Below, one piece after another: positions 1 to 32,000 of a stretch of DNA of 32,000 bases. The translations under genes were made by a program, and so were the position numbers. The DNA comes from an uncultured archaeon. GTDB taxonomy: Archaea; Asgardarchaeota; Thorarchaeia; Thorarchaeales; Thorarchaeaceae. The notes below the pieces were generated by a model. The model had not been told where the DNA came from, did no database searches, and worked only from the letters and a program-made list of their open reading frames with translations. Position 1 is the first letter of the stretch. Every line of letters begins with the position of its first letter. Location of the stretch: NCBI GenBank assembly GCA_964648855.1, contig CAZYLT010000004.1, forward strand, positions 1 through 32,000. Reading direction: 5' to 3'.

Positions 1-2
1 AT

Positions 3-3000
3 CCGGGAAACAGTACTTATCCTGACTTCAGGGTACGGCATCCGACCCTCCCCGAGCTAGACCTCATCGACATGCTCAGGGCTCATGTGGTGGAGCTGGT
101 CAGGCAATGCTTCGTCCACAATGTACCACGTAAGGAGTCGCATCGCTACATCCGTCTGTTGATACACAAGCTTGCTCCCTTTGTCGAGTGGAAGTACACC
201 GAGGAGCAACGGGGGCGGAAGGACTTTTGGCCCGATGCGGACCGAGAACTCAAGGACATCGTCACAGAGATACAGGCAATCTATGGACGGCGGATCGGCA
301 GGACGCCACGCCTGACACAGCAACTGGATGGTGTTCCCTCAAACGTGACAGTGAAGGTCTTCCAAGGCCAAACAACTGTAGCAGAGAAGCGCGACAAGTC
401 TGCAGAGATGAAGAAGACTGTTGCAGCCCTGAGAGCGCAAATCAAGAAGGGAAACATCACCGACCAAGATGCGCAGGTGTTTGTGGATGAGTTGACCCAA
501 AGAGCAGTACTGGAAGGCAACCGCTGGCACCGTTTTCTAGCCAACGGATTCTACCAACCCAACTCTCTGAGAGAGGTGGTATTCCATGGCGACAAGCATC
601 AGCGGGCATTGAGTGACATCCTGATCGCATCTGAAGTTCCAGTCCGTACAACTCTGGGTTCAGGTAAGGCAGACATTGTCGTCTTTCTCCGCCGGATGTT
701 GAATGATGAACCCCTCTGGATCCCCATCATGGTGCTGGACATCAAGACCAAGACTGCCATGGACTGGGCCCCTTTCAGCAAGCGACCACGCACCGAGAAC
801 GCGAATGCAAGAGTTCTAGTAACTGATATCTCCAAGCGTCCCCTGACCAAGAGGGAATGGACAGCGGCCATGAGAGGCGCCCTGCAGAAGACAAACCGAC
901 AACAGTTGAAGTACTACTCGGAGGGCATCCGTGCAGAACTACAGAGTATACTGAGTCATCCCGAGCTTGTGCCAAAGAAACTCTGGCAAGGGCTCATCAC
1001 AGTGGACACAAGTCAGAAGTATGACGAGATGACTGGGATGATCGAGTGGCTTGTCAGAGAGACCATTCAGGACTTGCGGAAGACACAGCAACCGGCACAG
1101 AGCCCAACCCTGTATCAGCCTGCAGGTGCAACATCAAAGAATGCTATTCCAAAGATTGCCCTTGTATTGGATAAACAACAGAACCCTTTGAAGCTTCTCG
1201 AGGATGGCTCACCTCTTCCCGAGCTAGTTCTAGAGGACCCATTTACCGAGCGTCAGAAGAACGACCGCTTCCTCACCCTCTACCTCACTGTTGCATCCCC
1301 TGTGTCATCGGGCGAGTCTGCAGCACATGTGGCACGGAACTGGCATCTGTTGCAGTATCTACAGGAGCTGGTTGATACCAGAGAGAGACCGAAGGTGATC
1401 TGGCTTGATTTATTGGGAGAGTATCCCACCATTGACTTGGCTCTATCACGCCTTCGAGTCACTGGCGCTCTCAGTCCTGATGGATTGGACCCAAGACAGA
1501 TGACTCAAATTCGAAACTTAGTCAGGAGCTTTAACTTTGTTGACCTGAGTGAGGAGATGGCAGGTCTCTTGGAGGGGACGGCATCAAAAGCTCTGGAACA
1601 GATAGAGAGAGATGTTCGAGGAGCCGTGGCTGAACAGGGAGATTGTCTGGTCATTGTGGTGGATGGCTGGCCAAGAGTGCGCGACTTGATGCCACCGCAT
1701 CGCAACCATCTCTTGAAAGTGCTTGAGAGAAGACTACTGGATTGGGTGCCACAGAGGAACTGTGAGGTCATCTGGCTGGATCGCCCTGTTCCACTACCAA
1801 CGACATCGTCTGTGTACCAGATGCACGAAGTGACACCCCTTCCCTATGACTCAGCCAGAAGGGAGGAGTTAGACACTATCATCTGGAACAAGCCCACATG
1901 CCCTCGGTTTGCAGGTTGGAGGGCGCCCATGCTGGAGTATCTTCGAGTGATCGAGGTTGACTTGCCAATATCCTCTGGTCCAAGCCAGGAACTCTTCGTG
2001 GTCCCACATCTTCATGGGTGGGGACGGAGATTCAGGGCTGACACACAGGACGACAGACGGCTCAGAGAAGAGGATGTCTGGGAATTGGTTCAGGGCCCCC
2101 GTTACGCAAGAGGACACGCTATGACAGATTCCTATGAATATAGCCTCTATGATGATGAGCTGAAGAATGACCTGCTACTTGAGGCACGGTGCCTCTCGCC
2201 ATCACTACTACGCCCACAGAATGCAAAGGACAAAGAAGGACAGGAGGTACTGAGAACGGATTTGTCATCTGACGATATTAAATTGCATCGTACGCAGTTA
2301 CCAAAGAGCACCAAGAAAACAACCATTCTTGACAGGGTGCGTTTTCAACCAGGAGATGACCCCCCAAGAAGAAACCGATGGAGTGATGACCCTAATAGGG
2401 GATACTCCTTGGCGAAAGACATAACCAGAGCTAAGGTTCATCGTGAGGAGTCCGAACCCCCTGTGAATCCACGACGTACAGTTCGCCCTCCACTCATTGG
2501 TTCCGCATCTGCAGAGATTGACACCAGTAAAACGAGACTGAGCGAGATATCCCGGATCAAGGAGGCATGTCGGGTCGTCTTTGATGTAGTTGACGAACTA
2601 GATGCGGATTACTGGATGTTCATGAAGAGGGTGATGGACCGATGTTCGCATGCGCTTGATGCCCCGGAAGATCACGACAATCATGCGGTCTTAAAGGAGG
2701 TACGCGATGAACTGTCTTCCAGAAAGGAGTCAAGGGGGCTTTGGTGGGCTCTCCGCAACCTTCGTAAAGAAACCTTCGTCAGTGGGGGACTTCCATTGAC
2801 TGTGCAGAAGTTCCTAAGTGAGGCCTTGAAATCCCAGCTGGATCTATGGGAACTCTATGGTAATGATATCTTCATTCTGTTGCTGGGTCTTGAGTGGACC
2901 GGACATGATCTTCAAGCGGTCCATGTACAGACACTATGGAGGGCGTACGCGGAGTGGCAGTATGTCCACCTTGGACTGAAGCCAAGGGCACAACCAGACT

Positions 3001-3101
3001 ACATGGCGGAGCTGTTCTATGATGCGGATGCAATATTTTTGGATATGAGTGAACGGGCATCTCAATTGACAAACATCTTGCTACCGGAGAGAGTGGTCTA
3101 G
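3..3101 (+). CDS. Large protein (5'-partial): PD-(D/E)XK nuclease-like domain followed by a degenerate RecA/RadB-like P-loop domain; in frame with the next ORF across a single TAG
   Basis: Frame is open from window position 3 to the ATG at 72, so the true start may lie outside the window. Nuclease-like motifs: SEVPV, ADIVV, LDIKT, QLKYY. ATPase-fold-like motifs: ASPVSSGES, VIWLDLLGE, LVIVVDGW. Confidence 0.7.
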   Translation, partial: PGNSTYPDFRVRHPTLPELDLIDMLRAHVVELVRQCFVHNVPRKESHRYIRLLIHKLAPFVEWKYTEEQRGRKDFWPDADRELKDIVTEIQAIYGRRIGRTPRLTQQLDGVPSNVTVKVFQGQTTVAEKRDKSAEMKKTVAALRAQIKKGNITDQDAQVFVDELTQRAVLEGNRWHRFLANGFYQPNSLREVVFHGDKHQRALSDILIASEVPVRTTLGSGKADIVVFLRRMLNDEPLWIPIMVLDIKTKTAMDWAPFSKRPRTENANARVLVTDISKRPLTKREWTAAMRGALQKTNRQQLKYYSEGIRAELQSILSHPELVPKKLWQGLITVDTSQKYDEMTGMIEWLVRETIQDLRKTQQPAQSPTLYQPAGATSKNAIPKIALVLDKQQNPLKLLEDGSPLPELVLEDPFTERQKNDRFLTLYLTVASPVSSGESAAHVARNWHLLQYLQELVDTRERPKVIWLDLLGEYPTIDLALSRLRVTGALSPDGLDPRQMTQIRNLVRSFNFVDLSEEMAGLLEGTASKALEQIERDVRGAVAEQGDCLVIVVDGWPRVRDLMPPHRNHLLKVLERRLLDWVPQRNCEVIWLDRPVPLPTTSSVYQMHEVTPLPYDSARREELDTIIWNKPTCPRFAGWRAPMLEYLRVIEVDLPISSGPSQELFVVPHLHGWGRRFRADTQDDRRLREEDVWELVQGPRYARGHAMTDSYEYSLYDDELKNDLLLEARCLSPSLLRPQNAKDKEGQEVLRTDLSSDDIKLHRTQLPKSTKKTTILDRVRFQPGDDPPRRNRWSDDPNRGYSLAKDITRAKVHREESEPPVNPRRTVRPPLIGSASAEIDTSKTRLSEISRIKEACRVVFDVVDELDADYWMFMKRVMDRCSHALDAPEDHDNHAVLKEVRDELSSRKESRGLWWALRNLRKETFVSGGLPLTVQKFLSEALKSQLDLWELYGNDIFILLLGLEWTGHDLQAVHVQTLWRAYAEWQYVHLGLKPRAQPDYMAELFYDADAIFLDMSERASQLTNILLPERVV

Positions 3102-3119
3102 AAGCAAAGATCAGGTCTT

Positions 3120-4259
3120 TTGATGAGCACTGAGGGAAAGAAGGACTGGCTGGTGGTGCAGGAGGAGCTGGGAAGCAATCAGATGCTCATTGCGGTCACG
3201 GAGGAGTTAGAGGGGGAACCTCTTCAGCAGCGATTCTATGACTGCATGCGCAATCCCACTGAGTTTTCATCATCATGGAGTGGTGTTGACCACATCTGGG
3301 ACACTCAGCTCTTTATTCTGACCAGAGTGCAGGACAAGGACATCCTGTGGACATACCACTCTGATGAATATGAGATGGGGTACTGGTGGCCTGAAGGAGT
3401 CTTCACGTATGGGGAACCACCCAAGGACCAACTGGGACCGGTTCGATGGTTCAAGCTTAGGTCGATACCAAGTGAACTAAGGGACGAGTTACAAGAGCTG
3501 GACCTTGTTCCTGATGCGGACGAACTCATGGGATTTGTAGAAGAGAGCATGCAGTCGCTTATGGAAATGGTCGAGGGGGTCATCAACGTCAAGTGTTTGG
3601 CCACCATCGATGAAGAAGAAGGCTGTTATGTGCTGGAGCTCCATAAGAACATAAACAAGTCTGACTCAGAGCGAGGGAGACCACTCAAGAGGGTCACAAT
3701 GAAAAAGACTTTAGACGTCATCAGACAGCTCAGGTCGCCAGGGATTACCGGAGAGCCGTTGGATGGAGAATACTGGTGGGACCACCGAAGTGATGTCCTT
3801 TATGATGAGGTTGAGGTGGCCACGGGGGTACTCTCTTTGAGTTTCCTGAAACCCTTTGTCCTCAGAAACAGATGGTGGTCCGAGTTTCTAAGAGGTATTC
3901 CTCTTCCTGATATGGCGACGGACCTGCTTAGCACGAAACAGGGACCTGCGATATCTATAGTAGCAGATCCGGACTTGGAACGAATGAAGAGTGCCAGGAG
4001 TCGGTACTGGAATATCTTGTTCCTTGGAGATGAGCAGAGTTACCTGATGTGGTCTCTGTCAAAATTAGACCTGAATATCATCGAGGCGGCTCAGTTCTTT
4101 GAGGGGAGGCAGTTCGTTGATATGTCCACAGGGATACGGCATCCAACCAAGGTAGCTGTCAACAGACTCAAGGACGTCAATCTTCCCACGGAGACTCTCA
4201 AATATCGGCGACTTGCAAAATGGCTACAACTCAGGGGTTATGCCGCAAAGTGGAGCTGA
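3120..4259 (+). CDS. Acidic hypothetical protein, probably the C-terminal part of the upstream large protein
   Basis: 379-aa ORF in the same frame as 72..3101; only TAG plus 6 sense codons (KQRSGL) separate them; no clear SD before the TTG/ATG. Confidence 0.65.
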   Translation: MMSTEGKKDWLVVQEELGSNQMLIAVTEELEGEPLQQRFYDCMRNPTEFSSSWSGVDHIWDTQLFILTRVQDKDILWTYHSDEYEMGYWWPEGVFTYGEPPKDQLGPVRWFKLRSIPSELRDELQELDLVPDADELMGFVEESMQSLMEMVEGVINVKCLATIDEEEGCYVLELHKNINKSDSERGRPLKRVTMKKTLDVIRQLRSPGITGEPLDGEYWWDHRSDVLYDEVEVATGVLSLSFLKPFVLRNRWWSEFLRGIPLPDMATDLLSTKQGPAISIVADPDLERMKSARSRYWNILFLGDEQSYLMWSLSKLDLNIIEAAQFFEGRQFVDMSTGIRHPTKVAVNRLKDVNLPTETLKYRRLAKWLQLRGYAAKWS

Positions 4260-4292
4260 TTTTATAGGCACTCATTCCTCTGGAATATCATT

Positions 4293-4562
4293 GTGGACCC
4301 CGATGCCAACGCAGACGATGCGCCCCGGGAAATCAAGCGACTGGTTAGATTCTATGTAATCTTGTTCTACATGGGCATTGCAGTACTCTTCGGTGTACCC
4401 TTCGCACCATAACTGCCGATACTGTTTCCTATCATTCCAAGTGGAGAGGTTACGTGGACCTTAGACCTTCCGTCCTTTTTCCTGGGGTCGGTTTTTGTAA
4501 TGTCACCAGCAGCGCTCATTGCTGTGGAGATCCATCTGAGATTGAATGAGGTTACCTCCTGA
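4293..4562 (+). pseudogene. Small two-TM membrane protein interrupted by an in-frame TAA (4410-4412)
   Basis: Manual translation: VDPDANADDAPREIKRLVRFYVILFYMGIAVLFGVPFAP*LPILFPIIPSGEVTWTLDLPSFFLGSVFVMSPAALIAVEIHLRLNEVTS*. Hydrophobic segments lie on both sides of the stop. Confidence 0.5.
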
Positions 4563-4761
4563 ATTGAATGAATCCTCTCTTTGGAGATGTCAGTCGGCCC
4601 TCATCGATCATCTTCTTCACAGTTGATTTTGCGAGTTTCTTGGGCATATCTTGAAAGACTGCGAGACTAATAACCCTCTTCTTTCTTACCGGTTCCTGTT
4701 CAGTAACCTGAAGGCCCTGGAGAATATTCAGAATGAATTTGTCAGCTGTACCGGACCAACG

Positions 4762-5415
4762 TTACATCAAGTTGAACGGTTGCATCGGGATGAGTTCTTG
4801 GGGACTGGGAAGGCCGATGAGGGCAAACTTCACCATCATTTTACTAACATCTATCCCCTCCTCAGTAGGCTCAGACCCCGCGACAAGCCCCTCAGCGACT
4901 CTTCGAGCGGTCTCCGCCTTTCTGTATAGCCCCGCCATCAATAGGCATCTCATAATTCCTCTCCAGCCCTCCACATCCTCGGAGTCTCCCCGGATGATTG
5001 TTGAATACACCATATAGGATTTGTCAAAGACAAATTGGTGAAACCACGCCTTTCCCTTAAGGTGCAGATACTCCAAGTTCTCGGGCACCTCTTCCGTGAA
5101 ATACTCCTTAGGGAGCCTTCCTCCGTACTCCTTCGCCATTTCTTCAAAATGATCATCTACAAGTTCAATCGCCTTGTTGTAGAAGTCGTTTGCCTGAAAG
5201 TACAGTGATTGGGCGAGGTTGAAGTATGCATTCGGATATTCGTGTTTTCTGACAGCCTCCCTGAAACGCATCTCGGCAGCATATGAATCTCCCAACTTTG
5301 CCAGCTCAACCCCCTCAAAGAAAGGACGGAAGACCTCGTCAAAATCCAGGAATATCTCCGCTAGGTCTGGATTCTTCCTCCACTCTTCATATCCATCTCT
5401 GTCATCTTCTGCCAT
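4762..5415 (-). CDS. Tetratricopeptide-repeat-like protein
   Basis: TPR-like helices AAEMRFREAVRKHEYPNAYFNLAQSLY and VEGWRGIMRCLLMAGLYRKAE; ATG at 5415 preceded by GAGGGA (ORF track starts at 5472). Confidence 0.7.
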   Translation of the reverse strand: MAEDDRDGYEEWRKNPDLAEIFLDFDEVFRPFFEGVELAKLGDSYAAEMRFREAVRKHEYPNAYFNLAQSLYFQANDFYNKAIELVDDHFEEMAKEYGGRLPKEYFTEEVPENLEYLHLKGKAWFHQFVFDKSYMVYSTIIRGDSEDVEGWRGIMRCLLMAGLYRKAETARRVAEGLVAGSEPTEEGIDVSKMMVKFALIGLPSPQELIPMQPFNLM

Positions 5416-5610
5416 TTTTATTCCCTCAATATATCCTGAATCTCCCTCAAATTCTGTGCCACACGCTTCCACTTATTGGTGATCACAAGATAGGTCCGCG
5501 GACGGGCGCCTTTCTCTGTTTCTTTTTGACTTAGTCTCTGTTTCCCGAGATTCTCTCTAACTTCCATGATGGAATCAAGGCTGATTTCTGCTTTCTAGTT
5601 ACACAAGATG

Positions 5611-5647
5611 AAATAAAAAAAAAGCGAGAAACATATGCTTCTCGCTT
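5611..5647 (-). terminator. Hairpin plus U-tract terminator after the secreted-protein gene
   Basis: Minus strand reads AAGCGAGAAG-CATATG-TTTCTCGC followed by T9, directly after the stop at 5653. Confidence 0.75.
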
Positions 5648-5652
5648 ATTGA

Positions 5653-6345
5653 TTATCTAAAAAACCTCCAGGAAATTGAGTGTGTGTCCCAGTCTGCATC
5701 GCCCTGTTGTTGGGTGGTCTTATAAAAGTCCGAATTCATGTATAGTCCACAACGTACCCATACTCCTACGTAATACCAGTTGGATGTTGAGAACTCATAG
5801 TAGTCTTCATAGTCGGTACCGTCGTAAAGCTCCTTATATGCAGTTGTTGAATCCCAATCTTGGTTATCCTTATAGCCCCATGAAACGCTATCACCATCGG
5901 TGTAAGAACTCCATCCTCGTCTTACTGGAGGATTCTGTCCCATATCAACCACCACATACTGAACCGTCCAACTTGCAGAAGCACCAAATGCAGCACTAAT
6001 TGCATATTGGAAATCGGCATCAATGCTTAGTTCCAGATATTTGTACGTACTGTCAGCAGGTTTGACCTTAATAAGACAGTAGAAGTCTACATACTGGGCA
6101 AGTCCCATATCCATATGGCCATGGATATCAAGATCTCCCTTATACTCATCGACATCAACGGTGGTCCAGATTGTGGAGCTATATCCACTTACAACAAAAG
6201 CAACCATTTTGGAATTTCCCGAGTATATTGTTCCTGTGCGCGCCTGAGTTCCTGGAGGGTCATGTAACGCCTCTACAGGATTCAGCAATCCGAGCATCAA
6301 AACAAGGATGCCCATAGCTAGCGCTATTCGCATTCTTTTTTTCAT
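5653..6345 (-). CDS. Secreted/surface protein, Tyr/Asp/Ser-rich, likely beta-sandwich
   Basis: Classical signal peptide MKKRMRIALAMGILVLMLGLLNPVEA; GAGGTGGGGGGA upstream. Confidence 0.8.
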   Translation of the reverse strand: MKKRMRIALAMGILVLMLGLLNPVEALHDPPGTQARTGTIYSGNSKMVAFVVSGYSSTIWTTVDVDEYKGDLDIHGHMDMGLAQYVDFYCLIKVKPADSTYKYLELSIDADFQYAISAAFGASASWTVQYVVVDMGQNPPVRRGWSSYTDGDSVSWGYKDNQDWDSTTAYKELYDGTDYEDYYEFSTSNWYYVGVWVRCGLYMNSDFYKTTQQQGDADWDTHSISWRFFR

Positions 6346-6357
6346 GTTATTATCCCC

Positions 6358-6408
6358 CCACCTCGCGTGTGAGCGTCCTCAATTCGCCCCTTCTTCCACA
6401 CGAGATGG
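6358..6408 (-). promoter_or_regulatory. Structured 5' leader overlapping the SD of the secreted-protein gene
   Basis: CCATCTCG pairs with CGAGGTGG, TGTG with CACA, and GGCG with CGCT; the element is GC-rich inside an AT-rich intergenic region. Confidence 0.45.
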
Positions 6409-6682
6409 CACAGATTATATTAGCTCTATCCTATTTATTTCTTCTTAACTATTTAGCAAACAAAAATTAAAGTTATGCGCCATTTTAATAGTTTAATCAC
6501 TTCAACCCGCATAATAATACTAAATTAGTGTTCTAATGAAATCAAATCTTAATATACCTGCCAACATAATCTTTTCTGCAAATATACTTCAATCTATTAA
6601 CCTCTGCAAGCTGTCCAATATCCGCTCAAATGACCAAAGCTATATAAACAAACGCAAAACAGCTGAACGAGAGGGTGTATTC

Positions 6683-7816
6683 GTGAGAGAGTACTATACC
6701 GTGCTTCTACTTTTTCTAGTCTTCTTGGTCTTAATTCCCAATGCTAGCGCGAAATGTCAAGACCTGCAATGGGGTGTGGAAGAAGGATATACCAAACGTT
6801 ACGACATCATCGAACGACATTGGGGCGAAGAAACGGGTACGCTGATGATGATTCTAACCATCAAGGGATTACCTAGCTTTTCAAATGAAATAGTAAATTG
6901 GAGTCAGATCCCTTCTCCAGAGATCAGCATCGAATTAGAGAATGGGACAGAGCTAACAAGTTGGAGAGGCTTGTTTCCCGCTCTCCCGACATTTGTGCTT
7001 CCCACCGGAAATTGGAGTTTGATCACTGAACTTGCAGAAGCTAATTCGTCAGATTGGGAAGTTGACTATGATTCGGGTCAAGACTTCTGGCAATTGAATA
7101 TCGAATCCAATGAAACCAACAGCGATTGGCGTGCCAGCATCGACTACTCCCAAAGTGAGGGCATCTTGTGGAATTACCATTGGAGCCAGTATGCCCCGGG
7201 GTCTGGAGAAAATATTCAAGAAGTCATAATTAATGCGTATTACGAACGCGATTATACACCATTTTTCTTGTTCTTTGGCGGATATCTATCAATCTTTGCT
7301 GTCACAGCGATTGTACTCGTCCATAGAGTAAGGAAAGCAACACCTTATAGAATAGACCCGGCAGATGAAGAATACCCCAATGTGCAAGAGCGCATGGCAG
7401 TATTAACAGTTATTGCTTTATTCACACCATATGTGATTGTGCAAGGTGCATATGTGAATATATCGGCTGTCCTCTGGCAGGCTAACTTCAGTCTTACTTC
7501 CTTTTGGTTCTCTTTCGTTGACGCATTCACATTGGTCTTTCTCTCTCTCTTTACCTTTCCGCGGTACCTCTTTCTCTATCAGGTCTATCGTTTCTATACC
7601 GGAAAAACGACATTTAATCGTGCAATGTGGTGGGGGATATTCAGCATCATCTACTCTACAGCTCTCTTTTTGATATGGATGTTCAGTACGAAATCTGCTA
7701 TATTCATACATACCCCACTATTGATTCTCGCCGGCTACCTGCTGATGAGGAGAGAACCTAGGATTCAAAGTACAGACTGGTTAGAAGGCAAAGACGCCCA
7801 ATCCGGACAGGTATAA
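6683..7816 (+). CDS. Membrane protein: signal peptide, extracellular domain and about 5 C-terminal TM helices
   Basis: GTG at 6683 with GAGGGTG SD and TATATAAA about 40 nt upstream; hydrophobic N-terminus ending NASA; several TM segments after residue ~190. Confidence 0.8.
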   Translation: MREYYTVLLLFLVFLVLIPNASAKCQDLQWGVEEGYTKRYDIIERHWGEETGTLMMILTIKGLPSFSNEIVNWSQIPSPEISIELENGTELTSWRGLFPALPTFVLPTGNWSLITELAEANSSDWEVDYDSGQDFWQLNIESNETNSDWRASIDYSQSEGILWNYHWSQYAPGSGENIQEVIINAYYERDYTPFFLFFGGYLSIFAVTAIVLVHRVRKATPYRIDPADEEYPNVQERMAVLTVIALFTPYVIVQGAYVNISAVLWQANFSLTSFWFSFVDAFTLVFLSLFTFPRYLFLYQVYRFYTGKTTFNRAMWWGIFSIIYSTALFLIWMFSTKSAIFIHTPLLILAGYLLMRREPRIQSTDWLEGKDAQSGQV

Positions 7817-7907
7817 TGACAACACAACCGCAACCTTTCCAAGGTTAAAATCACACGAGTACTAACGAACAATCATTCCAGCTGCCCATTGAGAGTAGGC
7901 ATGCAAG

Positions 7908-8138
7908 ATGAACATGAAGAAGCTGGAACGGATAGCACGACAGGCTCGGATCGATGCACTGAATGCGCTCCAGGAGCTGGTCATGCAGTTCCTGTCAGAG
8001 GGCAGGGACCTAGACGAGTTTGGACGCGACCTGAGAAAGATTCTCGAATACGAGATGGACCTGGCTGCGGATGAGAAATTAACTACCTGGAACTCCAGAA
8101 CGAGCGCCGATAGGACGATATGCCTTTCCAGTGGTTAA
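7908..8138 (+). CDS. Small helical hypothetical protein
   Basis: Amphipathic, protein-like composition (MKKLERIARQARIDALNALQELV...); the C-terminus may be degraded. Confidence 0.5.
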   Translation: MNMKKLERIARQARIDALNALQELVMQFLSEGRDLDEFGRDLRKILEYEMDLAADEKLTTWNSRTSADRTICLSSG

Positions 8139-8193
8139 GTGATTCTTCTGACCAATTCCGGACCCATTTGCATGGGGACCTGAACTGTTCTAA

Positions 8194-8403
8194 TCATCCT
8201 CTTTCTGTGATCCACAGGAAGATCGCACATGCAATCGCAAATAGACCTCCTCCAATTCATATACCGCCTGGTCCCAATAGCAATGTTCCTCCACCAATGA
8301 ATATCAGGCTAAGGACGAAGATGACGATTCCCTGAGTATACCGTTTGTTCTTGATGGCTTGCGCTTCACGCTCTTTTCTATCCTGTCCTATTCGTCTTGG
8401 CAT
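8194..8403 (-). pseudogene. Small two-TM membrane protein interrupted by an in-frame TGA (8257-8259)
   Basis: MPRRIGQDRKEREAQAIKNKRYTQGIVIFVLSLIFIGGGTLLLGPGGI*IGGGLFAIACAIFLWITERG*; GGAGGG SD before the ATG at 8403. Confidence 0.55.
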
Positions 8404-8744
8404 GTCTCGCCCTCCATTTATCAACTTGATTAGGATACATAGGATAAGGTAGAGACCAATACCTCTTCTGGAGATAAATAGACATGAGAATCTGGAGTAA
8501 ATTCTAGCTGGGAAGGCGCTTGACATTTCAGCAAGCTCCTGAGTTCCCATGACAAGACCGGAGCGACCTTGCCCAACTCATTCTTAGATGCAATCCCCCC
8601 TCGAACTTCTAGGTGTGAAAGGTTTCTTCTCTCCATCTGTCCAAAGACTGCTCACACTTGAAATAATCCGTGATGTGCCTTTGATAGAAGAAGCAGCTAA
8701 GAGCAGAGGATGGTATGAAGACTTTTATTAATCGCCACTTTTTC

Positions 8745-8903
8745 TCACTCTTTCAGGTGTACCCACCCATTGCACTTTGGATGGAACAGCCACCAGTTGA
8801 GTGCGTCCGGTGCCACTCGGAGCTTGACTCCGCAGTCCTTGTTTGCACAGGTGTGTTTTCCCTGCTTCCATGGCGTTCCACACACCGGACAGAACTCGAC
8901 CAT
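8745..8903 (-). CDS. Small zinc-ribbon (CPxCG) protein
   Basis: MVEFCPVCG...HTCANKDCG...HPKCNGWVH; the frame is open further upstream to 9125. Confidence 0.6.
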   Translation of the reverse strand: MVEFCPVCGTPWKQGKHTCANKDCGVKLRVAPDALNWWLFHPKCNGWVHLKE

Positions 8904-9246
8904 ATTATGAATCCGGTGATGATATTCACATGTGCACTTTTTGGATGGGTAATATTTGCCGGAGCTACTAACTTCCTCGCCAGCAATGTTGTCGCATTTA
9001 TTACTTTGAACGAAGTTATTCTCTTTTTGGCATATCTGGCTCAAGCATACTTGTTTGTTAGAAGGATAGACCTCATTCCGACTGTTCGGGATACTGAAGA
9101 AGTATTGTCTCTGCTGTTGATACACCGGTTTGTTGATCTCTCAGGTCGGTGCGTAGACTCAATAAGAGGGAAATCTGACACATATCTGACACTTTTATTA
9201 GACAATTTAACTAGAAAAAGGGGGGTGTTATATCGCTCCGGAAGTA

Positions 9247-9921
9247 GTGCGGATTTTGGAGAATAAGAATGAGGAATTTGAGGCTCGAAAATGGGCAATT
9301 CATATTCTGGGCAGTATTGACCCAGATGCATATGGGAGGACTTTGAGAAGCTTAGCACGGGCTCCAGAAGAAGAAACAGAACTAAGAAGCGAGGCAATAT
9401 TTTCGCTCACGAATGATGCAGGTGATAAGAATCTAGGTGCTCTTTGTGCTCTTCTTGGCGATCAAATCTCCCAAATCAGGCACTCGTCGGCATGGGCATT
9501 AAGTAAGATTGGTTCTCCAGAAACTATTCCGTGCTTATTGGCGGCTCTTGAGGACCCAGAAAGCGATGTTCGTGATTGGGCGATTCGTGCACTCAGGGAT
9601 ATGGATGATACAAGAGCCCTGCAAGGCTTGGCAGATACACTGGAGAAGAGTCCACCAAACGAACAGGCAAGAATGATACGACTTCTAATAGAGAGGCGTT
9701 CTGAAATCATCCTTCGAGCTATTGCAGAACTATTGGATTCATCACATGTGAAGATCCGAAGACAAGCAGCTTGGGCTATGGGGGTATCACCATATCCGCC
9801 AGCAGCAGGAACACTGGAGAGCCTTCTGGATGATGAAGACAAACAAGTACGAGTGTATGCCAAGAAGGCACTCGCAAGACTAGGTCAAGTTGATCCGACT
9901 GACCTTGGTTTCATCCTGTGA
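9247..9921 (+). CDS. HEAT (PBS-lyase-like) repeat protein
   Basis: Repeats such as IRHSSAWALSKIG, DPESDVRDWAIRAL, IRRQAAWAMG, DEDKQVRVYAKKAL. Confidence 0.9.
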   Translation: MRILENKNEEFEARKWAIHILGSIDPDAYGRTLRSLARAPEEETELRSEAIFSLTNDAGDKNLGALCALLGDQISQIRHSSAWALSKIGSPETIPCLLAALEDPESDVRDWAIRALRDMDDTRALQGLADTLEKSPPNEQARMIRLLIERRSEIILRAIAELLDSSHVKIRRQAAWAMGVSPYPPAAGTLESLLDDEDKQVRVYAKKALARLGQVDPTDLGFIL

Positions 9922-9925
9922 AATT

Positions 9926-10690
9926 CTACATCATTCCTTGATACATGCCGCCATCCACTAATAGCAACGCTCCATGAATATATTCTGCAATTGGGCTCAG
10001 GAGAAATGCGCAAATCTTTCCGAATTCCGTTGGGGTGCCCATTCGGCCAATTGGTATTCTTTCAATAATCCCCTGCTTGGCATCTTGCTTATCATCTGCA
10101 CCTTCGATCAGCTGTTCCACTCTTTCGGTATAGATATACCCTGGACAAATTGCGTTTACTCGGATACCTTTAGGCCCGAATTCTCTTGAAATTGTACGCA
10201 TCAGTCCAATGACGGCTGCACGAACAGAGTTAGACAAGAGAAGATTATCCAGTGGTTGTTTGACTGATATTGACGTGCTATAGAGGATACTCGGATGCTT
10301 TGATTCTTTCAATAGAGGTTGTGCCTCTCTTGTGAGCCATACCGCGCTCATCAAATTGAGGTCAATAGAGCTTCGCCATTCCTCGTCGGATATTTCATTG
10401 AAAGTCCCCGGTGGGGGTCCTCCTGCATTTACATAAAGTCCATCAAGACGAACATAAGCACTTCTGACATCAGCAGTTAATTTCTTAATGTCGTCCTTTC
10501 TTGACACATCAGCAATCACGTACCTTGCATTTTCTCCAAGGGACTTCTGTGCGACTTCCAGGTCCTCCTTTGTCCTGCCACAGATGGTAACCTTGGCGCC
10601 TTCCTCAACGAGAGCCTTTGCAACGCCAAAACCTAGACCTCGTGAAGCAGCTGTTACCAAGAAAAATTTGTCTTTGAGCTCCAAATCCAT
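9926..10690 (-). CDS. Short-chain dehydrogenase/reductase (FabG-like, atypical active site)
   Basis: TAASRGLG, NAGG, SNSVR in place of YxxxK, GIRVNAICPG, VDGG. Confidence 0.92.
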   Translation of the reverse strand: MDLELKDKFFLVTAASRGLGFGVAKALVEEGAKVTICGRTKEDLEVAQKSLGENARYVIADVSRKDDIKKLTADVRSAYVRLDGLYVNAGGPPPGTFNEISDEEWRSSIDLNLMSAVWLTREAQPLLKESKHPSILYSTSISVKQPLDNLLLSNSVRAAVIGLMRTISREFGPKGIRVNAICPGYIYTERVEQLIEGADDKQDAKQGIIERIPIGRMGTPTEFGKICAFLLSPIAEYIHGALLLVDGGMYQGMM

Positions 10691-10746
10691 GAGAGTTTCA
10701 CTGTATCCTCATATGTGGAAAAGCTATTTTACTTCTATGAAGCGGC

Positions 10747-11034
10747 TTATTGAGCGGCCTTCTCTGGCGTCTTTTCTGTTCTTGCCCCGGTCGCCACTTC
10801 TAGATGCAAGAATGATGCACTAAGTCGGTTGAACTCCCGCGGCACCACAAACTTGCCAACGCCCATCTTATTCAGGACTCTTCTTATCTTCTTAGTGGAT
10901 AATCGGGGGTTCTTCTGAGAGTTAAAGGCTAGGAGAACCCGGGTTTCCTCCGGATTTGGTAGTTCGTAGACAGAGTGACATTCAATTCCCTTTTCTTTCA
11001 GACTTGATCGAATCTTTGACACCATAGGTCGCAT
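10747..11034 (-). CDS. Small basic hypothetical protein
   Basis: 95-aa ORF co-oriented with the SDR; protein-like composition; start may be the ATG at 11025. Confidence 0.6.
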   Translation of the reverse strand: MRPMVSKIRSSLKEKGIECHSVYELPNPEETRVLLAFNSQKNPRLSTKKIRRVLNKMGVGKFVVPREFNRLSASFLHLEVATGARTEKTPEKAAQ

Positions 11035-11234
11035 TTTGTGGGAACACCAAGAATTGATGAATGGTGTATATACTTATACACGGGTATTATCAGAGTATTA
11101 CTAGTCTTCGGCAAGTGGAAATGAAAGATGCGGGATTCTATCAACCTTTTGAATAAAGACTTCGTACAGTGCACAGACAAATTTGTTGATGCAGCAATCC
11201 TTTTATTCGCATCTTTATGCAAACGGGTCTAGAA

Positions 11235-11311
11235 CGGGACGTAGCTCAATCTGGCAGAGCAATGGACTGTAGATCCATCGGTTGCCGGTTCAAATCCGGC
11301 CGTCCCGACCA
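11235..11311 (+). tRNA. tRNA-Tyr(GUA), intronless, CCA encoded
   Basis: Full cloverleaf: CGGGACG/CGTCCCG acceptor with archaeal C1-G72 and A73; ATGGA-CTGTAGA-TCCAT anticodon arm; TTCAAAT T-loop. Confidence 0.97.
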
Positions 11312-11373
11312 CTGATTCTTAGTATAGAACGAGTAGCTGCCTTCTGTTCCTGCTTCTACACTCTAAGGCTGTA

Positions 11374-11897
11374 TCATGAGGTATCTTCGGGAAGATGGAT
11401 TAAGAAACTGCACTCTAAGTCCCCTTTGAGTACTGATTTCACCATTTCTGTTTCCAAAGGTTGATCAAGAGCTGATCTCCAGGACTGCTTCGTAAATCCT
11501 GCGCTACAGTAGCAGAATATGGGGGAGATGGAGGTATTTCCATGTCTTTAAAGATTTCATTCCGTAGGTCATCACCAATGGCTTCACCTAATCTCTCATA
11601 CAGAACATCCATAACATTGCTTCCATCTAAAAGCGTCAAGATTGAGAGGCATGCCTCTATATTCTTGCAAAAGTAGAGGTATCTGGCCAATCCCACCAAG
11701 TTTTCGTATGAGTTCGTACGGTTATCTACCGTCTTTTCAAACAAAGCATCGACCTCATTACTCGTCGCGCAATGTAATTCCTGACCAGTAGTTTGTTGCT
11801 TGACAAGACGCTCTAAATTACGAATCGTAGATATTGATTCGCCAACCTTGTCTTCATCCAGTCCCCTTCCTTGTAAATAGTTTCTAAAGTCATTCAT
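11374..11897 (-). pseudogene. Internally deleted, frameshifted gene resembling DUF6144/V4R-like Cys-motif proteins
   Basis: N-terminal frame ends ...FKDMEIPP; a different frame continues ISPIFCYCSAGFTKQSW...SVLKGDLECSFLIHLPEDTS* (stop 11374-11376). Family assignment is from memory. Confidence 0.7.
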
Positions 11898-12108
11898 TTC
11901 CATTGTGATGAGTTTCAAAATGCCATGTGTTTGCGATGGGGTAATTGGCTAATTGAGCATCTTCTAGAAGCAGAAATCGGATTTGTATAAGGAGAAAACT
12001 GGCTAGGAATTGAATATGATAATTTGCTGCATCGTATTTCAATCGGCTAATTTCCATAGGTGCTGTGCCTCCGAAAACTTGATTGCAATCGGCCTGAACT
12101 GATATTGT

Positions 12109-12885
12109 ATGAGTAAAGAACAGAAGATTCAGGAAGGGCGCAAATCTCTCAGAGCTGATAGCCGAATAGACTTTAGAACTAAGAACAAGTACAAACCAGA
12201 CGAGAAACAAAATATCTCCGCACCGCCTATGTCAAAGCCTTGTTTAGATTATCAAGATGAATTCGAGTTGGTACCGATTAAGGGCATCAAAACCAAACCG
12301 GCCTTATTAGCCGAAGTCATAGAGAATCGATCAACTCATAGAAGATACTCAGACGCGGCACTTACGTTGCAAGAGTTGTCCTTCTTATTGTGGTCGACTC
12401 AAGGGGTAAAAGAGGTGCAAGATAGAGGGGGCTGGTCCAAGCGAGTAGTACCTTCTGGTGGTGCAAGGCACCCATTTGAAACATATCTAATCGTTGATAG
12501 GGTAGATGGTCTGGATAAGGGCATATACCGATATCTTCCTTTTCAACACAGGCTATGCCGTGTTAAAGATGGTCTTCCTGACAGTGAAAGATTGATAGAA
12601 GCGATTAATGGTCAACGACAACTCTCCCGAGCTGCTGTGACATTTGTATGGGCCGCTATGCCATATAGAACTGAGTGGAGATATAGCATTGTAGCACACA
12701 AGGATATTGCAATAGAAGCCGGTCATATTTGCCAGAATCTGTATCTTTCCTGCGAGGCCATTGATGCTGGAACTTGTGCCATTGCTAACTACAACCAAGA
12801 AGTCATAGATTCGATAATCGGAGTAGATGGCGAGGACGAATTTACTGTGTACTTGGCTCCAGTAGGAAAAGCTCCTTCAGATTAG
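12109..12885 (+). CDS. SagB/ThcOx-family FMN-dependent dehydrogenase (nitroreductase fold)
   Basis: RSTHRRY, LSFLLW, VPSGGARHPFETY, WRY, EAGHICQNLYL motifs. Confidence 0.92.
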   Translation: MSKEQKIQEGRKSLRADSRIDFRTKNKYKPDEKQNISAPPMSKPCLDYQDEFELVPIKGIKTKPALLAEVIENRSTHRRYSDAALTLQELSFLLWSTQGVKEVQDRGGWSKRVVPSGGARHPFETYLIVDRVDGLDKGIYRYLPFQHRLCRVKDGLPDSERLIEAINGQRQLSRAAVTFVWAAMPYRTEWRYSIVAHKDIAIEAGHICQNLYLSCEAIDAGTCAIANYNQEVIDSIIGVDGEDEFTVYLAPVGKAPSD

Positions 12886-13683
12886 GGATGGAAGTAACTG
12901 AAGTTGAAATAGTACCGATATGGTGAGTAAGACTATCGATAGCATAATGACGGATGTGTCAGAAAAGCGCCATTGGGTTTTGCGTAAATAGCTCCGTTTT
13001 CGACCATATCCGAAAGCGCGCCCCTCCATTGAAAGCGCAAGGGTTTCTGCCCTCTGTAGTGCAGATACAATCAAGGGAAAGAAGGTGTAGCGTAAAGAAC
13101 GTTGCAACTTGCTCAATCCCCCTACTTCAATGGATATACCTCGTGATTTCTGAGCCATCCGTACAACTTCGTTTTCGATGTCAAAGAGTGGAATGAATCT
13201 CAGAGCGATTACGAGTGCAAAATTGTAACGATAAGGTATGCCAAATGAAGAGAGAGAGTGTGCCAAGAGTGTAGGGTCAGTGATTGCTACAAAAAACATG
13301 CTGGAAGTAACCAAAAGAAGAAATCTCAGAGCGAGTGATAGCCCCTTTTCTAGTCCAAAAGTAGTAACAGGAAAAGCCGGACCTAAATCTCCAATCCTGG
13401 GAAATAAATAAATCAAGACAATTCCATTCGGGGTAATCAGTACTTGAACTAGTAGTAGTATTACGGAGAATAAAAGGAGAAATCTTATTCTCCTGGAGGA
13501 GAACGTGAGATTAACTCGCAATATTTCAACTGCTAACAGAATAAAGCAGAGAATCAGCGCGCTCAGGACCAAGCTTGGATAGATGAGATTGCTAATCAGA
13601 ATTGCTAGAAGACAGAACAGATTGGCAAGAGGATTAGATGAATGTGAACTTGTCCCAATTTCATTCTTGGACGCTTCAAGCAT
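12877..13683 (-). CDS. ecfT: ECF transporter transmembrane component T
   Basis: TM helices plus ALRFIP, AQKSRG and MEGRAF (the two Arg motifs). Confidence 0.93.
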   Translation of the reverse strand: MLEASKNEIGTSSHSSNPLANLFCLLAILISNLIYPSLVLSALILCFILLAVEILRVNLTFSSRRIRFLLLFSVILLLVQVLITPNGIVLIYLFPRIGDLGPAFPVTTFGLEKGLSLALRFLLLVTSSMFFVAITDPTLLAHSLSSFGIPYRYNFALVIALRFIPLFDIENEVVRMAQKSRGISIEVGGLSKLQRSLRYTFFPLIVSALQRAETLALSMEGRAFGYGRKRSYLRKTQWRFSDTSVIMLSIVLLTISVLFQLQLLPSLI

Positions 13684-15139
13684 CGATTATACCCCCTATT
13701 TTACTATATTCTGGAAAACCTAGTGAGCTTAGTCGTTCAAGAACCTGTATTGGTGAGCCATCTAAGAGAATGCTTCCCTCATCCATGAATAGAATCCTAT
13801 CACAGTGATTTACGGCAAATCTTGAGTCATGTGTTATTAAAACAACCAGACCCCCGGCTTGTTTCGTGGCATTCATTTTCTTTAGAATGAGTTTCCTTCC
13901 GTCTGAGTCTTGACCAATGAATGGTTCATCTAAGAGTAGTATTAGCGGGCCATGTACGGTCGTCGAAGTAATATTCAGACGGCGTTTCTGGCCATAACTC
14001 AGCGAAAATGGATTTCTATCCTTAATGGAGAACAAATCAGCATCATGGAGTAGCTGCTTAGATTTAGATTGATCTTGCTTGAGGGTGCCGAGTACATCAA
14101 AGATGATATTCTGTTCATTCCAAACCGTCCGTTCAAAAATCTGATGGTTTGGGTTTTGGAAAACCATTGCAACATGTCGAATTCTATCACCACGAGAAAC
14201 TTTGTCAATCGGAATTTCTTGGAGGAACACATTGCCAGTCCCAGGTTTGAGTACTCCAGCTAGGAGTGAAATGAGGGTAGTTTTGCCTGAACCATTGTTG
14301 CCCATGAGTGCAACTATCTCCTCTTTGTGAAGGTCTACAGATAGATTGGATATTACGTCACCATTGCCATAGGAAAAGGACAACCCATCACAACTAAGGA
14401 GTGAAGACCATTCCTTTGGAAGTGTGTTTCGTCGATGAGAAAGAAATGAATCACCAGATGTTGCTCTGGGCAAATCAAAGCTGACTAGCTTCTTTTTTCT
14501 CAGCTCCAAATTTCTGTCAGCAATTGGTAAAAAATGCGTAATCTGATGTTCAATAACAAGTACACCAAGACCTTCTCGCTTCAAGTCAAGAAGAATTTGT
14601 CTAAGATTGGATATTCCCTGAGGATCTAAACTTGAACTAGGCTCATCTAGGATTATGTAGTCGGGTTGCATGGACAATATTGAGGCGATTGCAAGTCTTT
14701 GCTTCTCTCCACCGGATAGTGCGACAGTTGAACGATGTTTTAGATGCAGGATGCCAACTGATGAGAGGCTGTGGTTAACTCGATTGATTATTTCATTTTC
14801 CTCTTCACAAAGATTCTCCGGACCAAATGCTACTTCGTCAGCAACTTTGAGGGTACAGAGCTGGCTTTCTACATCTTGTTGAACGATTGAAACTTTTTTG
14901 GCTATTTGAGGGATAGTGAAATCTTCAACATTTTGGTCATCAATAAATACATCCCCGGAAAGATTGCCTTCGATTCGACGAGGTATATACCCTGCCAATA
15001 TTTTCCCCAAAGTAGACTTTCCTGAGCCTGTAGGGCCACCGAGGATAACAATTTCTCCCCTTGAGAGAGAGAAATCTAGCGACTCTAATATGGTGCTTTC
15101 CTCACCGTAGGAGAATGTAATATCACGTGCTTGTAGCAA
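13676..15139 (-). CDS. ECF transporter fused double ATPase (EcfA-EcfA')
   Basis: GPTGSGKS/LSGGEKQR/ILDEP and GNNGSGKT/LSYGQKRR/LLDEP; probable TTG start at 15139; overlaps the ecfT start. Confidence 0.93.
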   Translation of the reverse strand: MLQARDITFSYGEESTILESLDFSLSRGEIVILGGPTGSGKSTLGKILAGYIPRRIEGNLSGDVFIDDQNVEDFTIPQIAKKVSIVQQDVESQLCTLKVADEVAFGPENLCEEENEIINRVNHSLSSVGILHLKHRSTVALSGGEKQRLAIASILSMQPDYIILDEPSSSLDPQGISNLRQILLDLKREGLGVLVIEHQITHFLPIADRNLELRKKKLVSFDLPRATSGDSFLSHRRNTLPKEWSSLLSCDGLSFSYGNGDVISNLSVDLHKEEIVALMGNNGSGKTTLISLLAGVLKPGTGNVFLQEIPIDKVSRGDRIRHVAMVFQNPNHQIFERTVWNEQNIIFDVLGTLKQDQSKSKQLLHDADLFSIKDRNPFSLSYGQKRRLNITSTTVHGPLILLLDEPFIGQDSDGRKLILKKMNATKQAGGLVVLITHDSRFAVNHCDRILFMDEGSILLDGSPIQVLERLSSLGFPEYSKIGGIIDA

Positions 15140-15150
15140 TTTTATTCCCC

Positions 15151-16221
15151 TTAAGCAATCTGAAGTGTGGTCACTTGTTGAACCCATTGTGAACCGTCAT
15201 AGTTTGCCGCAATCAACCATAAGCCATTGTCACTCTTACTCAGTATGAATCTGTTGTCGTTCATGATTTCCTCTAAATCGAAAATGATGGTGTATCCGTC
15301 TTTTGCTCTCACCTTGAGAATAGTGGCCTCCGACTTTGGATTAGCATTGTTGATGATAGAACTCACTAGATAGCCCGTGTAGTTAGTGGGTGGTAGATGA
15401 GTATATGCACCCTGTAATTCCGCTTCGATGGTGACGGAACTCTCAGGGAATGTCGAATACTGAAACAAGTATGGATCCTTTACAAGACCAATTACTTCAC
15501 AGGTGTAGGGATCAGAGCCAAAATTAGCAACCTCCGTGACATAATAAGATGTGCCAAGAATGAGGAATACTACGAAAGCAAGAGCCGGGATGTTTCTTTT
15601 TACAATCATCCCATGGGTCTTTCTGGGAGTATCACTGTCCTGTTTTTGCTTTCTATCCGGCAATAAATCTGCATCGCCAAGAAAGTCTAAGGTTTCCCAA
15701 GCGAAATAACCTCCAAAAATGATTCCTGAACAGAATGCAAGAATCGTAATCACGCCAATGTAAATTATGGGGGCCCCAGAAAAATAAAAAAGCTGGAATA
15801 CGATTACACTGGATGCGGCGGATAGTCCTGCGCCAGTCCACCAGATTAGTCTCTTGCTCATGTCAGCCCCTTGTAGGTTATCTCCAAATATTGCAAATCC
15901 ATCCACTACAATACCTTGAAGCAAAGAAACTAGGACAATCACAATACCGTGGGTGCTCCCCGTAAAGAGCTCAACTATGCCTTTCAGTAGACCTCCGAAA
16001 GTACTGGCGCCCTTCTTTCTGATTATTGCTTGGATTAGCACCAACCAAAAGACATGTAGACCCGCCATGAATTGACCAGCACCAAATGGAACTCCCAATG
16101 TCAGATTCACCAGGTTACCCAAGTAACCAACGAATGTGCTAAGGGTTCCTCCGAGAGAGCTCAGAAGTGCAATGATGACGATTTCTTTGATTTCAGCATA
16201 ATGTAGATTCTCACTGCTCAC
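15151..16221 (-). CDS. ECF S component (YkoE-like) fused via an extra TM helix to a C-terminal molybdopterin-oxidoreductase-like soluble domain
   Basis: N-terminal ~180 aa with about 6 Gly-rich TMs (IIRKKGASTFGGLLKGIVEL, LLQGIVVD); C-terminal YTGYLVSSII...VRAKDGY...GSQWVQQVTTLQI. Confidence 0.8.
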   Translation of the reverse strand: MSSENLHYAEIKEIVIIALLSSLGGTLSTFVGYLGNLVNLTLGVPFGAGQFMAGLHVFWLVLIQAIIRKKGASTFGGLLKGIVELFTGSTHGIVIVLVSLLQGIVVDGFAIFGDNLQGADMSKRLIWWTGAGLSAASSVIVFQLFYFSGAPIIYIGVITILAFCSGIIFGGYFAWETLDFLGDADLLPDRKQKQDSDTPRKTHGMIVKRNIPALAFVVFLILGTSYYVTEVANFGSDPYTCEVIGLVKDPYLFQYSTFPESSVTIEAELQGAYTHLPPTNYTGYLVSSIINNANPKSEATILKVRAKDGYTIIFDLEEIMNDNRFILSKSDNGLWLIAANYDGSQWVQQVTTLQIA

Positions 16222-17822
16222 TGAGTTATCACCTCAATTCGTGCAACATATCGAATCCACCGGGCACCACCGGAGTAATAGATTTCGCAGCCCATGCCTA
16301 GAGAAGATGTGGCAATGCAGTCTTGATTGCTAAATGCTCCGTCAGGTGCAAGCATGGCTATTCGGAAACCTGTATCCCAATCGGGGACCTCCGTTCCATT
16401 GTACTCATAAGCCAAAATCATATCGCCTTGTAATTCTCGCCAAGTTTCATTTGGATACACATTTTGGTAGCTATAGTACTGGGAATAGCCATCATATGCT
16501 GTTACAAGGAGTGTGTTAGTCATCTCCATGTCACCAACCAAGCTAAGCAAGTCGGAAATTTTTACGCCCCTATAGACTCCTTGACCATCCCAATTCCCAA
16601 ATTGATTCTGAAACGATGAAAATGCTTCAACATATGGAAGCTGTTTCAAGTCATCTAACGAAAGAAGAACAGATGATTGAATGCCCTTTACCTCAATCAT
16701 ATTTCTTGGTACATTTGGCTCTGCAATGATTATGGGTTCTATTTGAAGTGAATCCTTCTGAAGTGTGGCGTGTACAAAATGGTGTATGCCGCCCATTTCC
16801 TCCGGTGCTGCCAATGACATGCCTGCACCGCCCGTAATCACATAGGTGACTCCATTGATTACCGTCTTGTTGAACATATGAATATGACCAGAAAAAACAT
16901 AGTCTACGCCCTCTTCTTCGAAGAGAGTCATGAGTCTAGCGGCTATTGCCTGTGACATCGTATGATTCTCGTTGGGTCGAGGATCAAAAGGAGGGATATG
17001 TGTAAAGACTATTTTCAGATCCTTGAGGGTGGTACTGAGGTCATCAAATAACCATTCAAATTCGCTCTCTGAAACCGTGTTTCTTGATGTGTTGAAAACT
17101 GTGAAATGAGCTGAATCTATTTCGAATGAATAAGTAGACGGACCAAACCAGTTTTCGTATCTCTGCCCGCCACTCTCACGTATGTCATGATTTCCTGCAG
17201 TTGTAAAAACCGGAATGGTGGAATTTTCAAGCGCCTCTGAAACTTGCATATATTGGTTATCTTGCCCAAACGGAGTAAGGTCACCACAGTGAAAGAGAAA
17301 ATCAGGTGAAAATGATTTCAAAGCTGTTAGTGTTTCTTGTATCCCACCTTGATATCCTTGGCTGTCCCCTAATGCCACAAACTCAAGAGCAGAGCCACTA
17401 TTGTCAGAAGTGGCATTAATCCAGACCGTGTGATGATTCGGGATGATCTCTACCCTCAATGTTAGGCTGTTTTCCATGGTTGAGATGATGTCATTGTTGG
17501 AGGAAATTGTTGTATTATCGGCAAGTAGATTCTGTATGAGTATTGAGTAAGAACCCGAAGAGAGAGAATCGGACCATAAGAGGGAGATATTCAGTGAGAA
17601 ACCAAGTGCACGAACGATAACAATCTCATCACTCTGGTCGCGAATATGTCCACCATATACATCAATAGCAGTAGGAGGAGTTGTCTGTTGTTGGGTGACC
17701 GAGTATACAATGAAAATACTCGCAGCTACGACAACTAGAAGTATCGCAGCTTTGACTTGTTGTGAGGATGTTATGTGAGATTCCACCTTTGTTTGATTGA
17801 TATGTTTGAGCGTGCATATCAC
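16218..17822 (-). CDS. Membrane-anchored calcineurin-like metallophosphoesterase with C-terminal molybdopterin-oxidoreductase-like domain
   Basis: N-terminal TM anchor; GDSQ, CGDL, GNHD, THIP, SGHIH motifs; C-terminal SLDDLKQLP...YRGVKISDLL...TAYDGYS...MILAYEYNG...WIRYVARIEV. Overlaps the next gene by ATGA; start may be the GTG at 17786. Confidence 0.85.
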   Translation of the reverse strand: MICTLKHINQTKVESHITSSQQVKAAILLVVVAASIFIVYSVTQQQTTPPTAIDVYGGHIRDQSDEIVIVRALGFSLNISLLWSDSLSSGSYSILIQNLLADNTTISSNNDIISTMENSLTLRVEIIPNHHTVWINATSDNSGSALEFVALGDSQGYQGGIQETLTALKSFSPDFLFHCGDLTPFGQDNQYMQVSEALENSTIPVFTTAGNHDIRESGGQRYENWFGPSTYSFEIDSAHFTVFNTSRNTVSESEFEWLFDDLSTTLKDLKIVFTHIPPFDPRPNENHTMSQAIAARLMTLFEEEGVDYVFSGHIHMFNKTVINGVTYVITGGAGMSLAAPEEMGGIHHFVHATLQKDSLQIEPIIIAEPNVPRNMIEVKGIQSSVLLSLDDLKQLPYVEAFSSFQNQFGNWDGQGVYRGVKISDLLSLVGDMEMTNTLLVTAYDGYSQYYSYQNVYPNETWRELQGDMILAYEYNGTEVPDWDTGFRIAMLAPDGAFSNQDCIATSSLGMGCEIYYSGGARWIRYVARIEVITQ

Positions 17823-17881
17823 TACGCAAACTGAATAAGAAGTTTCGGGAACATCAAGTTATGGTCTAGCTACCTAGTTTG

Positions 17882-18664
17882 CTATTGTGGGATGCCATTT
17901 GTTCTGATTTGATGCGAGAGACGTTTTAACTCGTCATCATTCCTCCAGATAGCAGTCTGCTGAAGGGCTTTAGCCACTGACTGTATGAAAGCAGTTTCCT
18001 GCTTCTTTGTCCGATTGAAACCACTGAGCAAGAGATACTTCTCGAAGAGTCTCCATGCTAGCTTGCGTTTTCTGATATCAAAAATTGGATTTGTATCAAG
18101 AAGACTTGCTGCTGCACCGCCAATATCAACTATCCACTCTCCGGATTGAACTTCTTCAAAGTCAACGCCATATATTGTAGAATTATCCTTGACAATGAAA
18201 TTTCGTAGTCTTGAATCCCCCTTGATGAGATTGTGGATGCTATGGAACCGGTGGTACCAAGATGCTAATTTGTCGATATCTTCAGTACTGTATGTTTCGT
18301 GTATTCTTTCAATGAGAGGGGGCCCAGGAATATATTCCATCAAAATTATCCTAGGAACTGTGGTAAGAATCCTTGGTACCGTGAGGCCATTTGCGATACT
18401 TTCTTCCAAAATCCTCTGTTCGATAGCGTATCCATCTTGGATAAAGAGCTTTGCAACGACATGAGAGAAAGTATCTTCCCCCACATCGACAATAAGATCA
18501 AGAGTGACATTCTTCTTGCTTTGTATCCTTGTTGCAGACTTAATTTTCATCTTAGGCCCATAGTATTCCAAGAGGAGTTCTTCGAAACTGGAAACCACCG
18601 TAGGTTCTAATCTTCTTCCATCTATGCCTGCAATAACAATGTCAAACTCCTGAAGGATGTTCAT
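17882..18664 (-). CDS. Protein-kinase-like phosphotransferase (APH/RIO/Bud32-like fold)
   Basis: VAK, helix-C Glu, VPRI, MEYIPG, KGDSRLRN catalytic loop, VDFE. Confidence 0.85.
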   Translation of the reverse strand: MNILQEFDIVIAGIDGRRLEPTVVSSFEELLLEYYGPKMKIKSATRIQSKKNVTLDLIVDVGEDTFSHVVAKLFIQDGYAIEQRILEESIANGLTVPRILTTVPRIILMEYIPGPPLIERIHETYSTEDIDKLASWYHRFHSIHNLIKGDSRLRNFIVKDNSTIYGVDFEEVQSGEWIVDIGGAAASLLDTNPIFDIRKRKLAWRLFEKYLLLSGFNRTKKQETAFIQSVAKALQQTAIWRNDDELKRLSHQIRTNGIPQ

Positions 18665-18755
18665 TTCAAGGGTACATTATACCTGACTGCTATTAGCCTG
18701 CCGACTGCACCATAGAGATTTTATTGGTTCAATTAAGAAACAGGCTGGACTGAAG

Positions 18756-18974
18756 ATGACTGATAGAATATGCAATGTCGAAAAGAACAAGGAAAGATGC
18801 GGTTGTACTTATCCGGGATGTCCTCGAAAAGGGTATTGTTGTGATTGCCTGCAATACCACTGGAAACATCGGGAATTGCCGGGGTGTTTATTTCCGCCGG
18901 AGGCAGAAAAGACTTTCGATCGGTCTCTTGAGTACTTCTTGGAAGTCTGGAATGAAAAACTCGGTAAATCATAA
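18756..18974 (+). CDS. Small Cys-rich protein (DUF6485-like)
   Basis: CGCTYPGCPRKGYCCDCLQYH...LPGCLFP...DRS pattern. Confidence 0.85.
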   Translation: MTDRICNVEKNKERCGCTYPGCPRKGYCCDCLQYHWKHRELPGCLFPPEAEKTFDRSLEYFLEVWNEKLGKS

Positions 18975-18986
18975 GGGGTTATGAAG

Positions 18987-19096
18987 TGGCGGGCGCGCCA
19001 GGATTCGAACCTGGGATGCCCAGCTCCGAAGGCTGGTGCCTTATACGTACCTCCTGCAGAGTAGACTGCGAGGAGTCCATACTAGACTACGCGCCC
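18987..19096 (-). tRNA. tRNA-Arg(UCG) with a 32-nt non-canonical D-loop intron (19045-19076), CCA encoded
   Basis: Removing the insert gives a 78-nt cloverleaf (GGGCGCG/CGCGCCC; CCAGC-CTTCGGA-GCTGG). The junctions form a BHB: central helix GUAU/GUAC, bulges GGA and GUA. Confidence 0.95.
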
Positions 19097-19215
19097 TAGG
19101 TATGGAATCAAGGAACGGTTCTTAAGCACTTCTGTATTGACCACAGATTGCCTCTCATCGGGGTTGCCTTAAGGTTATAAAAGAAAACCAATGTGAGTAG
19201 AATCAAAAAAGAACC

Positions 19216-19334
19216 GCGGGAGTTGCCAAGACAGGCCAAAGGCGGCGGACTTAAGATCAGATGAAAAATGGGGTCATCAATGAGAGATCCGCTCTCGTAG
19301 GAGTCCGAGGGTTCAAATCCCTCCTCCCGCACCA
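19216..19334 (+). tRNA. tRNA-Leu(UAA) with a 31-nt intron at 37/38 (19256-19286), CCA encoded
   Basis: GCGGGAG/CTCCCGC acceptor, long variable arm, BHB helix CUUA/UGAG with AGA bulges. Confidence 0.95.
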
Positions 19335-19396
19335 TTCTTTTTCGACCAATGCGGTAATTTTATGGGTACTTTGCTGAGCAGAAGGATTGCTTAAAA

Positions 19397-20710
19397 ATGG
19401 GATATCATAACTTAGAATTTCCGGAGAATTTTCTTTGGGGAAGTGCGGCTGCAGCTCACCAAACAGAGGGCGGAAATTTCAATAACTGGAGTGAATGGGA
19501 AAGGATTCCTGGCAAAATCATCGACGGTAGTGATTCCAGTATTGCCTGTGACCACTATAACAGATATGAAGAGGATTTCGATCTGGCCCAGGAACTGGGA
19601 CACCAAGTGCACCGATTTTCAATTGCATGGAGTAGGATTGAACCAGAGCGGAGCAAGTGGGATGAAGGCGAGATTGACCATTATAGATCGGTTCTCCAGG
19701 CGCTTGTTGACAGAGAGATTCAGCCCGTGGTAACATTACACCATTTTACAGAACCGGTCTGGTTCAGAGATTTGGGTTCTTGGTTAAATCCAAATTCTCC
19801 TGAGATTTTCGCGCCATATTGTAGAAAGATAGCTGAAGCGTTCTCTGATTTTGACATCATATGGAACACTATTAACGAGCCTATGGTAGTAACGACAATG
19901 GGCTATGTGTTTGGCGAATTCCCCCCTGAAGAGAAGGACTTCGGAAAGGGACTGACTGTTGCAAAACATCTGCTAATGGCACATGGACAGGCCGCAACAC
20001 AAGTCAGACAAGCCTATGATGAAGTTGGGAAAGAACAACCACAGATTGCCCCCGTTATCAGTGTTTCGCACTTCATGCCAGCCGACCCCGAAAATGAGGA
20101 CGACCTGGAGTTAGTAGAGTATCTAGATGAGATATACAATCATGTTTGGATCAGAGGGGCTATTGATGGAATCCTTCCGGAACCTGCAGGTGACGGAAGC
20201 AGATATCCACCGCTTGATGATTCAGTAGATTTCATAGGTCTGAATTACTATAGCAGAATGGTTGTATCGTCTGAGCTTGATTTCATGGCTGGTGAAATGC
20301 CACCAAAAGACCCCGAACTGGAACGATGTGAAGGCCTAGATTGGGAAGTATATCCAGAGGGATATTATCAGGTATTACGATCATTTGGGGATAAGTATGG
20401 CAGGCCTATCTTTCTAACAGAGAACGGGATAGGGACGAGTGATGATAATGTTCGCCAACGCTATATCATCAACCACCTTCAAGAGGTTCATCGTGCGATC
20501 CAGGATGGAGTCGAGATACTAGGATATCTTGTCTGGTCGCTCACGGACAATTTTGAATGGGCACAGGGGTTCAGTAGTCATTTTGGTCTCGTTGAGATTG
20601 ATTATGATACTTTGGAGAGGAAACCAAAAGAGAGTGCGTATATGTTTAGAGAAATCATAGAGGAAAATGCACTAACGAAGGAAATCCAAGAGAAGTATCT
20701 GCGGGATTAA
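19397..20710 (+). CDS. Glycoside hydrolase family 1 (beta-glucosidase/galactosidase)
   Basis: FLWGSAAAAHQTEG, RFSIAWSRIEP, TINEP (acid/base), TENG (nucleophile), DNFEW. Confidence 0.97.
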   Translation: MGYHNLEFPENFLWGSAAAAHQTEGGNFNNWSEWERIPGKIIDGSDSSIACDHYNRYEEDFDLAQELGHQVHRFSIAWSRIEPERSKWDEGEIDHYRSVLQALVDREIQPVVTLHHFTEPVWFRDLGSWLNPNSPEIFAPYCRKIAEAFSDFDIIWNTINEPMVVTTMGYVFGEFPPEEKDFGKGLTVAKHLLMAHGQAATQVRQAYDEVGKEQPQIAPVISVSHFMPADPENEDDLELVEYLDEIYNHVWIRGAIDGILPEPAGDGSRYPPLDDSVDFIGLNYYSRMVVSSELDFMAGEMPPKDPELERCEGLDWEVYPEGYYQVLRSFGDKYGRPIFLTENGIGTSDDNVRQRYIINHLQEVHRAIQDGVEILGYLVWSLTDNFEWAQGFSSHFGLVEIDYDTLERKPKESAYMFREIIEENALTKEIQEKYLRD

Positions 20711-20717
20711 GATAGAA

Positions 20718-21281
20718 ATGAGTCTTGACGTACTATTCTCTGCAACGGGACTTATTGTTCTCATGGAAATAGGCGACAAGACCATGCTAACTACCATGTG
20801 CCTTAGTGCCCAATACAGGAAACCATGGTTTGTTCTGATGGCATCACTTTCTGCATTAGCTGCTTCTTCCATTATTGCAATATTGTTGGCCGCCCTCCTA
20901 GCAACGGCATTGCCTCTCAATATAATAATCTACATCTCAGGCTTCTTATTTATCGGGCTTGGTGTGTATTCCTTTCTAGGTTTGGACAATGAACAAGAAC
21001 AGAGCTGTGAAAATCGGGGAACAGTATTCAGTATGTTTACACTAATCCTGTTTTCGGAGCTGGGGGATAAGAGTCAGCTGGCAATTCTTGCACTAGCAGT
21101 GCAGTCAGTATTCCCAATCATGGTGCTTTTAGGAGCTATTGTAGGGTTTATCGTAGTCAATGCAATCGGGGTTGTAGTTGGTGATAAAATATCGGCAAAA
21201 TTGCCAATGAGAGGAATTAGAATAAGCACAGGTATCCTTTTCATAGTATTCGGTATTTTCATTCTATTTGGAATTCTATAG
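20718..21281 (+). CDS. TMEM165/GDT1 (UPF0016) Mn2+/Ca2+ transporter
   Basis: Two E-x-G-D-K-[TS] motifs (EIGDKT, ELGDKS) and about 6 TMs. Confidence 0.93.
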   Translation: MSLDVLFSATGLIVLMEIGDKTMLTTMCLSAQYRKPWFVLMASLSALAASSIIAILLAALLATALPLNIIIYISGFLFIGLGVYSFLGLDNEQEQSCENRGTVFSMFTLILFSELGDKSQLAILALAVQSVFPIMVLLGAIVGFIVVNAIGVVVGDKISAKLPMRGIRISTGILFIVFGIFILFGIL

Positions 21282-21342
21282 AAATACGAAGGTTTTATTC
21301 TGATGATTAGCACCTCGAAAATGAGTGGAAGGTGTTGATATA

Positions 21343-22698
21343 ATGAGCTTGGAAGACTCTGGCTACAAAGGCACTCTCTTGAAGAAGCTTGCATCTGCAG
21401 GCATTAAGATGGGTGATAGAGTGCGATTCAGAGATGGTGAAAAGGAAATTGAAGGGATAATAATGCCCCGTAGTCAGATAGGAGCTGATTCACATCATTT
21501 GGTTCTCAAACTAGATAGTGGATACAATTTAGGTCTAAGAGTGAATGAAAACACAACTCTACAGAGGCTCAAGCGCAATGAGATGAAATCTGTTTCACCT
21601 GATGCGGATATTCTAGAAAGTGAGGACTCCAGTCTTCCACATGTTTCAATTCTCAGTACAGGAGGAACTATAGCCAGCAAAGTCGACTATCTTACAGGAG
21701 CTGTAAATCCCGCCCTTACAGCTGAAGACCTCTACGAGTCTGTTCCCGAATTAAGGGAGTATGCGCGGATTGATGCGAGAGTACTGCTTAGCGAGTTATC
21801 AGAGAATATAGAGCCAAAACATTGGTCGAAAATTGCCCGTGCGGTTGCAAAGGAAATTCGAAAGGGAGTGGATGGCGTCGTTGTTGCTCATGGGACAGAT
21901 ACATTGGGCCTAACATCGGCAGCTCTGTCCTTTGCTCTTCAGAACCTTCCTGTACCGTTGGCGTTAGTTGGCGCGCAGCGTTCCTCAGATCGACCGTCTT
22001 CAGATGCCTCGATGAATCTTATTGGTGCAGTAGAACTTGTGGGAAGGTCTGATATTGCGGAAGTTTTAGTGGTAATGCATGGCGAAACGGATGACTCCTA
22101 TGTTTATGCGCACAGAGGAACCAGAGTTCGAAAACTACATACGAGTAGGCGAGATGCATTCAGGACAGTGAATGATTATCCTATTCTGAAAGGGGAGGGA
22201 AAGAATATTGTTGAGATAAGTGCCCCTCTCTTACGTCGCAATTCTAAGAGAAAACTACAAGTGAAACCGAGGTTTGAGGAGAGAGTTGGTCTGGTCAAAA
22301 CATATCCGGGCATATCTGCGGATATTGTAGACCATCTTGTCGATAGAAATTATCGGGGAATAATCATAGAAGGTTCAGGTCTGGGGCACGCACCCACTCG
22401 GATTAATGGCGCCATTGAGCGTGCAATCGAATCTGGATTGGTAGTAGCAATGACTAGTCAGTGTATTTTCGGTCGGGTTGATATGAATGTGTACCGATCC
22501 GGGGTGGAGCTTCTGGATCTCGGTGTTATTCCGTGTGAAGATATGCTCCCTGAAACGGCTCTTGTGAAATTGATGTGGCTGCTAGCTAATCGCAAGGATT
22601 TGGATCAGGTCAAATCTGACTTGACAAAGCCGATGACAGGAGAGATAGAAATGAGGACCGAATATGCAGAATACTTTGATAGACAAGAGGTGGAATGA
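21343..22698 (+). CDS. gatD: Glu-tRNA(Gln) amidotransferase subunit D
   Basis: KLDSGYNLG N-domain, TGGTIAS, HGTDT, QRSSDRPSSD; adjacent to gatE. Confidence 0.97.
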   Translation: MSLEDSGYKGTLLKKLASAGIKMGDRVRFRDGEKEIEGIIMPRSQIGADSHHLVLKLDSGYNLGLRVNENTTLQRLKRNEMKSVSPDADILESEDSSLPHVSILSTGGTIASKVDYLTGAVNPALTAEDLYESVPELREYARIDARVLLSELSENIEPKHWSKIARAVAKEIRKGVDGVVVAHGTDTLGLTSAALSFALQNLPVPLALVGAQRSSDRPSSDASMNLIGAVELVGRSDIAEVLVVMHGETDDSYVYAHRGTRVRKLHTSRRDAFRTVNDYPILKGEGKNIVEISAPLLRRNSKRKLQVKPRFEERVGLVKTYPGISADIVDHLVDRNYRGIIIEGSGLGHAPTRINGAIERAIESGLVVAMTSQCIFGRVDMNVYRSGVELLDLGVIPCEDMLPETALVKLMWLLANRKDLDQVKSDLTKPMTGEIEMRTEYAEYFDRQEVE

Positions 22699-22699
22699 A

Positions 22700-24616
22700 G
22701 TGGCACCCAGCCTGGATTATGATGAATTGGGTTTGATGGTTGGTTTGGAACTTCATCAGCAGTTAGATACTGAGAGAAAGTTATACTGTCACTGCCGCAC
22801 TGTGATTCGAGATGATCAACCACATGGAAGGTTCACCAGACGACTCCGTCCGACCCAAAGTGAGATGGGACAGGTAGACCCGGCTGCATTGTTTGAATTT
22901 CAGCGGAACAAGAGATTCTGTTACGAATTCTATAATGATACAACCTGTCTAGTAGAAGCAGATGAAGAGCCCCCACACAGCATTGATGAGGAATCCATAG
23001 ATATCTGTCTCACAATGGCGAGCTTTTTGGAATCAACGCCTGTTGACGAAATTCATCCGATGAGAAAGATAGTAATTGATGGAAGTAACACGACCGGATT
23101 TCAGAGAACATGTATTATTGCAAGAGGTGGAAAGATTCGAGTTGGAAAGAAAGGAATAGGCATACAGACTATTTGTCTTGAAGAAGACGCTGCAAGGAAA
23201 ATCGCTGATGATGCGAGAGAGAATGTTACGACATATAGATTGGATAGACTGGGAATTCCATTGATAGAGGTTGCAACGGCACCCGATATCAATACGCCTA
23301 GAGAGGCAGAAGACGTTGCATTGGCCTTGGGTATTTTGCTGCGGTCCACAGGGAAAGTAAAACGAGGGCTGGGAACCATACGTCAGGATGTGAATGTATC
23401 AATTGAAGGAGGGGGTATAATTGAGATAAAGGGGTTGCAGCAGCTTGCATTGCTATCAACAGTTGTGGAGCTAGAGGCAATACGACAAAAGAATCTCCTG
23501 CAAATACAAAAGGAATTAGAGAAGCGAAATGTGACAATTGAAGCAATAGAAGACCAAATCTATGACGTGACGGACATATTTGATAAATCCGATTCGAAGG
23601 TTATCAAAAGTGCTATGGAAAAAGGCGGTCGAGTCAAAGCTGTAAAGCTTCCTGCATTTGCAGAATTGGTAGGAAAAGAGATACAGCCCAACCGAAGACT
23701 AGGAAGTGAGCTATCCGACTATGCGAACTTTTGGGGTGACGTCGGAGGAATATTCCATACAGATGAGCTTCCCAAATATGGAATCACACAACGTAATGTT
23801 GACGAAGTCAGGAAATCGGTTTCAGCAGATGGCAATGACGCAGTCATAATTGTCGCTGCCCCTGAAAAGAACTGCAATGATGCGCTTAGGGCGGTCTTGG
23901 ACCGTGCACGAGAAACAATTCTCGGAGTTCCAGCTGAAACACGCACCCCTCTTTCTGATGGCACAACCAAATACGCTAGACCTCGACCGGGTGCAGAGAG
24001 AATGTATCCAGAAACTGATGTGAGAGCTGTTGTTATCGACAAAGAACGTATCAGAAAAATAGAGAAGAACCTGCCCGAAAAATTGGAGGAGAGGAGAACC
24101 CGTTTTATTCGACAGCATGGGTTAAGTGAAGAGCTGGCTGGTCAGATCACCAGATCATTGAATATTGATTTGTACGAAGAGATCGTTGATGTTGTTGATA
24201 TCTCTCCCACACTTGTAGCAGTTACACTAGAGAATACTATGGTCAGTCTCAACAGGGATGATGTGCCTACGGAAAACATTCCAGAAAACCAGATTGTCGC
24301 CATTTTTGAAGAGGTCTCATCAGGTGATATATCTCCGGAGGCAATTCCTGACATGTTGACTTTTTTTGCCAATAATCCGGAGGCAAGCTTCGAAGAGGCG
24401 CTATCGAAAACGGGATTGGAAAAAATTGAGGAAGAACAGGTTTCTGGTTATATCAGGAACTTGGTGAAGGAACGGAAGGACTTTGTCGAGAGGGAGGGAA
24501 GGCGGGCAATAGGCGGCCTCATGGGAGTTGCTATGAAAGAGCTTCATGGAAAGGCAGATGGAAAACGGGTAAGAGAATTACTCATGGAAGAAATCCGGAA
24601 GTTAACATCTGACTGA
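22700..24616 (+). CDS. gatE: Glu-tRNA(Gln) amidotransferase subunit E
   Basis: GLELHQQL, DEEPPH, RKIVIDGSNTTGFQRT, RGLGTIRQD, RMYPETD; GTG at 22700 with GAGGTG SD. Confidence 0.97.
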   Translation: MAPSLDYDELGLMVGLELHQQLDTERKLYCHCRTVIRDDQPHGRFTRRLRPTQSEMGQVDPAALFEFQRNKRFCYEFYNDTTCLVEADEEPPHSIDEESIDICLTMASFLESTPVDEIHPMRKIVIDGSNTTGFQRTCIIARGGKIRVGKKGIGIQTICLEEDAARKIADDARENVTTYRLDRLGIPLIEVATAPDINTPREAEDVALALGILLRSTGKVKRGLGTIRQDVNVSIEGGGIIEIKGLQQLALLSTVVELEAIRQKNLLQIQKELEKRNVTIEAIEDQIYDVTDIFDKSDSKVIKSAMEKGGRVKAVKLPAFAELVGKEIQPNRRLGSELSDYANFWGDVGGIFHTDELPKYGITQRNVDEVRKSVSADGNDAVIIVAAPEKNCNDALRAVLDRARETILGVPAETRTPLSDGTTKYARPRPGAERMYPETDVRAVVIDKERIRKIEKNLPEKLEERRTRFIRQHGLSEELAGQITRSLNIDLYEEIVDVVDISPTLVAVTLENTMVSLNRDDVPTENIPENQIVAIFEEVSSGDISPEAIPDMLTFFANNPEASFEEALSKTGLEKIEEEQVSGYIRNLVKERKDFVEREGRRAIGGLMGVAMKELHGKADGKRVRELLMEEIRKLTSD

Positions 24617-24655
24617 GTATTGTAGTGTGAAGCGTAACTTTAATAGAGAAATCAA

Positions 24656-24700
24656 GCGGTGGGCACCGATGAGAGGGCTTTGCTCCTTTCTGACTAACGC
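24656..24700 (+). ncRNA. Candidate kink-turn (box C/D-like) hairpin in the tRNA-Met leader
   Basis: CGATGA ... CTGA with an internal stem GAGAGGG/TCCTTTC, lying between TTTAATA (24639-24645) and the tRNA. Confidence 0.3.
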
Positions 24701-24702
24701 GT

Positions 24703-24836
24703 GCCGCAGTGGCCTAGCCTGGTTAGGGCGCGAGACTCATAATCTGTCCATAATGGACTAATAATGGGGTCATACGTCTCGGGCCTCGAGATGAGACATC
24801 TCGAAGTCGAGGGCTCGAATCCCTCCTGCGGCACCA
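24703..24836 (+). tRNA. Elongator tRNA-Met(CAU) with a 56-nt intron at 37/38 (24742-24797), CCA encoded
   Basis: GCCGCAG/CTGCGGC acceptor (G1, so not the initiator); BHB CUCA/UGAG with bulges UAA and ACA and outer helix UCU/AGA. Confidence 0.94.
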
Positions 24837-24975
24837 AACTGTCGTTCGTTGCAAAGTCATTGACGCGTGTGCAGACACATTTTTGAGTGGATGTAGGTTA
24901 GAGTGATTGTGGATAGGTTATGTTGTGAACTAACCATCCTCTAGTATTGGAAATAGGACTTTGTGGTGAAAAGAG

Positions 24976-26190
24976 ATGAGTTTGCCCTTCAAGACATTGG
25001 ACGACGTGGAGTATGCAGGCAAGAAAATCCTCATGCGAGCTGACATGAATTGTTCTGTCAATTCCGAAACAAAGGAGATCACTGACAGCTCTAGGATAGA
25101 GGCGATCCTTCCGACGCTTGAGGATTTGTCCAAGAGTGGTGTTGCATTGATGGCACACCAGGGGAGGCCTGGGAGTGATGATTTCATTTCATTGCAGCCA
25201 CATACAGAGATTCTGCAGGATTTGGAAGTAAACGCCAGTTTTGTTGATGATATCTTCGGTGAGAAGGCCAAGTCAGCAATAAAAAACTTGGACATAGGAG
25301 AAGTCCTTGTTCTTCAAAATGTCAGGTATTTTGATGGTGAATTAAAGAAGGCGCCAGTTGAGGAAGTAGCCAAAGAACCGTTGGTACAAGAGCTATATCC
25401 TCTGTTTGATCTATTTGTAAATGACGCATTTGGCGCGGCTCATAGATCACAGGCATCTCTGGTAGGATTCACGCCGTATCTCCCATCAGTGGCAGGGAGA
25501 CTTATGGAAAAAGAAATCCGCACACTGAGCAAGGCTGTTGACACAGAGAAGCACCCTTGGACTCTTGTGTTGGGTGGCGCAAAAGTAGAAGATAAAGTAA
25601 AGACATTAGAGAAACTGCTGAAGACAGGAAGAGTCGACCATGCCTTGCTTGGTGGTCTTGTAGCCACTGCTCTATTGGTTTCAAGTGGAAAAATAGCCAA
25701 GGAATACTCCAAGCCTATTGGCAGTTTTGATTCAATCAGTGATTCTGCTAAGACATTGTTAGAGGAGTATGCGGACATTATCGTGCTTCCAACTGATGCA
25801 GCTGTCGAGAGAGATGAGTCTCGTGTAGATTCCTCGTTTGATGAAATGAATGAAGATCCATTCTATGATATTGGCAAAGAAACAATGAAGGTGTTCGAAG
25901 ATATCATAGGAAAGTCTGCCGTTGTATTTGCGAACGGACCTATGGGGCTCTTTGAAAAGGAACCGTTTGCCTTGGGAACGGAGAAGGTTCTTCGTGCGAT
26001 TGCAGCCATTGATGGCGTTACGGTTGTGGGTGGTGGGCATCTTGGAGCCATGGCCAGAGAGATGGAATTAGAGAGGCAGGTGTCCCATATAAGCACCGGC
26101 GGTGGATCCACTATAAATTTCCTCACCGGAAAGAAACTTGAAGTAGTTCAAGCCTTGGAGAAGGCTGCAGAACGCATGGACACGAGATGA
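24976..26190 (+). CDS. pgk: Phosphoglycerate kinase
   Basis: RADMN, AHQGRPG, NVRY, NDAFGAAHRS, LGGAKV, NGPMG, GGGH, STGGG. Confidence 0.97.
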   Translation: MSLPFKTLDDVEYAGKKILMRADMNCSVNSETKEITDSSRIEAILPTLEDLSKSGVALMAHQGRPGSDDFISLQPHTEILQDLEVNASFVDDIFGEKAKSAIKNLDIGEVLVLQNVRYFDGELKKAPVEEVAKEPLVQELYPLFDLFVNDAFGAAHRSQASLVGFTPYLPSVAGRLMEKEIRTLSKAVDTEKHPWTLVLGGAKVEDKVKTLEKLLKTGRVDHALLGGLVATALLVSSGKIAKEYSKPIGSFDSISDSAKTLLEEYADIIVLPTDAAVERDESRVDSSFDEMNEDPFYDIGKETMKVFEDIIGKSAVVFANGPMGLFEKEPFALGTEKVLRAIAAIDGVTVVGGGHLGAMAREMELERQVSHISTGGGSTINFLTGKKLEVVQALEKAAERMDTR

Positions 26191-26254
26191 CTACACATCA
26201 TCAAAGTCAATCTTTATCTATGTCGCGAACAAGAAAGAGATAGAGGTAAGCCAC

Positions 26255-26839
26255 TTGCCTAGCTGTGAGCTTTGCGGCAGACAGATGAAGGGACGAGGAC
26301 GAGACATCACAATAGACGGTGTCGAGATGAATGTCTGCCCACAATGCGCATCCAAGTTTGGTGGAAATGCAAAGGAAAAGGAAACGATAAGTAGAGCCCC
26401 CTCATCGGGCCGTCGACCTGCTTGGTCAGGTCGGTCTTCATACCCGCGTTCCTCACCCCAAAAATCATCAGGTACGAGCCAACGAAGTAGTCCAACAAGG
26501 AAGTCCACTAAACGCAGGGGTGGACCACATCTAGATGAAATGGTCCTGATAAAAGACTATGCGGACACTATTCGTTCAGCCAGACAAAGGAAAGGACTAA
26601 ATCAGGAGGAACTGGCACAGGCCATCGGAGAGCGGATTACTACTCTGCAGTCAATTGAAGCTGGAAAACTGAAACCAACTCAAAAGGTGATTCGAGGGCT
26701 GGAGCGAGAATTGGGAATTTCATTATTGGAGGCTATTGGAACGGTTCCTCTCAAGAAACTAAGAGGAAAGAAAGCAGGTGGCCCCACACTTGGTGATGTT
26801 GTGAAAGTAAAAAGAAAGAAGTCACAGAAGAGTGATTGA
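26255..26839 (+). CDS. mbf1: Archaeal multiprotein bridging factor 1 (Zn ribbon + HTH)
   Basis: CELCG...VCPQC, HTH (LNQEELAQAIGE...IEAGKLKP), TLGD C-terminal motif; TTG start after GAGGT. Confidence 0.93.
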   Translation: MPSCELCGRQMKGRGRDITIDGVEMNVCPQCASKFGGNAKEKETISRAPSSGRRPAWSGRSSYPRSSPQKSSGTSQRSSPTRKSTKRRGGPHLDEMVLIKDYADTIRSARQRKGLNQEELAQAIGERITTLQSIEAGKLKPTQKVIRGLERELGISLLEAIGTVPLKKLRGKKAGGPTLGDVVKVKRKKSQKSD

Positions 26840-26994
26840 ATCGCCTAGATGAGAGTTTCTAATGGGTAAAGAACAGCTCTTATATATCATGTAACCAAAT
26901 AATATACTAGATGCACAGCTTTGGGCTTGAACTTCTGAAACTGATACAGGTCCAGTCATATAGCCAAATATAGCAGCTTAGGTGAAATCAGCAA

Positions 26995-27519
26995 ATGTCA
27001 AAATCAAGCTTCAACAATGACCTATTCAGACTCGTAGTGGAAGAGATAGCTGGGAAAGAGGGGGTAGAGGTTGCTACGGTACTAGTGAACTCGGATGAAA
27101 CAACGGATGAGGAGATAGCCACCAAGACTGATTTGAAGCTTAATGTTGTGAGAAAGATTCTGTATAATCTGCATGATAATCATCTGGCATCATATCGTAG
27201 AATTCGTGATAGCAATACAGGTTGGTTTCTTTATTACTGGCGAATTGATCCGAAGAAGGCGCAGGCACTTGTGAATAGAAAGAAACGAATGGTGCTGAAT
27301 CTTCTTGAACAAAGATTAGAACACGAGAGTAACAATGACTTGTATGCCTGTGTAAATCGTGATTCCTCACCCGTTCCTTTTGAAGAGGCAATGAGTCTAT
27401 CATTTAGGTGTCCAAACTGTAATGAACCCCTTGAGTTTGTGGATAATGCCAAGGCCGTAAGTTTTCTCAAGAAGCGTGTAGAGGAACTTAAGGCAGATTT
27501 GGAAACAGCTTCTACATAG
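26995..27519 (+). CDS. tfe: Transcription factor E (TFIIE-alpha homolog)
   Basis: TDEEIA...VRKILY.L...GWFLYYW winged helix; Zn ribbon C...FRCPNC. Confidence 0.96.
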   Translation: MSKSSFNNDLFRLVVEEIAGKEGVEVATVLVNSDETTDEEIATKTDLKLNVVRKILYNLHDNHLASYRRIRDSNTGWFLYYWRIDPKKAQALVNRKKRMVLNLLEQRLEHESNNDLYACVNRDSSPVPFEEAMSLSFRCPNCNEPLEFVDNAKAVSFLKKRVEELKADLETAST

Positions 27520-27543
27520 TGCGCGTTCATTTTAGGAATACTT

Positions 27544-28326
27544 GTGGTCAGACAAATAGAAGGCGTTAGTGAAATGATAGAATTAACCTTACTAGCCCGT
27601 ATATACGGAGATTATCAGAATAGGCTTCTTCGTGATTTTGAGAGAGATCTTCATGAGAGGACGTCTGAGCTGGACATTCGGATTAGAAAAGTTTCAACTG
27701 ATGAGAGGGGTCATATCATTGTGGCTGTGGATGGAGAAGATGAAGAATTTGTCAGAAATACCCTAGCATCGGAATATGGAACAACTAATTCGTTCGAGTC
27801 CATTTCAACAACAAGTGAATATTCTGGACAGCTTCGAGACGTGGGAAAGGTGGGGTATGGAATCTATGTCGATATTGGTGTTACCGATCCTTCGATGAGT
27901 GATGCATTGGTACCGTTGCATAAGCTTCGTTCTCAGTTTGAGATGAGTGCATCTGTACGGACTATTGCAGGCTCTTTTGTACTCGTAGACAATTTTCCTG
28001 TCACAGTCAAAGTTTTGCACAAAGACGAAAGAAAGCTTGAGATTGAAGCTGAATTTACACCACAATTAATCGACCAATTGGATACGTGGAGCAATGACGA
28101 TCATCAGCGGCTCCTAGTATTTGGCGCCAATTGCGATATGGTCGATAGTGCACTTGAACGGACAAATCATAGACAGGATATCTACGAGATTGAGAGATTA
28201 GGACCATTCGAGTTCTCTCTGAGATGCAAACGTTCCACACGAGCAACAGGTATTATCGCTGCTATAGGGCCAATATTGAGAGGTGTTCCTATGCACCTCT
28301 TCATACCTCGAGAAATAGGTGACTAG
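27544..28326 (+). CDS. DUF2110 family protein
   Basis: GKVGYGIYVDIG, IERLG and GIIAAIG motifs; usual position after tfe; start may be the ATG at 27574. Confidence 0.85.
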   Translation: MVRQIEGVSEMIELTLLARIYGDYQNRLLRDFERDLHERTSELDIRIRKVSTDERGHIIVAVDGEDEEFVRNTLASEYGTTNSFESISTTSEYSGQLRDVGKVGYGIYVDIGVTDPSMSDALVPLHKLRSQFEMSASVRTIAGSFVLVDNFPVTVKVLHKDERKLEIEAEFTPQLIDQLDTWSNDDHQRLLVFGANCDMVDSALERTNHRQDIYEIERLGPFEFSLRCKRSTRATGIIAAIGPILRGVPMHLFIPREIGD

Positions 28327-29008
28327 TCGTATGCCACGCCTTGATGTCTGGCTGGTTGAGAATGGTCACTTTTCATCAAGACAAATGGCTAAGAGAGCTA
28401 TCAAACAAGGATTAGTAATAGTAAACGGAGAAGAAGCAAAACCCTCGAAACGAGTTACTGGAAAAGAAAACATTGTAATTTCCCCGAAAGCAAAGAACTA
28501 TCCTGGGGGCTATTTCAAGCTCAAGAGGTTGGATGAGTTATTTCCGAAACTTCAGTTTAATCAAGATATGGACGCGATTGATATCGGGAGCTCTGCGGGA
28601 GGATTTCTACATTATTTGAAAGACAAGGGCATGAGAGTTACTGGCATTGAGATTTCAGAGCAATTTGTAAAGATGCTAATTCCGCTTGTCCAGAACAATG
28701 AAGCTTTGTCTCTTATTGTTGCGGACGCATTTGAACTGGAGCCTGAGAAAGTCTTTGAGAAGAGGCAGTTTGATGTGTTGTTGATTGATGTGACCACAGA
28801 GATGGAGGGGACATTGGAACTCATTTTGTCATATCGTTCCATATTGAGGTCAGGTGGAATATTGATTGCTGCATTCAAATGTAATACAACTAATAATAAC
28901 CAAAAGCACTTAGTAAGAGAGGTGGGAAGCATGGGATTTGATTCTTTGAGGACAGTGGTCTTAGATGAATCAACTCAAGAGATCCACGTAGTAGGAAATA
29001 GACAATAA
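28319..29008 (+). CDS. S4-domain SAM-dependent RNA methyltransferase (TlyA/FtsJ-like)
   Basis: RLDVWL...SSRQMAK...G.V.VNG...KPS (S4), GYFKL, DIGSSAGGF, IDV. Confidence 0.88.
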   Translation: MTSRMPRLDVWLVENGHFSSRQMAKRAIKQGLVIVNGEEAKPSKRVTGKENIVISPKAKNYPGGYFKLKRLDELFPKLQFNQDMDAIDIGSSAGGFLHYLKDKGMRVTGIEISEQFVKMLIPLVQNNEALSLIVADAFELEPEKVFEKRQFDVLLIDVTTEMEGTLELILSYRSILRSGGILIAAFKCNTTNNNQKHLVREVGSMGFDSLRTVVLDESTQEIHVVGNRQ

Positions 29009-29045
29009 GTAATTCTTTTATGGTGACAAACAGGCACTGGTTTTA

Positions 29046-29123
29046 GGGCCGCTAGTCTAGCCCGGCTATGATGTCTCGCTTACACCGAGAAGATCGGTGG
29101 TTCAAATCCGCCGCGGCCCACCA
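29046..29123 (+). tRNA. tRNA-Val(UAC), intronless, CCA encoded
   Basis: GGGCCGC/GCGGCCC acceptor; TCTCG-CTTACAC-CGAGA; GGTGG-TTCAAAT-CCGCC. Confidence 0.97.
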
Positions 29124-29209
29124 TATTTCTTAATCACAGTATGAAATCAAGGTAGATGGATTGCCTACTATGGGTAAGATTGACTGTTTAGATGCAGCGA
29201 TATTGTCTG

Positions 29210-30247
29210 CTAGCCTTCGTACATCTCTCTCATCTTTGCTTTAGTAGGATTCTCGACTACTCCCTTCTCAGTGATGATTGCGGTGATGAGTTCGGGTGGC
29301 GTTATGTCGAATGCTGGGTTGTAGACCTTAGCATCGGGAGGAGTCACATACTCTCCATTAATGATGCGTATCTCGTCTGGATCCCGTTCTTCAATGTCAA
29401 CACTTTCCGGTCCGTTGTCAATATCCACTGTACTCGTAGGAGCAACAACATAGAAGGGAATATTGTGATGTTTCGCTGTGATGGCCATGGTGTAAGTTCC
29501 TATCTTATTAGTGACGTGTCCAGTTCCCAGAATTCTGTCACTTCCAACTACACAGCAGTCAACCATTCCCTGTTTGAAGACGGTTCCAATCATGCCATCA
29601 GTGATTAATGTAGTGTCTATATTATCCTCCATAAATTCGTAAACCGTCAATCTGGCTCCTTGTTGACGGGGACGAGTTTCTGCAGCAAATACACTGATAT
29701 TTCCACCATGTTCTTCATGGGCTACTCTGACCACTGCACCTACTGTGCCAAGATGGACTGTCGCCAGAGAACCGGCATTACAGATTGTCTGGATTGTGGC
29801 GCCGGATTCAATGAAGGGCAAAGCGTTTTCGCCAATAGCCCTGCACATTCGTACATCTTCTTCAGCAATTTCCTTTGCTTCCTCAATAAGTCGATCAATA
29901 ATAGATTCAACATCACCCTCGGTTGCCTTTGCAACTTGCAGCATTCGATTAGTCGCCCATGTCAAGTTCACAGCAGTGGGACGAGTGTTTAGGGTTTCAG
30001 CAGCAGTTTCCAAGTCTGAAATTAGCTGTTTCTTGGTTTCTGCGTTACTTTGCAAAGCAGCCAGTGCCATTCCCATTGCTGCAGCCGCACCTATGGCGGG
30101 AGCACCTCGGATTTCCATGACTTTGATAGATTCCGCTATGCGCTCATGGCTTCCAGTCACGATGAAAGCCTTGGTCAGTGGCAACTTTGTTTGGTCCACT
30201 AGTCGCACCTGGTTTTTTTCGTCTAACCATTCTATTGTCCGGTACAT
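29210..30247 (-). CDS. mtnA: Methylthioribose-1-phosphate isomerase (eIF2B-like family)
   Basis: DQTKLP, IRGAPAIG, TRPTAVNL, CNAGSLAT, ETRP..QGARLT, NKIGTY, NPAFDITP. Confidence 0.93.
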   Translation of the reverse strand: MYRTIEWLDEKNQVRLVDQTKLPLTKAFIVTGSHERIAESIKVMEIRGAPAIGAAAAMGMALAALQSNAETKKQLISDLETAAETLNTRPTAVNLTWATNRMLQVAKATEGDVESIIDRLIEEAKEIAEEDVRMCRAIGENALPFIESGATIQTICNAGSLATVHLGTVGAVVRVAHEEHGGNISVFAAETRPRQQGARLTVYEFMEDNIDTTLITDGMIGTVFKQGMVDCCVVGSDRILGTGHVTNKIGTYTMAITAKHHNIPFYVVAPTSTVDIDNGPESVDIEERDPDEIRIINGEYVTPPDAKVYNPAFDITPPELITAIITEKGVVENPTKAKMREMYEG

Positions 30248-30260
30248 CTTACTTACCTCT

Positions 30261-30749
30261 CTAGTATGTTTTCAAGATAGAGTCAATCATGCTAATAAGC
30301 TTCTTACCGATGACTTCCAATTCTGGAGTCATCCCCTCACCAAATTGGATATTTTGAGGTTGAATTCCTATCAAAATTGTGTCTGCATCGGTTTGTTGTT
30401 CAAGGTATTCCATCAACAGTGAGAGAGGCATGCTATGCGTGCTGATAGCAATGCCTCCAATTCGATCCTTTGTGACTAGCTCGATATGTCCCACAGGTTT
30501 TTGCATATCTGCAGCGTCGATAAGAATGACGCGATCAGCCCCAAATTCGGAGATTTTTCTTGTAAATGCCTCGGGTACAGATCCAACGTCTTTAATCAAT
30601 ACTTTATCATTGTTGGTCTGCAGATTGTCAACTACAAAAGGTCCAATTCCGTCGTCTGTTCTTAGGTCGTTTCCTATACCTAGGATTGCTACTCTTTTGC
30701 TATTGGACAGGAATTGCATGAGCTGTTCGGTCAATGCTGGATCAATCAC
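30261..30749 (-). CDS. Hydrogenase maturation protease (HycI-like)
   Basis: GIGNDLRTDDGIG, VPE, IDAAD, STHSMPL, IGIQP. Confidence 0.92.
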   Translation of the reverse strand: MIDPALTEQLMQFLSNSKRVAILGIGNDLRTDDGIGPFVVDNLQTNNDKVLIKDVGSVPEAFTRKISEFGADRVILIDAADMQKPVGHIELVTKDRIGGIAISTHSMPLSLLMEYLEQQTDADTILIGIQPQNIQFGEGMTPELEVIGKKLISMIDSILKTY

Positions 30750-30836
30750 ATGGAGGGGGTATCTTGTTTATGCTATAGTTCTTATCATCTGTCATGTCGA
30801 AGAGTTTTTCACACTAGTTATGCCGCCCACATATGA

Positions 30837-31472
30837 GTGTCAAAATTGTCTGAGAAGTATAACTCCGAGGAATCGGAGGAGGAGTCAAATATGGAGCTGA
30901 ATCAAGAGGAATCGGAGGAGGAGGAGGAGGAACCTTCTAAGGCAATCTTCGGCAAGACAAAAGCAATTGTTGACAAAAAAGATGCTGATAGAATTTCACA
31001 GCAAGGATTCTATGGAGAGAGGTTACCAAGTGGAGAACTAGAGCTATCTTCTATTGAAACACTTCATCTGATTGAACGAAGTCGGATTGTAGTTGAGGAC
31101 CGTGCTGGGAATATCATGGACGCAGAAGACATTGTGAGTAAAGTTTCCCAAAGGGAAAAAACTCTCTGGAGTAAGTATCTTGTATTTCGTGACCTTAGAA
31201 GTCGCGGTTATGCTGTTAGATCAGGATTCGGTTCAGGTATTGGGTTTAGAGTATATGAGAGAGGTGACAAGCCAGGAAACTCCGTTGCAAATCAGTTGGT
31301 ATACGTCTTGAAGGAGGCCGACCCCATATCGCTGAACGAGCTAGATTTGGTAACGGAAACAGCTGCTACGTCAAGAAAAGAACTTGTTTTTGCGCTGGTT
31401 GATCAAAATGGGGAGGTCAACTATTACACTGTAGCAAGAACTGAATTGCAGACAATAGGAGATGGTGAATAA
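30837..31472 (+). CDS. endA: tRNA-intron endonuclease subunit, probably non-catalytic/structural, with an acidic N-terminal tail
   Basis: LELSSIETLHL, YLVFRDLRSRGY, FRVY, RKELVFALVD..GEVNYY; no His at the catalytic position. Confidence 0.88.
   Translation: MSKLSEKYNSEESEEESNMELNQEESEEEEEEPSKAIFGKTKAIVDKKDADRISQQGFYGERLPSGELELSSIETLHLIERSRIVVEDRAGNIMDAEDIVSKVSQREKTLWSKYLVFRDLRSRGYAVRSGFGSGIGFRVYERGDKPGNSVANQLVYVLKEADPISLNELDLVTETAATSRKELVFALVDQNGEVNYYTVARTELQTIGDGE
30867..30923 (+). repeat. 18-bp direct repeat GAGGAATCGGAGGAGGAG (x2) encoding the poly-Glu tail of the EndA subunit
   Basis: Exact copies at 30867-30884 and 30906-30923. Confidence 0.85.
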
Positions 31473-32000
31473 TGAGGAAAGATTGGATTGATGATGATAA
31501 TTATGAGGAAGAGATAGTCACTCTGAACGCGTTCTTTGATGACCATACGATGAGTGTACATCTTGTAGAAAACAATCCGCCTCGTGCAAAACGGGGTTCG
31601 CCAGGAGATTGGAGTCTAGTAAAACTCTCTGATAGACTTCTTACACATGAAGAGTTGGACACGCTTGCCAAGGCAATAATGGAAACTGCAACGTATGACA
31701 GAGAGTCATTCATCGAAATTGAAGAAGATGGTGCGGCAGTTGTGCAGCTGAGAAACTTGCGAATAGCAATTGCAATGCCACCCTTTGCTGACAAATATGA
31801 GATATCCGCTATACGACCTATTATTAAACTCTCTATGGATGACTACCATCTTAGTTCTAAACTTATGAAACGACTTGAAACACGAGCCGAAGGAATACTC
31901 GTAACAGGGTCACCCGGCTCGGGAAAGAGTACCTTTTCTGCGGCATTAGCCGAATTCTATAGTTCCAAAGATAATATTGTAAAAACACTGGAACAACCGA
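31472..32000 (+). CDS. PINA-family (PINc/VapC-ATPase-type) P-loop ATPase lacking the N-terminal PIN domain, 3'-partial
   Basis: Not in the ORF track because it runs off the window. MRKDWIDDDNYEEEIVTLNAFFDDHTMSVHL...AKRGSPG...VVQL...IAIAMPPF...AEGILVTGSPGSGKSTF...VKTLEQP; ATG overlaps the endA stop (TAATG) with a GGTGA SD. Confidence 0.88.
   Translation, partial: MRKDWIDDDNYEEEIVTLNAFFDDHTMSVHLVENNPPRAKRGSPGDWSLVKLSDRLLTHEELDTLAKAIMETATYDRESFIEIEEDGAAVVQLRNLRIAIAMPPFADKYEISAIRPIIKLSMDDYHLSSKLMKRLETRAEGILVTGSPGSGKSTFSAALAEFYSSKDNIVKTLEQP

Follow-up and report, generated by a model that had tools for sequence, protein, structure and literature searches.

The window, a 32,000-nt stretch of Thorarchaeote (Asgard archaeon) DNA, carries a minus-strand cassette of five genes in the order kinase, anchored metallophosphoesterase, YkoE-like S component, double ATPase and EcfT, with a small gene divergent from it:

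17882..18664, minus strand: cytoplasmic, atypical kinase of protein-kinase-like fold; candidate (metal-)dephospho-pyranopterin kinase, the substrate being putative
16218..17822, minus strand: calcineurin-like metallophosphoesterase, N-anchored and probably extracellular, with a C-terminal Cys-less SUOX/PruR-like domain (Pfam, TM, model)
15151..16221, minus strand: YkoE-family (PF09819) S component of an ECF transporter, to which a linker, one further TM helix (the seventh) and a SUOX/PruR-like domain without Cys are added (model)
13676..15187, minus strand: fused double ECF ATPase, A-A' (TIGR04520/04521 at 307-314 bits, two ABC_tran domains)
12877..13683, minus strand: ECF T component, CbiQ/EcfT (PF02361, E 4.7e-28)
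18756..18974, plus strand: DUF6485 gene of 72 aa with 8 Cys (PF20095)

All five cassette genes are co-oriented and closely spaced, as originally predicted; counted from first starts, the gaps between ORFs are +59, -4, -37 and -8 nt. The ATPase probably starts at an alternative TTG at 15139, which has an SD-like GGGG upstream, opens an 11-nt gap and gives a protein of 487 aa that fits the 481-489 aa of its homologues; the phosphoesterase may start at GTG 17786. A dedicated T component and two ATPase domains share the operon with the S component, which are features of group I ECF systems. The cassette is kept in 23 Thorarchaeota loci, and its syntenic chromosomal site is empty of it in three relatives (G002, G004, G019). 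The DUF6485 gene, present at 21 Thorarchaeota cassette loci, marks the chromosomal site; it was ruled out as a cassette-specific gene, being found also in five cofactor-making genomes. The predicted linkage of kinase and phosphoesterase to the ECF genes recurs in other Thorarchaeota, in Thermoplasmata and in some Bacillota.

Both the phosphoesterase and the S component end in a soluble domain. Direct BLASTP of the two against each other is too weak (E 0.013), so profiles and folds were needed: profile against profile they match with hhalign (92.6%, E 4.7e-7), and the model of the phosphoesterase domain (pLDDT 96, SUOX fold) superposes on SoxC with Z 15.1 and on PruR with Z 14.7, that of the S domain with Z 14.9 and 13.7. 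The earlier expectation that the two domains are related to each other and share the sulfite oxidase fold is thus borne out. The phosphoesterase-domain profile found no match among PDB sequences and gave no useful alignment to MsrP. The fold is that of the Moco-binding domain of the sulfite oxidase family (SoxC, SorA, MsrP/YedY; Foldseek E 4e-7, Z up to 15), but the window's domains have no catalytic Cys and no dimerisation or heme domain, and are not oxidoreductases. A Mo-ligand Cys in the cofactor hairpin occurs in none of the 184 domains aligned (0/152 S domains, 0/32 phosphoesterase-type domains).

The precedent for Cys-less SUOX domains that bind pterins is PruR (PDB 7KP2, 7RKB, 7KOM; PMC11194511), which is likewise an exported, non-catalytic protein of SUOX fold (Z 11-15) that lacks the Mo-ligand Cys; it binds metal-free pterins and prefers small ones. 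D-G-Y and W are near-invariant in the cassette domains, and apparently equivalent to the D/N-x-Y and W of PruR, being placed like its N102/Y104/W160 by motif position, not by residue-level superposition. Within the S component, H56, W59, E84 and D308 are invariant among 152 homologues, with Y310 in 151 and W346 in 140 of them. PruR differs in that Trp takes the place of the Cys, the hairpin is shortened and the protein signals through DcpA; neither cassette domain has its PW motif with truncated hairpin, both models having a long hairpin instead, and the cassette domains are membrane-anchored, often in tandem and tied to a transporter. No adjacent dcpA-type gene is conserved; the conserved neighbours are the ECF genes. 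A tandem-domain protein with Cys-less SUOX domains is encoded elsewhere in the same genome.

The distribution of the S component was compared with that of cofactor genes across 61 Asgard genomes, related ones among which are not independent, so that the counts overstate significance. It is present in 28 genomes, none of them with moaC, and in none of the 30 moaC-positive genomes, a split repeated within three genera (g2, g7, g11); in Thorarchaeota the cassette and tupABC-moa are nearly mutually exclusive. AOR-family enzymes are encoded in 60 of the 61 genomes, in both groups, with 11 genes in the window's genome (G000), where tupAB, moaA, moaC, moaE, moaB and moeA are all absent. There, tblastn with same-family TupA, TupB, MoaE/C, MoaB and MoeA found nothing and MoaA gave only matches of 29% identity or less, measured against orthologues that are 53-72% identical and flanking genes that were recovered. 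A PF00994 match in this genome is CinA-like and was ruled out as MoaB/MogA, and a 216-aa MobA-like protein falls far below cut-off. WtpA is absent from importer-positive and moaC-positive groups alike, so it does not discriminate. Three genomes count against a simple rule: G037 and G040, both 95-96% complete, encode AORs while lacking moaC/moeA as well as the S component, so that another cofactor route may exist, and G005, which counts against strict exclusion, has the importer together with tupA, moaB and moeA.

A similar split is seen in Thermoplasmata: 85 of the 125 genomes without the S component have an intact moaC, against 4 of the 26 carriers, and in one carrier moaC contains five stops. 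Three single-contig chromosomes carry the importer and AORs without moaC and moeA. Among Bacillota, 15 of 18 carriers retain moaC; because these and G005 keep pathway genes, the system is not restricted to auxotrophs. Also counting for cofactor import, a DMSO-reductase-family gene is inserted within the operon in six genomes.

In bacteria the orthologous operons carry a Moco RNA motif (RF01055, 56-76 bits against a gathering cut-off of 36) directly upstream on the same strand, at 18 of 20 Chloroflexota-type loci and 6 Bacillota loci. With a profile of our own, and hence partly circularly, it is found within 450 nt of 52 of 64 loci. The P3 stem is missing in all five of the motifs aligned, and the P3-less type has been linked to the tungsten cofactor (PMC2408646); the tungsten form of the cofactor is the most likely cargo. 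No Moco motif was found in the window, its genome or 60 archaeal loci. The mutual exclusion with moa genes in Asgard archaea, the like pattern in Thermoplasmata and the motif are three separate lines of evidence, which strongly back the original proposal of a molybdopterin- or tungstopterin-type cargo.

Oxyanion transporters are under the control of the Moco motif as well (PMC2408646), and with carriers lacking tupA one could suppose that the ECF complex imports tungstate or molybdate in TupABC's stead, the pterin-like domains being incidental. The whole pterin pathway is missing in the same carriers, however, so the anion alone would be useless to them, and the pterin-fold domains, the phosphoesterase and the kinase would go unexplained; we give this reading hardly any credence. 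A better but still improbable alternative keeps the same importer but has it bring in molybdopterin, dephospho-MPT or cPMP, precursors without metal that would be loaded with it inside the cell. The domains have no metal-ligand Cys, PruR binds metal-free pterins (PMC11194511), and YkoE has a small pocket of 545 cubic angstrom, all of which would suit such a cargo. Against it, moeA and tupA are both missing in 27 of the 28 Asgard carriers, and the window's genome has no moaE or moaB, so that cPMP could not be matured there nor MPT loaded by the known route. The absence of moeA and tupA makes it probable that the cargo arrives with its metal.

The S component consists of a PF09819 core, an extra TM helix (211-229), a flexible linker and the soluble domain (about 233-356). 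Residues 8-203 of its model form a six-helix ECF fold closest to YkoE (5EDL; Z 20.8, E 1e-20), with Z 11-14 to ThiT, PanT, RibU and FolT. YkoEDC, a group I ECF importer of thiamine in Bacillus subtilis (PDB 5EDL; PMC5037267), resembles the cassette in that a single operon encodes S, T and a fused A-A', in the fold of the S core, in riboswitch control shared with the bacterial systems and, in some species, in an accessory soluble binding protein, YkoF. It differs in that its S component has neither the seventh TM helix nor a SUOX-fold domain, and in its THI box, where bacterial cassette orthologues have the Moco motif; the cassette, for its part, has the extra phosphoesterase, kinase and tandem capture proteins. 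This kinship makes room for a different salvaged compound, some other pterin or a vitamin: neopterin phosphate, folate, methanopterin, a flavin, or thiamine/HMP by way of an S component akin to YkoE and a kinase akin to ThiK. The YkoE thiamine contacts Y46, W49, E77, Q95 and D131 align to A/S, H, E, Q/A and F; the two that bind the aminopyrimidine ring are kept (E77) or partly kept (Q95) and would fit such a cargo, as would PruR's preference for small pterins (PMC11194511), but the other three are replaced. A scan of 37 bacterial loci gave the Moco motif alone and no TPP, FMN, THF or cobalamin riboswitch, and the phyletic pattern tracks the moa genes. We therefore regard another pterin or vitamin as very unlikely, and the thiamine-like cargo allowed for in the original prediction is not supported, given the missing TPP riboswitch and the three lost contacts.

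From sequence and models we infer, with a probability of about 0.82, that the cassette is a dedicated (group I) ECF importer by which an anaerobe unable to make the W/Mo pyranopterin cofactor scavenges it. Cofactor import as such is very probable on these comparative grounds; it is likely that the cassette is dedicated to taking up the cofactor intact and metal-loaded, with domains that capture it at the surface and a pair of enzymes that trim and re-phosphorylate it. Five steps are envisaged, in order of decreasing confidence: (i) the anchored Cys-less SUOX domains of the phosphoesterase, the S component and the tandem-domain protein would bind cofactor that has been released and protect it at the cell surface; (ii) the cargo would be metal-loaded, there being no metal insertase and no tungstate pump; (iii) the surface phosphoesterase would trim it, removing the MGD/MCD nucleotide and/or the terminal phosphate; (iv) the S core would bring it in, powered by A-A'-T ATP hydrolysis; and (v) the kinase would restore the terminal phosphate inside. 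The full cycle of de- and re-phosphorylation has about even odds. Free Moco is unstable (PMC7849362), and bis-pterin W centres would have to form without MoeA; both count against the proposal.

The phosphoesterase has a TM helix (25-43), a Metallophos domain (148-316) and an Oxidored_molyb match (376-481, E 1.4e-6), both Pfam matches above cut-off, the latter within a SUOX-like domain of about 371-534. Its D153, D181, N211-H212, H275 and H313-x-H315 are conserved in 25 orthologues, and the calcineurin-like metal motifs (DxH, GD, GNH, H, GHxH) are all kept except the first, which is DSQ, with Gln for His. N-glycosylation sequons number 20.6 per 1000 aa, vs 3-8.5 in the cytoplasmic neighbours. 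The kinase matches PKL (Bud32/RIO/APH-like) profiles, all below cut-offs, with K72, E82, D150, N155 and D168 invariant in 21 orthologues. A ThiK-like enzyme had been considered; no ThiK model is among its NCBIfam matches, and it is no nearer to ThiK than to the RIO, Bud32, APH and Kdo kinases, to which it has weak similarity.

These two enzymes are where a narrower account competes, one that overlaps the preferred reading and concerns only steps (iii) and (v): import is right, but the phosphoesterase does no more than strip MGD/MCD of its nucleotide, and the kinase serves in regulation or in the repair of dephospho-MPT rather than in an uptake cycle. The window's genome has no DMSO-reductase-family enzyme and would therefore need the nucleotide-free form. 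At the equivalent operon place, the Chloroflexota-type clade has an unrelated NPP-type phosphodiesterase (PF01663) with no kinase nearby; a conserved 305-aa gene of that operon was ruled out as a kinase substitute, having a CxxCH motif and SUOX-like repeats. Kinase homologues lie three genes before the tup-moa operon in two Lokiarchaeota-type genomes, which are cofactor makers, and also in operons without the phosphoesterase; one or both enzymes are missing from several operons, a laxity that counts against the full scheme. The replacement phosphodiesterase and the kinase homologues near tup-moa also speak for cofactor import as such. The kinase's nearest sequence families are the RIO/Bud32 protein kinases, but its Atlas neighbours are APH/Kdo small-molecule kinases. 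Also against the narrower account, the kinase is gained or lost together with the cassette (present in 27/28 Asgard and 24/26 Thermoplasmata carriers, vs 3/33 and 5/125 genomes without the S component), and in 41 Thermoplasmata loci it is inverted to the far end yet still adjacent. We rate nucleotide stripping as a serious contender, a little short of an even chance.

Scavenging of the finished cofactor by an ECF importer would set the cassette apart from TupABC, WtpABC and ModABC with the moa-moe pathway, which supply the same Mo/W enzymes and in bacteria share the RNA motif, but take up the metal anion for a cofactor that is then made de novo. Dietary Moco uptake in Caenorhabditis elegans is likewise salvage of the finished cofactor independent of biosynthetic genes, though eukaryotic and with no ECF link; it is known physiologically, the machinery not being identified in that paper (PMC7849362). 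In a genome survey (PMC6147048), about 310 prokaryotes encode molybdoenzymes while their cofactor pathway is incomplete; the survey leaves them unexplained, and the only importers it names are those for oxyanions. In the literature covered, with most subscription papers outside its scope, no ECF or other prokaryotic importer of the Mo or W cofactor is described.

If the proposal is true, most sampled Thorarchaeota and many Thermoplasmata are auxotrophic for the cofactor and, in anoxic sediments and digesters, rely on cross-feeding for it, and the Mo/W cofactor joins the vitamins traded among microbes. It would correct metabolic reconstructions of Thorarchaeota that assume self-supply or label the S component a permease for thiamine or cobalt. 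For tungstoenzyme expression, a protein able to capture the labile cofactor would be a practical tool, and the cassette names testable candidate genes for cofactor uptake.

The original prediction of five co-oriented genes was borne out. All lie on the minus strand, in the order kinase, phosphoesterase, S component (S), double ECF ATPase (A-A') and EcfT (T), with gaps of +59, -4, -37 and -8 nt counted from the first possible starts; an alternative TTG start at 15139 for the ATPase gives an 11-nt gap and a protein of the same length as its homologues. The kinase gene product is protein-kinase-like with intact catalytic residues, the phosphoesterase has an N-terminal anchor, a metallophosphoesterase domain and a C-terminal Oxidored_molyb match, and the S component has a PF09819 core, one additional TM helix and then a soluble tail. 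The cassette agrees with group I ECF transporters in fold and gene content. Also nearby are GatD/GatE genes, which together with the names given to close homologues assign the window to Thorarchaeota. A SagB-like nitroreductase gene (12109-12885, plus strand) is convergent with the T gene, overlaps its end, and is close to the cassette in 6 loci. The cassette is bracketed by tRNA-Tyr (11235-11311) and two intron-containing tRNA genes, by eye a tRNA-Arg(UCG), whose non-canonical intron lies close to the D arm, and a tRNA-Leu(UAA):

18756-18974, plus strand: previously unlisted gene for a DUF6485 protein (72 aa, 8 Cys)
18990-19097, minus strand: intron-containing tRNA gene (Rfam match, missed by ARAGORN)
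19216-19331, plus strand: intron-containing tRNA gene (Rfam match, missed by ARAGORN)

The DUF6485 protein is 62-94% identical across Thorarchaeota; in one genome (G014) its gene still adjoins the kinase gene, although both stand apart from the ECF genes. Further off, 72-7816 holds five ORFs of 230-1009 aa without a Pfam match at E 1e-5, and GC is 49-54% in the first 5 kb vs about 43% elsewhere; this region is possibly acquired.

The gene order recurs in 23 Thorarchaeota loci; in 6 of them a DMSO-reductase-family gene interrupts the operon just behind the kinase (a 660-aa Mo/W enzyme; L040:11617-13596, minus strand, and five other loci, in two genera). In three relatives lacking the cassette, DUF6485 and the downstream genes flank an empty site at the same position. 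The Thermoplasmata order is a multi-domain capture gene, then phosphoesterase, S, A-A' and T, with the kinase inverted at the far end of the operon in 41 loci, and related operons occur in syntrophic Bacillota and further Asgard lineages. A Chloroflexota-type clade has an S component with two domains, an alkaline-phosphatase-superfamily phosphodiesterase unrelated to the cassette phosphoesterase, and a heme-motif SUOX (sulfite-oxidase fold) protein:

L223:12802-13719, plus strand: conserved Chloroflexota protein of 305 aa, CxxCH motif and two SUOX-like repeats, without a Pfam match

The phosphoesterase and S tails, predicted to be the same type of domain, do align as profiles (92.6%, E 4.7e-7), and in predicted models both match SoxC and PruR, i.e. 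the anticipated sulfite-oxidase fold. The phosphoesterase tail model (pLDDT 96) also matches SorA and sulfite oxidase; in the S model the membrane part matches YkoE, and linker 191-200 is disordered. The window's domain weakly matches NF041762 as well. The Mo-ligand Cys is present in 0 of 184 aligned domains, almost all of which share D-G-Y and a late Trp. PruR, which is exported, likewise has the SUOX fold but no Mo-ligand Cys, and binds pterins via N102, Y104 and W160 (PMC11194511), residues to which the D-G-Y and Trp may correspond. Judged by defining features, the cassette contains neither a PruR nor a sulfite-oxidase enzyme. Sequon density (3-8.5 per 1000 aa in cytoplasmic neighbours) is 20.6 in the phosphoesterase, supporting a predicted location outside the cell, and 9.5 in the S tail, which weakly suggests the same. 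Elsewhere in the window's genome (G000; 3.1 Mb, 94.6% complete) is a probable capture protein of this system, whose orthologues in other genomes are part of the operon:

L001:7129-8679 (contig C3 of G000), minus strand: stand-alone TM-anchored protein with tandem Cys-less SUOX domains

Its relatives have up to about ten repeats (P0135). Some bacterial S-layer-type proteins (L067:2753-8799) are purple-acid-phosphatase and SUOX-like fusions, adjoining MotA/ExbB and DUF2149 genes.

The proposed molybdopterin/tungstopterin cargo gains backing from mutual exclusion with moaC and from a bacterial RNA motif. Among 61 Asgard genomes, whose kin are not independent counts, 28 carry the S fusion and 30 carry moaC, with no overlap (0/28, 0/30). 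Three genera each contain both sides of this split, an argument against a single coincidence passed on by descent. AOR-family (tungsten-pterin-type) genes are kept by both groups, occurring in 60/61 Asgard genomes, with 11 in G000 (nine full length). Same-family protein queries found no Tup/Moa/Moe orthologues in G000, but did find their flanking genes; among the Asgard carriers moeA and tupA occur only in G005. In 151 Thermoplasmata genomes, intact moaC is found in 4/26 carriers vs 85/125 non-carriers, and three single-contig chromosomes carry the importer and AORs but neither moaC nor moeA. In one Thermoplasmata carrier moaC is decayed, its reading frame broken by five stops (G231:C4:48611-49027). 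Most Bacillota carriers retain moaC, which fits regulated salvage alongside synthesis. Two Asgard genomes, G037 and G040 (loci L238, L239 and L240), have AORs and lack both moa genes and the S component. In G040, a SUOX-like gene lies within a set of ABC transporter genes and may mark a second way of uptake.

A Moco RNA motif lies directly upstream of the bacterial operons at 18/20 loci and at 6 further loci. Stem P3 is missing in 5/5 aligned motifs and, judged by spacing, in most others; P3-less motifs have been linked to tungsten cofactor, with direct binding not shown there (PMC2408646). This riboswitch type speaks against thiamine (a thiamine-like cofactor was the other cargo originally considered), as does the S component's loss of three of the five YkoE thiamine contacts. 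Thiamine is disfavoured, and by its defining features the transporter is not a YkoE thiamine importer. The S component retains the YkoE Glu and Gln that bind the aminopyrimidine ring, a ring that pterins too possess.

We put the probability that the cassette imports a W/Mo-pyranopterin cofactor at roughly 0.8, and the missing moeA, moaB and tupA imply that the cargo would carry its metal. Most likely, SUOX-like surface domains would catch cofactor set free by other cells, the phosphoesterase would trim it, the ECF transporter would bring it inside, and the kinase would put phosphate back on. The kinase tracks the importer (27/28 Asgard and 24/26 Thermoplasmata carriers, vs 3/33 and 5/125 non-carriers), and the predicted linkage of both enzymes to the ECF genes holds across the 23 Thorarchaeota loci and Thermoplasmata. 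The pairing of the two enzymes is, however, not strict, and two cofactor makers have kinase homologues close to their tup-moa genes, making it a serious alternative that the phosphoesterase only removes nucleotide and the kinase acts in repair or regulation; the odds of a full de- and re-phosphorylation cycle are about even.

No published description of this system was found in the literature searched, and molybdoenzyme-bearing orphan genomes have been noted as a gap (PMC6147048). The cassette is a new variation on a known kind of transporter, and its cargo is probably new.

Follow-up and report, generated by a model that had tools for sequence, protein, structure and literature searches.

It has long been asked why tRNA introns persist, and for most archaeal ones we know of no sequence-specific role beyond the BHB. 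The question takes a specific form in a 32,000-nt stretch of DNA (the window) from the 3.1-Mb genome of a Thorarchaeote (Asgard), where the introns of two different tRNA genes have an 11-mer in common. The earlier note on this stretch offered two explanations: intron transfer between tRNA genes, or a common docking site for a guide RNA or protein that acts in trans.

A conserved core within the introns of different tRNAs

The pre-tRNA-Leu(UAA) gene lies at 19216-19334 and the elongator pre-tRNA-Met(CAU) gene at 24703-24836, both on the forward strand, to which all window coordinates refer; each was found by ARAGORN (with introns for Leu) and by Rfam RF00005. Both carry an intron at position 37/38, of 31 nt in Leu(UAA) (19256-19286; ARAGORN and folding) and of 56 nt in Met(CAU) (24742-24797; ARAGORN), and the Trp introns of the host family are similarly short. 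With a low threshold and long introns allowed, the output of ARAGORN was mainly noise. The 11-mer is indeed present at 19267-19277 in the Leu intron and at 24763-24773 in the Met intron. No further match turns up in the window even when one mismatch is tolerated, and shuffled introns gave a common 11-mer in 2 of 20000 trials; three further copies exist elsewhere in the genome, none of them inside a detected tRNA. The hairpin proposed for the Leu intron, whose loop holds the G-run, was recovered by folding. The Met intron reads, in order, ATC, a hairpin, an A-rich linker, the tag, a second hairpin and the BHB partner UGAG (24792-24795).

The resemblance of the intron ends and starts, also pointed out previously, carries less weight. 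ATGAG does close both introns, but its UGAG (19281-19284 in Leu) pairs with bases 32-35 in the BHB helix, so that the common end is not independent evidence. Likewise, both introns begin with ATC, which repeats exon positions 38-40 and makes up the 3' portion of the D-guide site described below. The invariance of ATC cannot be shown, since the intron pattern searches demanded it after the anticodon.

Comparison of orthologous introns narrowed the motif: a 7-nt core, GGGGUCA, is kept, but the full 11-mer is not, being found in 6 of 77 Met introns and 4 of 62 Leu(UAA) introns by our own count. Its AAT prefix is simply A/T-rich linker. The core occurs in 76 of the 77 Met(CAU) and 59 of the 62 Leu(UAA) introns; it is also found in Trp(CCA) introns (46/60, with GGGUCR in 60/60) and in none of 35 Leu(CAA) introns. 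Conservation per position is 94-100% within the core of the tag and 29-77% at flanking positions. The Gly(GCC) intron matches the tag over 8 nt; a pattern search of five relatives gave no intron-bearing Gly(GCC) orthologue, and the D arm, judged by eye, fails to fit this tRNA.

A box C/D sRNA whose D' guide follows the tag

A partner for the tag was found by predicting pairing to it. The search for a complementary box C/D-like guide led to a single-copy sRNA gene at 73618-73693 of the contig (forward strand), outside the window, which is a gene of its own and does not lie inside a tRNA intron; its D' guide complements the tag core. Nine Watson-Crick pairs are predicted with the Leu tag at 19269-19277 (core 19270-19276), placing G19273 at N+5 from box D', and nine with the Met tag at 24765-24773 (core 24766-24772), placing G24769 at N+5. 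Owing to the degeneracy of boxes D and D', a strict guide pattern matched only 2 of 86 genomes, and blastn and covariance models were used instead. The covariance model matches all 26 host-family genomes and 108 of 151 genomes of the phylum at E<=0.1. Box D is CUGA in the host genome and NNGA in most Thorarchaeia. The terminal stem is 95.6% paired with invariant GA steps in the K-turn register of boxes C and D, position C6-D1 shows four double changes among 26 sequences, and an internal C'/D' motif is present with its internal stem 100% paired. The D' guides measure 10-13 nt (mostly 11) and the host D guide 12 nt. Against Rfam RF00095 (snoPyro_CD), one homologue (G152) scores 45.6 for a gathering threshold of 45 and others 18-40 bits, the host copy giving only weak C/D matches. 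Genes for fibrillarin and Nop5 are present in the genome, as are two L7Ae-family matches in which L7Ae and L30e were not told apart. A C/D-like stretch was also seen upstream of tRNA-Met, and it is confined to the host genus.

The two arms of the sRNA evolve differently. In 14 Asgard families the D guide is fixed, whereas the D' guide and the Met-intron tag vary jointly. Scored in a fixed 40-nt segment, D' guides and Met introns of the same genome form on average 8.2 Watson-Crick pairs, compared to 5.5 with family labels permuted (p<=5e-6 over the 14 families, with kin not fully independent), and compensatory changes are seen even inside families. The D' duplex mostly has 8-11 pairs, and the unpaired spacer has a median of 7-10 nt when hairpins are collapsed. 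The guide with its boxes, the two complementarities, the covariation and the distribution of the tag can all be read from the genomes directly. On this sequence evidence, selection acts across the phylum to maintain the pairing of intron sequence with an unlinked RNA, and the reading of the tag as a conserved place where a single box C/D guide docks by its D' arm is well supported. Of the two earlier explanations, it is thus docking of a trans-acting guide that stands, on a conserved core, a complementary guide and covariation across Asgard families. The refuting outcome named in the earlier note, a motif lost from orthologous introns and no guide to complement it, was not observed. The tag is not universally needed, since Leu(UAA) is intronless in thirteen host-family genomes and tagless introns occur, for Leu(UAA) in several Asgard families and for Met in one.

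Docking and the wobble position

The D guide indicates what docking may serve. Its core, constant in nearly all Asgard homologues apart from two one-base variants, is that of Pyrococcus sR47 and is aimed at position 34. On Leu(CAA) it forms 10 contiguous pairs with C34 at N+5, in keeping with the rule of at least nine pairs and a Watson-Crick N+5. On Met, Trp and Leu(UAA) the D arm falls short of nine contiguous pairs. At the Met site (24734-24745), C34 (24738) pairs with the N+5 G, and positions 36 and 37 are both mismatched in a duplex of 5+3 pairs; on Trp there are 3+5 pairs with one mismatch, adjoining the target; at the Leu(UAA) site (19248-19259), U34 (19252) faces the N+5 G in a G-U pair. 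A search of the host genome for other D guides that match Met or Leu(UAA) perfectly gave none. The tag accompanies the imperfect D duplexes (Met, Leu(UAA) and Trp), and Leu(CAA), with its perfect D duplex, is without one; against the D' guide, the best helix in Leu(CAA) introns averages 3.7 pairs, equal to shuffled sequences.

Docking probably lets one guide reach the wobble base of several poorly fitting tRNAs. In the mechanism we propose, to which we give a probability of roughly 70%, docking on the intron would allow one guide to methylate the wobble riboses of several pre-tRNAs before splicing. The sRNA, if expressed and assembled with L7Ae, Nop5 and fibrillarin, would have a D arm made for tRNA-Leu(CAA), with nucleotide 34 placed at N+5, and would fit the precursors of Met(CAU), Leu(UAA) and, in Thorarchaeia, also Trp(CCA) in part. 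The tag of 7-11 nt lies 3' of the D-arm site, with a short single-stranded linker between the two, and would serve as the landing site for the D' arm. Simultaneous grip by both arms may offset the weak D duplex and help to open the BHB helix, in which bases 32-35 are buried; the presumed 2'-O-methylation of position 34 would precede splicing, which removes the tag. Weak guides are considered to gain stability when both arms bind within 100 nt (PMC6009581), and in yeast additional pairing increases methylation up to five-fold (PMC3116282). The G-U pair at U34 of Leu(UAA) counts against methylation, as a Watson-Crick pair at N+5 is reported to be essential (PMC6009581), and together with the mismatches on Met and Trp it argues for caution. 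Somewhat more tentatively, we favor a general view of short Asgard tRNA introns as removable address labels: a tagged intron would enrol its pre-tRNA for one shared C/D guide, and methylation of the wobble ribose in Met, Leu(UAA) and Trp would therefore depend on the intron and have to take place before splicing.

An alternative with some merit, though unlikely, accepts the docking and assigns it another task. The RNP may chaperone, time or gate splicing, or methylate the intron base at N+5 from D', leaving the D arm to methylate Leu(CAA) only. Such a task fits the D' duplex, which is longer and cleaner than the D duplex on tagged tRNAs; it also fits the Watson-Crick pair at N+5 from D' in 43 of 44 Met sequences scored (one of the 44 being mis-extracted) and the G-U pair at U34 of Leu(UAA), and conserved guide-target pairings without methylation are known (PMC6009581). 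However, only tRNAs whose anticodon loop suits the D arm in the position-34 register carry the tag, and the one with a perfect fit lacks it. Most families have G as the intron base at N+5 from D', with C in one family (f20), and Pyrococcus C/D guides are known or predicted to direct 2'-O-methylation of the wobble position in Leu, Met and Trp (PMC7994747).

It is improbable that an rRNA target maintains the D' guide, or that a protein binds the tag, with the tag-guide match secondary. In favor of this, archaeal C/D guides have rRNA targets in most cases, and this assembly yielded no 23S rRNA in which to look for one; against it, no match to the core lies in the 1.5 kb around the 16S anchor. Where the D' guide differs among families, the introns mirror it base for base, a correspondence demanded neither by a conserved rRNA site nor by a bound protein. 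A functionless relic of intron transfer is the least probable reading and is largely refuted as an explanation of conservation: archaeal tRNA introns are known to transpose, the introns are alike in position, start, end and tag, and Leu(UAA) introns are patchy in presence, but the core is far better conserved than its flanks and follows changes of an unlinked RNA across families. Recent transfer does not account for the present identity, as Met and Leu flanks agree at 4.75 of 12 nt within a genome and 4.46 between genomes (p=0.23); transfer is possible as the origin, and may have been the route by which the tag first spread.

Relation to known wobble-methylation guides

Intron docking by a D' arm was not found described in the literature, most subscription papers being outside the search; Joardar 2011 and Clouet-d'Orval 2001 are taken as reported in PMC2584109, PMC7994747 and PMC4033218. 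The closest known counterpart of the D arm is Pyrococcus abyssi sR47, which guides Cm34 of tRNA-Leu(CAA) in vitro (PMC3413156). The host D guide matches the sR47 substrate oligonucleotide of that study, and the two RNAs have the same D-guide core, the same N+5 register on C34 of Leu(CAA) and the standard archaeal C/D layout, in a comparison that covered the D guide and the layout; Rfam scans gave no sR47 family match. The second arm of sR47 has no described intron-docking role. In Pyrococcus, Leu(CAA), Leu(UAA), Met and Trp each have an sRNA of their own, four in all (PMC7994747), whereas a single RNA of the Thorarchaeote appears to serve all four.

The haloarchaeal precedent cited in the earlier note holds in part. 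Haloarchaeal sR-tMet and Pyrococcus sR49 direct Cm34 in intron-containing pre-tRNA-Met (PMC2584109, suppl. 5), and likewise are trans-acting C/D guides for C34 of elongator Met in an unspliced substrate, with a D duplex extending into the first intron bases. However, their D guide is perfect on the Met exon and intron start, while the Asgard D guide mismatches Met; the D' guide of sR-tMet is variable with its target unstated, while the Asgard D' guide pairs deep in the intron and covaries with it. In euryarchaeal pre-tRNA-Trp (sR50) a tRNA intron also takes part in C/D-guided Cm34 formation, but there the intron itself is the guide; the short Asgard Trp, Met and Leu introns would be docking targets of a separate gene. 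A second nearby pairing would strengthen the guide-target contact, as it does for archaeal sRNAs with dual guides (PMC6009581) and in the extra base-pairing of yeast (PMC3116282); those second sites lie in rRNA or mature tRNA, in contrast to a disposable intron tag common to several tRNAs. Guides for tRNA reportedly usually have an orphan second arm (PMC6009581, PMC3116282), and here an apparently orphan arm gains a target. This suggests how one guide may widen its range with its catalytic arm unchanged. The guide-reaching role, if true, would give these introns a job, a selected function in the closest relatives of eukaryotes. It would also bear on the ancestry of RNA-guided wobble methylation in eukaryotes: human SNORD97/SCARNA97 guides Cm34 of elongator tRNA-Met (PMC6601510), a likeness of function that implies no homology to the Asgard RNA, and differs in having no described intron tag. 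Beyond the Asgard archaea, the same D guide is present in matches from Theionarchaea and Bathyarchaeia, and the one Bathyarchaeote Met intron inspected is tagless and has an sR49-type start.

The intron tag and its conservation

The earlier note had pointed to an 11-mer shared by two tRNA introns of the window, and it was indeed found in the 37/38 introns of tRNA-Leu(UAA) (window 19256-19286) and of elongator tRNA-Met(CAU) (window 24742-24797). A chance 11-mer common to two shuffled introns of these sizes arose in 2 of 20000 trials. In the family of the source genome, the core, GGGGUCA (the tag), is present in 76 of 77 Met introns and 59 of 62 Leu(UAA) introns, with 13 further Leu(UAA) genes being intronless. 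The lone Met intron lacking the exact core maintains pairing to the guide described below via G-U. The tag was found in 0/35 Leu(CAA) introns of the family. Since per-position conservation is 94-100% in the core vs 29-77% in the flanks, only the core stands as the signal, and the AAT prefix of the 11-mer falls outside it in the variable flank. The common intron end is also seen, but is not separate evidence, as this end is the bulge-helix-bulge (BHB) partner of bases 32-35.

A tRNA-Trp(CCA) gene of the source genome, not called by ARAGORN, carries the core as well (minus strand of the window's contig, C4, about 138950-139055, around position 139012). The tag sits in its 37/38 intron, and the gene apparently has other introns too; the nop5-fibrillarin pair (C4 about 134.5-136.5 kb) is some 2.5 kb away. 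GGGUCR is retained in all 60 Trp loci retrieved from the family, 46 of which have the full core.

A box C/D guide complementary to the tag

A search for the complement of the tag beside the complement of the anticodon loop yielded one candidate with C/D boxes, an sRNA at C4:73618-73693 (+) (loci L061 and L064). It has tRNA-Gly(CCC) about 50 nt upstream and cdc6 downstream. Inside its terminal stem, an 11-nt D' guide with UGACCCC lies between boxes C and D', a short hairpin separates box D' from box C', and a 12-nt D guide that includes GAUCUUGAGU lies between box C' and box D. The guide is single-copy in the source genome, which also encodes fibrillarin, Nop5 and L7Ae-family genes. With blastn, homologues were recovered from most genomes of the family, and with a covariance model (E<=0.1) from 26/26 family genomes and 108/151 phylum genomes. 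The stems and the C6-D1 position covary, and homologues match the Rfam Pyrococcus C/D model, one of them exceeding the gathering score; the copy in the source genome gives only weak C/D matches. The guide may be co-transcribed with tRNA-Gly(CCC), as the two are found linked in many genomes of the family and also in Asgard families f2 and f12. In Thorarchaeia (L064-L113), a conserved 11-nt element immediately 3' of the guide resembles, on the opposite strand, an archaeal BRE/TATA promoter.

The D' guide forms 9 Watson-Crick pairs with each of the two window tags. Across Asgard it varies by family, and the Met introns change along with it. In f5, genomes G206 and G162 show single-base guide differences that their own introns match; in f9, a compensated pair distinguishes G130 from G154; and f20, f17, f18 and f25 each have their own matched guide/tag version. 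Over 14 families, own-genome D'/Met pairing averages 8.2 Watson-Crick pairs and -16.4 kcal/mol, compared to 5.5 pairs and -11.3 kcal/mol under permuted family labels (p<=5e-6, which overstates independence because the families are related and several have one tag type in common). Against shuffles, mean D' pairing is 8.8 vs 4.3 pairs for Met introns, 8.4 vs 4.0 for Leu(UAA) and 3.7 vs 3.7 for Leu(CAA). Exceptions are G182, with a 15-nt Met intron and no tag; f19, f22 and f6, with a weak or absent Leu(UAA) tag; and f4, with a bulged match. Judged from sequence, pairing of the D' guide with the tag is very well supported, and the complementary, covarying guide favors the docking site for a trans-acting factor that the earlier note had offered as one alternative.

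The D arm and a proposed role at position 34

Counting upstream from box D, the fifth base (N+5) lies opposite nucleotide 34 of all four tRNAs. The D-guide duplex with Leu(CAA) has 10 contiguous Watson-Crick pairs, Leu(UAA) has a G-U at 34, Met is mismatched at 36 and 37, and Trp has one mismatch, at 35. A search of the source genome turned up no D guide that matches Met or Leu(UAA) perfectly. The D-guide core is nearly fixed across Asgard and is exactly complementary to the P. abyssi sR47 substrate; in vitro, sR47 directs formation of Cm34 in Leu(CAA) (PMC3413156).

The tag lies 3' of the D site, the order required by colinear two-arm binding. Raw spacers between the two are 5-29 nt, with surplus length folding into a hairpin that leaves a median of 7 (Met) or 10 (Leu) unpaired bases. 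The Met introns of f9 and f20 begin ATC although exon 38-40 differs from ATC; this is compatible with D-arm pairing to the precursor, but suggestive only, because the intron search patterns selected for ATC.

We propose, with a probability of about 70%, that both arms of the RNP would engage the unspliced precursor, the tag compensating for a weak D duplex, and that position 34 would be ribose-methylated, with splicing afterwards. Because Watson-Crick pairing at N+5 is reportedly essential (PMC6009581), Um34 of Leu(UAA) is the least secure prediction. We consider a role as chaperone, as splicing gate or in intron methylation unlikely. Intron transfer between tRNA genes, the other alternative of the earlier note, may be the origin of the shared motif but does not explain its conservation, given the contrast between core and flanks.

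The two-arm guide, as proposed, would resemble sR47 in working on Leu(CAA), and sR-tMet in working on intron-containing pre-tRNA-Met. In contrast to the Asgard guide, sR-tMet/sR49 has a perfect D guide and a variable D' guide (PMC2584109 suppl. 5), and sR50 is encoded in an intron. According to reviews, the second arm of an archaeal tRNA guide usually has no target (PMC7994747). Extra pairing is known to boost methylation in yeast rRNA (PMC3116282). While C/D guides themselves are known, a second arm reading a tag in tRNA introns appears to be new, a limited literature search having found no published description. The same D guide occurs among Theionarchaea and Bathyarchaeia matches; the single Bathyarchaeote Met intron examined has no tag, one intron being too little to delimit the range.

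Neighboring and related loci

The Leu-Met tRNA linkage is repeated in many family genomes; in the window, genes for a GH1 beta-glycosidase, gatD, gatE and a phosphoglycerate kinase-like protein lie between and after the two tRNAs (19397-26190). Thorarchaeota proteins are the nearest matches of the GatE encoded there (best hit 89%), which places the source genome among the Asgard archaea. Divergent from tRNA-Leu(UAA) is tRNA-Arg(ACG) with a D-arm intron (window 18987-19096, minus strand), also present in genome G001. Having an ACG anticodon (A34) is unusual among archaea; C10 carries a separate Arg(GCG) gene. ARAGORN also predicts a tRNA-Sec (UCA) at C6:55144-55234 (-). A C/D-like stretch in the tRNA-Met leader (window 24660-24702) is common only to a same-genus genome, with the D-like box differing there.

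Genomes G165 and G111 each have two CAU-anticodon tRNA genes, both with tag-like introns; one of the two might be an Ile2-type tRNA. At C11:893-1000 (-) of the source genome, the tRNA-Gly(GCC) intron matches the tag over 8 nt, a candidate only. Leu(UAA) of Atabeyarchaeia (L322-L324; G107, G117, G036) is without a 37/38 intron and has an insert in the variable-arm region that matches the D' guide with a bulge, unlike the corresponding Leu(CAA) inserts. Many Leu(CAA) introns of the family (source genome C19 about 16700-16830, minus strand) contain a different short, RACUCC-like motif directly before the BHB partner, which might release the anticodon loop by pairing with the 3' GAG.
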